Source: Candidatus Amesbacteria bacterium (GTDB lineage Bacteria; Patescibacteriota; Microgenomatia; CAZETR01; Amesbacteraceae). From it: a DNA stretch of 50,924 bases. This document shows positions 1-50,924 of the stretch, piece after piece (the stretch's first letter is position 1; every line of letters starts with the position of its first letter). Under the pieces are notes generated by a model. It did not search any database and was not told the DNA's origin. It saw nothing but the letters and a program-made list of their open reading frames with translations. The DNA is taken from the NCBI GenBank assembly GCA_016219445.1, contig JACRNA010000013.1, forward strand, positions 1 through 50,924, written 5' to 3'. Both the position numbers and the translations under genes were made by a program.

Positions 1-382
1 ATTGTATTTTCTGGCAAGGACAGCTATACTTTGGAAAGAGATTCTAATCTCTTTCCGTATTGCGTAAGTTGTCTTGGCGTTCTTGTGTAATTTGATTTGC
101 ATGATCGTTAGTATATCATACTAACGTATCGTTATCTAACACATAAGTGACTACAAAAGATATAGCATCCTTCGATCCATTTCAAATACTGGCAGACTAA
201 AGATAATTGTTTGTTGGATGCTAACTCCTAACGATACAAGAACTGATGGTGAAAGAAATAAATACCTAAATAATTCAAAAACTTGGCGAGATATAGATTA
301 ATGGAATCCCACCCGAGAGGTGGGATTCTACCAATCTGAGCGCCTTTTCCATGCCCACAAAATCCTCCGCATGCTAAAATAA

Positions 383-568
383 TCAATTTTTCGAAATTGG
401 ATTTTGTGGATGTAATTGCTCTTCTGTATTTAGTGTTCTTTTACCTCGTTCTTTAATAGCCAGTTTGCCTATATAATTACCGAGCCTAGCTGAAACAACT
501 GATATTCTATGCCCCAAATCAGGATGAAACCTTTCTCCTATTTTTCTTAAAATTGGTTCCTGCGGCAA
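383..568 (-). CDS. hypothetical small protein, function unknown
   Basis: 61-codon ORF from the track with a TTG start and no recognisable motif. The frame stays open upstream to about 609, next to a C6 run. Confidence 0.3.
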   Translation of the reverse strand: MPQEPILRKIGERFHPDLGHRISVVSARLGNYIGKLAIKERGKRTLNTEEQLHPQNPISKN

Positions 569-689
569 AATAGTTTCATCTGTATGTATTGTGTTTGATC
601 CTTCTGGCTCGGGGGGAACTCATGGGTAAATCTAGTGGATTTTCATCAGTTGGATTCTCACTCATAATTTCATTATACACTAAGTAATT

Positions 690-724
690 TGTGGATAACT
701 TTGAAGGGCGTGGCCTTTTGAGGC
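690..724 (+). repeat. solo copy of the RAYT-associated repeat (TGTGGATAACTTTGAAGGG..GCCTTTTGAGGC)
   Basis: 30 of 35 nt identical to 41155-41189 inside the transposase gene. The first 19 nt are identical to 41697-41715 on the right flank of that gene. Confidence 0.7.
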
Positions 725-772
725 TAAATGTTGAATATCCCATTGAATGAGTTTATCAAATTTGACAGTATA

Positions 773-781
773 TGTTATACT
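773..781 (+). promoter_or_regulatory. extended -10 promoter candidate (TGtTATACT) for the T-box leader
   Basis: TGnTATACT motif about 7 nt before the first possible Stem I nucleotide near 788. A TTGACA lies at 762-767 but its spacing is too short to act as a -35. Confidence 0.4.
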
Positions 782-787
782 AATAAC

Positions 788-919
788 AGGTGATGAAAGC
801 CACTGGCAAGGCTAGAGCCTAAGACAGAACCAAAAAAGAAGTAACTAGGGTGGAACCACGATACTGAGCGAAGTCGAAGTACTCGTCCCTTACGATAATT
901 TATCGGGGCGAGTTTTTTT
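788..919 (+). promoter_or_regulatory. T-box riboswitch leader, glycine type, copy 1 (terminator-forming)
   Basis: T-box core AGGGTGGAACCACG at 847-860. The antiterminator is GGG, bulge TGGAACC, ACG ... CGTCCC (884-889). CGTCCC also lies in the 5' arm of the terminator at 882-919. UGGA matches a U73-CCA tRNA end, as expected for Gly. Confidence 0.8.
882..919 (+). terminator. intrinsic terminator of T-box copy 1
   Basis: Stem CTCGTCCC (882-889) pairs with GGGGCGAG (905-912), 8 bp with one G-U pair and a 15-nt loop, followed by T7 at 913-919. Confidence 0.8.
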
Positions 920-924
920 ATTGA

Positions 925-1111
925 GAAACAAACTCCGAGCTGAGCCATTAATTTAGGCAGTGAAGGTGTGGAATACCGGAGCTAAAATTAATGACAAAGA
1001 GAGCGGTTTGCGCAGTGGATATATCACAAACCGAAGTTGGGTGGAACCACGCTGGTGTCCTAGACATCTCCGTCCCTACTTTATTTAAAGTACTAAGGAG
1101 GTGAACAAGAA
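925..1111 (+). promoter_or_regulatory. T-box riboswitch leader, glycine type, copy 2 (candidate SD-sequestering, translational)
   Basis: Core TGGGTGGAACCACG at 1038-1051 with CGTCCC at 1071-1076. There is no terminator. Instead CATCTCC (1065-1071) pairs with the SD GGAGGTG (1097-1103), and an inner helix TACTTT/AAAGTA spans 1077-1092. Confidence 0.65.
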
Positions 1112-1282
1112 ATGCCTAAAGAATTAGATTTTGATTTAATTTTGCGAGAAATTATTTTAGAACGTAATCGCAAAGAAAATGTCAAATATAAAATTGCCAA
1201 GTGTGTAGCGGTAGTTATAATTATTTCAGCTGCCGCTGCAAACGCATATTATATATGGGTACCAATGTTTCTGAAGAAGTAA
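1112..1282 (+). CDS. small membrane protein (56 aa), below the ORF-track size cutoff
   Basis: SD AAGGAGGTG, 8 nt, then ATG at 1112. Product is MPKELDFDLILREIILERNRKENVKYKIAKCVAVVIIISAAAANAYYIWVPMFLKK, with a C-terminal hydrophobic helix. Confidence 0.55.
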   Translation: MPKELDFDLILREIILERNRKENVKYKIAKCVAVVIIISAAAANAYYIWVPMFLKK

Positions 1283-1322
1283 CATTGTTCGCCTTTCTAG
1301 GGTGGCGAGATTTATCTAAAAA

Positions 1323-1331
1323 TGGCATAAT
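1323..1331 (+). promoter_or_regulatory. extended -10 candidate TGgCATAAT placed 6 nt before the glyQS ATG (leaderless-type)
   Basis: TG at 1323-1324, CATAAT at 1326-1331, N6, ATG at 1338. There is no SD in front of glyQS. Confidence 0.45.
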
Positions 1332-1337
1332 CAAATT

Positions 1338-2585
1338 ATGAAACAAGATAATTTAATGGAAAAGATTGCGAGTTTGTGCAAGAGACGGGGGTTTGTGTTT
1401 CCAAACTCAGAAATCTACGGTGGATTGCAGGGATTTTATGATTATGGACCGCTCGGAGTAGAAATGAAAAATAACTTGAAACAACTTTGGTGGAAGTGGT
1501 TTACCCGCGAGCATGAGAATATTGTCGGAATTGACGGAACAATTATTGACCATCCTAAAGTCTGGGAAGCCTCGGGGCATGTTCAAAGCTTTGTCGATCC
1601 CCTATCTGAATGTAAAAAATGTCATCACCGATTCAAATCTGATGATATTATTACAAAAACTTGCCCCGATTGTGGTGGAGAATTGACTGATCCTAAAAAC
1701 TTTAATATTTTGATGAGTACCGAACTGGGAGTGATTGAAGGCGAGAAAACTAGGGCATATTTAAGAGGTGAGGCATGTCAGACAATTTATTTAGACTTCA
1801 AAAATGTGGTTGATTCAACTCGTATAAAAATACCATTTGGAATTGTCCAGATCGGAAAAGCTTTCCGAAATGAAGTCACACCCGGAAACTTTATTTTTAG
1901 ACAGCGGGAATTTGAGCAGTGGGATCTACAGTGGTTTACTCACCCATCGGAAATGGATAAGTGGTTTGAGTTTTGGAAGGCGGAACGCATGAAATGGTAT
2001 CAAAGCTTATTTAATGATCAATCCCGGCTGACTTTTTACCAGCACGAAAAGCTGGTTCACTATGCAAAAAAGGCTTTTGATATCCAATTTGATGGCCGGG
2101 AGATGGAAGGTATTCATTGGCGGCAAGATTGGGATTTGGGACGGCACAGCGAATATTCAGGGAAAGATTTAACATATGAGGGATATATTCCTTGGATTGT
2201 AGAGACATCTGGAGGAGTCGATCGTACATTTTTGTTTTTACTAATGGACGCTTATACAGAGGAAAAAGATAGATTAGTACTAAAACTTAACCCGAAGCTT
2301 GCGCCATACAAAGTTGCCGTATTTCCGCTGGTTAGAAACAAGGAGGAAATTACCAAAAAAGCCCGATCTCTCTATCTCAATCTCAAATCTCAAATCTCTT
2401 GTGTCTGGGATGACAGGGGAAATATAGGAAAAAGATATTATTCACAAGACGAGATTGGAACGCCTTGGTGTGTAACGGTGGATTATGAGAAAGATTCGGT
2501 AACTGTAAGAGACAGAGATACAACCAAGCAAGAGCGAGTAGATATTTCTCAGCTTGACAGTTATTTTCAAAATAAGCTAAAGTAA
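1338..2585 (+). CDS. glyQS: glycine--tRNA ligase (alpha2 dimeric class II type)
   Basis: The N-terminus KRRGFVFPNSEIYGGLQGFYDYGPLGVEMKNNL and the overall layout are typical of GlyQS. T-box leaders lie upstream. Confidence 0.95.
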   Translation: MKQDNLMEKIASLCKRRGFVFPNSEIYGGLQGFYDYGPLGVEMKNNLKQLWWKWFTREHENIVGIDGTIIDHPKVWEASGHVQSFVDPLSECKKCHHRFKSDDIITKTCPDCGGELTDPKNFNILMSTELGVIEGEKTRAYLRGEACQTIYLDFKNVVDSTRIKIPFGIVQIGKAFRNEVTPGNFIFRQREFEQWDLQWFTHPSEMDKWFEFWKAERMKWYQSLFNDQSRLTFYQHEKLVHYAKKAFDIQFDGREMEGIHWRQDWDLGRHSEYSGKDLTYEGYIPWIVETSGGVDRTFLFLLMDAYTEEKDRLVLKLNPKLAPYKVAVFPLVRNKEEITKKARSLYLNLKSQISCVWDDRGNIGKRYYSQDEIGTPWCVTVDYEKDSVTVRDRDTTKQERVDISQLDSYFQNKLK

Positions 2586-2589
2586 AAGA

Positions 2590-3087
2590 GTGAAAGATCT
2601 TTGGCCAATATTGGTTGCAGTTATAGTCTTGTTGACTTCGGCAGGAGTTATATGGGTAGCCAAGAAAAATGGAGGTCAACTTCCGCTACCATCTCCTTCT
2701 CCTGAGCCTGTTGCAGCAGTCCAGCTAAGCTCTGACAAATACCCCATTGTCTCATTGGACTTTAGTACCGACGGAAATTATGTAACGGTCAATGTCGAAA
2801 ATATAAATGCTGAGCAAATCGAATACAATTTGATTTATGAGGCGACAGTCAAAGGCAATGTCATCCAGACTGGTGTCAATGCCTCACAAAATCTCAAAGG
2901 CAAGAAGACTTATACTCAAAAACAATTATTGGGTAGTGAATCGAGTGGAAAATTTACATATCACACCAAAATAAAAAACGCTGTCATGGAACTTACTCTT
3001 CGCGAAGCCAAAGGAGGCTCAGTCTACTCTGCTTCTTATCCATTTGAGGTTACTCCCGGAAAATCTTCTGAACTAAAAGCTAATTAA
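2590..3087 (+). CDS. hypothetical membrane-anchored/secreted protein
   Basis: GTG start, N-terminal TM helix, PSPSPEP linker, then a beta-rich domain. No family recognised. Confidence 0.6.
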   Translation: MKDLWPILVAVIVLLTSAGVIWVAKKNGGQLPLPSPSPEPVAAVQLSSDKYPIVSLDFSTDGNYVTVNVENINAEQIEYNLIYEATVKGNVIQTGVNASQNLKGKKTYTQKQLLGSESSGKFTYHTKIKNAVMELTLREAKGGSVYSASYPFEVTPGKSSELKAN

Positions 3088-3139
3088 CTTCTAATTTTCT
3101 CATTCTTCGTGTTTTTTTGGCCTTGACGCGTGTGAAAAA

Positions 3140-3176
3140 AAGGTAGATAGTGGTATGAAGTGGTATAGAATGGTAT
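3140..3176 (+). promoter_or_regulatory. MraZ-box operator array overlapping an extended -10 (TGgTATAGA) and the mraZ start
   Basis: Direct repeats with 10-nt phasing: aaGGTAg at 3140, GTGGTAT at 3150, GTGGTAT at 3160 and ATGGTAT at 3170. TGgTATAGA lies at 3161-3169 and the ATG at 3175. Confidence 0.7.
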
Positions 3177-3582
3177 GTTTATAGGCCGTCACAATCATCA
3201 TCTCGAAGAAAAAGGACGACTCTCCGTCCCGAAGAAATTTCGTCCTCAGCTGGAGAATGGTGCAATTTTGAGCCAAGGCTTAGACGGCTGTCTATTTCTC
3301 TATCCCAAATCAGCCTGGATGGAATTAATCGACAAACTAAATCAAATGCCCCTGACCCGTGCCGATTCACGTAACTTCTTAAGAAGTCTTAGTTACGGGG
3401 CAGTCGAGGTGGAAATTGATTCTTTGGGAAGAATATTAATTCCAGATTATTTGAAAAACTTTGCTCAAATCAAATCTGATTGTGTAATCGCAGGAGCAAT
3501 CGAACGGATTGAAATCTGGGATATGTCTACCTTTGAGAAATTTAATACCAAAATTAATGAACAGCCAAAAGATTTTATATGA
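3175..3582 (+). CDS. mraZ: transcriptional regulator MraZ
   Basis: MFIGRHNHHLEEKGRLSVPKKFR plus a second SpoVT/AbrB-like half. It is the first gene of the dcw cluster. Confidence 0.93.
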   Translation: MFIGRHNHHLEEKGRLSVPKKFRPQLENGAILSQGLDGCLFLYPKSAWMELIDKLNQMPLTRADSRNFLRSLSYGAVEVEIDSLGRILIPDYLKNFAQIKSDCVIAGAIERIEIWDMSTFEKFNTKINEQPKDFI

Positions 3583-4349
3583 GTAGCTATCACACCCCCG
3601 TCTTATTGGAATCAGCAGTCAATTGTTTGAACGTCCGCAAGGATCGAAAATACATTGATGCCACTTTGGGTGGAGGTGGCCATTCGGCCTTAATAAGATC
3701 GCGAGGAGGAATGGTCTTGGGTATAGATCAGGATCAGGACGCTATTGATAATTCAAAAAAATGCGCAGATATAGTAGTCAAATCCAATTTTGTACACTTG
3801 GAGGAAATAGTCGCTAAATACAATTGGTTTCCTGTTTCTGGCGTATTATTGGATTTGGGCATGTCTATGCACCAAATTGTAGATTCAAAAAGAGGCTTTT
3901 CATTTCAAGCAGAGGAACCATTGGATATGAGAATGGGGGAATCGGCTGTGACAGCAGCCGAATTAGTGAATCAGTTGACAGTTGGTCAGTTAGCCAGTAT
4001 CTTGAAAGATTTTGGAGAGATTCCCGGAGCAAGATCATTGGCTTCTAAAATTGTAGCAAACAGAACTTATAGTACGACAGGACAATTAGCCAAAGTTTGC
4101 GGAAAATGGTCACAGCAAGCGTTTCAAGCCTTGAGAATTGCCGTTAATGATGAATTGGGAGCATTGACCCAAGTTATTCCCCAGATAAAAAATATTTTGG
4201 AAGTAGGTGGACGGGCTGTAATCATAAGCTTTCATTCACTGGAAGACAGGATTGTAAAAAATGAATTTGAAAACTGGGGATTACCGTTAACCAAAAAATC
4301 CATTCAAGGAGAGCGGAGGAGCAAGCTTCGCGCTTTTGAAAAAATATGA
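3579..4349 (+). CDS. rsmH: 16S rRNA (cytosine1402-N4)-methyltransferase RsmH
   Basis: YHTPVLL motif, DATLGGGGHS SAM loop, and position after mraZ. At 256 aa it is shorter than usual. Confidence 0.92.
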   Translation: MSSYHTPVLLESAVNCLNVRKDRKYIDATLGGGGHSALIRSRGGMVLGIDQDQDAIDNSKKCADIVVKSNFVHLEEIVAKYNWFPVSGVLLDLGMSMHQIVDSKRGFSFQAEEPLDMRMGESAVTAAELVNQLTVGQLASILKDFGEIPGARSLASKIVANRTYSTTGQLAKVCGKWSQQAFQALRIAVNDELGALTQVIPQIKNILEVGGRAVIISFHSLEDRIVKNEFENWGLPLTKKSIQGERRSKLRAFEKI

Positions 4350-4615
4350 AGAAACTTATTACAATAGGAGTAATTAATTTAGTTCTTTTGCTAATACAAT
4401 TTAGTCTGATCAGTCTAATTTCCAACGACGGAGAAAAAGTCTGGCAAGCAAATAACGAACGTTTACAATTGGAGGCAGATAATCAAATCCTAAAGCAAAA
4501 AATATATACCAAATCGTCTTTGACTCAAATAAAGAATCAAGCAGATAAGAACAGTCTGACACCTATGAAAACTGAATTTTGGCGGACTGCTACAGTTGCC
4601 CAAATTATCCCATGA
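4346..4615 (+). CDS. ftsL: FtsL-like cell division protein (single TM plus coiled coil)
   Basis: N-terminal TM helix followed by a heptad-like LQLEADNQILKQKI. It sits between rsmH and ftsI with ATGA overlaps on both sides. Confidence 0.5.
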   Translation: MKKLITIGVINLVLLLIQFSLISLISNDGEKVWQANNERLQLEADNQILKQKIYTKSSLTQIKNQADKNSLTPMKTEFWRTATVAQIIP

Positions 4616-6279
4616 AGTGGAGATATAGAATTTTAAACTTTTCATTTGCAGTATTGGCTGGGATATTGGTCGTTAAACTGGGATATTTACAAGTTATCAA
4701 AGCCTCAGAACTATCCCAAACAGCCAAATCCCAAAGACAAAACACTCAAGTGATACCCGGTAACCGTGGTGATATTGTAGCCTCTGATGGTTTCGTCCTG
4801 GCTTCATCGTATAAAAAATATAAGCTTCAAGTAGATTCCAGATATTTTCCCAAAAAAAGTGATGAGTACGCCAGACTTTTACCACTCATAGGTTCTACAG
4901 CCAGTGCAAATCTATATTATAAATTATCAGATTTAAAAGCCTATTGGTTTACTCTTCTGGATAATTTAAATGATGACCAAAAAAGGGATATCGAAAAATT
5001 AAAAATTCCAGGCCTTGAATGGGAATCGAATATTAATCGTTGGTATCCGGAAGCCAGTGTCAGTGCTCACTTATTGGGGTTTGTGGGAAAAAACGATGAA
5101 GGCAATCCCAAAGGATATTTTGGTCTGGAGGGCTTTTACGACCGCGAATTAAATGGACATCCCGGTAAAATTGTGGGTGAAAATGATGTATTTTCCAGGC
5201 CAATATTACTGGATGGTCAGGAATATGTCCCAGATATTCCAGGATCAGAACTTCAAACATCGATCGATAGAACCTTACAATTTTTAGCTTATGAAAAGCT
5301 AAAGAAAGGCTTGGAAAAATATCAAGCAGTATCGGGAACGATTTCGATAATGGAGCCGGCTACAGGGCGAATTTTGGCTATGGTTAGTCTGCCAGATTAT
5401 GATCCAAACAATTATACTCAGAGTGAAGATTTGCTATATCGCAATCCCTTGATTGCAGATGCATTTGAGCCTGGTAGTACTTTTAAGATTATAGTGATGG
5501 CTTCAGCACTCGACGCAGGAGTCGTTGACGAGAACACAAAATGTCCCATCTGCCGTGGTCCGGTAGCAGTGTCTGATGCTCTGATCAAAACCTGGAACGA
5601 AAAGTATTATCCGGATAGTACAATGACAGAAGTAATTCAGCATTCTGACAATGTCGGTATGGTATATGTAGGCAGAAAACTCGGTAAAGACAAATTACTA
5701 TCTTATTTTGACAAATTTGGATTTGGACGAGAGACAGGTATCGATCTCCAAGAGGAAACTGGAGCTGCTCTTCGAACAAAAGATCAATGGTATGAATTAG
5801 ATGTATCCGCCAGTACCTTTGGTCAAGGTATTGCAGTCACTCCTCTCCAAATGCTTCGGGCTGTAGGGGCAATAGCAAATAAAGGAATAATAATGACTCC
5901 AAAGGTAGTAGATTCTATAGCCGGAAAAAAAATAAATCAAAAAGCTGGTAAACAAATTATCTCAAATATTGCGGCTGCAAAAATGTCTAAGATGATGATA
6001 AATAGCGTAGACCGCGGAGAAGCCAAGTGGGCGAAGCCGGCAGGATTTATAGTAGCAGGTAAGACCGGCACGGCACAAATTCCGGTATCGGGGCACTATG
6101 ATAAGGTCAAGACAATTGCCTCATTTGTGGGTTTTGCACCTGCCGATAACCCTAAATTTGTGATGCTGGTGACACTTCGTGAACCCAAGACGTCACCTTG
6201 GGGATCGGAGACGGCAGCTCCTCTGTGGTTTGAAATATCGCGTGACATTTTCCGTTATTTTGGCTTGGTTCCAAATTAA
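4612..6279 (+). CDS. ftsI: penicillin-binding protein 2/FtsI-type transpeptidase
   Basis: STFK (GSTFKI), SDN (HSDNVG) and KTGT (AGKTGTA) motifs. The ATG at 4612 overlaps the ftsL stop. The track start at 4579 is a TTG extension. Confidence 0.9.
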   Translation: MKWRYRILNFSFAVLAGILVVKLGYLQVIKASELSQTAKSQRQNTQVIPGNRGDIVASDGFVLASSYKKYKLQVDSRYFPKKSDEYARLLPLIGSTASANLYYKLSDLKAYWFTLLDNLNDDQKRDIEKLKIPGLEWESNINRWYPEASVSAHLLGFVGKNDEGNPKGYFGLEGFYDRELNGHPGKIVGENDVFSRPILLDGQEYVPDIPGSELQTSIDRTLQFLAYEKLKKGLEKYQAVSGTISIMEPATGRILAMVSLPDYDPNNYTQSEDLLYRNPLIADAFEPGSTFKIIVMASALDAGVVDENTKCPICRGPVAVSDALIKTWNEKYYPDSTMTEVIQHSDNVGMVYVGRKLGKDKLLSYFDKFGFGRETGIDLQEETGAALRTKDQWYELDVSASTFGQGIAVTPLQMLRAVGAIANKGIIMTPKVVDSIAGKKINQKAGKQIISNIAAAKMSKMMINSVDRGEAKWAKPAGFIVAGKTGTAQIPVSGHYDKVKTIASFVGFAPADNPKFVMLVTLREPKTSPWGSETAAPLWFEISRDIFRYFGLVPN

Positions 6280-6295
6280 GTTATAATGAATCTGT

Positions 6296-6655
6296 ATGCG
6301 AATACATACTATTTCGTTTAGACATGCTTGGGACGGGATTTGGCACGCATGGATTTCCCAGCCAAATTTTAGAGTCCACTTGACTTTTGCAGGTTTGGCC
6401 ATAATTTTGGCTATTCTTCTCAAGCTCGACTATTGGGAATGGATAGCGCTTACGATGACGATAACCTTGGGGCTAGTTGTCGAAATGATTAATACCGCTC
6501 TCGAATTTGTGGTAGACCTGGTTACGACAGAATGGAAAATTTCTGCCAAGATAGCCAAAGATGTATCTGCTGGAGCAATGCTAATATATGCGATTGGATC
6601 TGTTCTGGTTGGTGCCCTTCTGTTTATACCGAAAATATTATGGCTATATACTTAG
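6296..6655 (+). CDS. dgkA: diacylglycerol/undecaprenol kinase family protein
   Basis: Three TM helices and the EMINTALE motif typical of prokaryotic DAGK. Confidence 0.85.
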   Translation: MRIHTISFRHAWDGIWHAWISQPNFRVHLTFAGLAIILAILLKLDYWEWIALTMTITLGLVVEMINTALEFVVDLVTTEWKISAKIAKDVSAGAMLIYAIGSVLVGALLFIPKILWLYT

Positions 6656-7677
6656 GTTTATTGATGTTTGCTTTTATCGTCACTTGTGTGACGATAGTTC
6701 CGTTTATAGATTTTTTGTTTAGACAAAGATTTACAAGACGGGATGAGCGATCTTTGGTTGAGCCGGGTGATACGGAAGAATTTCGAAAGCTCCATACCCT
6801 TCACAATCAGAAAGTCGGTACCCCGATAGGGGGAGGTATATTAATAATATTTATCGTTAGTGTCTTGTATTTCACAATATTTCCCATTATTTCCAGAATG
6901 GGTTTTTATATTACATCTGCATTTCAAATCAAAGATGAATTAAATATCATTTTCTATACTTTTATTGCTTTTGGGTGCCTTGGTCTATACGACGATCTGG
7001 TAAAAATCTTTGGTTTTGCCAAAACTGGATTTTTTGGACTCAGAATCAGACATAAATTGATAATACAAATTATCTTGTCGGTGACGGTTGCTCTGATGCT
7101 CTGGATAAATCTGAAAATTGATATTATAAATATTCCCTATTTCGGTATTCTCAAATTGGGTTTCTGGTATGTACCGGCATCCGCTTTTATTATTTTGATA
7201 TTTACCAATTCATTTGATTTTACCGATGGCTTGGACGGATTGTCGACGGGGACACTTCTTGTTTGTCTCTTGGCTTTTTGGGTTTTGGCTAATCAGTTTC
7301 TGGATACACCACTTTCAGTATTTATCTCGCTTTGGATTGGGTCGATCATAGCTTTTTTGTATTTTAACGTTTATCCCGCCAGGATTTGGCTTGGTAACGC
7401 TGGAGGCTTGGCATTTGGGGCAACTCTTGCTGTCATTGGATTACTTCTTGGTAAGCCAATAGCTTTGTTTGTCATAGGAGGCGTGTTTGTGGCCGAAGGA
7501 GCGAGTAGTTTCTTTCAAATTATCTGGTTTAAATTGTTTGGCAGGCGCTTGTTTCCCTTGGCTCCGATTCATCACTGGTTACAGGTCATTGGCTGGCCCG
7601 AACCAAAGATTGTTCTGCGGGGTTGGATTGTCAGTATTATTTTTGCCATATTTGGTCTATGGCTTGCCATGCTTTAA
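6640..7677 (+). CDS. mraY: phospho-N-acetylmuramoyl-pentapeptide transferase
   Basis: Polytopic protein with DDLxK, NxxDGLDGL (TDGLDGLS) and the C-terminal PIHHW/H motif. The ATG at 6640 is preferred over the track extension at 6532. Confidence 0.93.
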   Translation: MAIYLGLLMFAFIVTCVTIVPFIDFLFRQRFTRRDERSLVEPGDTEEFRKLHTLHNQKVGTPIGGGILIIFIVSVLYFTIFPIISRMGFYITSAFQIKDELNIIFYTFIAFGCLGLYDDLVKIFGFAKTGFFGLRIRHKLIIQIILSVTVALMLWINLKIDIINIPYFGILKLGFWYVPASAFIILIFTNSFDFTDGLDGLSTGTLLVCLLAFWVLANQFLDTPLSVFISLWIGSIIAFLYFNVYPARIWLGNAGGLAFGATLAVIGLLLGKPIALFVIGGVFVAEGASSFFQIIWFKLFGRRLFPLAPIHHWLQVIGWPEPKIVLRGWIVSIIFAIFGLWLAML

Positions 7678-7678
7678 T

Positions 7679-8740
7679 ATGCGTACCGGATATTGGCTAT
7701 TAATATTGACTTTCATCTTGGTAGGATTTGGTGTAATCATGGTGGGAAATGCATCATTTGTCGATGCAGCAACTGACTTTGGCAACAAATGGTATTATCT
7801 GAGGTTTCAGGCACTCTGGGCAGTCCTGGGTTCAATTGCTTTATTTGTATCTCTTAAATTTCCTCTATCAAGACTGGAAAAATTAGGTCAAATTATGATA
7901 CTGAGTTGTCTTGGAATGTTAGTTCTCGTATTAATACCCGGAATTGGGACTAAATTACTTGGCGCTAGAAGATGGATAGGTATTGGCTTTGCCAGTTTTC
8001 AACCGGCAGAACTTACGAAGCTGGTAGTTATTATTTATCTGGCACGGCTGTTTACAAAAAGTGATTTTCAAGTTAAATATTTTATTTATGTAGTATTTGG
8101 AGTATTGGGCTTGGTAATGCTGGAGCCTGATATGGGAACTGCCATAATTATATTTCTAGTCAGTATGACAATGTATTTTATGAGTGGACACACTTTGAAA
8201 TTATTTTATTGGTTGGTGCCAATTTCAGTAATTGCCGGAATAATTCTCATTCTTGTCTTTCCCTACCGGTTTGACCGATTGAAGAGCTTCTTGGATGTGT
8301 CATCTGACCCACAGGGAAATTCTTATCATATCCGTCAGGCCTTGTTGGGCATTGGTTCTGGTGGAATTTGGGGGGTGGGATTTGGACAATCAAAGCAGAA
8401 ATACCAATTTTTGCCTGAAGTGACCACTGATTCGATATTTGCCGTCTTTGCAGAAGAGATGGGTCTGGTAGGTGGTATTACTTTGATTGGAACTTTTATG
8501 ACTCTGATATATCTAGGTCTAAAAACTTCCCAAAACGCCAAGAATAAATTTGAGAGCCTTGTTGCAGTAGGTATTTCTTCCTGGGTTGGCTGGCAGTTTA
8601 TTATCAATATTGCTGCCATGACAGCACTCGTTCCTCTGACTGGTATTCCCTTACCCTTTATCTCTTACGGTGGCTCTTCTCTTATTTTCCTCATGTCCGG
8701 CATGGGACTTCTAATAAACGTCGCCAGAAATTCTAGTTAG
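7679..8740 (+). CDS. ftsW: SEDS-family peptidoglycan polymerase FtsW
   Basis: FtsW/RodA/SpoVE hallmarks (QPAELTK, PDMGTA, LPEVTTDSIFA, GIPLPFISYGGSS). ATG at 7679, directly after the mraY stop. Confidence 0.9.
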   Translation: MRTGYWLLILTFILVGFGVIMVGNASFVDAATDFGNKWYYLRFQALWAVLGSIALFVSLKFPLSRLEKLGQIMILSCLGMLVLVLIPGIGTKLLGARRWIGIGFASFQPAELTKLVVIIYLARLFTKSDFQVKYFIYVVFGVLGLVMLEPDMGTAIIIFLVSMTMYFMSGHTLKLFYWLVPISVIAGIILILVFPYRFDRLKSFLDVSSDPQGNSYHIRQALLGIGSGGIWGVGFGQSKQKYQFLPEVTTDSIFAVFAEEMGLVGGITLIGTFMTLIYLGLKTSQNAKNKFESLVAVGISSWVGWQFIINIAAMTALVPLTGIPLPFISYGGSSLIFLMSGMGLLINVARNSS

Positions 8741-8742
8741 TA

Positions 8743-8772
8743 TCCCACCTCCGAGGTGGGAGACCTTTTTTT
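8743..8772 (+). terminator. intrinsic terminator after ftsW
   Basis: TCCCACC-TCCGA-GGTGGGA stem-loop followed by GACC and T7. Confidence 0.8.
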
Positions 8773-9039
8773 AAGAGGCAGTTAGAGAAATAACCATTTT
8801 ACTCTAATCATTCGTAGATTTATCGTCTGGTGGTGGGTTTTTTGCGAGAGAATCATAAATTCTTTTGCATTTCCCCCCCCAAAAATAAATTTCTAAGTCT
8901 TTTCCAACCGATCTCTTTAGTTTCTGAATCACCAGTTCCAATACTTGCTTGGATGAGTCGGCTTGCATCGACTAATTCTTGTCCCTTAGATGATTCCCCT
9001 ACCATTAGTGAATTATAACATCTGTATAATAGTATAGGC

Positions 9040-10065
9040 ATGAAGACACTGGTGTTTACTGGGGGGCATCATACGGGCGCTTTGGAAGTGGCCAAGATTT
9101 TGAAAAGAAAAGGCTGGAGGATTGTTTGGTTTGGTCACCGGCACAGTATGTGGAATGATACTTCTGATTCGGTCGAATACAAAGAAGTGACAGAAGCTGG
9201 TATTGAATTTCACGATTTATTGGCTGGAAAATTTTACAAAACTTATAATCCCTTGAAACTGATCAGAATTCCATGGGGATTTATACAAGCATTTTATTTG
9301 TTGATGAAAGCTAAACCTACAGGCATTGTTTCTTTTGGTGGTTATTTGGCCGTACCAACAGTAATAATAGGTTGGCTCCTTGGAATTCCGAGTATCACTC
9401 ATGAACAGACGATTACCCAAGGCTGGGCAAACAAGGTTATTTCCAGATTTGTAAAAAAAGTTGCATTAACCTGGCCAGGAGATAAGGGAATCGTCGTGGG
9501 ATTACCATTGCGTATGGAAATTTTAGAAGCCAAAAAAAGACTTTTAAAAAAACCACTACTTTTTATTACTGGTGGAAAACAAGGAGCCGTCACTATAAAT
9601 AGAGTGGTATTCGAAGCGTTGCCAAAGTTACTTAAAAAATATGATATTCTTCACCAAGTGGGAAACAATACCGAGTATGGCGATTGGCAGACTGCCCGAC
9701 AAATTAAATTAACAGGTTATAAATGTGTCGAGTATTTGAAGGCCTCTGATCAAGCCCAGGCTTTGGTAGATGCCAGTATCGTCATATCCAGGTCTGGCGC
9801 ACATATAATTTATGAATTGGGTTTTTTGACCCAAAAATGTGTCTTGATTCCTATTCCTTGGGTTTCTCACAATGAACAATATTTAAACGCAAAATTACTA
9901 GAAGAATCTGGCAACGCCATAATATTGGCCCAAGACAAGCTCAATTCTTCCTCACTCAATGCTGCTATTGCCCAAGCGCGGCTGCTTAAACCACAAAAGA
10001 TGGTTTTGGTTTCTGACTCAAGTGAGAGAATGGTCAAGCTTATAGAAACGGAATTTGGAGCATGA
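9040..10065 (+). CDS. murG: lipid II-forming UDP-GlcNAc transferase MurG
   Basis: GT28 layout: N-terminal TGGHHTGAL glycine loop, GGKQGA, and SRSGAHIIYEL. Confidence 0.9.
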   Translation: MKTLVFTGGHHTGALEVAKILKRKGWRIVWFGHRHSMWNDTSDSVEYKEVTEAGIEFHDLLAGKFYKTYNPLKLIRIPWGFIQAFYLLMKAKPTGIVSFGGYLAVPTVIIGWLLGIPSITHEQTITQGWANKVISRFVKKVALTWPGDKGIVVGLPLRMEILEAKKRLLKKPLLFITGGKQGAVTINRVVFEALPKLLKKYDILHQVGNNTEYGDWQTARQIKLTGYKCVEYLKASDQAQALVDASIVISRSGAHIIYELGFLTQKCVLIPIPWVSHNEQYLNAKLLEESGNAIILAQDKLNSSSLNAAIAQARLLKPQKMVLVSDSSERMVKLIETEFGA

Positions 10066-10424
10066 AAAAAATAATTATCACAAGTGTATTTGCCATACTG
10101 ATTGTTTCGTTTGTGATTGGAAAATTACTGACGATGCCTGCAAAAAATGTACAAAAAAAGATCGTTTTATCAAATCCCACAGATTTATATTTGACAAAAT
10201 TGTCAGCTCTCGCACCCGTCCTACCAAATTCAGATTTGCAAAAAGGTGTGCTTACTGCTACTCTATCACCAGGTCTCACCATAATCTTGGATATTGAGAA
10301 CCCCAAAGAAAATTGGGAGACTACTTTACAATCGATTTTAAATCGAAGTAAAATAACAGGTGAATCGCCCAAAATTATAGATATGAGATTTAAATCACCA
10401 ATCATCACTTATGGCCAAAAATAG
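10062..10424 (+). CDS. small membrane protein in the ftsQ/divIB position
   Basis: 120 aa with one N-terminal TM helix, between murG and ftsA with overlaps on both sides. It is too short for a canonical POTRA-containing FtsQ. Confidence 0.4.
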   Translation: MKKIIITSVFAILIVSFVIGKLLTMPAKNVQKKIVLSNPTDLYLTKLSALAPVLPNSDLQKGVLTATLSPGLTIILDIENPKENWETTLQSILNRSKITGESPKIIDMRFKSPIITYGQK

Positions 10425-11658
10425 ATTAATAGCAGCAATCGACGTCGGAAGCTCCAAAATAGTGACCCTCTTGGGGCAACTTCGAGAGGATAGTCCAGAT
10501 AAAGTTCATGTGGTGGGCGTATCGTCGGTGCCTTCAAGAGGAATCCGAAAGGGACAAGTTGTAAATATAGATGAAGCAGTAACTACTATCACTAGCTCAG
10601 TAGAAGCAGCCGAACGAATGGCAGGATTCAATCTTTCTAAAGTTTATATTTCCGTCGATGGGGCGCATATCTCATCCCAAAATAGCCAGGGTGTCGTAGC
10701 AGTCAGTGAACCACATGGGGAAATAAACTCGGAGGATGTCAGAAGAGTATTGGATGCTGCCAGAGCGATTTCTCTTCCGGCAGCAATTGAAATATTGCAT
10801 GTTATTCCCAGAACTTTTACAGTCGACGGGCAAGAGGGTATAAAAGATCCGATTGGTATGACCGGTGTCCGACTGGAAGCCGGAACCCATATTGTCACTG
10901 GATCAACGACAGCTATCAAAAATCTCCAAAAGTGTATCTCTGAAGTTGGATGCGATATAAGTTCATTAGTATTTGCCGGGCTTGCATCCAGTGAAGCAGT
11001 CCTTACAGATACAGAACGTGAACTGGGCGTAGTATTAGTAGATATAGGTTCTGGTACGACCGATATTGCAGTATTCCTAGAAGGATCTCTGTCTTATTCG
11101 GCAGTCTTGCCGGTAGGCGCCAAAAATGTTACAAACGATTTGGCTATTGGACTTAGAATTTCATTAGAAAGTGCAGAAAAAATAAAAGTCTTTTTGGAAA
11201 AAATAAATATAAAAGACAAGGATGAAGATGTGGACATATCTTCTTTGGAACTACCAGAAGAAATTAAGACTATCTCATATAGGACATTGGTTGAGGGCAT
11301 TATCAGACCCCGTCTCAATGAAATATTTCAGGTAATCGGGGCCGAACTGAAAAAAACAAACTTGGCAGGTCTTACTCCGGCAGGTCTGGTCTTGTGTGGT
11401 GGAGGATCAATGACAGTAGGCGCAGTCGAAAGCGCAAAGCGAATACTATCGATCCCAGTTAGAGTCGGGTATCCGACTGGAGTTACCGGTTTGATTGATG
11501 AAATAGAAAGTCCGGCTTTCGCCTCAAGTGTAGGCTTACTTCGATTTGGAAGTCGGGATATGGAAAGCGGAAGTAGTAGTGCTGGTTGGATGGACAAAAT
11601 GCCCCTAAAAAGTAGTCTTGGAAAACTGGGGGATTTACTTAAGTCTTTACTACCGTAA
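10411..11658 (+). CDS. ftsA: cell division protein FtsA
   Basis: Actin-fold motifs (IDVGSSK, DIGSGTTD, CGGGS) and a position immediately before ftsZ. Confidence 0.93.
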   Translation: MAKNRLIAAIDVGSSKIVTLLGQLREDSPDKVHVVGVSSVPSRGIRKGQVVNIDEAVTTITSSVEAAERMAGFNLSKVYISVDGAHISSQNSQGVVAVSEPHGEINSEDVRRVLDAARAISLPAAIEILHVIPRTFTVDGQEGIKDPIGMTGVRLEAGTHIVTGSTTAIKNLQKCISEVGCDISSLVFAGLASSEAVLTDTERELGVVLVDIGSGTTDIAVFLEGSLSYSAVLPVGAKNVTNDLAIGLRISLESAEKIKVFLEKINIKDKDEDVDISSLELPEEIKTISYRTLVEGIIRPRLNEIFQVIGAELKKTNLAGLTPAGLVLCGGGSMTVGAVESAKRILSIPVRVGYPTGVTGLIDEIESPAFASSVGLLRFGSRDMESGSSSAGWMDKMPLKSSLGKLGDLLKSLLP

Positions 11659-11710
11659 ACTTGGCTGATACAATCAGCACTATCTCCTGCCCAAAGTTTA
11701 ATTTATATTT

Positions 11711-12877
11711 ATGGCATTAGTAAAACCAGACGTAGGCAGGCTCGCAAAAATAAAGGTAATTGGTGTGGGTGGTGGCGGTGGCAACGCTCTAAACTCGATG
11801 ATCAATTCTCAGACGATAGGTGGTGTCGAATTTATTGCGGTCAATACCGATGCCCAAGTCTTACTGACAAATCTCGCCGCTACCAAGCTTCAAATTGGTG
11901 ATAATCTGACACGGGGCTTGGGGGCAGGGGGCAATCCTGAGGTCGGAGCACAAGCGGCAGAAGAGTCCCGCGAAAAGATCAAAGAATATTTGGTCGATTC
12001 GGATATGGTCTTTATTACAGCCGGAATGGGTGGTGGGACGGGGACTGGAGCTGCCCCAGTCATTGCTGAGATTGCCCGAGAACTTGGTGCATTGACTGTA
12101 GCCATTGTTACCAAACCATTTGCCTTTGAAGGAGCCAGGCGCATGGTCAATGCCGAAGATGGAGTAGAAGCCCTCAAAGGTAAAGTAGATACGCTTATTG
12201 TCATTCCAAATCAAAGACTTCTTGATGTAGTCGATCGCAAGATGACACTGCTTGAAGCCTTTAGAATTGCAGACTCGGTCCTCACCCAAGGGGTTCAGGG
12301 AATTTCAGACATTATCACCCAGCCAGGACTAATAAATGTCGATTTTGCCGATGTCAAAGCTATCATGAAAGATGCCGGATCATCCCTGATGGGAATTGGG
12401 AATGGAGTAGGAGACAATCGAGCTCAAATGGCGGCCAGAGCTGCTATTTCTTCTCCGCTTCTTGAAGTTTCAATTGAAGGTGCCAAAGGTGTCTTGTTTA
12501 CTGTGACAGGTGGACCAGATATGACCATGACCGAGGTCGACGAAGCAGCCAAAATTATAGCTGAGGCGGCTGACGCTGATGCCAACATTATTTTTGGTGC
12601 TGCCATTGTGGACAAAATGGTCGATCAGATGAAAATTACCGTCATTGCTACCGGTTTTGATGAGACACGGGCAAGATTATCCAATTTGGTCAGCCGCAAC
12701 CGTCCTCAGATTCAAATGACGGGATTGGTTAGTGAAAAAAGACCAGTAGTCGAAAAAGTCGAACATAAAGATGCTGATGTTCCAGAAGATCAGGATACCG
12801 TGGATTTGAATCCCTCAGATACTTCACCGTCTCATGATTCCTGGGACATTCCCGCCTTCTTGAGACAAAAGCGTTAA
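11711..12877 (+). CDS. ftsZ: cell division GTPase FtsZ
   Basis: GVGGGGGNA tubulin signature, [10 protein letters not shown], and the C-terminal DIPAFLR tail. Confidence 0.97.
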
Positions 12878-12879
12878 AC

Positions 12880-12888
12880 TGGTAGAAT
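12880..12888 (+). promoter_or_regulatory. extended -10 candidate TGgTAGAAT placed 6 nt before the ileS ATG
   Basis: TG at 12880-12881, TAGAAT at 12883-12888, N6, ATG at 12895. No SD. Confidence 0.45.
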
Positions 12889-12894
12889 TAAACA

Positions 12895-15729
12895 ATGTTT
12901 AAGGCAGTGGTACAAAATGTGGATTTTGTGGAAATAGAAAAGAAGCTTTTGGTTTGGTGGTATGAAAGCGGAATCGTCAGTAAATATTTGGCCAAGAATA
13001 ACAAGTCTAAGTCTAAGTTTAGTTTTCTGGATGGACCGATTACAGCCAACAATCCTATGGGGGTTCATCATGCCCGTGGACGCACATATAAGGACCTATG
13101 GCAAAAATATCACACCATGAAGGGGGACGCCGGCCGGTATCAAAATGGATTTGATTGCCAAGGACTGTGGATAGAGGTTGAAGTAGAAAAAGAACTAGGA
13201 TTCAAATCCAAAAAAGATATCGAAACCTATGGTGTAGCCAATTTTGTAAACAAATGCAAAGAGCGTGTATTGAAATATTCTGCTATCCAGACAGAGCAGA
13301 CAAAGAGACTGGGAAACTTTATGGATTGGGATAATTCATACTTTACCATGTCTGATGAAAATAATTATGCAATATGGAAATTCCTCAAGGTTTGTCATGA
13401 GAAAGGTTGGCTTTACAAAGGTCATGAATCTATCCCTTGGTGTCCCAGGTGTGAGACAGCAATATCCCAGCATGAAATATTGACCGAGACATATAAAGAA
13501 ACCGTTCATGAATCTGTATATCTCAAATTGCCAATTGTTGAGAGAGAAAACGAGTATTTATTGATTTGGACGACTACCCCATGGACAATTCCTGCCAATA
13601 TTGCAGTTGCAGTAGATGAAAAACTGGAGTATGCATTGGTCGAAAACATGTGGGTAGCATTAGGAGCTGTAGAAAGATTGTTTGATAAAGCTGAAATCGT
13701 CAAAAAATGTCTCGGTAAAGAACTTGTTGGTCTAAAATATCAAGGACCCTTCGATAATTTACCGGCTGTATTAGAAGTTTCCTCTGATCCAAAGTTTCAT
13801 ACAATCATTGCAACTGATAATCAGATAATGCCAATTACTACAGGAGAAGGAACAGGTTTGGTACATACAGCTGTTTCTGCTGGTGAAGAAGACTTCAAGT
13901 TGGGTCGTAAGTTTGATTTGCCAATGATTCCGGTTATAGCTGATAATGCTGACTATTTTGATACCATGGGTTTTTTGTCTGGGAAAAATGCAAAAAAGCA
14001 TCCTGAATTGATTTTGGATTATTTAAAATCTGAGCACTGGGCATTGCGTACTGAACATTATAAACACAGATATCCCGGTTGTTGGCGTTGTGGCACCGAG
14101 CTTGTCTGGAAGGTAGCGGACGAGTGGTACATAGCTATGGATACAAAAGATGATACGGGTAAAACTCTCAGGCAGCAGATGGTAAAGGTCACTAAAAAAA
14201 TTCATTGGCTACCGGATTTTGGGATGGAACGTGAATTAGATTGGTTAAAAAATATGCACGATTGGCTGATTTCCAAAAAGAACCGGTACTGGGGGTTAGC
14301 TTTACCAATTTATGAGTGTACAAAATGTGGGAATTTTGAAGTAATTGGTGGTCGAGAAGAATTAAAGCTACGAGCTGTACTGGGTTTCGATAAATTTGAA
14401 GGTAATACTCCACACAAGCCTTGGATTGATGAGGTAAAAATAAAATGTGCGAAATGTGGAGAAATGGTGAATAGAATTAATGATGTAGGCAATGTGTGGT
14501 TAGATGCCGGAATTGTATCTTTATCAACTATGCCGGATGATTGGTTTCCAGCTGATTTTATTACAGAGTGTTTTCCAGGTCAATTTAAAAACTGGTTTTA
14601 TTCGCTTATAGTGATGAGTACAGTATTGAAAAGAGAATTACCCTCAAAAAATATATTTGGCTTTGAAAGTGTGGTCGGGGAAGATGGACGTCCGATGCAT
14701 AAGTCCTGGGGGAATGCCATTGAATTTAATCAAGCAGCAGATACCATAGGCTCTGATGTGATGCGATGGATGTATTCAAAGCTTGGTGCTTCTGACATAA
14801 TGAGATTTGGATTCAAAAAAGCCGATGAAACGAGGCGTCAATTTCATCTGATTTTTTGGAATGTCTACAACTTCTTTGTCACATACGCAAACCTAGATCA
14901 ATTTGATCCGAAATTGAAAATTGAAAATTCTAAATTGAAAATTTTGGATCTGTGGATCTTAGCTAGGTTAAATCAAACGATTAAACTGGTAACTTTATCA
15001 CTTGATAACTTTGATGCTTTTTCTGCAACTCATGCTATTGAAGATTTGGTAAGCGATATATCACTTTGGTACGTCCGTAGATCACGCGACCGTGTAGGAT
15101 CCACGGCTCTTGATAATGATGATAAAACGGCTTGTCACTCCACTCTCTACACACTACTCACAATTCTTTCCCAACTGATGGCTCCTTTTATGCCCTACAT
15201 GACAGAAGAAATTTACAAAAATTTGACAGGTGAAGAATCGGTTCATTTGTCAACATGGCCAGAGTTCCAAAAAATAAATAACTCCGATATCCAATTGATT
15301 GAAGAAATGAAATTAGTCAGGAAAATTGTGGAATTGGGATTGGCTCAGAGAAAACTTGCTAATATTAAAGTTCGTCAACCATTACGAAAAATAGTGCTAA
15401 GTGCTAAGTGCAAAGGGCTGGGTGAAGAACTGTATCAATTAATAAAGGATGAATTAAATATTAAAGAAATTGAATTTAATAAAATTTTGGAACTTACCGT
15501 CGAATTAGACACAAAATTAGATGACGAGCTTATCGCTGAAGGGAAATTGCGAGAACTGATGCGGCAGATTCAAGATAAACGCAAAGAATTGGGGGCAAGG
15601 CTTGATCAAAAAATTGATTTGACAATTACTGAAGATCTAGATGATAAATATAAATTAGAACTTCGCCGTCAGACATTGGCTGAAAACTTAAATGTGGGAT
15701 CAGAATTTGAAGTACAATTGGTAGGATGA
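12895..15729 (+). CDS. ileS: isoleucine--tRNA ligase
   Basis: Class I aaRS with TTTPWTIPANIAVAV, WCPRCETAISQHE, a zinc-knuckle CWRCG and a KMSKS-like PMHKSWGN. Confidence 0.88.
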   Translation: MFKAVVQNVDFVEIEKKLLVWWYESGIVSKYLAKNNKSKSKFSFLDGPITANNPMGVHHARGRTYKDLWQKYHTMKGDAGRYQNGFDCQGLWIEVEVEKELGFKSKKDIETYGVANFVNKCKERVLKYSAIQTEQTKRLGNFMDWDNSYFTMSDENNYAIWKFLKVCHEKGWLYKGHESIPWCPRCETAISQHEILTETYKETVHESVYLKLPIVERENEYLLIWTTTPWTIPANIAVAVDEKLEYALVENMWVALGAVERLFDKAEIVKKCLGKELVGLKYQGPFDNLPAVLEVSSDPKFHTIIATDNQIMPITTGEGTGLVHTAVSAGEEDFKLGRKFDLPMIPVIADNADYFDTMGFLSGKNAKKHPELILDYLKSEHWALRTEHYKHRYPGCWRCGTELVWKVADEWYIAMDTKDDTGKTLRQQMVKVTKKIHWLPDFGMERELDWLKNMHDWLISKKNRYWGLALPIYECTKCGNFEVIGGREELKLRAVLGFDKFEGNTPHKPWIDEVKIKCAKCGEMVNRINDVGNVWLDAGIVSLSTMPDDWFPADFITECFPGQFKNWFYSLIVMSTVLKRELPSKNIFGFESVVGEDGRPMHKSWGNAIEFNQAADTIGSDVMRWMYSKLGASDIMRFGFKKADETRRQFHLIFWNVYNFFVTYANLDQFDPKLKIENSKLKILDLWILARLNQTIKLVTLSLDNFDAFSATHAIEDLVSDISLWYVRRSRDRVGSTALDNDDKTACHSTLYTLLTILSQLMAPFMPYMTEEIYKNLTGEESVHLSTWPEFQKINNSDIQLIEEMKLVRKIVELGLAQRKLANIKVRQPLRKIVLSAKCKGLGEELYQLIKDELNIKEIEFNKILELTVELDTKLDDELIAEGKLRELMRQIQDKRKELGARLDQKIDLTITEDLDDKYKLELRRQTLAENLNVGSEFEVQLVG

Positions 15730-16751
15730 AAAGAATTGATTGGTGGTTAATATTACCGGTACTGTTTTTACTTTCAATAAGCCTTTTGATATTGAGAAGT
15801 ACTACACTAAATGTCTTCTGGGTTCAGATGAGTTTTGTAAGTGTAGGGATAGTTACCTGGCTTATTGTTTCAAGCATTGACTACAAAATATTTATGGCCT
15901 TTTGGGCATGGGGATTTATATTGTCAATTGTTTTATTAATTTTGCCGATTGTCTTTGGAAATTATGTCCGTGGCTCGTACAGATGGATTTCACTGGGTCC
16001 AGTTCTTGTCCAGACTTCCGAAATAGTCAAACCAATCTTACTAATATTTGTAGCCATGGGTCTTCGTAAGTGGTACTCTTGGTTAGTTTTGCTCCCGCTA
16101 TTTATGATCTGGAGACAGCCAGACTTGGGTTCAATGCTTGTTTTATTATCGGGGGTATTTTTTATGTTTGTCTCGCGGTACTCATTTAAAAAAGTACTTC
16201 CTTGGGTTTTTGGATCCTTGATAATTGTGGGGCTCACAGCACAATTATTTCTGCATGGATATCAAAAAGAACGCCTGACTTCTTTCTTCAATCCCTATTC
16301 AGACCCACTAAATAATGGATATCATGTCATTCAGTCTGTCATTGCAGTTGGATCCGGTGGCATATGGGGAAGGGGATTGGGGCGAGGAACGCAGTCACAG
16401 TTACGATTCTTACCAGAGCATCATACCGATTTTATATTTGCGACTACAGCAGAAGAACTAGGGTTTGCAGGAAGTATTTTGATCTTGATTCTCTACTTTG
16501 TTATTTTGTGGCGAATTTATATTTTGTCAAAACTCGCCACAAATCAACCCGATATTTTGTTTGTACAAGGAGTATTAAGTATGCTTACATTCCAGATATT
16601 TGTCAATATCGGGATGAATATAGGGCTTGCCCCAGTGACGGGTATTACCTTGCCTTTTTTGTCATACGGAGGTTCGTCAATCGTGGCTTTGATGATCACT
16701 TTTGGCATCTTGCAGTCTATCTCTTCCCAAATAGGCAACAAACAGGTATAA
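15726..16751 (+). CDS. rodA: SEDS-family peptidoglycan polymerase RodA
   Basis: Second FtsW/RodA/SpoVE paralogue (QPDLGS, LPEHHTDFIFA, GITLPFLSYGGSS). Confidence 0.85.
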   Translation: MKRIDWWLILPVLFLLSISLLILRSTTLNVFWVQMSFVSVGIVTWLIVSSIDYKIFMAFWAWGFILSIVLLILPIVFGNYVRGSYRWISLGPVLVQTSEIVKPILLIFVAMGLRKWYSWLVLLPLFMIWRQPDLGSMLVLLSGVFFMFVSRYSFKKVLPWVFGSLIIVGLTAQLFLHGYQKERLTSFFNPYSDPLNNGYHVIQSVIAVGSGGIWGRGLGRGTQSQLRFLPEHHTDFIFATTAEELGFAGSILILILYFVILWRIYILSKLATNQPDILFVQGVLSMLTFQIFVNIGMNIGLAPVTGITLPFLSYGGSSIVALMITFGILQSISSQIGNKQV

Positions 16752-16759
16752 TTTGGCAC

Positions 16760-17062
16760 ATGCAAGCTGTAGTATTAATAGGTAAGTCACAATACCTGAT
16801 TTCCGAAGGCGATATTCTGGAAGTAGATTCGGGACAAGGTGTGACCAAGATCTTGATGATTATTGATGGGGATAATGTAGTTGTGGGTGATCCTGAAGTC
16901 AAAGGCGCCTCTGTCAAGACAAAAGTTTTGGGTGAAACTAAGGGTGATAAATTGAGAGTCGCGACATTCAAAGCCAAAACTAGACACAGGAGAGTAATTG
17001 GTTTTAGAGCAAAATATACTAAATTATCTATAGAAAGAATTAAATTTTCACATAGGTCTTGA
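16760..17062 (+). CDS. rplU: 50S ribosomal protein L21
   Basis: MQAVVLIGKSQYLISEGDIL...RHRRVIGFRAKYTKL. Only the last 100 codons of the 232-aa track ORF are the real gene. Confidence 0.93.
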   Translation: MQAVVLIGKSQYLISEGDILEVDSGQGVTKILMIIDGDNVVVGDPEVKGASVKTKVLGETKGDKLRVATFKAKTRHRRVIGFRAKYTKLSIERIKFSHRS

Positions 17063-17087
17063 CAGATTGTGAAAATAATAGTAAATT
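17059..17087 (+). promoter_or_regulatory. sigma70-type promoter candidate TTGACA-N17-TAAATT, 6 nt before the rpmA ATG
   Basis: TTGACA at 17059-17064, TAAATT at 17082-17087, ATG at 17094. Confidence 0.5.
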
Positions 17088-17093
17088 TATAAA

Positions 17094-17339
17094 ATGGCGC
17101 ATACGAAAACTGGCGGAGCCACGAGACAACAAGGAAATAGAAGAGGAAAACGTTTGGGTGTTAAGTTGTTTGGTGGGGAAAAAGTAAAAGTCGGAAATAT
17201 TCTAGTTCGTCAAAAAGGCAGTACGTTTCATGCAGGTAATGGTGTAAAAACGGGACGTGATTATACCCTCTACGCTATTAAAGAGGGTGTTATTAAATTT
17301 ATTCGTCGCTTGGGTCGACAATTTGTAACCGTAGTATAA
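17094..17339 (+). CDS. rpmA: 50S ribosomal protein L27
   Basis: MAHTKTGGATRQQGNRRGKRLGVK...RQKGSTFHAGNGV. Confidence 0.95.
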   Translation: MAHTKTGGATRQQGNRRGKRLGVKLFGGEKVKVGNILVRQKGSTFHAGNGVKTGRDYTLYAIKEGVIKFIRRLGRQFVTVV

Positions 17340-18169
17340 TGGACAACCAACAAGTCATTAATCTCGACATTAATCAACTTCAACCAAATCCGTTGCAACC
17401 TCGCGGTACAGTTTCCCCAGAATCATTGGTAGACCTTGTCGATTCTATCCGTGCACATGGAATATTGGAGCCACTAGTCATTGCCAAGACTCCAGCTGGA
17501 TATCAAATAATTGCAGGTGAGCGTCGTTGGCGGGCGTCAAAACTGGCAGGGCTGAAGACAGTACCTACAATAATCAAAGAAACCTCACCTCAAGGTATGC
17601 TAGAAATGGCAATAGTCGAAAATGTCCAAAGATCTGACTTAAATCCGATAGACAGAGCCAAAGCATTTAGAAGACTCATGGAAGAATTTGCTTTGCAAAA
17701 TAATGAAATAGCAACCCGTGTTGGAAAAAGCCCGTCCTATGTCAGTAATTCATTACGCTTGCTCGAATTACCAGACGCTCTAAAAGACGGATTATTGACA
17801 GGCCTGATTACTGAAGGACATGCAAGAGCATTGGCTGCAATTGAGGACACAAAAGCCATGGTGGAGGCTTACAAGATAGTATTAAAAGAGCATGCCTCAG
17901 TCAGACGAACCGAAGATTTGGCTCGAAGAATGAGATCACAAATGGGAAATGCGCCAAAGGGCTTGGGAGTCGGTCCTGCTCCACATATTATTTCCGAAGA
18001 GGTAGACCGAATGCGCGATGCTATTGAAAAAGTATTGGTCTCAATGGGAACTACTCAAGTCAAACTTTCAAGGTCTCGAGTCGAAACCAGAATTACATTG
18101 GTTCTAAAAGGCGATCTTGAAGAAACAGAAAGTAGATTGCAAAAGATTTATAAAGGAATAGTCGAATAA
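17339..18169 (+). CDS. parB: ParB/Spo0J-family partition protein
   Basis: LQPNPLQPR, the GERRWRAS arginine patch, and an HTH region. Confidence 0.9.
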   Translation: MDNQQVINLDINQLQPNPLQPRGTVSPESLVDLVDSIRAHGILEPLVIAKTPAGYQIIAGERRWRASKLAGLKTVPTIIKETSPQGMLEMAIVENVQRSDLNPIDRAKAFRRLMEEFALQNNEIATRVGKSPSYVSNSLRLLELPDALKDGLLTGLITEGHARALAAIEDTKAMVEAYKIVLKEHASVRRTEDLARRMRSQMGNAPKGLGVGPAPHIISEEVDRMRDAIEKVLVSMGTTQVKLSRSRVETRITLVLKGDLEETESRLQKIYKGIVE

Positions 18170-18711
18170 TCTTCGTGAGGAATTAAACCCATTGCAGATG
18201 GAGGCCAATATCTAATCCAAGCTTTGCCGACAATTGATTTGCGTGAGACAGGACCAAATTCACGGGAATCAGAACTGTAATTGCGATTATCTCCGAAAGC
18301 CATATAGTAGCCCGGTGGGATTTTGTAGGGAACATTGTTTCTCAAAAATGATTTTTGGTTTGTCAATAAACCCTCAGGTAAATATATTTCCGGTAATTTT
18401 TTATCATTAATAAAAACATATCCATCTTTCAGCATAATTGTTTCATCAGGCATACCCACAATTCGCTTTATATAATCACTGTTAGCAGGGGGTGGAGCAT
18501 GAAAGACAATGACCTCACCCCTTTTTGGAGAGCCGGTATTATAGGAAAATTTATCGGTCAAAATATATTCTTTGTTGTGAAACCGAGGATACATTGAGTT
18601 ACCGTCCACTTTGTGAGGCTGAAACAAAAAGAGATAGATCATCATAAAGACCGCAAATGCCATGACTACAGGCTGAAGAGCCTCGAGAATAGCAAATCCA
18701 CTTCGCATCAT
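18148..18711 (-). CDS. lepB: signal peptidase I
   Basis: GNSMYP (catalytic Ser) and GDNRNYSSDSR boxes. The ATG at 18711 is preceded by CATAAT-N7. The track TTG start at 18753 would abut tRNA-Val. Confidence 0.9.
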   Translation of the reverse strand: MMRSGFAILEALQPVVMAFAVFMMIYLFLFQPHKVDGNSMYPRFHNKEYILTDKFSYNTGSPKRGEVIVFHAPPPANSDYIKRIVGMPDETIMLKDGYVFINDKKLPEIYLPEGLLTNQKSFLRNNVPYKIPPGYYMAFGDNRNYSSDSREFGPVSRKSIVGKAWIRYWPPSAMGLIPHEDYSTIPL

Positions 18712-18756
18712 ATTCTTTATTATGACCACTATGTTAAAATTTGTCCAGACCAAAAA

Positions 18757-18830
18757 GGACGATTAGCTCAGCTGGCTAGAGCGTTCGATTCACATTCGAG
18801 AGGCCGGGGGTTCAAGTCCCTCATCGTCCA
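18757..18830 (+). tRNA. tRNA-Val (anticodon CAC)
   Basis: Hand-folded cloverleaf: GGACGAT/ATCGTCC acceptor, GCTC/GAGC D stem, anticodon loop TTCACAT, T arm GGGGG-TTCAAGT-CCCTC, discriminator A. Confidence 0.92.
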
Positions 18831-18902
18831 CCCACATGATGAAAATATTATATTTTGCTCTGACTCTTTTGGTGGAACAATATTAAAAGTTAATACACGA
18901 AT

Positions 18903-18916
18903 ATCGCGGCCGCGAT
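18903..18916. repeat. perfect 14-bp GC-rich palindrome ATCGCGGCCGCGAT, possibly a bidirectional terminator stem
   Basis: Lies in the AT-rich spacer between the tRNA-Val 3' end and the ruvB stop. Confidence 0.35.
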
Positions 18917-18939
18917 TATAATGTCTTAGCAATAATTCT

Positions 18940-19932
18940 TTATTTGTTCAAATGCTTTAAAGCCAGAGGAGTGACGGTCCGGCCACGGGGAGTGCGGACA
19001 AGGAAGCCTAGTTGCATCAGATAGGGTTCGATGACTTCTTCGATAGTTCCCACATCTTCAGAAAGTGACGCAGCAAGAGTTTCTATACCCACCGGTCCGC
19101 CGCCAAATTTTTCGATAATAGTAATTAAAACGCGGCGGTCAGAATCGTCAAGACCTTGATGGTCTACTTCAACCAGCTCCAGTGTTTTTTGCAAGACCAA
19201 GTCAGTGACGATTCCGGATTCATGGACTTGGGCATAATCGCGGACTCTTTTTAATAATTTTAGAGCAATTCTTGGAGTACCCCGAGATCTGATGGCCAGC
19301 TGCAAAGATAAATCCGGAGAAATTTTGACTTGTAATTTTTGGGCCGCATTTAAAATCACTTGGGATAATTCTTCCGGTGAATAATAAGACAATCGGTGGA
19401 CAATGCCAAAGCGGTCCCGCAGCGGAGCTGATATCATTCCAATTCTGGTTGTGGCGCCGATTATTGTAATATGTGGTAGATCCAGACGGAGTGTCTTGGC
19501 TGAAGGTCCCTTGCCAATTATTATATCCAAAGCAAAATCCTCCATAGCCGGATAGAGCGTCTCCTCCACGACTTTACTCAGCCTATGAATCTCGTCAATA
19601 AATAAAATATCATGGGGTTCCAGATTGGTGAGAATTGCGGCCAAATCTCCCGCCCGTTCTATTGCCGGACCAGATGTCACCTTAATGTTTACCCCCATTT
19701 CTTTGGCAATTAAATGCGAGAGCGTAGTTTTTCCCAATCCGGGTGGACCATAAAGTAGGGTATGTTCCATGGCTTCTTTGCGGTGTTTTGCGGCTTTAAT
19801 CGCAATATTCAGAGACTCTTTGATTTTTTGCTGGCCCACAAACTCGTCCCATATCTGGGCTCTCAGGGACACTAATAATTGTTCTTCATCGTCCATAATA
19901 TTTGAGGACTTTTCTGACTGTTTCTGCCACAC
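18940..19932 (-). CDS. ruvB: Holliday junction helicase RuvB
   Basis: Walker [16 protein letters not shown], and the arginine finger region. The likely true start is the ATG at 19896 (MDDEEQ), which would overlap ruvA by 11 nt. Confidence 0.95.
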
Positions 19933-20437
19933 TTTCGTCTTGTCCTACAATATTTATCGCTCTTTGGGCTTCGGATTGGGTGTACCCCATTGATTGTAAT
20001 GCCAAGATTGCTTCAGTTGTTGGTTCGTCTTGCGACAAATTCAGATCAGTCAGGCCGCCTATTTTATTTTTCAATTCAATTATTATTTTTTGAGCATTTT
20101 TCTTGCCGAGTCTCGGGATTTGGGTAAAAAAACCGACATCAGCTGTAGCAATTGCCTTGCCAATTTTGGCAGCACCTTGAGCCATGGTCAAAAGCGCAGT
20201 CTTAGGTCCGATACCCGACACAGATATTAACCATTCAAACATTTGTAATTCACTGGGATTGGCAAATCCATATAGATCCAGTGAGTCTTCACGGACATGG
20301 GTATGAATATATAATTCAATTTGAGACCCGACCGGAAACAATTTTGCCACATAGACCTTGTAGCCGATGTTATTGACGAGCACAAGAATTGAATCAATAT
20401 TTGTATATTTGATTTCACCTTGAATATAGCCGATCAT
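19886..20437 (-). CDS. ruvA: Holliday junction DNA-binding protein RuvA
   Basis: [10 protein letters not shown]-terminus, HhH motifs ([19 protein letters not shown]) and a domain III tail. Confidence 0.92.
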
Positions 20438-20928
20438 ATATTTTGTTTTTTCTGATGTAGTTTATAAGAGAAAGCGTGGGTAAGTGCAATAGCCAAAGCG
20501 TCCGCCGCGTCATCAGGCCTGGGGATCTCCTTTAGTTTCAAGATATTTTTGACCATTTGCTGAACTTGATTTTTATCCGCTTTTCCGTAGCCGGTGATGG
20601 CTAATTTTACTTGCAGAGGTGTGTAATCAAAAGTCTCAATATGGACTTGAGATGCCGTTAAAATTATGACACCCCTGGCTTGGCCGACCGTGATTGCCGT
20701 CTTGGCATTGGAGGCAAAATACAGTTGTTCGACCGCCACACAATTGGGTTTATATTCTTCAAATAATTTTTTTAGGAATTCTGAAATTGCCAGTAACCGA
20801 GTCTCCAGATTATCGGTTTTTGCTGTCCCAAAACAACCATAATTTGTTATTTGTGGATTTGTCATTTGAGTTTTCAGCACTCCCCATCCCACTCTGGCTA
20901 TCCCCGGATCAATACCTATTATGATCAT
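20434..20928 (-). CDS. ruvC: crossover junction endodeoxyribonuclease RuvC
   Basis: IIGIDPG catalytic Asp, EQLYF, and the C-terminal DAADALAIA. Confidence 0.92.
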   Translation of the reverse strand: MIIIGIDPGIARVGWGVLKTQMTNPQITNYGCFGTAKTDNLETRLLAISEFLKKLFEEYKPNCVAVEQLYFASNAKTAITVGQARGVIILTASQVHIETFDYTPLQVKLAITGYGKADKNQVQQMVKNILKLKEIPRPDDAADALAIALTHAFSYKLHQKKQNI

Positions 20929-20931
20929 ATC

Positions 20932-21642
20932 TCACATAAATACACCAGAATGTTTAATACTGGCCGCTAAATCCTTTAGAGTCTGTTTAAGTTTTTTATG
21001 ACCGCCCGCAGTGCTTGTAACTTCTGCAAAAGCGTTTATGAGATCTTTATAAAATAACTTGTCTCCAGTTAATCGTTCCCAAAATTCCTGCCCGGGTATT
21101 ACTTCATACGTCTTTTGTAAAGTTTTGTAAAATGTGCTTAAATCTGATTTATTTCCATACAGTACTCCGACCACCAGGTCATTGACTCTCAAGTCCAGAT
21201 TATTCGTTTTTGCTAAATTTTTAATCGTATTAAAATGGTTTGAAATAGTTACGACATCGTCTTTGTTTATCGTTTCTGGTCCAGATTTTAGTTGGCAATA
21301 TTTTTTTCGTCCATCTTTCTTGTCGATAAACTCGATGTCGATTCCCAATGTAGAGCTGCCGTACTTTCCAAGCACACCAGATATAAATTTTTGAATATTT
21401 GATCCAAAACTTGTGCTAATTGATGTTCCCAACACCCTTGGGTATAAAAGCACTTTAGCAATACTGTCGTAATCGTATTTTCCAGAGAGGAAAATAGCTA
21501 AATATTTAATCAGATAGGGATTGTAATTATATGTTGAAAGTTTACTTAGTGATGATAATTTAGAAACATGTTTTAAAATGATTGAATTTTTAAAAAATAT
21601 TTTTGCCTTTTTAAGTATTTCTTTCCGTTCTAGATCAGTCAT
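20932..21642 (-). CDS. putative type II restriction endonuclease (family not assignable by eye)
   Basis: 236 aa, lower GC, divergent from the C5 methyltransferase. It carries a PD-(D/E)XK-like GIDIEF...CQLKSG segment. Its stop is 3 nt from the ruvC start. Confidence 0.45.
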   Translation of the reverse strand: MTDLERKEILKKAKIFFKNSIILKHVSKLSSLSKLSTYNYNPYLIKYLAIFLSGKYDYDSIAKVLLYPRVLGTSISTSFGSNIQKFISGVLGKYGSSTLGIDIEFIDKKDGRKKYCQLKSGPETINKDDVVTISNHFNTIKNLAKTNNLDLRVNDLVVGVLYGNKSDLSTFYKTLQKTYEVIPGQEFWERLTGDKLFYKDLINAFAEVTSTAGGHKKLKQTLKDLAASIKHSGVFM

Positions 21643-21648
21643 AAGGCT

Positions 21649-21724
21649 ATTTTACCCCTTTAAGTTAGAATGTAAACCATTACCACAAAATAACCATTGC
21701 ATTATGTAAGGGTTATGATATGCT
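21649..21724. promoter_or_regulatory. divergent promoter/operator region of the R-M pair
   Basis: Minus strand: TAAAAT (21654-21649), N6, ATG at 21642. Plus strand: TGaTATGCT (21716-21724), N6, ATG at 21731. Between them are AACCATT direct repeats and an ATAACC..GGTTAT dyad. Confidence 0.4.
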
Positions 21725-21730
21725 CATATT

Positions 21731-22960
21731 ATGAACAATAATCTTACCGTCACAGAAGTTGCCAAAAAGTTATCAGTCTCAGCAGATACAATACGGCGAT
21801 GGGAAAAATCTGGTTTAATAAAATCCAGGCGATCAGAAAATAATTATAGACTATTTAATTACAACGAAGCCGAGAGGGTGAAAAAGAAATTACATGGTGG
21901 GAGTAGTTCCAATGGATTTAAAATATTAAAATCTACCAAAAAGACTAATTTTAATATAATAGAGTTATTCACTGGTGCTGGAGGAACTGCTTTGGGTCTC
22001 GAAAATGCCGGTCTTGTGCATGAATTAGCGGTTGAACTTGACAAAAATGCATGTGAAACCATTCGATATAATAGACCTCGCTGGAATCTTCTTGAAGATG
22101 ATATCCGAAATATAGATTTTAAGCCATGGAAAGATAAAGTTGATATTATAGAAGGGGGGTTTCCTTGTCAGTCATTCAGTTATGCTGGCAAAGGAATGGG
22201 TTTTGGTGAGACAAGAGGGACATTATTTTTTGAGTTTGCCAGAGCAATCCAGGAAACAATGCCGAAAGTCGCCGTTGGTGAAAATGTAAAAGGACTATTA
22301 AAACATGATCAAGGCCGAACATTGGATACTATGCTCAAAAAGCTTAACGAGATTGGTTACCGCGTTGGCTACAAGGTTTTACGATCGCAATATTTAGATG
22401 TTCCTCAAAAAAGAGAGAGATTGATCATTATTGCCGTAAGAAACGACCTTAGTTTTCCTTTGCTCGTACCTAAAGAGAAAGATTATTATATTTCTATACG
22501 TGAAGCATTAATCGGGGTTCCAAAATCAGATGGTCAAAAATATCCAAAACGAAAAAGTGAAATTCTAAATTTAGTCCCCCCAGGGGGTTACTGGAAAGAT
22601 CTTCCTCTCGATATTCAAAAAGAATATATGGGTAGAAGTTATTATTTGGGTGGTGGAAAAACTGGTATGGCGAGAAGATTATCTTTTGATGAACCGTCAT
22701 TGACATTGACATGCGCTCCGGCTCAAAAACAAACCGAGAGATGTCACCCAATAGAAACTCGACCGCTAACTGTTCGTGAATATGCGAGAATACAAACCTT
22801 CCCCGACGAATGGGATTTTTCTGGGTCAATGTCTTCAAAATACAGGCAAATAGGTAACGCAGTTCCAGTTAATTTGGGCTATCACATAGGTAAATCACTA
22901 ATAGCAATGCTTAAAAATTCTCCAGATTTATCAACAATGGAAATAATCAAACCAGTTTAG
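21731..22960 (+). CDS. DNA (cytosine-5)-methyltransferase with an N-terminal MerR-type HTH domain
   Basis: Motif I FTGAGG, motif IV GFPCQSFS, motif VI ENVKGL, motif VIII QKRERL and motif X GNAVPV. The N-terminal 55 aa, LTVTEVAKKLSVSADTIRRWEKSGLI, form the HTH. Confidence 0.93.
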   Translation: MNNNLTVTEVAKKLSVSADTIRRWEKSGLIKSRRSENNYRLFNYNEAERVKKKLHGGSSSNGFKILKSTKKTNFNIIELFTGAGGTALGLENAGLVHELAVELDKNACETIRYNRPRWNLLEDDIRNIDFKPWKDKVDIIEGGFPCQSFSYAGKGMGFGETRGTLFFEFARAIQETMPKVAVGENVKGLLKHDQGRTLDTMLKKLNEIGYRVGYKVLRSQYLDVPQKRERLIIIAVRNDLSFPLLVPKEKDYYISIREALIGVPKSDGQKYPKRKSEILNLVPPGGYWKDLPLDIQKEYMGRSYYLGGGKTGMARRLSFDEPSLTLTCAPAQKQTERCHPIETRPLTVREYARIQTFPDEWDFSGSMSSKYRQIGNAVPVNLGYHIGKSLIAMLKNSPDLSTMEIIKPV

Positions 22961-25347
22961 TTCCCAAACCTGTCGCCTCTTAATTGTTCGACATCACTCT
23001 TCAGAAGTCTCATGGATTCAGTCACGCTAGTATTTTTGGCTTTATTTGTCAGTGTGTCAACAGCTGAAAATAATCTGCCGGCTCGCAAATCAAAGCCTGA
23101 TATATTATTGGCCGCCGCAATATTTAGATCATTGACATAGCTTCTAATGCGCAAGACATCTTGCTTGAGAATTGCATTACTGCCGACTGCCGCCAAGGCA
23201 TCATTGGTATGGGATAGCGCGTTGGTCAGGGGATTTGACCCAAGACCGGCTTGGGACATTTGTAATCCGAAAACATGAGTGTTTGTTCCACTGGTTATAT
23301 TTCCGGAAGCTTCTTCCCAGGCCCAATCAGTATCCTTGATTTTACCAAAATAAACTATATATGCTCCGCCCGCACCACTCGGGGTAATATTCACCGTATA
23401 ATTTCCGTCAGATGGGTTATTGACAATCAATAAATTATCAGTTGGTGTCAGGGTCGAGTTAGTGGGAATTGTGACCGTAAAATTTACAGGCGAGGCAACG
23501 GTCACTATCAGAGCGTTGGCTAGTGATGACTGGGTGGATGTAGAAACTGTACCAGAAATGCCCAAGATACTTTGGATTTTAGCCAGAGTAGTGGAATTAG
23601 AAACAAGAGCTTGGTGATCTTGATTATCTTGAGCTGAATTTTCCAGAGAATTAGTAATTTGGCCACTGGTCAGAAGGACGGTGCCATCACCCGGGGCGTT
23701 GGTTACACCAATCGGTTTGCCGTTTGCCCATCTGCCCAGCAATTTATCAAATGTACCGCGGGCAGTGACAGTATATGTTTTTGGCGTATTCAGATTGGTA
23801 CCAGAAATTGTATATAAAGAAGTATTTGTCAGAGTACTTAAAAAATTGCTTTTAGTGCCGGTACCGGAATTAAAATATTCAAAGGTTGGCAATATATTTT
23901 GGAGATTAGGAAACTTGCTTTGGATTGTGGTCACATCATTGGCGTAGGATTTACGGTTCAATCTTAAATAAAGCTTAACCAGCAGACTTTGCCAGGATGG
24001 CAGGTCAGAAAAGTCTGCCCCTTCCCAAATTTTGAAAGCGGGAAGCGCGCCCGCATGCGGGCTGGCAATAGTTATCAATTTATTTATTTTGGCAGGATTG
24101 TTTTGGGCATAGAGTCTGGCAATTAATCCTCCTTGACTATGGCCGAGCAGATTGACACTAGTCAGATTTTTGCTGGTTATAAAGCTTGCCAAATTGCTGG
24201 CTGTATCCGATATACTTTTGCGCCAGTCATAATAATAAACCCACAAATCGGTGCCGTCTGTGTATCCGGAATTCTTGAGAGTGGTAATCAAGCCGTCATA
24301 GACAGTTACCAATGGCGTCAGCGACCAGCTGCTGTCAGCAACGGCCGTATTATGTACCAGGGCTTCATAATTCCAGCTTCCCCCCATGCCGGGCAAGACG
24401 ATGACTGGGGTTAGTGGTGTGGGAGTTGGGGTGGGAGTGGCCCAGCTACCTAAATTTCCTGAACTATCGATACTGGTATACCAAACTTGATTTGAAATAT
24501 TTCCATCGACAACACCTCCAGCGTGAACCAAATATCCATTGGCAATAGTTATCATGGCTCTTCTGGAAGTGAAAGGTAAATTGTTTTCCGTTTGCCAATC
24601 GTTTAATGACCCATCGGAATTTACGATAATTGACCAGACTTTATTTGTACCGGAAGAGTTGGAAACGATAGATCCACCGACTAAAATAATTTTATTTCCG
24701 ATAGTTACAGCGCCGTGTTCAAAAAGTGATGTGGGCATCGATTTGTTGGCATAACTCCAAGAGGACAAAGACCCATCTGGATTTATAGTAGATACAAAAA
24801 TATCAGACGATACAACTGGACTACCTCCATTTGTCCAGGTAGCACCACCCAATAGATAAATCTTATCATTCACTCTCACTGCAGAGCCCAATGATATTCT
24901 TCTTCCACCATTTAAATTCGGACCAGATGTCCAACTTAAAATCTTATTGTTTAATATTTGCCCAAAGTATGTCGATCCAACAGAATATGGTTGTCCAGGT
25001 GAGTTTTCTGTTGTTCCACCCAATATATAGACAAAATGATCTTTGGTAACAGATGAATGCCAAATTGATTTTTCGATCATATTTGCAGAGTCAGAATTGA
25101 TGTTACCTAATGATCCATCATTGTTTATGTCAACCGATTTTACATAACTTCTACTATCGCCCAGTTGAACTGTCGCACCATAAGTAAATAATCTATTGCT
25201 ATCTATGCTTAATTGAGTGTTTGCGTACGTATATGGAAGAGTCTTTATGCTCGACCAGCTAGAAAATGGTTCCGACGAAGCTAATATTGTGGCCAGAGTA
25301 CCATGGAAAAACAGCAAAATAGAAATGCAAATTACTTTAATTTTCAC
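22957..25347 (-). CDS. secreted Kelch-repeat / alpha-beta-hydrolase (lipase-like) fusion protein
   Basis: Signal peptide. Four to five blades marked by IN.DGSL..W and ..GG motifs. TPTPTPTPLTP linker near aa 303-314. PGMGGSW plus the nucleophile elbow GHSQGG (Ser about aa 404). Long beta-rich C-terminus. GTG start. Confidence 0.7.
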   Translation of the reverse strand: MKIKVICISILLFFHGTLATILASSEPFSSWSSIKTLPYTYANTQLSIDSNRLFTYGATVQLGDSRSYVKSVDINNDGSLGNINSDSANMIEKSIWHSSVTKDHFVYILGGTTENSPGQPYSVGSTYFGQILNNKILSWTSGPNLNGGRRISLGSAVRVNDKIYLLGGATWTNGGSPVVSSDIFVSTINPDGSLSSWSYANKSMPTSLFEHGAVTIGNKIILVGGSIVSNSSGTNKVWSIIVNSDGSLNDWQTENNLPFTSRRAMITIANGYLVHAGGVVDGNISNQVWYTSIDSSGNLGSWATPTPTPTPLTPVIVLPGMGGSWNYEALVHNTAVADSSWSLTPLVTVYDGLITTLKNSGYTDGTDLWVYYYDWRKSISDTASNLASFITSKNLTSVNLLGHSQGGLIARLYAQNNPAKINKLITIASPHAGALPAFKIWEGADFSDLPSWQSLLVKLYLRLNRKSYANDVTTIQSKFPNLQNILPTFEYFNSGTGTKSNFLSTLTNTSLYTISGTNLNTPKTYTVTARGTFDKLLGRWANGKPIGVTNAPGDGTVLLTSGQITNSLENSAQDNQDHQALVSNSTTLAKIQSILGISGTVSTSTQSSLANALIVTVASPVNFTVTIPTNSTLTPTDNLLIVNNPSDGNYTVNITPSGAGGAYIVYFGKIKDTDWAWEEASGNITSGTNTHVFGLQMSQAGLGSNPLTNALSHTNDALAAVGSNAILKQDVLRIRSYVNDLNIAAANNISGFDLRAGRLFSAVDTLTNKAKNTSVTESMRLLKSDVEQLRGDRFGN

Positions 25348-25394
25348 TACTACTATTAAGACATAAACAAATCGTCTTTGTCAAGGTATAATTA

Positions 25395-26064
25395 ATGAGA
25401 ATGAAAACTGACTACAATATATTTCATAAACAAACCAGACTTCAAAAAAGAATTATCGACGAATCTAATTATGTTTATAGAGATATCATTGGAATGATTA
25501 ATGAAAAAAAAAAAAAAAATATCTGTCGTTGGAGTGGATATTTCCGAAAATGTTATAAAAATGTGTAAACAAAACTCAACTCAATTTAATTTGAATTACA
25601 TTGATTTTATCTGCTCAGGGAAAGTCCCACAAAAAATAAAAAAGCTTAAGTTTGATTTGATTATTTGTTCTGAGGTTATAGAACACGTTGATGCAGATGT
25701 TGAGTTGATTCGGGAGTTGGCTAATTTGTTAAATGATAATGGGTTAATCATAATAACTACACCGTCTATTAATGCACCGCTATATAAAATGGGATTATTA
25801 AATAAGTTTGACAAACGAGTTGGTCATTTAAGACGCTATACAGAAGAAGAATTGCTTAAAAAGATCAAGTTATCTGGTCTAAAGATAATTAGTCTATATA
25901 AGAGAGAGGGTATTTTAAGAAATTCACTTTTTAATTTAAATGGTTTTGGCTGGATTATAAGATTTATCAGGGGTCCAATGATTAATATTGTGTCGTATAT
26001 TGATATGCTAACTGTTGGTTTATTTGGAGAATCTGATTTGCAAGTTATTGCCCAAAAATTATGA
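25395..26064 (+). pseudogene. class I SAM-dependent methyltransferase, frameshifted at the A16 run and lacking the GxGxG SAM loop
   Basis: Frame 1 (25395-25568) ends after the A run. Frame 2 (25501-26064) begins MKKKKKISVVGVDIS, at the post-motif-I strand. No LDxGCGxG is present in either frame. Confidence 0.6.
25504..25519 (+). repeat. A16 homopolymer at the 5' end of the methyltransferase gene
   Basis: Sixteen consecutive A counted directly in the sequence. Confidence 0.95.
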
Positions 26065-26801
26065 AAATATTGTTTTTGATGAGATATAAGTGGCCGCATA
26101 TTGGAGGCGTTGAAAAACATGTTCATATGATTACCAGGGAACTGGCGAAAAAACATGAAATTAAATATTTGACAGAAAAAGAAGTGGGGACAGACAAATG
26201 GGAAATATGGAGGAATATCTGGAAATACAAAAGATTGTTTGATTGGGCAGATGTTGTACATATTCACGATGTCTTTTTTTGGATTTGGACTTTTGTCACT
26301 TTCCATGGATGGGAGGGTGTCTACCCTGTGCCTTGGAAAAATATTGTGGTCAGAAAGATTAGTGAATGGATGGCCGATGGCAATATTTGTGTCGGTGAAT
26401 TTATCCGGAAATATTATTATACCAAAGCTGATTTTATAATTTATGGCGCCGCAGAAAAACAAATAACGCGAAGATTTTCCAAAAAAGACGCTATATTTGT
26501 GGGAAAAGATGGTAAAGATTTGGAATTTTACAAAAAGCTAGCTCATAAAATGAAAGTAAAATTAGATGTATTTACCAGCGACCCAAATGCCAGTAAATAT
26601 TTTTACAAATACAAATATGCCTTTGTCAATGGATACTTGGCTATATTAGAAGCCATGAGTCAAAATACGCAGGTCTATGCTTATTATGATAATCCGCTAA
26701 AATATGATTATCTGAATATGACACCATTTAATAATCTGGGCTACAAAGTTCCTACATGGGACCGGATCGCGGATATTTATGAAAAATTATGGCAAAAGTG
26801 A
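26061..26801 (+). CDS. GT4-like glycosyltransferase, N-terminal-domain-like, atypically short
   Basis: MKILFL..PHIGGVEKHV resembles the Glyco_trans_4 N-terminus. No clear EX7E C-terminal domain. Confidence 0.45.
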   Translation: MKILFLMRYKWPHIGGVEKHVHMITRELAKKHEIKYLTEKEVGTDKWEIWRNIWKYKRLFDWADVVHIHDVFFWIWTFVTFHGWEGVYPVPWKNIVVRKISEWMADGNICVGEFIRKYYYTKADFIIYGAAEKQITRRFSKKDAIFVGKDGKDLEFYKKLAHKMKVKLDVFTSDPNASKYFYKYKYAFVNGYLAILEAMSQNTQVYAYYDNPLKYDYLNMTPFNNLGYKVPTWDRIADIYEKLWQK

Positions 26802-27649
26802 GTATCGTAATCACAGTTCTCAATGAGGAGAAAACAATTAAAAAATTATTGGATGTGCTTCGTAAGTCGTCAGCTGAAATTATTGTTGTAGATGGTGGTT
26901 CCACTGATAATACAGTGAAGCTTTGCAGAGGTATTAAAGTAATTTCGGGAAAATATAATAGGTCTGAAGGACGAAATATTGGGGTTGCAGCAGCAAAAGG
27001 GGATATTATTGCTTTTACTGATGCGGGTTGCGTGCCGGAGAAAGATTGGCTAAAAGAATTGTTAAAAGTAAAAGCTGGCGTTGTCGCAGGATTTTATCGT
27101 GGTCTTCCTCAAAATATATTTGAGAAATGTTTAGTTCCCTACGTTTTGGTGATGCCTGATAGAATTGGATCAGAGTTTCTTCCGTCTACTCGGTCAATGG
27201 CGATAAAAAGAGAATTGTTTTTAAAAATGGGGGGATTTGATCCCTTGCTTGACACCAGTGAGGATTTCGAATTTGCCAACAGGCTCAAAAAAGCTGGAAT
27301 AAAGATTGGTTTTGCCAAGGATGCAATTGTCGGCTGGTATCCAAGAAAAAATTTGAAATCGGCTGCCTGGATGTTTCTCAAGTTTGCGGTTTCTGATATT
27401 TATGCCGGCATTATGCGGCCAAAAGTCAAGTTTCTTATTTTGCGATATTATCTTTTTTTCTTTTTGGTTTTTGTAAATACATGGTTTGGATTATTGGCGG
27501 TATTTTATATAATTTGGTCTGTGTTGAAAAGTTATAAATATGTACGCGACTGGCGGGCATTTTATTGGTTACCGGTGATACAATTGACTGCAGATATGAT
27601 GGTTATCTTTGGTACTGTCATGGGACTTCTGTCCCGGCCCAAAAAATGA
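26789..27649 (+). CDS. family 2 glycosyltransferase with a C-terminal membrane segment
   Basis: VSIVITVLNEE...IIVVDGGSTDNT, a DAG (DxD-like) motif, and TM helices at the end. Confidence 0.85.
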   Translation: MAKVSIVITVLNEEKTIKKLLDVLRKSSAEIIVVDGGSTDNTVKLCRGIKVISGKYNRSEGRNIGVAAAKGDIIAFTDAGCVPEKDWLKELLKVKAGVVAGFYRGLPQNIFEKCLVPYVLVMPDRIGSEFLPSTRSMAIKRELFLKMGGFDPLLDTSEDFEFANRLKKAGIKIGFAKDAIVGWYPRKNLKSAAWMFLKFAVSDIYAGIMRPKVKFLILRYYLFFFLVFVNTWFGLLAVFYIIWSVLKSYKYVRDWRAFYWLPVIQLTADMMVIFGTVMGLLSRPKK

Positions 27650-28851
27650 AAAACGGACTTTCCTGGACAGCCGCTTTACGGGGCGTTTTGCGCCTAATTA
27701 CTATCTTGCGCATGGCTATTCTAGCCCGGATTCTGACTAAAGCCTCTCTGGGAGTGTTTGGGATAGTCACTATGGTCCTAGGTCTTCTGGAAATAGCTAC
27801 CGAGACAGGCATTAATGTATTTTTGATGCAGGAAAAAGACAAAATTGATAAGTATCTTGATACAGCCTGGATTCTTTCTATTGTCCGCGGTTTGATAATC
27901 GCTGTATTGATTATAGTTATGGCTCCCCGGATCAGTACATTTTTCAATTCTCCGGACTCTTTAAATCTCTTATATTTATTGTCTTTGGCTCCGGTTATAA
28001 GAGGTTTTATCAATCCGGCAATAATAAAATTTCTCAAAGAATTGCAATTCGGGAGAGAATTTGTCCTGAGAGGATCTATTTTTGCTTTAGAAGCCGGGGT
28101 CAGTATATTAGTATCTTGGTATACCCGCTCGCCCGTTGGTCTGGTCTGGGGACTGATCGCCTCTGCACTTTTTGAAGTGATTTTGTCTTGGGTTTTTATT
28201 TCTCCGAAGCCAAAAGCCAATTTTAATTTAATGTTTTCCAAAGAAATCTTCTCACGCGGAAAATGGGTAGCGGGATTTGGTTTACTCGATTATTTATTTA
28301 CTCAAAGTGACAATATAGTTGTAGGCAAATTATTGGGTGAAGCACCGTTGGGAGTTTATCAATATGCTTACAAAGTTTCTACCACACCAGTTTCGGAAAT
28401 CGTGGATGTCTTTTACCGAGCCACTTTCCCGGTATTTTCCCAGATGAGTAATGGCGGAAAAAATCTCAAAAACGCTGTCATCAAGACGGTAATCACGGTA
28501 AATATGATGACGATTTTTCTAGGACTTACAATTTGGCTATTTGCCAGACCTATAATATTAATTTTATTTGGCACTGCTTGGCTGGAAGCGGTTCCGGTAT
28601 TGAGAATATTGGCTTTTTTGGGTATGGCCCGGGGGATGGCCTATTCATTTAATGCTGTCTTTATGGCCCAAAAACAGCAGAAGTATGTGACACTGATCAT
28701 ATTGACCGGTACTTTGGGATTGTTAATAACGATAATTCCGGCCGTCAAAATGTGGGGAATAATGGGAGCAGCCATGGCTGCCACTTTTGGAGCCGTCCTG
28801 TCTCTGCCGGTGGCAATTTATTTGGCCAACAAATCATTTAAGTCTTTATGA
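27646..28851 (+). CDS. Wzx-like polysaccharide flippase (MOP superfamily)
   Basis: About 12 TM helices with a polysaccharide-biosynthesis-protein N-terminal pattern. The ATG at 27646 overlaps the upstream stop (ATGA). Confidence 0.8.
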   Translation: MKNGLSWTAALRGVLRLITILRMAILARILTKASLGVFGIVTMVLGLLEIATETGINVFLMQEKDKIDKYLDTAWILSIVRGLIIAVLIIVMAPRISTFFNSPDSLNLLYLLSLAPVIRGFINPAIIKFLKELQFGREFVLRGSIFALEAGVSILVSWYTRSPVGLVWGLIASALFEVILSWVFISPKPKANFNLMFSKEIFSRGKWVAGFGLLDYLFTQSDNIVVGKLLGEAPLGVYQYAYKVSTTPVSEIVDVFYRATFPVFSQMSNGGKNLKNAVIKTVITVNMMTIFLGLTIWLFARPIILILFGTAWLEAVPVLRILAFLGMARGMAYSFNAVFMAQKQQKYVTLIILTGTLGLLITIIPAVKMWGIMGAAMAATFGAVLSLPVAIYLANKSFKSL

Positions 28852-30368
28852 AATTAAATCTGGGTTGTGGAGCAGATATCCGTCTTGGATATATCAATGT
28901 AGATGTCATCAAAAGCCGGGGGGTTGATGTGGTTTGCGACATTTCTCAAAAATTGCCATTTAAGGACAATTCAATTGAGGAAATCGTGGCTCAAGATGTG
29001 TTGGAGCATTTGACTCGTGAGCAATTACTCTCCACCTTGAGTGAAATATCGAGAACTTTGAAAGTGGGCGGACAATTGTTTGTGAGAATACCCAATATAG
29101 ACGCAATTTTTGACAAATTTGCTGATGATCATGACACCCGGAATTTATATTTATATGGCAATACATTTCATACCGGTATTTGGGGCGCGCACAAGGCGGG
29201 ATATTCTTCAAAAGAATTTAGTATATTATGCCGATTGCATAATCTGAAACTAGTTTCGGAAACTTCTATAGATACTAATTATGAATTTGAGTTTGAGAAA
29301 ACGAATTTTTGTGTAAATCTCCGAAAAATCTTATTTATCAATCAAACTCTGGGTATAGGAGGTGCCGAGACATTTAATATTGGATTGTTCAATTGGTTAA
29401 AGAAGCAGAATATAAAGATTGAATCATATACGACCAACGATAGGTTTAACGAAATGTTGGGCGGGGCTCATAAAATTCCCGTGATTTTAGACATTATCGG
29501 CGATTGGAAGGGCTTATTTAAAGCGATATTATTATTGCCATATGGAATATGGCAATATCTGAAAATAATGTTTATAGACTTCGACCTGATTTATATGACA
29601 GGGTTTATAGAAAAGATTTTGATTACGCCAATGGCAAAATTAGCTGGTAAACCGGTCGTTTGGGTGGAATTTGGATCTTTGGCAAGTATCTTTAAAAAGT
29701 TTTTTGGCCTGCCAAAATTATTGTATCGGCTGGTCAGCTGGATGCCGGATGTAGTTATTATGCCCACTCAACATACCTACAAAGCTAATACAGCAATCAC
29801 TCATATTCCCACAGCCAAGATCAGGATTATACCCTGCGCTATCGATATTAAAAATTATAAATTAAAAATTAAAAATTATTCTGTAGTTTGTGTTTCGCGC
29901 TTGGAAAAAGGCAAAGGACAGGATTTATTGATAGAAGCATGGCCGAGAGTATTGAAAAAGTTTCCTGAAGCAAAACTAAAAATTATTGGAGAAGGGGATC
30001 TTAAGTTAACGCCTTGTAAAAATGTTGAAGTAGTTGGTTATGTTGAGGACGCAGTAAGTGAAATAGCCAAAGCCAGTGTCTTGGTCTTTCCATCGGTTTG
30101 GCCATTGGAAGGATTTGGGCTCGTAATGCTCGAAGCTATGAGCCAAAATGTTCCGGTCGTGGCGTATGATCGCGGCACTGCTCCGGAGATTATTGACGAT
30201 TCTTGTGGAATACTTGTGGATGACCTGGCCGAAGGCATTGTAAAAATGCTGGAACATCCACCCAAAGGTGGAATCAAGAGATTTAATGAAAATTATACCT
30301 TTGATATTATTGGTTCCAAGTATTTGGAGGTGTTTAAATATGCTCTGGCAAGTCATTCCCTACTTTGA
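28848..30368 (+). CDS. bifunctional SAM-methyltransferase / GT4 glycosyltransferase fusion
   Basis: N-terminus LNLGCGADI...DNSIEEIVAQDVLEHL (Methyltransf_11-like). C-terminus EGFGLVMLEAMSQNVPVVAYD (GT4 EX7E region). Confidence 0.8.
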   Translation: MKLNLGCGADIRLGYINVDVIKSRGVDVVCDISQKLPFKDNSIEEIVAQDVLEHLTREQLLSTLSEISRTLKVGGQLFVRIPNIDAIFDKFADDHDTRNLYLYGNTFHTGIWGAHKAGYSSKEFSILCRLHNLKLVSETSIDTNYEFEFEKTNFCVNLRKILFINQTLGIGGAETFNIGLFNWLKKQNIKIESYTTNDRFNEMLGGAHKIPVILDIIGDWKGLFKAILLLPYGIWQYLKIMFIDFDLIYMTGFIEKILITPMAKLAGKPVVWVEFGSLASIFKKFFGLPKLLYRLVSWMPDVVIMPTQHTYKANTAITHIPTAKIRIIPCAIDIKNYKLKIKNYSVVCVSRLEKGKGQDLLIEAWPRVLKKFPEAKLKIIGEGDLKLTPCKNVEVVGYVEDAVSEIAKASVLVFPSVWPLEGFGLVMLEAMSQNVPVVAYDRGTAPEIIDDSCGILVDDLAEGIVKMLEHPPKGGIKRFNENYTFDIIGSKYLEVFKYALASHSLL

Positions 30369-31065
30369 TGATATTGGCTGGTTTTACTCAGCTGCTAGGA
30401 ATGCATTACTATTAGGCAAGTTTCCCCTTTTGGGGATTACATCCAGTATCGTCTGGCTGCATCAGGGTCCGCTTTGGACCTACATGGTCATACCGGCATT
30501 CTGGTTATCAAACTTTCACCCTCTTTCCCCGGTAGTATTCATTATATTTATTAACTTATTTTTATTCCCTAATTTCTATTATCTAATTTCCAAGTTGTTT
30601 AATAAGCGAACCGCTCTACTAAGCATTTTTCTTTTTGCATTGATTCCATGGTGGAGAACGCACTCCATTACTCCCTATCACACTTCGCCCATTCCCTTAT
30701 TTGAAGTCATATTTTTGCTAAGTTTGATTAAACACAGAGATTTTTTGGCTGGTTTATTTTTGGGTTTACTATATCAGTTGCATCTATTGACTTTTATTTT
30801 CTGGCCATTGCTGCTACTTAGACTAAACAAAAAAAGTATCTTTGGATTTATACTTGGAATCTTGCCATTTATCATATCTGGTCCCACCCAAACTCTGGGA
30901 ATCTTTATCTGGATCATCAAGCACTTGTTTGAAGGTTTTGGTGGTACAGGCTTAGCATCGGATGCCTACCGGGTAGTATTATTTATTCCCGGTCTAATAT
31001 TCTTTGGTTTCTTTGTTAAAATAGTCTTAGACCATGTTGACAGCCATAATATTAACCAAAAATGA
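30340..31065 (+). CDS. short GT-C-like (ArnT/PMT-like) integral membrane protein
   Basis: SD GGAGG 9 nt before the ATG at 30340, first-loop acidic motif YFDDIGW, and 7-8 TM helices. Confidence 0.4.
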   Translation: MLWQVIPYFDDIGWFYSAARNALLLGKFPLLGITSSIVWLHQGPLWTYMVIPAFWLSNFHPLSPVVFIIFINLFLFPNFYYLISKLFNKRTALLSIFLFALIPWWRTHSITPYHTSPIPLFEVIFLLSLIKHRDFLAGLFLGLLYQLHLLTFIFWPLLLLRLNKKSIFGFILGILPFIISGPTQTLGIFIWIIKHLFEGFGGTGLASDAYRVVLFIPGLIFFGFFVKIVLDHVDSHNINQK

Positions 31066-31795
31066 AGAGAAGAATATTGAGAAGTGCATTGAGTCTTTGA
31101 GATTTTGTGATGAGATTGTGGTGGTGGATGACGGGTCGGTAGACAACACCGTCAAAATTGCCAAGAAATTGGGGGTAAGGGTTGTGGGATGTAAGATGCA
31201 GGATTTCAGTAGTCAAAGAAATTGGGCGATTGAGCAAATTAAATCAAATTGGATATTGTTTGTAGACGCGGATGAAATTGTCAATCAGGAGCTAGGAGAT
31301 AGCATTCAGGAGGCAGTCAAAAAGAATGACGCCAACGGATATTTAGTCCAGAGGGTGGACCACATTTGGAATCATAAGTTTAAATATGGAGATGTGGGTA
31401 ATGTCTGGTTACTTCGGCTGGCCCGCCGGGGAGCAGGTCAATGGTTGGGTGAAGTTCACGAGAGATGGGAAGTAGATGGCAGAATTGAAAAATTGGTGGG
31501 TGAACTCTCTCACTATCCACACCAGACGGTAGTGGAATTTTTGAAGCATATCAATAATTACTCGACGCTCAAGGCCAATGAATTTTATAAAAATGGTAGG
31601 AAAACCAATATATTGGAAATAGTTTTTGGTTCCATTTACCGATTTGTTTATTTGTATATTTGCAGATTTGGATTTTTGGACGGTACAGCCGGCTTTGTTC
31701 ATGCTATGCTTATGAGTTTTTATATGTTTCTAGTGGCAGGAAAGCTATATTTACTGTATAAAGGAATACCACATGGACAAACACCAGCTAATTAA
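31034..31795 (+). CDS. family 2 glycosyltransferase
   Basis: AIILTKNEEKNIEKCIESL...VVVDDGSVDNT and FVDADE. Confidence 0.85.
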   Translation: MLTAIILTKNEEKNIEKCIESLRFCDEIVVVDDGSVDNTVKIAKKLGVRVVGCKMQDFSSQRNWAIEQIKSNWILFVDADEIVNQELGDSIQEAVKKNDANGYLVQRVDHIWNHKFKYGDVGNVWLLRLARRGAGQWLGEVHERWEVDGRIEKLVGELSHYPHQTVVEFLKHINNYSTLKANEFYKNGRKTNILEIVFGSIYRFVYLYICRFGFLDGTAGFVHAMLMSFYMFLVAGKLYLLYKGIPHGQTPAN

Positions 31796-32528
31796 ATTAT
31801 CAAAAGACCGCTCAGCCCGCTGGGGTAGTGGTTTGTTTTGGGTGGATGGGGTTAATTTTGTAGATCAGGCTATCAAAAAAGGTTGGGAGATAGACACTCT
31901 GGTTTATTTGGCAGACAAATTAGATACCGAATTTAAACACTCGGTTATCCATGCTGTTCCCAAAGAAAAGAGGCTTCTCGTAGGCCACGCCGTCTACGAA
32001 AAGCTAGCCTACAAAGGAGATATTCAGGGTATCGGAGCGGTAGTCAAGATAAAGTCTCAAAAGGACAAACTTTTGGCTGGATCAGGACTGGTACTCGAGA
32101 ATACTCAATATGCCGGAAACTTGGGGACAATCATGCGCACAGCTCTCGGTTTTGGTGTCAAGAATATTTATTTGGTAGGAAAGACTGTAGACCCTTTTTC
32201 ACCAGAAGTGGTCCGTGCCAGCATGGGAGCCATCTTTGGCATGAACATTGTTCTAATTGATGACCTAAATATTTTGAGTTACTCAAATAACGTCGCTCTA
32301 TCACTAGATACAGACTCCCAACTTCTAACATCTAACTTCCAATATCCACCTTCATGGAATTTATGGTTGGGACACGAAGGCAGAGGCTTGACACCTCAAG
32401 CGAAGGCCATGTGTCAAACTAAGCTAAAAATTAAAATTAGCTCCGACATTGATTCACTAAATATTGCCGAGGCGGTTGCCATTGCTTTGTATGAATTTAC
32501 TGCTGATAGTAGCCTTTCTGGCGGGTAA
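31773..32528 (+). CDS. SpoU/TrmH-family RNA 2'-O-methyltransferase
   Basis: SPOUT motifs NLGTIMRTA, LGHEGRGL and SLNIAEAVAIALYE. Confidence 0.85.
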   Translation: MDKHQLIKLSKDRSARWGSGLFWVDGVNFVDQAIKKGWEIDTLVYLADKLDTEFKHSVIHAVPKEKRLLVGHAVYEKLAYKGDIQGIGAVVKIKSQKDKLLAGSGLVLENTQYAGNLGTIMRTALGFGVKNIYLVGKTVDPFSPEVVRASMGAIFGMNIVLIDDLNILSYSNNVALSLDTDSQLLTSNFQYPPSWNLWLGHEGRGLTPQAKAMCQTKLKIKISSDIDSLNIAEAVAIALYEFTADSSLSGG

Positions 32529-33531
32529 TCTATATAAGTTTTCATATGTTTCACCACTTGATGTTATAGTCGGACTCATGTGGATATTTATGTTACCCAA
32601 GATCCTAGATAGAAGAAATATATTACTCAAATCTATTATAGGGTTTACTATTGTAGGAGTAATATCTTTATTCATGGCATTATTAAAGTTTGAGTACGCC
32701 CAAGTTGTTATTGGAGCAATGTATTTACTCAGATGGATAGTTTATGCTAGTTTAGCGGGCGTGACAATTCAATCAATTAAAGTTTTACCAATTATAGGTA
32801 TTGGCATCGCAGTACTGGGAATTAGTCAGTATGTTTTTGTGCCAGACCTACGGTTTCTGGAATACTGGAATTGGGATCCACATTATTATAGGATAGTAGG
32901 AACCCTGTTAGATCCGGGATTTACGGGACTGATATTGGTACTGACTTTGGTTTTCATTGTCCTAAACAACTATAATAAAGCTTGGTGGTTAATCGTCTAC
33001 ATTGCCTTGGCTTTGACCTATTCCAGAGCCAGTTATTTGGCTTTTTTCACGGCCTTCACATGGATTTCTTATCAGAAACAAAACTGGAGATATGGTGTAT
33101 TTTCAATTTTAATTTTGGGACTGACCATTTTGATATTGCCTCGATATTCAAGTGGAGAGGGAGTTAAACTAGAGCGCACTAGCACAATATGGGCTAGAGT
33201 TGAAAGTTGGAGAAAAGCCTGGCAGATATTTAGTGACAATCCCATTTTCGGGGTCGGATTTAATACTTACAGATATGCCCAGAAAGCAAGTAACGATAGT
33301 CATGCCGGAGCCGGAGCCGATTCGTCACTGCTTCTTGTTTTAGCTACTACCGGAATAGTTGGTTTCTTGTTTTATCTAAAATATCTTAAGAGTATTTGGC
33401 AATTAGGAATGAATAATTTGTTACTAAGCACCTCCCTTGTTACTATTTTTGTACACTCAATGTTTTTAAACAGCCTGTTTTATCCTGCCATAATGCTTTG
33501 GATAGCGCTGCTTATTCCAAAAAAACCTTGA
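32491..33531 (+). CDS. O-antigen ligase/polymerase-like (Wzy_C) membrane protein
   Basis: Polytopic protein with the LTYSRASYLAF motif and a periplasmic-loop region. The ATG at 32491 is preferred to the TTG at 32464. Confidence 0.6.
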   Translation: MNLLLIVAFLAGNLYKFSYVSPLDVIVGLMWIFMLPKILDRRNILLKSIIGFTIVGVISLFMALLKFEYAQVVIGAMYLLRWIVYASLAGVTIQSIKVLPIIGIGIAVLGISQYVFVPDLRFLEYWNWDPHYYRIVGTLLDPGFTGLILVLTLVFIVLNNYNKAWWLIVYIALALTYSRASYLAFFTAFTWISYQKQNWRYGVFSILILGLTILILPRYSSGEGVKLERTSTIWARVESWRKAWQIFSDNPIFGVGFNTYRYAQKASNDSHAGAGADSSLLLVLATTGIVGFLFYLKYLKSIWQLGMNNLLLSTSLVTIFVHSMFLNSLFYPAIMLWIALLIPKKP

Positions 33532-34210
33532 TTTCTTTTTTTGTTTCGTTGCCGGCTTTGTCGCTAACCAGAAATGATATGCTATTTTCGCCAACATTCA
33601 AATTTATGGATGTTTCAAAGGTGCCGGTGATTCCCAACTGAATCCATCGACCGTTAATTAATAATTTGCTTTGAGGGTTAGTAGAACCCTTGATATTTAA
33701 TTTTTTGGATGTGACAGTTTGACCATCTTGGGGAGATTCAATGTTTATTTCAGGAGTTTTGGACAAGTATTCCACAGTATAGACAACTGATGATGGGCTT
33801 TGATTACCGGCCGAGTCCATGGCTACCAATTTAAATAAATTGTTTCCCCCTACAAGATTAATTTCAGGAAAGATAAACAAACCGTTGGATTGGGTTGTCT
33901 GATTTCCCTTGGATTCGCCATTTTGAGTCAGATAAACTCGGGATTCCGGTTCGGATTGACCGTTTAAATCTATCGTAGCACTGTTGGTAGCTGAATAGGA
34001 TAAATTAAGGGCGGGTGGTGGTGGTGGAATTAGGTCGTTTTTGTCGGTATTTACACGGTTGGAATTGGAGAGCATATTTACAAGTTTGGGTAGAAACTTG
34101 AAACCGGCAAAGCCAAGCACTAACATTAAAATAATTATCACTCCCAAAACTAAAGTAGCAACACGCATATCGCGCTTTTCTTCCAATCTTTGCAATCTAC
34201 TCCGGTACAT
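33512..34210 (-). CDS. membrane-anchored protein with two Ig-like (Big-type) beta domains
   Basis: N-terminal TM helix, PPPPP linker, and repeated G.S.P.S.V...NG patterns. Confidence 0.55.
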   Translation of the reverse strand: MYRSRLQRLEEKRDMRVATLVLGVIIILMLVLGFAGFKFLPKLVNMLSNSNRVNTDKNDLIPPPPPALNLSYSATNSATIDLNGQSEPESRVYLTQNGESKGNQTTQSNGLFIFPEINLVGGNNLFKLVAMDSAGNQSPSSVVYTVEYLSKTPEINIESPQDGQTVTSKKLNIKGSTNPQSKLLINGRWIQLGITGTFETSINLNVGENSISFLVSDKAGNETKKEIKVFLE

Positions 34211-34245
34211 TCTGTTAGAATTATAACACTGAGTGCAATCGAAGT

Positions 34246-34316
34246 GCCCTTTTAGCTTAATGGTAAAGCAGTGGTATCGTAAACCACCGATGTCAGTTCG
34301 ATTCTGACAGAGGGCT
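34246..34316 (+). tRNA. tRNA-Thr (anticodon CGT)
   Basis: GCCCTTT/AGAGGGC acceptor, GCTT/AAGC D stem, GTGGT-ATCGTAA-ACCAC anticodon arm, GTCAG-TTCGATT-CTGAC T arm. Confidence 0.9.
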
Positions 34317-34318
34317 CA

Positions 34319-34480
34319 ATGTGAATTCACTTGAAATCGGCCAGAAGAGGTCAGATCACAATTTCCATACCAATTCAGGCCAGTCACACACCTGCCTCCA
34401 CCGCCGATTCCGACAAACAGACAATTGGCTCCAGCTCTCTCGACTCTTTTGGCTTGGTCAATATCTACAACCGCATTCTC
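34319..34480 (-). pseudogene. remnant of an IMPDH/GMP-reductase-family gene (catalytic-loop fragment only)
   Basis: ENAVVDIDQAKRVERAGANCLFVGIGGGGRCVT resembles GNV.T.E.A..L..AGAD..KVGIGPGS.CTT. Only about 50 codons remain, and they abut tRNA-Thr. Confidence 0.35.
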
Positions 34481-34489
34481 AGAGTCTCG

Positions 34490-34905
34490 ATGATTTTTAC
34501 TGACAGAGAGCCAGGGCTCCAGATATTGACTGATATTTTTTTCATAAGGGGACAATTTATAGAAGAAATTCAATCGTTGGATCCTGTCAAAGTGGCAGTT
34601 CAAAAAGCGCGAGGTTATTATGCAAAATTACAAAAGCCAATACTTGTCGAGGATGTTTCACTATCTTTTTCTGCTCTCCATGGTCTTCCAGGACCATATA
34701 TAAACGATTTTATGAAATCCATATTGAGGGTTTTATAAGTGATAAAGCTCTTGGCGATAATGGTTTTGGCTGGGATCCGATATTTATTCCAGAAGGCTTT
34801 GACAAGACTTTTGCCGAGATAACTGATGCCGAAAAAAATAAATGTTCAATGCGGGCTATGGCATTGAATGAGTTTAATTCATGGTTACAAACTCCCAATA
34901 TCTAG
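34490..34905 (+). pseudogene. decayed Ham1/RdgB-type dITP/XTP pyrophosphatase
   Basis: EEIQSLDPVKVAVQKARGYY...PILVEDVSLSFSALHGLPGPYINDF is in one frame. GFGWDPIFIPEGFDKTFAEITDAEKNKCSMRA is in another. About 60 central codons are missing and the N-terminal TGNxxK is degenerate. Confidence 0.6.
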
Positions 34906-34938
34906 CGCTCGGTTGTGTAAAATTAAACCTACCTAGTG

Positions 34939-35847
34939 TCAATTTTCTACAAATCTTTCTTGTCTAACTTCTGATTTTGGAATGTGCTGTTTTACCTCGA
35001 GTATTTCATATGATTCGTTAACATAGGTTGCTACAGTCGGATCGAATATCTGGTAAATTTTTAGTTTGACTATCAGAATATCACCCTTACCAAACCTTTC
35101 GTCTCTATCTATTTCTTCAAAGAATTCTTTGTCAGTAATATATGCAGAAATTTTGTTTCCCAGATAATAAAATTCCCATTTAAACCTAGAATCAAATACC
35201 AGCTTAAAAATATTTAGGTTTGCAATTTCATCTATTTTTTCTCTTGTTTGTTCATTCTTAATGATTCTTTTGGTTGCTAATAGATCAAACTCGGTTTTAC
35301 TTGCTTCAAAAATAACTCCATTATTTCTCTGTATTTGAAGTCCTGTAATATTAGGATCATCTTGCAATGCTTCAAACCCCTTGCTCAACGAATCGTGTAT
35401 AGTCTGGTTTTTGCTGTAAATATTATGGTAAGTAAAGTTGTAGACTATTACATTTCCATTCACCCCTTCAACTTTAGTTTGATTATTTTCGATCTCGATG
35501 ACATTTGTAGGTTCATGATCTCCCAATATTTTCTTTAGGTTAAATAACTGGATCAATACATCTATTACTAATTTTGCGTATTCAAGATTATCACGATTCA
35601 ACAACTGTGGAATAAGAGGAAGAACCGCTAGGGCACCATCAATCATGTATTTTACCTCAAAACTGCCAGGGGTTAGTGCGACGATTTTTATTTCAATTTT
35701 ATTGTTTGGATTTAGTTCTTTGTTTATTTCTTGGATGACTGAAGATGTACTTAGGAGTGACTCAATAAGTGTGTTTACGTCTACTTGGTGCAACTGACCA
35801 TCAAATTTTACCGTAAAATCATCTCTCATTATTTGCGTTGTAGGCAT
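34939..35847 (-). CDS. orphan hypothetical protein (302 aa), no recognisable family
   Basis: Long uninterrupted ORF. A 60-nt sample counted about 33% GC. It is bracketed by tRNA genes and pseudogenes. Confidence 0.6.
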   Translation of the reverse strand: MPTTQIMRDDFTVKFDGQLHQVDVNTLIESLLSTSSVIQEINKELNPNNKIEIKIVALTPGSFEVKYMIDGALAVLPLIPQLLNRDNLEYAKLVIDVLIQLFNLKKILGDHEPTNVIEIENNQTKVEGVNGNVIVYNFTYHNIYSKNQTIHDSLSKGFEALQDDPNITGLQIQRNNGVIFEASKTEFDLLATKRIIKNEQTREKIDEIANLNIFKLVFDSRFKWEFYYLGNKISAYITDKEFFEEIDRDERFGKGDILIVKLKIYQIFDPTVATYVNESYEILEVKQHIPKSEVRQERFVEN

Positions 35848-35928
35848 TATATACCAATTTATGTTTTATAAAGATGAAAGTCAATATCAATAGTAGAATA
35901 AAATTTCCAACAATTTCCATTTCCATTG

Positions 35929-36114
35929 AGCGGTGGATCGGATTTGAACCCGCTTCTTTTCCTTGCCTGCCCGCCATCACCAGACTGAGTGGGATACGAG
36001 AATCGGACTCGCATCTTCTGCTTGGGAAGCAGACGTACTACCACTGTACTAATCCCACTCGCTCAGGCATGGCAGGCGGGGGAAGGAGACATTCTACCAC
36101 TGAACTACCACCGC
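35929..36114 (-). pseudogene. split tRNA-Gly(CCC)-like gene interrupted after anticodon position 36 by a 115-nt insert
   Basis: The 5' half (36114-36080) is GCGGTGG TA GTTC AGTGGTA GAAT G TCTCC TT CCC. The 3' half (35964-35929) is AA GGAAA AGAA GCGGG TTCAAAT CCGAT CCACCGC T. The T stem no longer pairs. Confidence 0.5.
35988..36058 (-). tRNA. tRNA-Gly (anticodon CCC), nested inside the split gene
   Basis: GTGGGAT/ATCCCAC acceptor, GTAC/GTAC D stem, TCTGC-TTCCCAA-GCAGA anticodon arm, GCGAG-TCCGATT-CTCGT T arm, discriminator U. Position 55 is an unusual C. Confidence 0.8.
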
Positions 36115-36120
36115 ACCCAT

Positions 36121-36498
36121 CTATTTTAATACAAATTTCTGTCCGGGATAGATGAGATTGGGATTTTGGCCCACCACGGATTTATTTAGCTGGTAGAGCT
36201 TGACCCAGTTGTAACCGGAGCCGGTTTGTTCAGCGGCAATTTTCCACAAGGAATCACCTGGTTTGACTACATATTCGGTTCCTACAGCTACGGTCTTGGT
36301 TTCAGTAGTCAGATTGGCTGATTCGGTAGCAGAGGATGAGACATTGGCCTGGTCAGTTACACTTGGGTTTTTAGCTGTTTTGAGATAATTAAATAGTAAT
36401 CCTCCGACCAGAAGGACAACTACAGCTCCCAAAATCATGCTCATGGTTTGTTCGTTTAGACTAAAATTGAGTTTAAACTTTTTCAAAAAGTCTTTCAT
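36121..36498 (-). CDS. LysM-domain peptidoglycan-binding protein with an N-terminal TM anchor
   Basis: YVVKPGDSLWKIAAEQ...NLIYPGQKFVL LysM motif. SD AAGGAG lies 8 nt before the ATG at 36498. Confidence 0.85.
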   Translation of the reverse strand: MKDFLKKFKLNFSLNEQTMSMILGAVVVLLVGGLLFNYLKTAKNPSVTDQANVSSSATESANLTTETKTVAVGTEYVVKPGDSLWKIAAEQTGSGYNWVKLYQLNKSVVGQNPNLIYPGQKFVLK

Positions 36499-36575
36499 AT
36501 TTATTCTCCTTTCCAGGGCAGAGGTTTGTGGCAAATATAACACATTTCAAAAATATTTGTTAAAATAAATCATCT

Positions 36576-36649
36576 GGAGCTGTAGCGCAGCTGGTTAGCG
36601 CGGCGCCTTGTCAAGGCGTAGGTCGCGGGTTCGAATCCCGTCAGCTCCG
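36576..36649 (+). tRNA. tRNA-Asp (anticodon GTC)
   Basis: GGAGCTG/CAGCTCC acceptor, GCGCC-TTGTCAA-GGCGT anticodon arm, GCGGG-TTCGAAT-CCCGT T arm, discriminator G. Confidence 0.95.
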
Positions 36650-36657
36650 CAAAAATT

Positions 36658-37041
36658 ATGAACAAGAAGATTTTGGTTGGAGCAGTAGGGGCAGCAGCTT
36701 TGGCGGCTGGAATTTATTTCAAAACAATTGATGCCCCTGAATTGACAAATTGCGGCGGCGAACAAGCCAAAGAAGCCCTGGAAAAAATAATATTGGGGAA
36801 AAAGGTGACGCTGAATGTAGCTACCAATGATACCTTTGGTCGGAAAGTAGCCTCCGTCTGGTCAGGCAGGACTTGGATAGACCAGAAATTAATGGAAACA
36901 GGCTGGGTAGCATACTCCTCATCAACACAGGATTCCGATCATATTTTGCAAAATATCGACTGGAAAAATAGAGAAAAGAAAATCGGTATTTATAGTGAAT
37001 TGTGTACTCAGTATGAGAATAAAGAGAAACCGATTGGATAA
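36658..37041 (+). CDS. staphylococcal-nuclease-like (thermonuclease) protein, membrane anchored, short
   Basis: TIDAPE, GKKVTL...D.FGRKVA and KKIGIYS resemble SNase core strands. N-terminal hydrophobic anchor. Confidence 0.55.
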   Translation: MNKKILVGAVGAAALAAGIYFKTIDAPELTNCGGEQAKEALEKIILGKKVTLNVATNDTFGRKVASVWSGRTWIDQKLMETGWVAYSSSTQDSDHILQNIDWKNREKKIGIYSELCTQYENKEKPIG

Positions 37042-37122
37042 GGATTTGAAATGGGTAGTGGATGTCGTGGCAGATGAATACAAACAATTGCCTTACGGTC
37101 TGACAGGTGAGCTAATATTGCC

Positions 37123-37716
37123 ATGAATAAAGTAACGGTTTTAGTTGAAGGCTACGCTCATCCCAATGACGATGGATCGTATACAGCCAGTCCCACAGCA
37201 GCTCTAATTGAAACTGAAAATAAAAAGATTTTGGTAGATCCTGGGACAAACTCCGAAAAATTATTAGAAGCGCTGAAAGCTAAAAATTTAAATGTAGCTG
37301 ATATCTCATTTATTTATTTAAGTCACTATCATCCTGATCATTTTCTAAATATCCGATTGTTTCCAAATATTGATATTTATGATGGGGGAATTAGATGGAG
37401 TGGTGACAAGGAATATTTTTATACTGGTTTTTTACCAGAGACTGACATAGAAATCTTAAAAACTCCCGGTCATTCTCCAGAGGACTGTGCACTTCTTATA
37501 AATACTAAAGACGGTAATGTTTGTATAGCACCTGATGTTTTTTGGTGGGAAGATGGCAAGCAAAATTCAGATACTATAGATGACTTATTAAATTTAGTAG
37601 ATCCATTTGCGACTGACACTGTTGCGTTGCTAAAGTCACGCCGCTTAATAATAGAAAAATCCGATTTCATTATCCCCGGCCATGGAAAAATGTTTAAGAC
37701 TCCTAAGCTGATATAA
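37123..37716 (+). CDS. MBL-fold metallo-hydrolase
   Basis: HxHxDH motif (LSHYHPDHF), and later TPGHSPED and PGHG ligand motifs. Confidence 0.85.
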   Translation: MNKVTVLVEGYAHPNDDGSYTASPTAALIETENKKILVDPGTNSEKLLEALKAKNLNVADISFIYLSHYHPDHFLNIRLFPNIDIYDGGIRWSGDKEYFYTGFLPETDIEILKTPGHSPEDCALLINTKDGNVCIAPDVFWWEDGKQNSDTIDDLLNLVDPFATDTVALLKSRRLIIEKSDFIIPGHGKMFKTPKLI

Positions 37717-37717
37717 T
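37709..37717 (+). promoter_or_regulatory. extended -10 candidate TGaTATAAT placed 6 nt before the pepF ATG
   Basis: TG at 37709-37710, TATAAT at 37712-37717, N6, ATG at 37724. Confidence 0.4.
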
Positions 37718-37723
37718 CAAAGG

Positions 37724-39433
37724 ATGAAAACCACTTGGAATTTTGGATTATTAAATACCTCGGAAGACCAATTGAAAATTGTGGAAGAAAAGAATGTGGC
37801 TTTTGCAACCAAATGGAAAGACCGAGATGATTATTTGAGTGACGCAAAATTTTTGCGCGAAGCGCTGCTTGAATTTGATGATTTACAACGGAATTATGGC
37901 ACTACCGGAGATCTAGGTTATTATTGGGGACTTAGAAAATCACAAGACCAATCCGATCCGGCCATACAAGCCCAAAATAATAAGTTGGAAGAATTCTCGG
38001 TCAAACTCTATAACCAAAATCAATTCTTTTTATTAAAGCTGGCAAAAGTTTCCATAGATAAACAAAAAGAGTTTTTGGATCATCCGGAGTTGGTGAATTT
38101 CAGGCACTTTCTGGAACATTTGTTTGCCATCGGCAAGTTTACGCTTTCAGATTTGGAGGAAAAAATATTAAATCTGAAAAATAATTCTGCCCACTCCGGT
38201 TGGGTTCGGATGACATCGCAATTTTTGTCGGAAGAGAAAGTGGGCAGTCGGACGCTCGAGGAATATTTATCTGATTTGCAATTACCCGATGCAAAAGTTC
38301 GAGAGGTAGCAGGTCTGGCAATCAGTGAAATAATGAATAGAAATGTCAAGATTGCTGAGCATGAATTAAACGCCATTCTCTATGACAAAAAAGTCAATGA
38401 TAATTTACGCGGAGTTGTCAGGCCCGATCTGATGCGCCACTTGGCTGATGATATAGATTCAGAGATAGTCGACGCCATGGTTGAGGTCGTGAGTTCCAAG
38501 TTTTCTCTGGCTCACAAGTTTTATGAAACAAAAGCCAAAATCTTGGGTCTGCCAAAACTGAAGTATTGGGACAGGAGTGCACCGATTGAAAATACTCAAG
38601 TTGATTATGATTTTGAAAAATCAGTCAATTTAGTTGCAAATGTTTTTGGCAACTTGGATCCCGAATTTCAGAAAATATTTATGGGATTTGTAAACAATGG
38701 CCAAATAGATGTCTACCCAAAACTTGGCAAGCGCGGTGGGGCATATTGCGCCATCGAAAGACCAACCCAACCCACCTATATTTTGTTAAATCATACCAAC
38801 CACTTGCGTGATGTTTTGACATTGGCGCACGAAGCGGGACACGGAATTAACAATGAATTGATGAAATCGCAAAAATATGCGCTCAATTTTGGTTCGCCTC
38901 TATCTACGGCCGAAGTCGCCAGTACTTTTATGGAAGATTTTGTTTTGCAACGTTTGCCAAAAGATAAATCTCTAATTATGAAAAAGCTTGACGACGATAT
39001 CTCAACTATTTTTAGACAAGTTGCCGCGTATAAGTTTGAGCAGGAATTACATCAGTTGTTCCGTCGAAAAAATTATTTATCAAAAGAAGAAATCGGTGAG
39101 ATCTTCCAAAAACATATGGCCAGTTATATGGGAGATTTTGTAGAACAAAATGATGGCGCTCAAAATTGGTGGGTATATTGGTCTCATTTCAGAAATTTTT
39201 TTTATGTTTATTCCTACGCTTCAGGATTGCTGATTTCCAAAGCCCTACAAAGCAAGGTCAAACAAGACCCAAAATTTATAAAGGAAGTAAAATGGTTTTT
39301 GGCTCAAGGGTCGTCCGATTCACCCAAAAATTTGTTTTTGTCACTTGGAATTGATATAACTGATCAAGACTTTTGGCTTTCCGGTATTTCCGAAGTCGAA
39401 AAGTTGTTTGAGGAGGTGAGTTTATTAGTATGA
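37724..39433 (+). CDS. pepF: M3-family oligoendopeptidase F-like metallopeptidase
   Basis: HEAGHG zinc motif in an approximately 570-aa all-helical protein with a PepF-like N-terminus. Confidence 0.8.
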   Translation: MKTTWNFGLLNTSEDQLKIVEEKNVAFATKWKDRDDYLSDAKFLREALLEFDDLQRNYGTTGDLGYYWGLRKSQDQSDPAIQAQNNKLEEFSVKLYNQNQFFLLKLAKVSIDKQKEFLDHPELVNFRHFLEHLFAIGKFTLSDLEEKILNLKNNSAHSGWVRMTSQFLSEEKVGSRTLEEYLSDLQLPDAKVREVAGLAISEIMNRNVKIAEHELNAILYDKKVNDNLRGVVRPDLMRHLADDIDSEIVDAMVEVVSSKFSLAHKFYETKAKILGLPKLKYWDRSAPIENTQVDYDFEKSVNLVANVFGNLDPEFQKIFMGFVNNGQIDVYPKLGKRGGAYCAIERPTQPTYILLNHTNHLRDVLTLAHEAGHGINNELMKSQKYALNFGSPLSTAEVASTFMEDFVLQRLPKDKSLIMKKLDDDISTIFRQVAAYKFEQELHQLFRRKNYLSKEEIGEIFQKHMASYMGDFVEQNDGAQNWWVYWSHFRNFFYVYSYASGLLISKALQSKVKQDPKFIKEVKWFLAQGSSDSPKNLFLSLGIDITDQDFWLSGISEVEKLFEEVSLLV

Positions 39434-39978
39434 GTTTACCTATACTATTATTAGGAGGTTTGGTATTGGTGGTTCTGTATGTCGTGGGAGTCTACAACGG
39501 ACTAGTGGCTAATAAAACCCAGATCGGAGCATCAGTCCAGGAAATCGGCAATCAATTGAAACGGCAATCAGAGCTGATTCCAAATTTGGAGACATCAGCC
39601 AAAGCTTACCTCAAGCACGAGAAGGAAATATTAAAGATGCTTTCAGACGCCCGCAAAATGAGCGATCCATCAGCCAAAGTGGCAGAAATCTTGCCAAAGC
39701 TGCAGGTTATCATGGAGAGTAATCCACAGATGAAAGGGGCCGAGGTCATTACCAATCTCATGGGAGAACTGCGTGACACTTCAGACAAAGTCATGTATTC
39801 CAGAAGAACAATGATTGATTTAACAGCTGATTACAATATCAAAATTGCCACATTCCCGAGCAACGTGGTGGCCAATGCTTTTGGATTCAAGTCTGGAAAA
39901 GGCATGGAGATGCCAGAAAATTCTGATTTTTTGAAAGTTATTAAGGAAGATACAAAAAATCCAAAAATCAATTTATAA
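39430..39978 (+). CDS. lemA: LemA family protein
   Basis: N-terminal TM helix, then YNGLV...V.E...Q..RQSELIPNL...PQMKG...L..EL...DKV...RR..YN.... Confidence 0.9.
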   Translation: MSLPILLLGGLVLVVLYVVGVYNGLVANKTQIGASVQEIGNQLKRQSELIPNLETSAKAYLKHEKEILKMLSDARKMSDPSAKVAEILPKLQVIMESNPQMKGAEVITNLMGELRDTSDKVMYSRRTMIDLTADYNIKIATFPSNVVANAFGFKSGKGMEMPENSDFLKVIKEDTKNPKINL

Positions 39979-39991
39979 CTCACCCCCTGCC

Positions 39992-40014
39992 CCCTCTCTT
40001 AAATTAAGAGAGGG
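39992..40014 (+). repeat. perfect 10-bp hairpin CCCTCTCTTA-AAT-TAAGAGAGGG between lemA and htpX
   Basis: Read directly. It is embedded in a longer imperfect dyad at 39977-40032, with no clean T run after it. Confidence 0.6.
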
Positions 40015-40040
40015 GAACGGAAGGGGAGAGTTATTTCTGT

Positions 40041-40940
40041 ATGAACAATGTCTTTGAATCAGTAGAGGCCAACAAGCGCAAAAGCTGGCTAGTAGTAGCT
40101 GGTTTTGTGGTGTTTGTAATGTTGGTAGCCTATGTAATGTCACAGCAGATGGGTATTGGGGCTTTGGGTTTGGGATTTGTGGTTTCGGGAGTGATGAGTT
40201 TTGGATCATATTATTGGAGTGACAAGATAGTCTTGGGAATTTCTGGCGCCAGACCAGCCAATAAAAAGCATGATTTTATGTTTTTTACTGTTGCTGAAAA
40301 CTTGAGTATGGCAGCCAGAATTCCCATACCCAAGCTGTATGTCATTGACGATACAGCTCTCAATGCTTTTGCTACAGGGCGGGATCCTGAGCACGCTGCC
40401 GTTTGTGCAACTACAGGATTATTGACCCAGTTGAACCGCACAGAACTCGAGGGGGTAATCGGGCATGAATTGTCTCATGTGGCAAACTATGATACGAGAC
40501 TTATGTCCATAGTTACTATCTTAGTTGGATTGATTACTTTACTTGGTGATTGGTTACTTAGAGCGACATTTTATTCAAAATCAAATTCTGATGATAATAG
40601 AAGCTCAAATGCGATATTTTTGGTAATTGGTATTTTATTGGCTATATTATCACCGATAATTGCCCAGATTATTCAGCTCGCAATTTCCAGACGGCGGGAA
40701 TATCTGGCCGATGCATCTTCGGTTAAACTTACGAGGCAACCATCTGGGTTGATTTCGGCTCTAAAAAAGTTGGGCGCAGACAAAGAACCCTTAGAAGCTG
40801 CCAACAAAGCCACCGCCCATTTGTATATTGTTAATCCGCTCAATAATTTATCTTCCGATGCCCGTGGCTGGTTTTCAAATTTATTTAACACTCATCCTCC
40901 CCTTGCCGACCGCATCAAGGTTCTCGAATACATGAGTTAA
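40041..40940 (+). CDS. htpX: M48-family zinc metalloprotease HtpX
   Basis: HELSHVANYD (HExxH), four TM segments, the downstream REYLADA glutamate, and C-terminal HPPLADRI. Confidence 0.9.
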   Translation: MNNVFESVEANKRKSWLVVAGFVVFVMLVAYVMSQQMGIGALGLGFVVSGVMSFGSYYWSDKIVLGISGARPANKKHDFMFFTVAENLSMAARIPIPKLYVIDDTALNAFATGRDPEHAAVCATTGLLTQLNRTELEGVIGHELSHVANYDTRLMSIVTILVGLITLLGDWLLRATFYSKSNSDDNRSSNAIFLVIGILLAILSPIIAQIIQLAISRRREYLADASSVKLTRQPSGLISALKKLGADKEPLEAANKATAHLYIVNPLNNLSSDARGWFSNLFNTHPPLADRIKVLEYMS

Positions 40941-40953
40941 ATATTGAGCTTGC

Positions 40954-41724
40954 AGGGCGTCCCCCTTCAAATCAGAATAATAATATTACTCATCCAATAT
41001 CAATTCTTTTACAAAATCCTGCGAATCATAGTCGATATTGCTTTCCACAAATTCGCGGTATGAGTTGTATCCGGTTTTTGCAAAGTGATTGAGAATTTCA
41101 TTTGGCTTGACCCATCCGGTTGTCACCATATTCAGATAATTTTTATATGAGGAATGTGGATAACTCTGAAGGGGGACGCCTTTTGAGGCGGGATTTTTGT
41201 GAATATACCTTGTGAGATGAAGTAGTTGAGCCTCGGTTTTTACCAGTACTGCCTTATATGTACCCTGGAATAGATGCCCGACTCTCTTGTATCTTTTGTT
41301 AAAATACATACTGTACCGGGTTGAAAATGAATTCATCAGAGAATCAATGCTCGTGGCAACAGTTTGTTTGACGAGCAAGTGAAAGTGGTTTGGCATTTGG
41401 CAATACGCGAGTAGCGTTACCGTATCCGAAAAATTGTTAAGCTTAAGCATTTTTGCCGCGTCAGCTTTTTGCTTTGGCGATGAATGAAAATCAGTCAATA
41501 CGTCACGGAGATACGCCTCATCTTTGGGGGTTAAATATTCACCTAGATATTTCAAAAAAACTCCATGATCTTGTTCGTCCACAAATATTCGCCGTTTTTC
41601 AACACCACGATTATAAATATGATAGTAAGAATCTGCAATAAATTCCTTTATCGAATTTTTGGCTGGCATCCTATATTTATTCTAACACTTTTCAATTGTG
41701 GATAACTTTGAAGGGGGACGCCCT
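40954..41724 (-). mobile_element. RAYT/IS200-like unit bounded by perfect 18-bp inverted repeats
   Basis: AGGGCGTCCCCCTTCAAA (40954-40971) is the exact reverse complement of TTTGAAGGGGGACGCCCT (41707-41724). A single Y1 transposase gene lies inside, and the unit is 771 bp. Confidence 0.55.
40986..41669 (-). CDS. Y1 HUH transposase, REP-associated (RAYT)/IS200-like
   Basis: HUH motif PNHFHLLV and catalytic-Tyr motif LTRYIHKNP. TGtTAGAAT lies 9 nt upstream of the ATG. Confidence 0.85.
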   Translation of the reverse strand: MPAKNSIKEFIADSYYHIYNRGVEKRRIFVDEQDHGVFLKYLGEYLTPKDEAYLRDVLTDFHSSPKQKADAAKMLKLNNFSDTVTLLAYCQMPNHFHLLVKQTVATSIDSLMNSFSTRYSMYFNKRYKRVGHLFQGTYKAVLVKTEAQLLHLTRYIHKNPASKGVPLQSYPHSSYKNYLNMVTTGWVKPNEILNHFAKTGYNSYREFVESNIDYDSQDFVKELILDE

Positions 41725-41747
41725 TCAGCACAGAGTATTTCTATTTG

Positions 41748-41756
41748 TGCTAAACT
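41748..41756 (+). promoter_or_regulatory. extended -10 candidate TGcTAAACT placed 6 nt before the gatC ATG
   Basis: TG at 41748-41749, TAAACT at 41751-41756, N6, ATG at 41763. Confidence 0.45.
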
Positions 41757-41762
41757 TAATAA

Positions 41763-42014
41763 ATGGATGTAAAGAAGGTGGCAAAGCTGGCTAATTTGCT
41801 GATAAGTGACGATATGGCACAAAAATTGCAAAAAGATTTGGATGCCACGGTTGGTTTAGTAGATGAATTGGCAAAGTTGGATTTACAAAATGTAGTACCA
41901 ACTTCTCAAGTCACTGGTCTTACAAATATTATGCGTGACGATGTGATAGACACAACAAGAATATTACCAACAACGGGTTATTTCAAAGTCAAAGCCATCT
42001 TCAATGAATCTTGA
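41763..42014 (+). CDS. gatC: Asp/Glu-tRNA(Asn/Gln) amidotransferase subunit C
   Basis: 83 aa, VAKLANL...L..D.....V..L..LD pattern, directly before gatA. Confidence 0.85.
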   Translation: MDVKKVAKLANLLISDDMAQKLQKDLDATVGLVDELAKLDLQNVVPTSQVTGLTNIMRDDVIDTTRILPTTGYFKVKAIFNES

Positions 42015-43368
42015 TCTCTCCATTTCAGAATTAGCAAAAAAGTACCGGTCAGGAGTAGTAACTCCCGAGGATGTGCTGAATGAATGTCTGGAAAATATTG
42101 AGAAGAATAATCCGAAACTAAACATATTTATTACTCTCCGCGATAGACAAGAATTGTTAGCTGAAGCGAGAAATGTGAAGTTTGAGACATTGTTATCTGG
42201 TATTCCTTATGTCTTAAAAGATGCGTATGTTACAAAAGATATTAGGACTACTTCAGCCTCAAATGTATTGAATAACTACATTCCGGATTATGACGCCACC
42301 GTTGTCAAGAAATTGCGCGATGCTGGAGCGATTTTGATAGGCAAAACTAATATGGATGCCTGGGGACATGGTGGAAGCTCGGAAAATACTGACTTTGGTC
42401 CGGTCAAAAATCCTTGGGATGTGTCTCGTGTTGCAGGTGGTTCATCAGGTGGCGCTGCAGTTGCCGTGTCTGCCCGGATGGCCATGTTTGCAATAGGCGA
42501 AGATACAGGTGGTTCTATCAGAAACCCCGCTGGTTGGTGCGGTATCTCAGGATTAAAGGTAACTTATGGCAGGGTTAGCCGGTATGGCGCGATTGCCTAC
42601 GCTTCGTCGCTAGACTCGGTTGGTCCTATGGCTAAAAATGTAGAAGATCTAAGTTTGATTTTAGAATTAATTGCCGGTCAGGACAAGCTGGATGCCACTT
42701 CATCGCCCACAGAAGTACCGGTATATTCCAAGAATCTTAACTTAGATCTTAAAAATATAAAAATTGGTATTCCACTAGAACCAGATCAAGCTATCAAAGA
42801 TGCACTAGTGAAGCTTAAGGAATTGGGGGCAGAAATTATGGAAGTTTCTTTGCCAATGCTCAAATATGCCGTACCGACTTATTATTTATTAGCCCCGAGT
42901 GAAACCAGCTCAAATTTGGGACGGTATGACGGCATAAGATTTGGTCAGGATAGATCTAATTTTACTCAGGAATCGATGCGTCGAATTATAATTGGAACGT
43001 ATGCATTGTCAGCAGGTTATTATGATGCATATTATAAAAAAGCTCAACAAGCCAGGACAAAAATAATTGAAGATTACAATACGGCCTTTGAAAAATGTGA
43101 TGTAATTGTAATGCCCGTGGCGCCGACAGTTGCCACGAAATTAGGTGAACTGATTTCTGATCCTGTAAAAAACATGTTGGCTGATTTATATATGGTCACG
43201 ACAAATATCGCTGGAATTCCTTCTCTTGCGATTCCATGTGGTTTCGAAGAGGGGGTGCCAGTGGGATTTCAAATTCAAGGCCCAATGTTTTCCGAAGAAT
43301 TGTTATTTAAAATTGGCCATCAATATCAGCAGGTGACCGATTGGCACAAAGCCAAACCAAACATATGA
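42004..43368 (+). CDS. gatA: Asp/Glu-tRNA(Asn/Gln) amidotransferase subunit A
   Basis: Amidase signature GGSSGGAAVAV...GEDTGGSIRNPA. Confidence 0.95.
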   Translation: MNLDLSISELAKKYRSGVVTPEDVLNECLENIEKNNPKLNIFITLRDRQELLAEARNVKFETLLSGIPYVLKDAYVTKDIRTTSASNVLNNYIPDYDATVVKKLRDAGAILIGKTNMDAWGHGGSSENTDFGPVKNPWDVSRVAGGSSGGAAVAVSARMAMFAIGEDTGGSIRNPAGWCGISGLKVTYGRVSRYGAIAYASSLDSVGPMAKNVEDLSLILELIAGQDKLDATSSPTEVPVYSKNLNLDLKNIKIGIPLEPDQAIKDALVKLKELGAEIMEVSLPMLKYAVPTYYLLAPSETSSNLGRYDGIRFGQDRSNFTQESMRRIIIGTYALSAGYYDAYYKKAQQARTKIIEDYNTAFEKCDVIVMPVAPTVATKLGELISDPVKNMLADLYMVTTNIAGIPSLAIPCGFEEGVPVGFQIQGPMFSEELLFKIGHQYQQVTDWHKAKPNI

Positions 43369-44594
43369 AATCAAATTTTTCCAAATTGCTTGAAAACAGG
43401 AATTTTATCAAGCTTTGGCTATCCCAAATATTGTCCCAGATTACGATCAATCTCATGACTTTTATTATTTTGACCAGGATATTTGAAGCCACCAAGTCCA
43501 ATGTGGCAGTGTCGTTACTTTGGATTGCAAGCTCACTACCAGCTTTATTTTTTGGTCCATTCTCGGGCGCAATTGTCGATAATTTTAGCAGGCGTAAAAT
43601 GATGATAGTTACCAATATTGCCCAAGCTGTCAGCGTGGCGTCCTTTTTGATTTTGAAAAAATACGTATTTGCTTTGTATGCAGTTGTCTTTTTGTATTGG
43701 CTGATTGATCAGCTTTATCTACCTAGCCAACAGGCGAGTCTTCCTTCTTTGATTAAGGGTAAGCTTCTGGCATCAGCCAACGGTTTATTTTTGTTAACCC
43801 AGCAAGCATCATTTTTGTTTGGCTTTGGTATGGGAGGATTATTTTTGACTGTCCTTGGACGCAACAATACTGTACTTATGGCTTCAATATTACTATTGAT
43901 CGCTGCAATTTCAGTCTACTTATTACCTAAAGATGAGCCTAAGTCCAAAAACTTTAAAGTCAATAAGTTTTGGAATGATTTTAGACTTGGTTATAAATTT
44001 ATCCGAACCCACAATGAAATATTAATGCCGCTTTTAGTGATTATATTTTCTCAGATTTTTGTGGCCATTATTTCGTCTATTTTGCCATCATATACCAAAG
44101 TAGAATTGGGACTGGATCTAAAGCATGTCAGTCTGGTATTGGTAGTCCCAGCTGCTATAGGAGCTCTGATATTTACCTATTACTTGCCAAAGCTATTGCA
44201 TAAATTTAGAAAAATTATTGTTATAAAATCAGGCCTAATCGGCGCTGCTTTATCTCTTGTTGGTTTGGCTGTTTTGCCGTATATGACTAGATATAGTGTC
44301 TTGTTTGGAGCTCTTGCTGCCGTACTCCTTGGTGCGTCGTCTGCTGCGATTACCGTCCCATCCCAGACTCTTCTTCAAGAAAAAACGCCAGCTTGGTTTA
44401 GGGGTCGGGTCTACGGATCGCTGTCATTTATGCTGATTAGCGCCACATCAATTCCTTTATTGGCTGCTGCTACAATGGCTGATGTAATGGGTATTCCTAT
44501 TTTACTTATTCTTATGGCTACCACTTTATTAATTGGTTTTGCGTTTATTCATAGAAAGGGGGATCATGTCTTGGCAAACGGTTTTGGGATTTGA
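43365..44594 (+). CDS. MFS transporter inserted between gatA and gatB
   Basis: 12 TM helices and an MFS loop motif G.IVDNFSRRKMM. The ATG at 43365 overlaps the gatA stop. Confidence 0.85.
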   Translation: MKSNFSKLLENRNFIKLWLSQILSQITINLMTFIILTRIFEATKSNVAVSLLWIASSLPALFFGPFSGAIVDNFSRRKMMIVTNIAQAVSVASFLILKKYVFALYAVVFLYWLIDQLYLPSQQASLPSLIKGKLLASANGLFLLTQQASFLFGFGMGGLFLTVLGRNNTVLMASILLLIAAISVYLLPKDEPKSKNFKVNKFWNDFRLGYKFIRTHNEILMPLLVIIFSQIFVAIISSILPSYTKVELGLDLKHVSLVLVVPAAIGALIFTYYLPKLLHKFRKIIVIKSGLIGAALSLVGLAVLPYMTRYSVLFGALAAVLLGASSAAITVPSQTLLQEKTPAWFRGRVYGSLSFMLISATSIPLLAAATMADVMGIPILLILMATTLLIGFAFIHRKGDHVLANGFGI

Positions 44595-45774
44595 AATTCA
44601 TATAGAATTATCTACTAATTCAAAAATGTTTTGCGGTTGTCCAGCCAATCACTTTAATACCCCGCCAAATTCACAAGTCTGTCCGGTCTGCTTGGGTCTT
44701 CCCGGAGCTTTACCGGTACCCAATGCCAAAGCCATTGAATGGTGTATAAAGTTGGGCTTGGCATTAGGATGCAAAATAAATCTGCAAAGCAAATTTGACC
44801 GCAAAAATTATTTTTATCCCGATTTACCAAAGGGATATCAAATAAGTCAATACGACCAGCCCCTTTGTGTAGAAGGAAATTTATTGGGTCATAAAATTAG
44901 GCGGGTGCATATGGAAGAGGATACGGGAAAGCTACTACATCAAGGCTCCGAAACATTGATAGACTTTAATAGGAGTGGGGTGCCATTGGTCGAAGTAGTG
45001 ACCGAGGCTGATTTTAATGACAGTAACGATAGTGACAATTTCTTGAAAGAATTACAGCAAATTATTAGAGCACTTGGGATCAGTAGTTGTGACATGGAGA
45101 AAGGATCTATGAGGCTTGAAGCAAATATTAGTGTTAGTCCAGATGAGAGTTTTCCAAATTATAAAGTTGAAATTAAAAACGTCAATTCTTTTAGGTTTGT
45201 CAAGAAGGCCGTGGATTTTGAAGTTTCACGTCAAATCAAATTACTCGAGACAGGTCAAACTCCTATTCAAGAGACACGAGGATTCAAGGAGACCACTGGT
45301 GAGACTTTTTCCCAAAGAGTCAAAGAAGAAGCACACGACTATCGCTATTTCCCAGAGCCTGATATACCGCCCTTTGAATTTACCCAGGCGCAGATTGAAA
45401 AGTGGCGCTCAGAATTACCAATTTTGCCTTCCCAGAAACGACTTCAATTGGTTGAATTGGGTTTGTCCGAAAATTATGCCAGGATTATTAGTGCTGACCC
45501 AGAAATGTATGATGTCTTTATGAAAAATCCAACCAAACAAACAGCAGATTTACTTATCAATAAACGTGAGGCAAGAGTTGTTTCTAATATCCCTGAAGAG
45601 AAAATTCGTGAAGTTGTTTCAAAGGTTATTTCAGCCAATATTGCAATTGTGGAATCAATTAAAGCAGGTAAAACCCAAGCCATTGGAGCTCTAATTGGGC
45701 AAATAAAAAAAGAACTTGGAGACATTGATATACCCTTGACACAGAAAATAATTAGTGAGATTATGAAGTTATGA
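44566..45774 (+). CDS. gatB: Asp/Glu-tRNA(Asn/Gln) amidotransferase subunit B
   Basis: MSWQTVLGFEIHIEL..KMFCGC, RKNYFYPDLPKGYQISQ and HMEEDTGK. The ATG at 44566 is preferred over the track start at 44533. Confidence 0.93.
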   Translation: MSWQTVLGFEIHIELSTNSKMFCGCPANHFNTPPNSQVCPVCLGLPGALPVPNAKAIEWCIKLGLALGCKINLQSKFDRKNYFYPDLPKGYQISQYDQPLCVEGNLLGHKIRRVHMEEDTGKLLHQGSETLIDFNRSGVPLVEVVTEADFNDSNDSDNFLKELQQIIRALGISSCDMEKGSMRLEANISVSPDESFPNYKVEIKNVNSFRFVKKAVDFEVSRQIKLLETGQTPIQETRGFKETTGETFSQRVKEEAHDYRYFPEPDIPPFEFTQAQIEKWRSELPILPSQKRLQLVELGLSENYARIISADPEMYDVFMKNPTKQTADLLINKREARVVSNIPEEKIREVVSKVISANIAIVESIKAGKTQAIGALIGQIKKELGDIDIPLTQKIISEIMKL

Positions 45775-45995
45775 AAAAGACGACCCAAATAAATGAATAC
45801 GAATTGCCAATTGAGGTAAACAAAGAAGGTAGTTATTATATTGCCAAGTGTCAAACATGGTCTGATTGCTATGCCCAGGGTTATTCGCTAGATAGTGCTG
45901 TAGATGCTGTTTCTGAAGTGGCAAAGGGACTCATTGAGATTTATGAGCAAGAGGACAAAAAAATTCCTTTGAAGCTGAAGCGTCAAAACCACTAA
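45771..45995 (+). CDS. hicB: HicB-family antitoxin (short, UPF0150-like)
   Basis: YELPIEVNKEGSYYIAKCQTWSDCYAQGYSLDSAVDAVSEVAKGLIE fits the HicB N-domain pattern. The start overlaps the gatB stop. Confidence 0.75.
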   Translation: MKKTTQINEYELPIEVNKEGSYYIAKCQTWSDCYAQGYSLDSAVDAVSEVAKGLIEIYEQEDKKIPLKLKRQNH

Positions 45996-46192
45996 GATAT
46001 TCTGACGTAATCAAAAAAGTAAAAAAGGCTGGTTTTGTGTTTCGAAGAACTACTGGTTCGCATGAGATATGGTGGAATGATAAAACAACTAAAACATGTG
46101 TTATCCCTCACCATATGGAAGTTGCTCCTGACACAATAAAAAACATTATTTTTCAAATGGGTATTGATAAGAGAGAGTTTGATAAGCTATAA
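45992..46192 (+). CDS. hicA: HicA-family mRNA interferase toxin with no canonical start codon
   Basis: LRYSDVIKKVKKAGFVFRRTTGSHEIWWNDKTTKTCVIPHHMEVAPDTIKNIIFQMG (GSH...P.H hallmark). The frame is -1 relative to hicB and open from 45947. No ATG/GTG/TTG occurs before the GF-V codon. Confidence 0.65.
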   Translation, partial: LRYSDVIKKVKKAGFVFRRTTGSHEIWWNDKTTKTCVIPHHMEVAPDTIKNIIFQMGIDKREFDKL

Positions 46193-46201
46193 CAGTAACT
46201 A

Positions 46202-49200
46202 ATGGCTGCCAAATTTGTACACTTACATTGCCACACAGAATATTCGCTCTTGGATGGTCTGTCCAAGATCAAGAAGCTGGTTCGGCGAGTAAAGGAACTC
46301 GAAATGCCAGCAGTTGCCATTACCGATCATGGGGTAATGTATGGAGCCATCGAATTTTACAAAGAATGTCAGAAGGAGGGAATCAAACCATTGGTTGGCA
46401 TGGAAGCATATACTTGTATTGGCGATCACAAACAAAAAAACGGCCGGGAAGATACCAATCATCTATTGTTGATAGCCCAGAACTATACAGGCTACAAAAA
46501 TTTGATGAAGTTGTCTACTATTGCCCAAGTGGAAGGATTTTACTACAAGCCCCGGTTTAGCAGAGATTTACTAAAGCTCTACGGAGAAGGTCTGGTTGTT
46601 TCGTCTTCGTGTCCCAAGGGAGAAATAGCCCAACATCTGATATCAGGAAATATGCAAAAAGCATCAGAAGCGGCAGCCCAGTTTTTGGAAATTATGGGGA
46701 ATAATTATTATTTGGAAATACAGAGACATCATCATAGTGATTACTTCGATCGATTGAAGAATCAGCCGAGACTTCTCGAAAAACTGCAAAAGATGCAAAA
46801 AGACGAAGATGTCTGGATCAATGGGATTACAAAGTTGAGCCGAGACCTGGGTATTCCGTTGGTCGCCACCAATGATGCCCATTATCTAAATAAATCCGAC
46901 GCCAAAGCACAAGATTCCTTAGTTTGTATTTCGACTGGAAAGAATGTATCTGATATTGATCGGATGAGATATATTGATTCACCCACATTTCATCTGACCA
47001 CACCAGATGAAATGACCGCTCTATTTTCAGATTTGCCCGATGCTCTAGAAAATACCTACAAGATCGCTGAATCCTGTGATTTGCAAATTGAACTAGGGAA
47101 ATCCTTTTATCCTCAAGTGGCATTACCTGCAGGAAAAACAGCAATAGAGGTCTTAATGGATTTAGCTCATGATAAAGTAAAGGAGCGATATAGGGTAGTG
47201 ACTGACGAGATAATCAAGCGCTTAGATTACGAACTTGATGTAATTTGCACAAAAGGATATGCCCCATATTTCTTGATTTTGGCTGATCTTACCAGTTGGT
47301 GTTCTAATAGAGGAATAATTACCAATACTCGGGGATCAGCTGCTGGTTCGGTAGCCTCATATGTTGTTGGTATTACCACTGTGGATCCAATTAAATATGC
47401 TATTCCATTTGAACGTTTCTTAAATCCTTTTAGACCAAGTTCTCCGGATATTGATTTGGACATTGCAGATGATAGACGCGAAGAATTAATGATTTATATT
47501 ACCGAAAAATACGGTCAAGAAAAAGTTGCACAGATTTGTACCTTTGGAAGAATGCTTGCCAGAGCTGCCGTCCGTGATGTGACTCGGGTTCTTGGTCATC
47601 CATATGCCGTAGGAGATAGATTAGCCAAAATTATCCCCCTAGGTGCTCAAGGTTTTCCTATGACACTAGATCGTGCTTTAAAAGAATCTACCGAATTCAA
47701 ACATCTTTATGATACGGATCAAATTTCTAAGGAAATTGTAGAGTTGGCTCGTGAAATCGAAGGTAATGCCAGACATGTATCAGTGCACGCTGCTGGTGTT
47801 GTGATTTCGCCAGAGTTAATGACGGATTTTACTCCTCTACAATTAGAACCAAAGGGTTCAAAGATAATTACACAATACGAAATGCATTCGATTGCGGATG
47901 AATATGGTGGGGTGGGTTTGGTAAAAATTGATGTTTTGGGTATTCGTAATCTTTCGATTTTAGGAGCTGCCCGAGATCTGATTGAAAAAATGCACCATAT
48001 TAAAATCGATTTATTAAAAATCCCAATTGATGACAAAAAGACATTTGATATGCTGGCCCGTGGAGAAACAATGGGAACTTTTCAGCTGGGTGGATCTGGT
48101 ATGACCAAGTGGCTCAAAGAACTCAAACCAAGCCGAGTAGAGGATTTGATGATTATGGTCGCGCTTTTCAGACCAGGTCCTATGGCTAATATTCCTGAAT
48201 ATATTGCACGCAAAAACAAAAAAAACAAAATAACCTATTTGCATCCCAAAATGGCCGAATATTTGGATAAGTCATATGGAATATTGGTTTATCAAGAGGA
48301 CATAATGTTTACGGGTATGACACTGGCTGGATACAACTGGGGAACAATTGACAAGTTGCGTAAAGCCATTGGTAAGAAATTGCCAAAAGAGATGGCTGAA
48401 CAACATACGGTTTTTGTCGAAGGTTGTATTAAAAATTCGGGCATGTCAAGCGAGGAAGCAGAAAAGATTTGGGACCTATTTGTCCCGTTTCAAGGTTATG
48501 GATTCAACAAAGCGCATGCTGCATCATATGGAATAGTTTCATATCAGACTTCGTATCTTAAAGCCAATCATCCAGTGGAATATATGACAGCGCTTCTGAC
48601 TGCAGAGTCGGGAGATACTGAGAAAATTGTCGAGGCCATCGAAGAGTGCAAGAGAATGAAAATACCAGTACTTCCCCCAGATATAAACAAATCCGATATC
48701 AATTTTTCAATAGATGAAAAAGCAATAAGATTTGGCTTATCGGCTATCAAAAATGTCGGTGACGTGGCGATTAATCTGATTCTCGAAGCGAGAGTAGTTG
48801 GTCCATTCAGATCGCTGATAGATTTCTGTTTACGTGTTGATTCCGGCAAAGTAAATAAAAAAGTTCTCGAAAGTCTTATTAAGACCGGAGCATTTGATCA
48901 GTTTGGTAATCGTTCTGCCATGCTTTCAGCGCTCGACCGTATCCGCGAGATGGGGACATCTATAAATAAGCTCAAAAATAGTGGACAGTCAAAATTATTT
49001 GACGAAGAGGAAATTGGAGCTGATAGTAAGGATACGTTTCCCGAGCTTGAGGAGTTTGAAAAGTCTCAAAAGTTGGCCATGGAAAAAGAACTTTTGGGAT
49101 TTTATCTTACCGATCATCCCCATTCCGAAAAATTGGCATCATTAAGTGAGCATGTCACCTGCCGGATTTCTGAGCTGTATGTCGATAATTACAATGGCCA

Positions 49201-49666
49201 GAGAGTGACTTTGGGGGGAATTGTAGAATCTTGCCGGAATGTGACGACAAAAGCCCATAATCAGCAAATGTGCTTTGCCAAGATTTCAGACTTGGGTAAA
49301 TCGATAGAGGTAGTAGTCTTTCCCAAGGTTTATTCGATAAGCTCCGAGTGTTGGAAGATTGATAATATAATTCTGGTCAGTGGCAGAATCGAATCCAAGC
49401 AGGAAGAGGAGGAATCTGAATCAGCTATTACCCTAATAGTCGATTCGGCAGAGATTTTTACTGGAAAAATAACCAAGCCAATATCTATTTATATCCCCAA
49501 AGGCTTGCCTCAAGCCAAACTGGTATCTTTAAATACTTTACTCTCGGCAAACAAAGGAAAGACGTCGGTCGAATTGATCTTTGATACCAAGATAATGCCT
49601 CTTCCTTACGGTCTATTCTGGAGCCAAAAATTGGAAGAAGAAATAGCTTCCTTGTTAAAAATATAA
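46202..49666 (+). CDS. dnaE: DNA polymerase III alpha subunit
   Basis: PHP domain HLHCHTEYSLLDG, palm and fingers motifs, an OB-fold C-terminus, 1154 aa. Confidence 0.97.
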   Translation: MAAKFVHLHCHTEYSLLDGLSKIKKLVRRVKELEMPAVAITDHGVMYGAIEFYKECQKEGIKPLVGMEAYTCIGDHKQKNGREDTNHLLLIAQNYTGYKNLMKLSTIAQVEGFYYKPRFSRDLLKLYGEGLVVSSSCPKGEIAQHLISGNMQKASEAAAQFLEIMGNNYYLEIQRHHHSDYFDRLKNQPRLLEKLQKMQKDEDVWINGITKLSRDLGIPLVATNDAHYLNKSDAKAQDSLVCISTGKNVSDIDRMRYIDSPTFHLTTPDEMTALFSDLPDALENTYKIAESCDLQIELGKSFYPQVALPAGKTAIEVLMDLAHDKVKERYRVVTDEIIKRLDYELDVICTKGYAPYFLILADLTSWCSNRGIITNTRGSAAGSVASYVVGITTVDPIKYAIPFERFLNPFRPSSPDIDLDIADDRREELMIYITEKYGQEKVAQICTFGRMLARAAVRDVTRVLGHPYAVGDRLAKIIPLGAQGFPMTLDRALKESTEFKHLYDTDQISKEIVELAREIEGNARHVSVHAAGVVISPELMTDFTPLQLEPKGSKIITQYEMHSIADEYGGVGLVKIDVLGIRNLSILGAARDLIEKMHHIKIDLLKIPIDDKKTFDMLARGETMGTFQLGGSGMTKWLKELKPSRVEDLMIMVALFRPGPMANIPEYIARKNKKNKITYLHPKMAEYLDKSYGILVYQEDIMFTGMTLAGYNWGTIDKLRKAIGKKLPKEMAEQHTVFVEGCIKNSGMSSEEAEKIWDLFVPFQGYGFNKAHAASYGIVSYQTSYLKANHPVEYMTALLTAESGDTEKIVEAIEECKRMKIPVLPPDINKSDINFSIDEKAIRFGLSAIKNVGDVAINLILEARVVGPFRSLIDFCLRVDSGKVNKKVLESLIKTGAFDQFGNRSAMLSALDRIREMGTSINKLKNSGQSKLFDEEEIGADSKDTFPELEEFEKSQKLAMEKELLGFYLTDHPHSEKLASLSEHVTCRISELYVDNYNGQRVTLGGIVESCRNVTTKAHNQQMCFAKISDLGKSIEVVVFPKVYSISSECWKIDNIILVSGRIESKQEEEESESAITLIVDSAEIFTGKITKPISIYIPKGLPQAKLVSLNTLLSANKGKTSVELIFDTKIMPLPYGLFWSQKLEEEIASLLKI

Positions 49667-49692
49667 ATTTAAGGTAGAATTAGATCCACAAT

Positions 49693-50022
49693 ATGGCAAT
49701 TTCTCTGAAAATCAAAGAGACCGATGTCCATGTAGGCGACATAGTTCGTGTTCACCTGAAGATCCAAGAAGGTGAAAAAGAGCGTATCCAAATTTTTGAG
49801 GGCATGGTTTTGGCCATCCGTGGTAGAGGATTAGAAAATCAAATGTTTACAGTCAGGAAGATTGCGTCTGGAAATATTGCAGTGGAAAGAATATTCCCAG
49901 TCAATTCTCCTTGGATTGTCAAAATTGAAGTCAAAAAGACAGGGGATGTCCGCCGGGCAAAGTTGTACTATGTACGCACAAAGTCAGCTCGCCAAGTGGC
50001 TCAGATCAACATTAATAATTAG
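49693..50022 (+). CDS. rplS: 50S ribosomal protein L19
   Basis: [31 protein letters not shown]...FTVRKI.....VERIFP..SP. Confidence 0.95.
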
Positions 50023-50924
50023 TATTTTGTTGTTAGGAGCTAGTCTTAGATTAATAAGTTTTCCGTCACTTCCAAATGGACTTCATTGGGATGAGCAGGA
50101 TACTGGCTATCAGGCCTATTCACTTTTGAAAACGGGTAAAGACTATTTTGGCAACATTCTTCCTCTTTTTCCTCATTCTCTGGCTGAATACCGTACTCCA
50201 GTCTTGATCTATTCTACCGTTCCCAGTGTCAAATTCTTTGGTTTGTCTGCATTTTCGGTTCGAATATTGCCAGCAGTATTTAGTATTTTGGGAATTATCA
50301 CATTCGGAATATTGGTATATTATTCGAGTAAAAATATTTTATTAACTTCACTATCACTTCTCACTATCGCTATCTCGATTTGGCATGTCCAGTATAGCCG
50401 TCAGGCTGTCGAGTCTGTCGTCATGTCTCTTTATTTTCTCTTGGGTCTGACCTGTTTTTTTAGAAAAAAGTATATAATTTCGGCACTAATGTTTGGATTA
50501 TCCATGTGGGCATATAGTACAGCTAAACTATTTGTTCCGGTTTTTGTGTTAGTTTTATTAATAACAAACATCAAAAATATAAATAAAAAGTTGTTAATAA
50601 TTCCCAGTATTTTATTTATCATTTTGTCGGTTATTGTAATCGGAGACGGTGTGTTTGGAAAAAGTGGTCAACGGTTTAGAGAGCTGTCAATTTTTACCGA
50701 TCCGACTACTGCCACACAGGTAGATTACCTCCGCCAGACCCAGCAACGGGCCTCTGGAGCTACTGGAGTTGGTTTGACGCCAAGGCTAATAGACAAGATT
50801 ATTTATAACAAGCCTATGCTTTGGTGGGGGACGTTTATCCGAAATTATGCCTCAGCCTTCTCAACTGAATTTTTGTTTATCAAAGGTGATCAGGAATTGA
50901 GACACTCGCCATCAAAAGAAAATA
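49970..50924 (+). CDS. GT-C-fold (ArnT/PMT-like) membrane glycosyltransferase, 3'-truncated by the window end
   Basis: Absent from the ORF track because it has no stop in the window. The ATG at 49970 gives [61 protein letters not shown]. The frame looked open to 50924 on a spot-checked hand translation. It overlaps the rplS 3' end by 53 nt. Confidence 0.7.

Follow-up and report, generated by a model that had tools for sequence, protein, structure and literature searches.

Two minimal T-box riboswitches in series form a putative glycine-responsive cassette upstream of glyS in a Candidatus Amesbacteria bacterium

Introduction

How short can a T-box leader be and still sense the charging of its tRNA? 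Reviews of these riboswitches hold that transcriptional T-boxes generally need a long Stem I, with which the tRNA elbow is caught quickly, and that translational T-boxes may have a short Stem I, given a compensating Stem II and IIA/B pseudoknot (PMC7583486, PMC11297988). The locus considered here lies in a 50,924-nucleotide stretch of DNA from a Candidatus Amesbacteria bacterium (contig JACRNA010000013.1), which was analyzed at its full length and is referred to below as the window. Positions 788–1111 had been proposed, from the letters of the sequence, to hold two tandem glycine T-box leaders, both with a very short Stem I, which raises the question of whether leaders of this size are T-boxes and how they would work. 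It is quite likely, in our view, that two minimal T-box riboswitches, arranged one after the other 5′ of glyS, make up a glycine-responsive regulatory cassette at 788–1340. The sequence of this cassette, its structures, their covariation, the mutually exclusive folds and the synteny are directly supported, and all of its elements are encoded on the plus strand.

Results

Two T-box cores and their match to the T-box family

The conserved T-box core AGGGUGGNACCGCG is present at 847–860 and again at 1038–1051, and GGGTGGAACCACG is exact at 848–860 and 1039–1051. When up to two mismatches were allowed, a search for GGGTGGAACCACG found a single further site in the 51-kb window, at 25009 with two mismatches, and none of 100 shuffled windows gave three matches. 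Both cores read CCACG rather than CCGCG, as do 9 of 67 members of the class of relatives described below. The sequence CGTCCC, which forms the antiterminator 3′ strand, lies at 884–889 and 1071–1076. The two canonical antiterminators of the original prediction are thereby located to the base, and each is complete, with a helix A1, a 7-nt bulge of the form UGGNACC (UGGAACC), a helix A2 and the 3′ strand CGUCCC. In both copies this 3′ strand is shared with a terminator or sequestrator, and the two folds are mutually exclusive.

At the gathering threshold, an Rfam search over the window returned four tRNAs only and no T-box. Under permissive settings, the T-box model RF00230 matched copy 2 at 951–1080 (35.3 bits, E = 4e-6) and copy 1 at 663–893 (21.2 bits, E = 0.017), both far below the gathering threshold of 93 bits. 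The K-turn, Stem III flanks, core and antiterminator were aligned in both copies. In the alignment of copy 2, 76 Stem I positions were deleted, and this deletion is the key to the ultrashort anatomy set out in the following section. A covariance model built from 51 class sequences with the window excluded (model R1) gave exactly two matches in the window, at 785–891 (51.5 bits, E = 1.7e-11) and 952–1078 (43.7 bits, E = 1.6e-9). Other class members score 32–60 bits under RF00230, always below 93, so that T-box censuses built on this threshold would miss the class. By sequence, then, both copies are T-box riboswitches of a minimal type. The checks proposed with the original prediction point the same way: the T-box covariance-model search matches both copies significantly, though far under the Rfam gathering score, folding of both conformers of each copy yields mutually exclusive structures with the energies reported below, and covariation is found in homologous leaders across the class.

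Stem I, specifiers and missing parts

Stem I in both copies consists of a basal helix, a K-turn, a helix of 3–4 bp and a terminal loop of 7–8 nt that reads U-GGN-A. Specifically, Stem I of copy 1 (788–820), which was fixed by alignment to model R1 and by class covariation of both helices, runs AGGU-GAU-GA-AAGCC-ACUGGCAA-GGCUA-GA-GCCU. Its basal helix (788–791/817–820) and upper helix (798–801/810–813) enclose a K-turn (GAUGA/AGA) with a GAU bulge at 792–794 and the pairs G795·A816 and A796·G815, and its terminal loop ACUGGCAA (802–809) holds the triplet GGC at 805–807, followed by the purine A808. Stem I of copy 2 (955–984; Rfam and model R1 alignments) runs GGC-AGU-GA-AGGU-GUGGAAU-ACCG-GA-GCU, with a basal helix at 956–958/981–983, an upper helix at 965–967/975–977, a K-turn (AGUGA/GGA) with an AGU bulge at 959–961 and the pairs G962·A980 and A963·G979, and a 7-nt loop GUGGAAU (968–974) that holds GGA at 970–972 and the purine A973. 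The K-turn, with its GA motif, is thus present at the base of Stem I in both copies, and the helices flanking it covary.

As the loops read U-GGC-A and U-GGA-A, the specifiers are assigned as GGC 805–807 and GGA 970–972. Both had been among the three candidates offered originally, and alignment and covariation uphold them; the third, GGC 956–958, is rejected, as it sits in the basal helix beneath the K-turn. The claim that Stem I is ultrashort is now fixed comparatively as a K-turn, a short covarying helix and a terminal specifier loop, and the claimed glycine specificity agrees with the UGGA bulge, with the GGC and GGA specifiers that are each followed by A, and with glyS downstream. Unusually stable complexes between anticodons are known, and the specifier loop is organized like an anticodon loop (7 nt, U before the triplet, purine after it), so that the contact with tRNA may resemble such complexes.

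Several parts of larger T-boxes are missing. Neither an elbow-binding platform (AG bulge plus apical loop) nor an internal specifier loop with S-turn was found in either copy or in any class member examined, and the same holds for Stem II and the IIA/B pseudoknot in both copies and in the class members examined. With respect to Stem III and its RRRxG…AA flanks, copy 2 has the stem (1004–1033; Rfam alignment and folding) together with the flanks GAGAG 999–1003 and AA 1034–1035, and the sequence of this stem is different in its orthologues at three related loci (L172, L139 and L147). Folding and alignment leave only an unstructured linker of ~19 nt between Stem I and Stem III of copy 2. Copy 1 has the flanks only: no helix is predicted by folding in its linker (821–846), which keeps the purines AAGAAG 836–841 and AA 843–844. 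In the alignment, Stem III is cleanly deleted from copy 1 and from L003, and likewise from L201 and L204, with the common remnant AAGAAG-U-AA-CUAGGG; counted from Stem I through the antiterminator, the L003 element is 91 nt long.

Copy 1 as a putative transcriptional switch

A predicted sigma-70-like promoter precedes copy 1 at 753–781, with a −35 element TTATCA (753–758) and an extended −10 element TGtTATACT (773–781); a promoter scan scored 9 of 12 matches plus the TG. As the extended −10 ends at 781, a transcript start near 788 is reasonable, and relatives carry TTGACA-N17-TATAAT or TATAGT at the same place. The antiterminator (847–890) is composed of A1 (847–850/887–890), the bulge UGGAACC (851–857) and A2 (858–860/884–886 plus an extension), and it is the minimum free energy (MFE) fold of a transcript ending at 892, at −8.8 kcal/mol. 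Once the full sequence is available, an intrinsic terminator at 881–919 takes its place in the MFE fold (780–925), with a stem 881–889/905–913, an inner GAUA/UAUC helix and seven U residues at 913–919. The terminator reaches −18.6 kcal/mol, compared with −11.7 kcal/mol for the enforced antiterminator, in keeping with the proposal that copy 1 is of terminator type. A simple terminator scan had missed this element because of its structured loop, and folding recovered it.

Copy 2 as a putative translational switch

The anti-sequestrator of copy 2 (1039–1076) is built from A1 (1039–1041/1074–1076), the bulge UGGAACC (1042–1048) and A2 (1049–1051/1071–1073), above which a distal A2 hairpin (1054–1057/1065–1068) presents an apical CCUAGA (1059–1064). 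In the MFE fold of 940–1125, this structure is replaced by a sequestrator (1065–1103) in which the anti-Shine–Dalgarno (anti-SD) CAUCUCC (1065–1071) pairs with the SD GGAGGUG (1097–1103), accompanied by an inner UACUUU/AAAGUA helix (1077–1082/1087–1092); no U-tract follows the sequestrator helix. Since 1065–1068 belongs to the anti-SD and also to the 3′ strand of the distal A2 hairpin, and C1071 closes A2, the two folds exclude each other. The sequestrator comprises 7 bp in the window and is favored at −20.0 versus −16.4 kcal/mol, a narrow gap of 3.6 kcal/mol that fits a reversible translational switch.

The original assignment of copy 2 as lacking a terminator and sequestering an SD is supported, and its anti-SD/SD helix recurs in five lineages of relatives. 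Their anti-SD variants (UACCUUC, CAUCUC, CACUUUC, CACCUUC) all pair with an invariant GGAGGUG, and 41 of 42 cells are paired, compared with 45–71% when the partners are slid, although this support is one-sided because the SD cannot vary (C/U changes opposite G). Moreover, the MFE fold of every one of these relatives (L172, L139/L191, L147, L201 and L204) buries the SD. The conservation of AAGGAGGUG matters here since SDs are rare in the window, where an SD-like motif precedes only 7 of 40 large ORFs and glyS has none. Other class members sequester an SD or AUG directly 5′ of glyS (L082, L132, L177 and L179), and copy 2 of the tandem at L047 does the same for an SHMT gene. Of the two window copies, the sequestrator versus anti-sequestrator arrangement on an SD that marks translational T-boxes is found in copy 2 only.

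Relatives and covariation

The GlyRS protein places the window in Patescibacteria, near Microgenomates and Amesbacteria. Leaders of the same type were found at 3 of 80 species-representative GlyRS loci: a single T-box directly 5′ of an SD-less glyS (L003), a tandem with both copies of terminator type (L063) and a tandem 5′ of an SHMT gene (L047). A metagenome scan for a pattern of K-turn, UGGCA and core gave at least 120 loci, and most of those listed have the same architecture. Because ATGA, TGGCA and the core are set by the pattern itself, no variation can appear in those columns, and the helices are free. Helix variants among class members include CGC/GCG, AAGC/GCUU, GGGG/UCCC, UCCCA/UGGGG and UAAGAG/CUCUUG, and RNAalifold, applied to a plain MAFFT alignment, detected compensatory changes in 11 of 17 pairs. 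In a model-based alignment of 67 sequences, which is itself fitted to the structure, 91.4% of cells are paired (versus 72.5% when shuffled and 40–52% for slid partners) and double changes occur in 12 of 18 pairs. Both A1 and A2 covary in the class.

The genes downstream of class members are glyS, glyQ, an SHMT gene and a PurU-like gene, and hosts assigned by exact protein look-up include Acidaminococcus fermentans, A. intestini, Clostridia, Anaerolineaceae and Patescibacteria. Matches to GGTGGAACC in L045, L054 and ~14 metagenome sites lie in coding DNA and were rejected as chance, and L094 and L095 were excluded as streptococcal glyQ leaders of the ordinary type with a long Stem I.

Tandem copies are common in the class; besides the window, they are present at L047, L063, L126, L139, L147, L172 and L190. 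The full series of tandem, strong SD, small ORF, hairpin and glyS is found in L172, L139/L191, L147, L201 and L204. The specifier pair GGC then GGA recurs in L172, and the second copy carries GGC in L201, L204, L139 and L147. No cassette was found near GlyRS relatives at 83–89% identity (L001 and L205–L209 searched). L201 and L204 have T-boxes, small ORF, hairpin and the first glyS codons (MKxDNLMEKI) in common with the window, and their GlyRS proteins are of a longer type, 49% and 41% identical to that of the window. A common cassette despite such divergent GlyRS indicates that it moved, or was retained, independently of the gene body.

The small ORF and a candidate loop–loop contact

The SD of copy 2 serves a 56-residue gene (1112–1282, ATG at 1112) upstream of glyS, whose product has a C-terminal hydrophobic helix and whose frame contains no glycine codon. 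Two homologues are 77% and 71% identical, and a dN/dS of 0.14–0.17 identifies the ORF as a real gene under purifying selection in the window lineage. It has no Pfam match. The small ORFs at L172 (86 aa), L139 (49 aa) and L147 (75 aa) are not alignable with it, and a protein search with that of L147 matched only itself. The small ORFs contain no glycine in the window, L172 or L139 and a single one in L147, against a background of 7.1%; a frame this poor in glycine would still be translatable when Gly-tRNA is scarce. No terminator lies between the small ORF and glyS.

Between the two genes is a conserved hairpin (1288–1309) with UCUAGG (1296–1301) in its loop (1294–1303). The stems covary between lineages (UGCACUU/AAGUGUA, CCCGCUU/AAGCGGG, UGCGCCU/AGGCGCA and UUCGCC/GGCGAG), and the loop motif UUCUAGG is present despite these differences, except that the L204 loop reads UCUGGG. 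The apical CCUAGA of copy 2 is the exact complement of UCUAGG, 236 nt downstream. The copy 2 A2 tip is GUCCUAGAC in all cassette loci apart from L172, where it is AUCCUAGAU with CCUAGA kept, and L204, where a tip CCCAGA faces the loop UCUGGG, which amounts to paired U>C and A>G changes at pairing positions. All 36 cells of the putative kissing loops are paired across lineages, with one compensatory change, and the calculated energy of the duplex is −8.3 kcal/mol in the window and −10.3 kcal/mol in L204. In the MFE folds of L201, L147 and L172 the OFF-state helix reaches into the tip nucleotides, which would make the contact specific to the ON state. We conclude from complementarity and one covariation event that the ON-state tip of copy 2 probably kisses the hairpin just upstream of the glyS start. 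Its purpose, as a best guess, would be to latch the ON state or to relay it to the glyS start, which is unstructured and lacks an SD.

Other explanations for the CUAG loops fare less well. Self-dimerization, or a protein site, is disfavored: the homoduplexes reach −4.4 and −5.4 kcal/mol compared with −8.3 kcal/mol for the heteroduplex, and L204 breaks the palindrome while keeping the complementarity. A pairing of the copy 2 loop with CUAGG of the copy 1 core was rejected, as it is not kept in relatives.

The glyS gene and glycine tRNAs

The glyS gene (1338–2585) encodes a homodimeric-type class II glycyl-tRNA synthetase and has no SD. At 1323–1331, 6 nt upstream of its ATG, lies TGgCATAAT, which may be an extended −10 promoter of its own, and synteny is the sole basis on which the T-boxes are proposed to act on glyS output. 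The UGGA of the T-box bulge fits a U73 discriminator, and the tRNA-Gly gene of the window, tRNA-Gly(CCC) at 35987–36058 on the minus strand, has the predicted U73; CCA is not encoded. This tRNA was rejected as the ligand, as its anticodon matches neither specifier. No genes for the cognate tRNA-Gly(GCC) and tRNA-Gly(UCC) are found in the 51-kb window. The glycine codons of the window divide into GGA (37%), GGU (33%), GGC (18%) and GGG (13%), and by this usage the GGC and GGA specifiers cover both main isoacceptors.

Alternative readings of the locus

One alternative for the regulated gene is that the T-boxes govern the small membrane-protein gene only, and that glyS is leaderless, transcribed from the extended −10 promoter near its ATG. 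In most lineages the glyS ATG is indeed preceded, at a distance of 6–10 nt, by a TGnCATAAT-like element (without the TG in L139), many window genes have a −10-like box immediately 5′ of the ATG and no SD, and the small ORF is under purifying selection. Nonetheless, the cassette always adjoins glyS, even where glyS is only 41–49% identical, glyS genes without an SD can be directly preceded by a single T-box of the class (for example L003), and a hairpin complementary to copy 2 is conserved at the glyS start. The small ORFs of different lineages cannot be aligned with one another, and the small ORF and glyS are not separated by a terminator. We therefore regard control of the small gene only as unlikely, and favor a cassette that acts on glyS.

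Somewhat less probable still is a cassette in which copy 1 alone works and copy 2 is either a decaying duplicate or a transcriptional element, acting for instance through Rho-dependent termination, rather than one that hides an SD. Copy 2 is indeed the weaker match to model R1 (43.7 bits), its outermost A1 position is a U·U mismatch, and its sequestrator is short and of a kind in which double covariation is impossible. A decaying duplicate is nonetheless hard to reconcile with copy-2-type elements kept in five lineages with stems that differ in sequence; all of these loci keep AAGGAGGUG though SDs are rarely used, and all fold into an SD-covering helix. Sequestration of an SD or AUG 5′ of glyS or the SHMT gene is plain in other class members, and no U-tract follows copy 2. 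For two working copies as a whole, one might still object that a chance resemblance in AT-rich intergenic DNA would also fall under the Rfam gathering score and give unremarkable whole-leader fold z-scores such as those observed (−0.6 and −0.8). This view, to which we assign a negligible probability, is refuted by the exact 13-mers, by an independent model with E-values near 1e-10 and by the class-wide covariation. Two functional T-boxes, the second of them acting on an SD, remain the preferred reading.

Discussion

Proposed mechanism

From the sequence we infer tRNA binding, the regulatory outcome and the roles of the small ORF and the loop–loop contact as follows. Each copy would touch tRNA-Gly at two points only, the specifier codon, displayed in an anticodon-loop-like terminal hairpin atop a K-turn, and the T-box bulge, whose UGGA would pair with the UCCA 3′ end of uncharged tRNA. 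In copy 1, GGC would read tRNA-Gly(GCC) and set the antiterminator against the intrinsic terminator that ends at ~919. In copy 2, GGA would read tRNA-Gly(UCC) and set the anti-sequestrator against the helix that buries the strong SD of the glycine-free 56-aa gene. Read-through and translation of the leader gene would then increase glyS expression. With one sensor per isoacceptor in series, full induction would need both major glycine isoacceptors to be uncharged.

A bolder and decidedly tentative reading, which we find possible but somewhat doubtful, is that the cassette is a portable three-part device. Its first part would be the smallest natural tRNA sensors seen so far, of 91–107 nt, which lack the elbow contact, Stem II and, in copy 1, Stem III, and which would recognize tRNA-Gly through an anticodon-loop-like kissing contact and the 3′ end. 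The second would be a two-isoacceptor AND gate that joins a transcriptional step with a translational one, and the third a long-range kissing loop that would latch the switch or relay its state over 236 nt to a gene that has no SD.

Relation to known T-boxes

The closest known relatives are the transcriptional glyQS/glyS T-boxes of Bacillus, Geobacillus and Staphylococcus (RF00230). These share with the window copies a GGC/GGA specifier followed by a purine, a K-turn at the base of Stem I, the lack of Stem II and IIA/B, the UGGA bulge for U73, the RRRxG-Stem III-AA arrangement (copy 2 here), the competition of antiterminator and terminator, and control of glycyl-tRNA synthetase. The window copies differ from those leaders as follows: the specifier is carried by a terminal hairpin loop of 7–8 nt instead of an S-turn-containing internal loop; Stem I is without its distal two-thirds, whose AG bulge and apical loop bind the elbow; Stem III is missing from copy 1; and A2 has A-U at its base instead of the usual G·U. 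The translational ileS T-boxes of actinobacteria (Mycobacterium, Nocardia), as summarized in reviews, have in common with copy 2 a sequestrator opposed to an anti-sequestrator on the SD and, with both copies, a truncated Stem I without elbow contact (PMC7583486, PMC11297988). According to the same reviews, however, the codon–anticodon helix of those T-boxes cannot be held without Stem II (with its S-turn) and the IIA/B pseudoknot (PMC7583486, PMC11297988), and neither is present here. Moreover, the truncated Stem I described here also drives a terminator, in copy 1 and in most class members, whereas the literature ties terminators to a long Stem I.

The minimal class thus breaks both review rules on Stem I length. 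It is not rare, with members in cultured gut Negativicutes, Clostridia, Chloroflexi and the candidate phyla radiation (CPR), and it offers a natural minimal construct of ~91–107 nt for asking what suffices to sense tRNA charging. A truncated Stem I without Stem II is reported to bind tRNA barely, and Stem III has been described as indispensable (PMC7583486). An antiterminator that lacks Stem III is reported not to bind tRNA appreciably (PMC7583486, PMC11297988). Copy 1 is without both Stem II and Stem III, counter to the published requirement (PMC7583486). That glycine T-boxes do without Stem II has been attributed to a strong GGC:GCC helix (PMC7583486), and by analogy this explanation may extend to the minimal class. 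For the reduced genomes of the CPR, where regulation is poorly known, the cassette would represent amino-acid sensing of the riboswitch type. Our literature searches brought up neither an ultrashort glycine T-box nor T-boxes in the CPR nor a long-range loop–loop contact of a T-box, although prior mention of each is possible; the kissing loops described above are a candidate for such a contact, one that would link a riboswitch to a distant start site.

Leaders with two complete T-boxes in series are known, and the window resembles them in its tandem arrangement. It differs from them in that the copies have different specifiers (GGC and GGA) and different predicted outputs (termination and SD sequestration), of which it is a natural example, and in that a small ORF and a conserved hairpin stand between the T-boxes and the regulated gene. 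Integration of the charging of more than one glycine isoacceptor by one leader has a counterpart in the S. aureus glyS T-box (PMC4574755). There, a single GGC specifier tolerates both the GCC and the UCC anticodon, whereas the window has two sensors, each with a matched codon (PMC4574755).

Distribution and conserved elements of the glyS cassette

The cassette of tandem T-boxes, small ORF and hairpin upstream of glyS does not follow GlyRS relatedness. When window 740-1360 was compared with the close GlyRS relatives L001 and L205-L209, the whole cassette was found to be absent from these loci, the GlyRS of which are 83-89% identical to that of the window. The same region compared with L201 and L204 revealed the cassette in both, with a small ORF that is 71-77% identical, and the GlyRS of these two loci is of a longer type and only 41-49% identical to the window's. 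The junction of the cassette lies inside the first glyS codons (MKQDNL vs MDL).

Within the cassette, the tip of the copy 2 antiterminator helix (CCUAGA, 1059-1064) is the complement of UCUAGG (1296-1301), in the conserved loop of the hairpin that precedes glyS. This complementarity is kept across all lineages examined, including L204, where both sides have changed together: the tip reads CCCAGA (about 254-259) and the loop of the hairpin 3′ of the L204 small ORF reads UCUGGG.

The small ORFs located behind the translational T-box in the window (1112-1282) and in three other lineages with the full layout (L172, 753-1013, minus strand; L139, 1082-1231; L147, 3138-3365) show no homology from lineage to lineage, and all four are nearly glycine-free, with a single Gly in 266 residues against a background of 7.1%. 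With a dN/dS of about 0.15, the window ORF is evolving under purifying selection. A sigma-70-like sequence, TTGCCA-N16-TATAAT (1194-1221), also lies within this ORF and, with 11 of 12 matches, is the best in the region; if active, this predicted promoter would yield a glyS transcript independent of the T-boxes.

With respect to translation initiation, an SD-like motif of any kind precedes only 7 of the 40 large ORFs window-wide, and several ORFs carry a -10-like box directly 5′ of the ATG (e.g. 37702-37723 and, on the minus strand, 16715). These include glyS, where TGgCATAAT is followed by 6 nt and then ATG (1323-1337). Taken together, these sequence features suggest that leaderless or SD-independent initiation is frequent in the window.

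Features and hosts of the minimal glycine T-box class

Many CPR-type members share a conserved Stem III tip motif, A(C/A)UGGA(U/A)AUCAU (window 1011-1026; also L047, L082, L087, L126, L145, L147 and L190). The motif includes a second UGGA, which might provide an extra tRNA contact in place of the Stem I platform that has been lost. The basal pair of helix A2 is normally a G·U wobble, which is said to contribute to the steric sieve that excludes charged tRNA; both window copies have A-U there (858/886 and 1049/1073), as do 9 of 67 class members.

The class also occurs upstream of genes for PurU-like formyltetrahydrofolate deformylases (ACT plus Formyl_trans_N) and SHMT (L083, L131, L138; L047, L142, L160, L161), which connects the class with the metabolism of glycine and one-carbon units. 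Finally, ultrashort-Stem-I T-boxes, GCAAUGAGGGG-GUUGGCA-UCCCUGAGCG, are present in the glyQ leaders of Acidaminococcus fermentans and A. intestini (human-gut contigs L098, L102, L124 and others), making cultured organisms available for experiments on the class; L098, the only Acidaminococcus leader tested, has an Rfam score of about 40 bits.

Follow-up and report, generated by a model that had tools for sequence, protein, structure and literature searches.

A complete tRNA gene inside the anticodon loop of another tRNA gene raises two questions. How does such an arrangement arise, and which of the two genes is maintained? We address them at one locus of a Candidatus Amesbacteria contig (Microgenomates, CPR; GC about 39%). 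The window is the whole stretch of DNA analysed, 50.9 kb in length. On its minus strand, an insert of 115 nt separates nucleotides 36 and 37 of a resident tRNA-Gly(CCC) gene, and this insert contains a second tRNA-Gly(CCC) (Table 1).

Anatomy of the nested unit

The 5' half of the resident gene comprises the acceptor strand, the D arm, the 5' strand of the anticodon stem and the loop up to the anticodon CCC. The 3' half has a C-A mismatch at 28:42 and a broken T stem (GCGGG / CCGAT), with the pairs 50:64 and 51:63 lost. Compared with intact relatives, it carries about five substitutions and a deletion of 1 nt. The insert is closed by a helix, GCCTGCC (36077-36071) with GGCAGGC (35971-35965). 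Its ends form terminal inverted repeats, GCCTGC(C) / (G)GCAGGC, which are conserved across the aligned cassettes. In the predicted fold, the 5' arm pairs with the 3' arm and lengthens the inner acceptor stem.

A preliminary description of this DNA had outlined the same parts. Its coordinates for the halves, the insert, the closing helix and the inner tRNA hold on the minus strand. A direct reading of the outer 3' half confirms the single anticodon-stem mismatch and the broken T stem that it reported. It also placed the split exactly at 36/37. The position stands, and the description is accurate down to the base. Because the insert ends in C, the insertion point is ambiguous by 1 nt (35/36 or 36/37). 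A hypothetical ligated outer junction of the window unit would read …CUCCUUCCC|AAGGA….

Table 1. Features of the nested tRNA-Gly(CCC) unit and its neighbours in the window.
Feature	Coordinates	Strand	Sequence or remark	Basis
LysM-domain gene	36121..36498	-	6 nt upstream of the outer 5' half	Pfam LysM
Outer (resident) tRNA-Gly(CCC), 5' half, nt 1-36	36080..36114	-	GCGGTGGTAGTTCAGTGGTAGAATGTCTCCTTCCC	Direct read
Insert (cassette), 115 nt	36079-35965	-		Direct read
Cassette conserved 5' end	36072..36079	-	CCGCCTGC; its GCCTGC pairs with the cassette 3' end	
Cassette 5' arm, 13 nt	36059..36071	-	CATGCCTGAGCGA	Fold and alignment of 12 cassettes
Inner tRNA-Gly(CCC), 71 nt	35988..36058	-	Complete cloverleaf, discriminator U73	ARAGORN, Rfam RF00005
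Cassette 3' arm, 13 nt	35975..35987	-	CAGTCTGGTGATG	Fold and alignment of 12 cassettes
Cassette conserved 3' end	35965..35974	-	GCGGGCAGGC	Alignment of 12 cassettes
Outer tRNA-Gly(CCC), 3' half, nt 37-73	35929..35964	-	Decayed	Comparison with L161 and L163
302-aa ORF	34939-35847		Within a segment of about 1.07 kb (34854-35923)	

By default, ARAGORN and Rfam call the inner tRNA-Gly(CCC) alone. Its RF00005 score is 66.5 bits (gathering score 29), and, with U73, it agrees with the canonical features of a bacterial tRNA-Gly. Two traits are odd for such a tRNA. The 2:71 pair is U:A rather than C:G (C2:G71 changed to U2:A71 in the window), and the T loop is UCCGAUU. This T loop is also found in uninterrupted CPR tRNA-Gly genes. 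Across nine cassettes, the inner helices are 100% paired, with compensatory changes. The inner tRNA of the window is 97% identical to that of the related contig L163. The inner tRNA is most probably the working, maintained gene at this locus.

The outer halves, once joined in silico, are called by ARAGORN as a tRNA-Gly(CCC). With the intron option, the program reports a single gene of 187 nt with an intervening sequence of 115 nt, placed around the inner tRNA. The flanking halves, taken for tRNA pieces in the preliminary description, do score as a tRNA. The interruption of 115 nt, the defects in the T stem and the anticodon stem, and the substitutions are those of a tRNA pseudogene. The outer gene of the window is almost certainly a disrupted and dead resident gene. 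We left the ARAGORN intron-mode census of all the loci out of the counts; it consisted mostly of false joins of adjacent tRNAs. The intron model gave no match in L048 and L110, where a 5' part of a tRNA-Gly is followed by other sequence. Likewise, the viral contigs scanned for the inner tRNA type and an exact-match look-up of two window proteins gave no match.

The nested arrangement is not a product of chance. The 194-nt region folds as a double cloverleaf (z = -4.7), and none of 200 shuffles is as good. The outer 5' half is identical, at 35 of 35 positions, to the intact tRNA-Gly(CCC) of at least 11 related Microgenomates genomes. These intact genes come from a scan for the D arm and the anticodon loop, with one genome per species (119 loci). 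The two ARAGORN calls and a relative with an empty site lead to the same conclusion. Misassembly is ruled out as well: L163-L165, from three other samples, were assembled independently and have the same insert at the same site. Another 11 metagenome contigs show the same architecture, which also argues against misassembly.

The locus in relatives and the cassette family

The LysM gene is the syntenic anchor of this locus. It precedes the tRNA-Gly locus in L008, L099, L122 and L149-L165. We compared the contigs encoding close homologs of the LysM protein and read the DNA 3' of the LysM stop codon. Where LysM identity is 85%, a plain tRNA-Gly(CCC) is followed by a RhuM gene (L149-L153) or by the gene of a large serine recombinase (L154-L160). 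The contigs L149-L160 came from the Hainich groundwater wells. An Amesbacteria genome with 82% identity (L161/L162) has an uninterrupted single tRNA-Gly(CCC), that is, an empty site, and then a Ham1 gene. Conversely, three independent assemblies with 77% identity (L163-L165) present the same cassette at the same position, and they lack the 302-aa ORF.

The empty-site gene of L161/L162 corresponds to the outer 5' half and the outer 3' half joined at TTCCC|AAGG. The homology of the window to L161 stops exactly at 36080 and restarts at 35953-35924. Apart from at most one ambiguous base, the insert is the only difference between the filled and the empty allele. The relatives without the insert have a single uninterrupted gene here, not two ordinary tandem tRNAs. 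One option of the preliminary description was that an insert disrupted the old gene and brought its own replacement. The empty site of L161/L162, the differently decayed copies of L163-L165 and the broken T stem all support it.

The outer shell decayed by different routes in two lineages. In L163-L165, the outer 5' half is reduced to 11 nt (nt 1-25 are missing in L163) and the 3' half is nearly intact. The window shows the opposite, with the 5' half kept and the 3' half mutated. Because this decay is independent in the two lineages, the outer shell looks pseudogene-like and the inner tRNA maintained. The cassettes of the window and L163-L165 have five differences in 115 nt (96% identity), against 75% between the window and L163 over the whole aligned stretch of 653 nt (LysM gene and cassette). 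Moreover, the insert is absent from the relatives that are closer by LysM identity (85% and 82%). These values and this distribution point to a spread of the cassette rather than to a single ancient event.

The sole promoter-like site on the minus strand is at 36563-36534, upstream of the LysM gene. Between this gene and the tRNA unit, we found no promoter-like site and no terminator. The nested unit is therefore probably carried on the LysM transcript, from which tRNA processing would release the inner tRNA.

The nested arrangement recurs in more than 15 independent contigs. We queried metagenomes with the tRNA-Gly 5' half followed by TTCCC and CCGCCTGC. This query returned 22 loci, of which two are chance matches and 11 are complete units with an insert of 107-116 nt. 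The invariance of CCGCCTGC among these matches is by design, since it was part of the query. Nevertheless, L089, L122 and L163-165, recovered by other routes, carry it too. The 3' end, GCGGGCAGGC, was absent from every search pattern. This 10-mer is identical in 10 of the 12 aligned cassettes, and its GCGGG is invariant in all 12. The exceptions are L128, with one substitution, and L134, without the last four bases. The same 3' end is found in L008, L099, L019 and L163-165. The arms vary in sequence among the 12 cassettes and are mostly complementary to each other, while the ends are essentially invariant.

Two sequence types of tRNA-Gly(CCC) take part in these units: GCGGTGG…GTTC AGTGGTA GAAT and GCGGGAT TA GTAC AGTGGTA GTAY. 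Either type can be the host or the guest. In a Levybacteria contig (L008), the two types have swapped places, and the 3' junction bears GGCGGGCAGGC. Further variants of the unit are present in L096, L122 and L099; the last has an intact gene of one type and then remnants of the other. L089 reaches three levels, from a 5' half through a second split tRNA to an intact tRNA. In L130 and L147, the cassettes have an identity of 0.98, versus 0.80 and 0.74 for the host exons. The cassettes of L131 and L144 have an identity of 0.91, although their hosts are different tRNA types.

The family is not restricted to glycine. In L019, the shell is a tRNA-Thr(CGT), and its anticodon loop (TTCG|TAA) houses a further tRNA-Thr(CGT), bounded by the same cassette ends (CCCGCCTTCG…GGCGGGCAGG). 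L148 has another nested tRNA-Thr. In every nested unit observed, the guest isoacceptor is the host isoacceptor. The Gly(CCC) and Thr(CGT) tRNAs beside the LysM gene appear to be the preferred targets. Inserts with the same or similar ends and no tRNA cargo are found in D loops (L128, L131, L108, L096), T loops (L099, L134, L139), anticodon loops (L133, L135, L146) and a variable region (L141). In the cases seen, these cargo-less inserts occur only in tRNA copies that stand beside an intact copy. The 50-kb window contains a single cassette, and across the 1.1 Mb of fetched loci almost no copies lie outside tRNA loops. The nearly identical inserts in different hosts, together with the Thr(CGT) version, suggest a mobile cassette that carries a matching replacement tRNA. 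The insert of the window very probably belongs to this mobile family. It is an apparently undescribed family of nested tRNA genes in ultra-small CPR groundwater bacteria.

The structure of the units is conserved. In nine units, RNAalifold predicts a double cloverleaf of 55 pairs, 25 of them with compensatory changes. On this consensus, 98.2% of the cells are paired, versus 82.8% in column shuffles (0/500 as high); with slid partners, 40-50% are paired. The outer acceptor helix, which bridges the insert, is 100% paired in the nine units, with three variable pairs. The outer stems are fully paired in L130, L138, L140, L143 and L144. L148 has one mismatch, and L128 is intact with an extra D-loop insert. 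Damaged, chimeric or incomplete shells occur in the window, L131, L134, L141, L147 and L163-165, and also in L089, L122, L129, L136 and L137. The modelled junction is a stack. The anticodon stem is followed by U32:A38 and U33:A37, a C-C mismatch that holds the 3' junction, C35:G and C36:G, a 2-nt/1-nt bulge that holds the 5' junction, and a GC helix of 6 bp. According to this model, the junction has a bulge-helix-bulge topology without the 3-4-3 geometry.

Proposed replacement of the resident gene and rival readings

We propose a replacement model, with a probability of about 0.7 for the model as a whole. A cassette would enter precisely at the anticodon loop of a tRNA gene that matches its own isoacceptor, and no target sequence would be duplicated. 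In tRNA-Gly(CCC), the site would be after C36, or after C35 given the 1-nt ambiguity. The insertion would split and inactivate the resident gene. It would be tolerated because the cassette tRNA takes over the decoding of GGG. The split outer shell would decay afterwards, and the resident gene of the window would be such a shell, with a perfect 5' half and a mutated 3' half. On the transcript shared with the LysM gene, RNase P and the 3'-end processing enzymes would free the inner tRNA. The GC-rich clamp and the arms would let it fold alone, despite the homologous outer halves nearby. If the model is true, the cassette, little more than a tRNA gene with arms of about 40 nt in all, is a minimal selfish element that survives by knocking out the resident isoacceptor gene and doing its work. 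It would also provide an observable route to split, nested and fragmented tRNA genes, a question so far argued mainly from the split and intron-bearing tRNAs of archaea.

The insert might instead be a new bacterial intervening sequence, whose transcript yields the inner tRNA and a spliced outer tRNA. Cleavage would take place at the conserved ends, ligation would be made, for example, by an RtcB-type ligase, and the outer exon of the window copy would have died later. We consider this unlikely. The invariant cassette ends are in its favor. So is the outer cloverleaf, which five units keep whole and two more almost whole, and whose pairs show compensatory differences across the insert. However, such differences can predate independent insertions, and degenerate or truncated shells are present in the window, L163-165, L147, L134, L137, L136, L129, L122 and L089. 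The cargo-less inserts in D, T, variable and anticodon loops resemble the multi-intron tRNAs of some archaea, but they are seen only next to an intact copy. The consensus junction shares the bulge-helix-bulge topology, although in a non-canonical form, with a central helix of 2 bp instead of 4 bp and bulges of 1-2 nt. The insert has neither a catalytic core nor an Rfam match, and splicing endonucleases are not known from Bacteria. The nesting of like in like is predicted by compensation for an inactivated host, whereas a spliced intron needs no compensation. Three features fit replacement better than splicing: this like-in-like rule, cargo-less inserts that are confined to redundant copies, and shells that decayed independently. 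We infer that splicing is absent. The preliminary description had also spoken of an intron-like structured element. The conserved double cloverleaf bears out the structure, but splicing is irrelevant in the window lineage, where the outer shell is degenerate.

Several observations run counter to the replacement model, among them the unusual U2:A71 pair and T loop of the inner tRNA. Several outer shells, the five listed above, keep all their stems paired. A dead gene should decay, so these insertions are either young or removed at the RNA level. In lineages of this type, it is conceivable, yet doubtful, that the cassette is excised and the outer halves are ligated, giving two tRNAs per gene. 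If so, CPR Bacteria own a tRNA splicing pathway that is not self-splicing and a mobile intron with a tRNA cargo. Inserts without cargo in D, T and variable loops would then count as additional introns of this type. A further observation is the combination of invariant ends and variable arms. Simple homing needs no such ends, and they suggest protein recognition or RNA processing.

It is very improbable that the unit is the scar of a larger element, which a tyrosine or serine recombinase had placed in the tRNA-Gly anticodon loop and which was later deleted almost entirely, with the 302-aa ORF as a remnant. Anticodon loops are known integrase targets, and the locus is an integration hot spot, where a serine recombinase gene (L154-160) or RhuM (L149-153) abuts the tRNA-Gly. 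The homologs of the 302-aa ORF sit in elements with genes of a serine recombinase, a coupling protein and a relaxase. However, the segment 34854-35923 that contains this ORF is missing in L161, which has no cassette either, and in L163-L165, which have it. The link between the scar and the adjacent orphan ORF, raised in the preliminary description, is thus rejected: the ORF belongs to a separate insertion of 1.07 kb, and the cassette exists without it. Neither does the unit look like an integrase att scar. No stretch of tRNA is directly repeated around the insert, no recombinase is encoded within it, and the outer pieces are complementary halves rather than duplicated att cores. More than 15 contigs have inserts of this size (107-116 nt) with the same ends, a uniformity that random deletion of a large element would not yield. 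The junctions share at most one base, a misfit for a crossover core of 2 bp or 6-8 bp. A repeat of 21 nt, 81% identical (35910-35930 / 34358-34378), lies within an IMPDH remnant and is probably due to chance.

We give hardly any credit to a local reshuffling, by recombination or replication slippage and without a mobile unit, of two tRNA-Gly genes that once stood in tandem. Two tRNA-Gly(CCC) types do coexist at the locus across Microgenomates, and in L099 remnants of one type come after an intact gene of the other. Nevertheless, unequal crossing-over of direct repeats produces deletions or tandem copies, not precise nesting, and the empty site is a single gene, not a tandem pair. Nearly identical inserts lie in unrelated flanks and different hosts. 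Local accidents would not be expected to produce conserved ends or a Thr(CGT) version that shares them. The discordant identities of cassettes and hosts also weigh heavily against this reading.

Our best guess for the movement of the cassette is break-and-repair homing into uninterrupted alleles, possibly by small GIY-YIG nucleases; our confidence in any particular enzyme is low. The precise insertion without duplication and the empty and filled alleles fit homing by break repair. The site is empty in L161 and filled in the window and L163, and the histories of insert and host are discordant. A GIY-YIG ORF lies within the cassette in L122 and 0.8 kb from the cassette in L163-165. GIY-YIG genes also adjoin duplicated tRNA pieces in L080, L054, L108 and L096. 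The window contains no GIY-YIG homolog. A dedicated recombinase or transposase that recognizes the conserved ends is equally open. Once joined, the cassette ends form a near-palindrome, GCGGGCAGG|CCCGCCTGC, like recombinase sites, and the invariance of these ends suggests an enzyme that recognizes them. At the junctions, however, cassette and target have no more than one base in common, and the junction sequences fit neither the 2-bp core of serine recombinases nor the 6-8-bp overlap of tyrosine recombinases.

Comparison with known systems

In agreement with the preliminary description, a full-text literature search (of incomplete coverage, so that a prior description is possible) found no bacterial case of one tRNA inside another. 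The word tRNA has 0 occurrences in a 2024 survey that deals with insertions in CPR rRNA genes (PMC11270868). Such loci are easily overlooked, since tRNA finders report the inner gene alone; the halves may be annotated as fragments or pseudogenes.

The cassette can be compared with several classes of elements. Group I introns occur in the anticodon loops of bacterial tRNAs, as in the cyanobacterial tRNA-Leu(UAA) and the tRNA-Ile of Azoarcus. Like them, the cassette interrupts the anticodon loop precisely and without target duplication, appears mobile between alleles, and has a helix that joins its ends. Unlike them, with about 200 nt or more, it measures 107-116 nt and is mostly tRNA. Its host exons decay in several lineages, a decay that splicing would prevent. 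Group I introns have a P3-P9 core, with U as the last exon base and G as the last intron base. Here, the 5' exon ends in C in either case, and a terminal G results only with the 35/36 junction. A cmscan search of 35800-36250 (E up to 10) returned the inner tRNA and three chance-level matches only. A group I intron, a known ribozyme or another known RNA family is ruled out, the inner tRNA being the Rfam result at the gathering threshold and at E up to 10. The insert had been judged too short for a group I intron, and rightly so: 71 of its 115 nt are tRNA, and Rfam detects no catalytic core.

The bulge-helix-bulge motif has two 3-nt bulges on opposite strands and a helix of 4 bp between them, with the splice sites within. 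The consensus fold of the nine units rules out this canonical motif. Archaeal bulge-helix-bulge tRNA introns, with their transposition in Thermoproteales, and the split and tri-split tRNAs (PMC4090602, PMC4390854, PMC4033280) share several traits with the cassette. The introns are short and ORF-free, they occupy several tRNA loops, and related inserts appear across positions and tRNAs. Leader and trailer helices are also common to both, and some genes have more than one insert. Conversely, the cassette has a bacterial host, a 2-bp central helix and 1-2-nt bulges that are not 3-4-3. Sequence-conserved ends and a complete tRNA of the same isoacceptor as cargo also distinguish it from archaeal introns.

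MITEs and REPINs resemble the cassette in their size (about 100 nt), their terminal inverted repeats (here GCCTGC / GCAGGC), their non-autonomous nature and their cargo-less hairpin relatives. In contrast, the cassette has no target-site duplication, a strict specificity for tRNA loops and a functional gene as cargo. The lack of target-site duplication and the single copy in the 50-kb window speak against a MITE or REPIN. Homing endonuclease cassettes and the insertions in CPR rRNA genes (PMC11270868) are, likewise, selfish DNA in conserved RNA genes. In both settings, GIY-YIG genes lie beside tRNA genes, and insertions of this sort abound in CPR genomes. The SegB protein of phage T4, a GIY-YIG enzyme in a tRNA cluster, is a precedent for action on a tRNA gene region (PMC2330249). 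Unlike homing endonuclease cassettes, the window cassette has no nuclease gene inside.

By its defining features, the cassette falls outside the classes of group I introns, archaeal bulge-helix-bulge introns, att scars and MITEs. Integrative elements directed to tRNA genes restore their target with a partial copy and leave tRNA fragments (PMC9897764). The cassette shares with them the tRNA target, often at the anticodon loop, the conservation of function and the dead tRNA pieces left behind. Unlike these elements, it replaces the whole tRNA with about 115 nt, without a recombinase or att repeats, and what it leaves of the old gene is a pair of matching halves, one on each side of the new gene. 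By analogy, it would work most like these target-restoring elements, with a whole tRNA in place of a partial copy and no enzyme of its own.

The tRNA-Gly locus and its downstream segment

The tRNA-Gly of the orthologous locus is a general integration hot spot. Close relatives with a plain tRNA-Gly(CCC) carry other genes immediately after it. These are a large serine recombinase gene in L154-L160 (2907-4430 in L154) and a RhuM-family gene in L149-L153 (3404-4141). In the window, a segment follows the outer tRNA, and its 302-aa ORF has a promoter-like site of its own. A Pfam search with this ORF gave no match; it matches PHROG 3243. The homologs are scattered across phyla, and their neighbours are element genes for a large serine recombinase, a TrwB-like coupling protein and a relaxase.

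Compared with L161, the relative with the empty site, window positions 34356-34853 hold gene remnants. The called 135-aa ORF (34331-34738) is probably a pseudogene, because this comparison reveals IMPDH fragments and an internal deletion in Ham1/RdgB.

Features by locus (L-numbers are loci fetched from other genomes or metagenomes)
Feature	Locus	Position	Strand	Remark
~1.07-kb segment	window	34854-35923		directly after outer tRNA 3' end; missing in L161
302-aa ORF	window	34939-35847	minus	within the ~1.07-kb segment
IMPDH (guaB) fragments	window	34356-34501		scattered; comparison with L161
Ham1/RdgB gene	window	34558-34853		~126 nt deleted internally; comparison with L161
tRNA-Thr(CGT) in tRNA-Thr-like shell	L019	4790-4960	reverse
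tRNA-Thr(CGT) in tRNA-Thr-like shell	L148	~470-700
GIY-YIG ORF	L122	~540-760	reverse	inside cassette, in D loop of inner tRNA
GIY-YIG ORF	L080	3340-3567		in/beside tRNA gene
GIY-YIG ORF	L054	2543-2770		in/beside tRNA gene
GIY-YIG ORF	L108	2810-3001		in/beside tRNA gene
GIY-YIG ORF	L096	546-737		in/beside tRNA gene
GIY-YIG ORF	L163	1440-1706		in/beside tRNA gene

Inner tRNA and related arrangements

The inner tRNA of the window (35988-36058) presents U2:A71, where the remaining cassettes have C2:G71. This is a compensatory double change. In its T loop, UCCGAUU, position 55 is C; uninterrupted tRNA-Gly(CCC) genes of other CPR genomes share this loop (e.g. L033, L046, L068, L095).

Nesting is also present in tRNA-Thr(CGT). 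The L019 unit has cassette ends identical to those of the glycine cassettes. In place of these ends, L148 shows a perfect 15-bp arm pair, CCCTTCACCTTTTGG / CCAAAAGGTGAAGGG. On a Chromatiales contig (L048, 1106-1352) and a Terracidiphilus contig (L110, ~3830), the 5' part of a tRNA-Gly(CCC) extends as far as the anticodon loop, and what follows is unrelated. In L048, an intact tRNA lies ~170 nt downstream of this part. Intron models gave no match at these two loci.

ORFs and hairpins at tRNA genes

Small GIY-YIG ORFs (76-88 aa) were found in or adjoining tRNA genes (Gly, Asp, Thr) at six loci. Each is flanked by a partial or degenerate tRNA duplicate on one side and an intact tRNA copy on the other.

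GC-rich hairpins of 20-60 nt interrupt tRNA copies that are redundant or degenerate, in the D, T, variable or anticodon loop (L128, L131, L099, L141, L133/L135/L146, L143, L085, L108, L096; also L161, 544-582). One of this set sits in an intergenic spacer, not a tRNA loop. Their end pairs are CCCGCCTGC…GCGGGCAGG, CCCCGCC…GGCGGGG and GTCCCGAC…GTCGGGA. The hairpins appear to be members of a miniature-insert family that favours tRNA loops.
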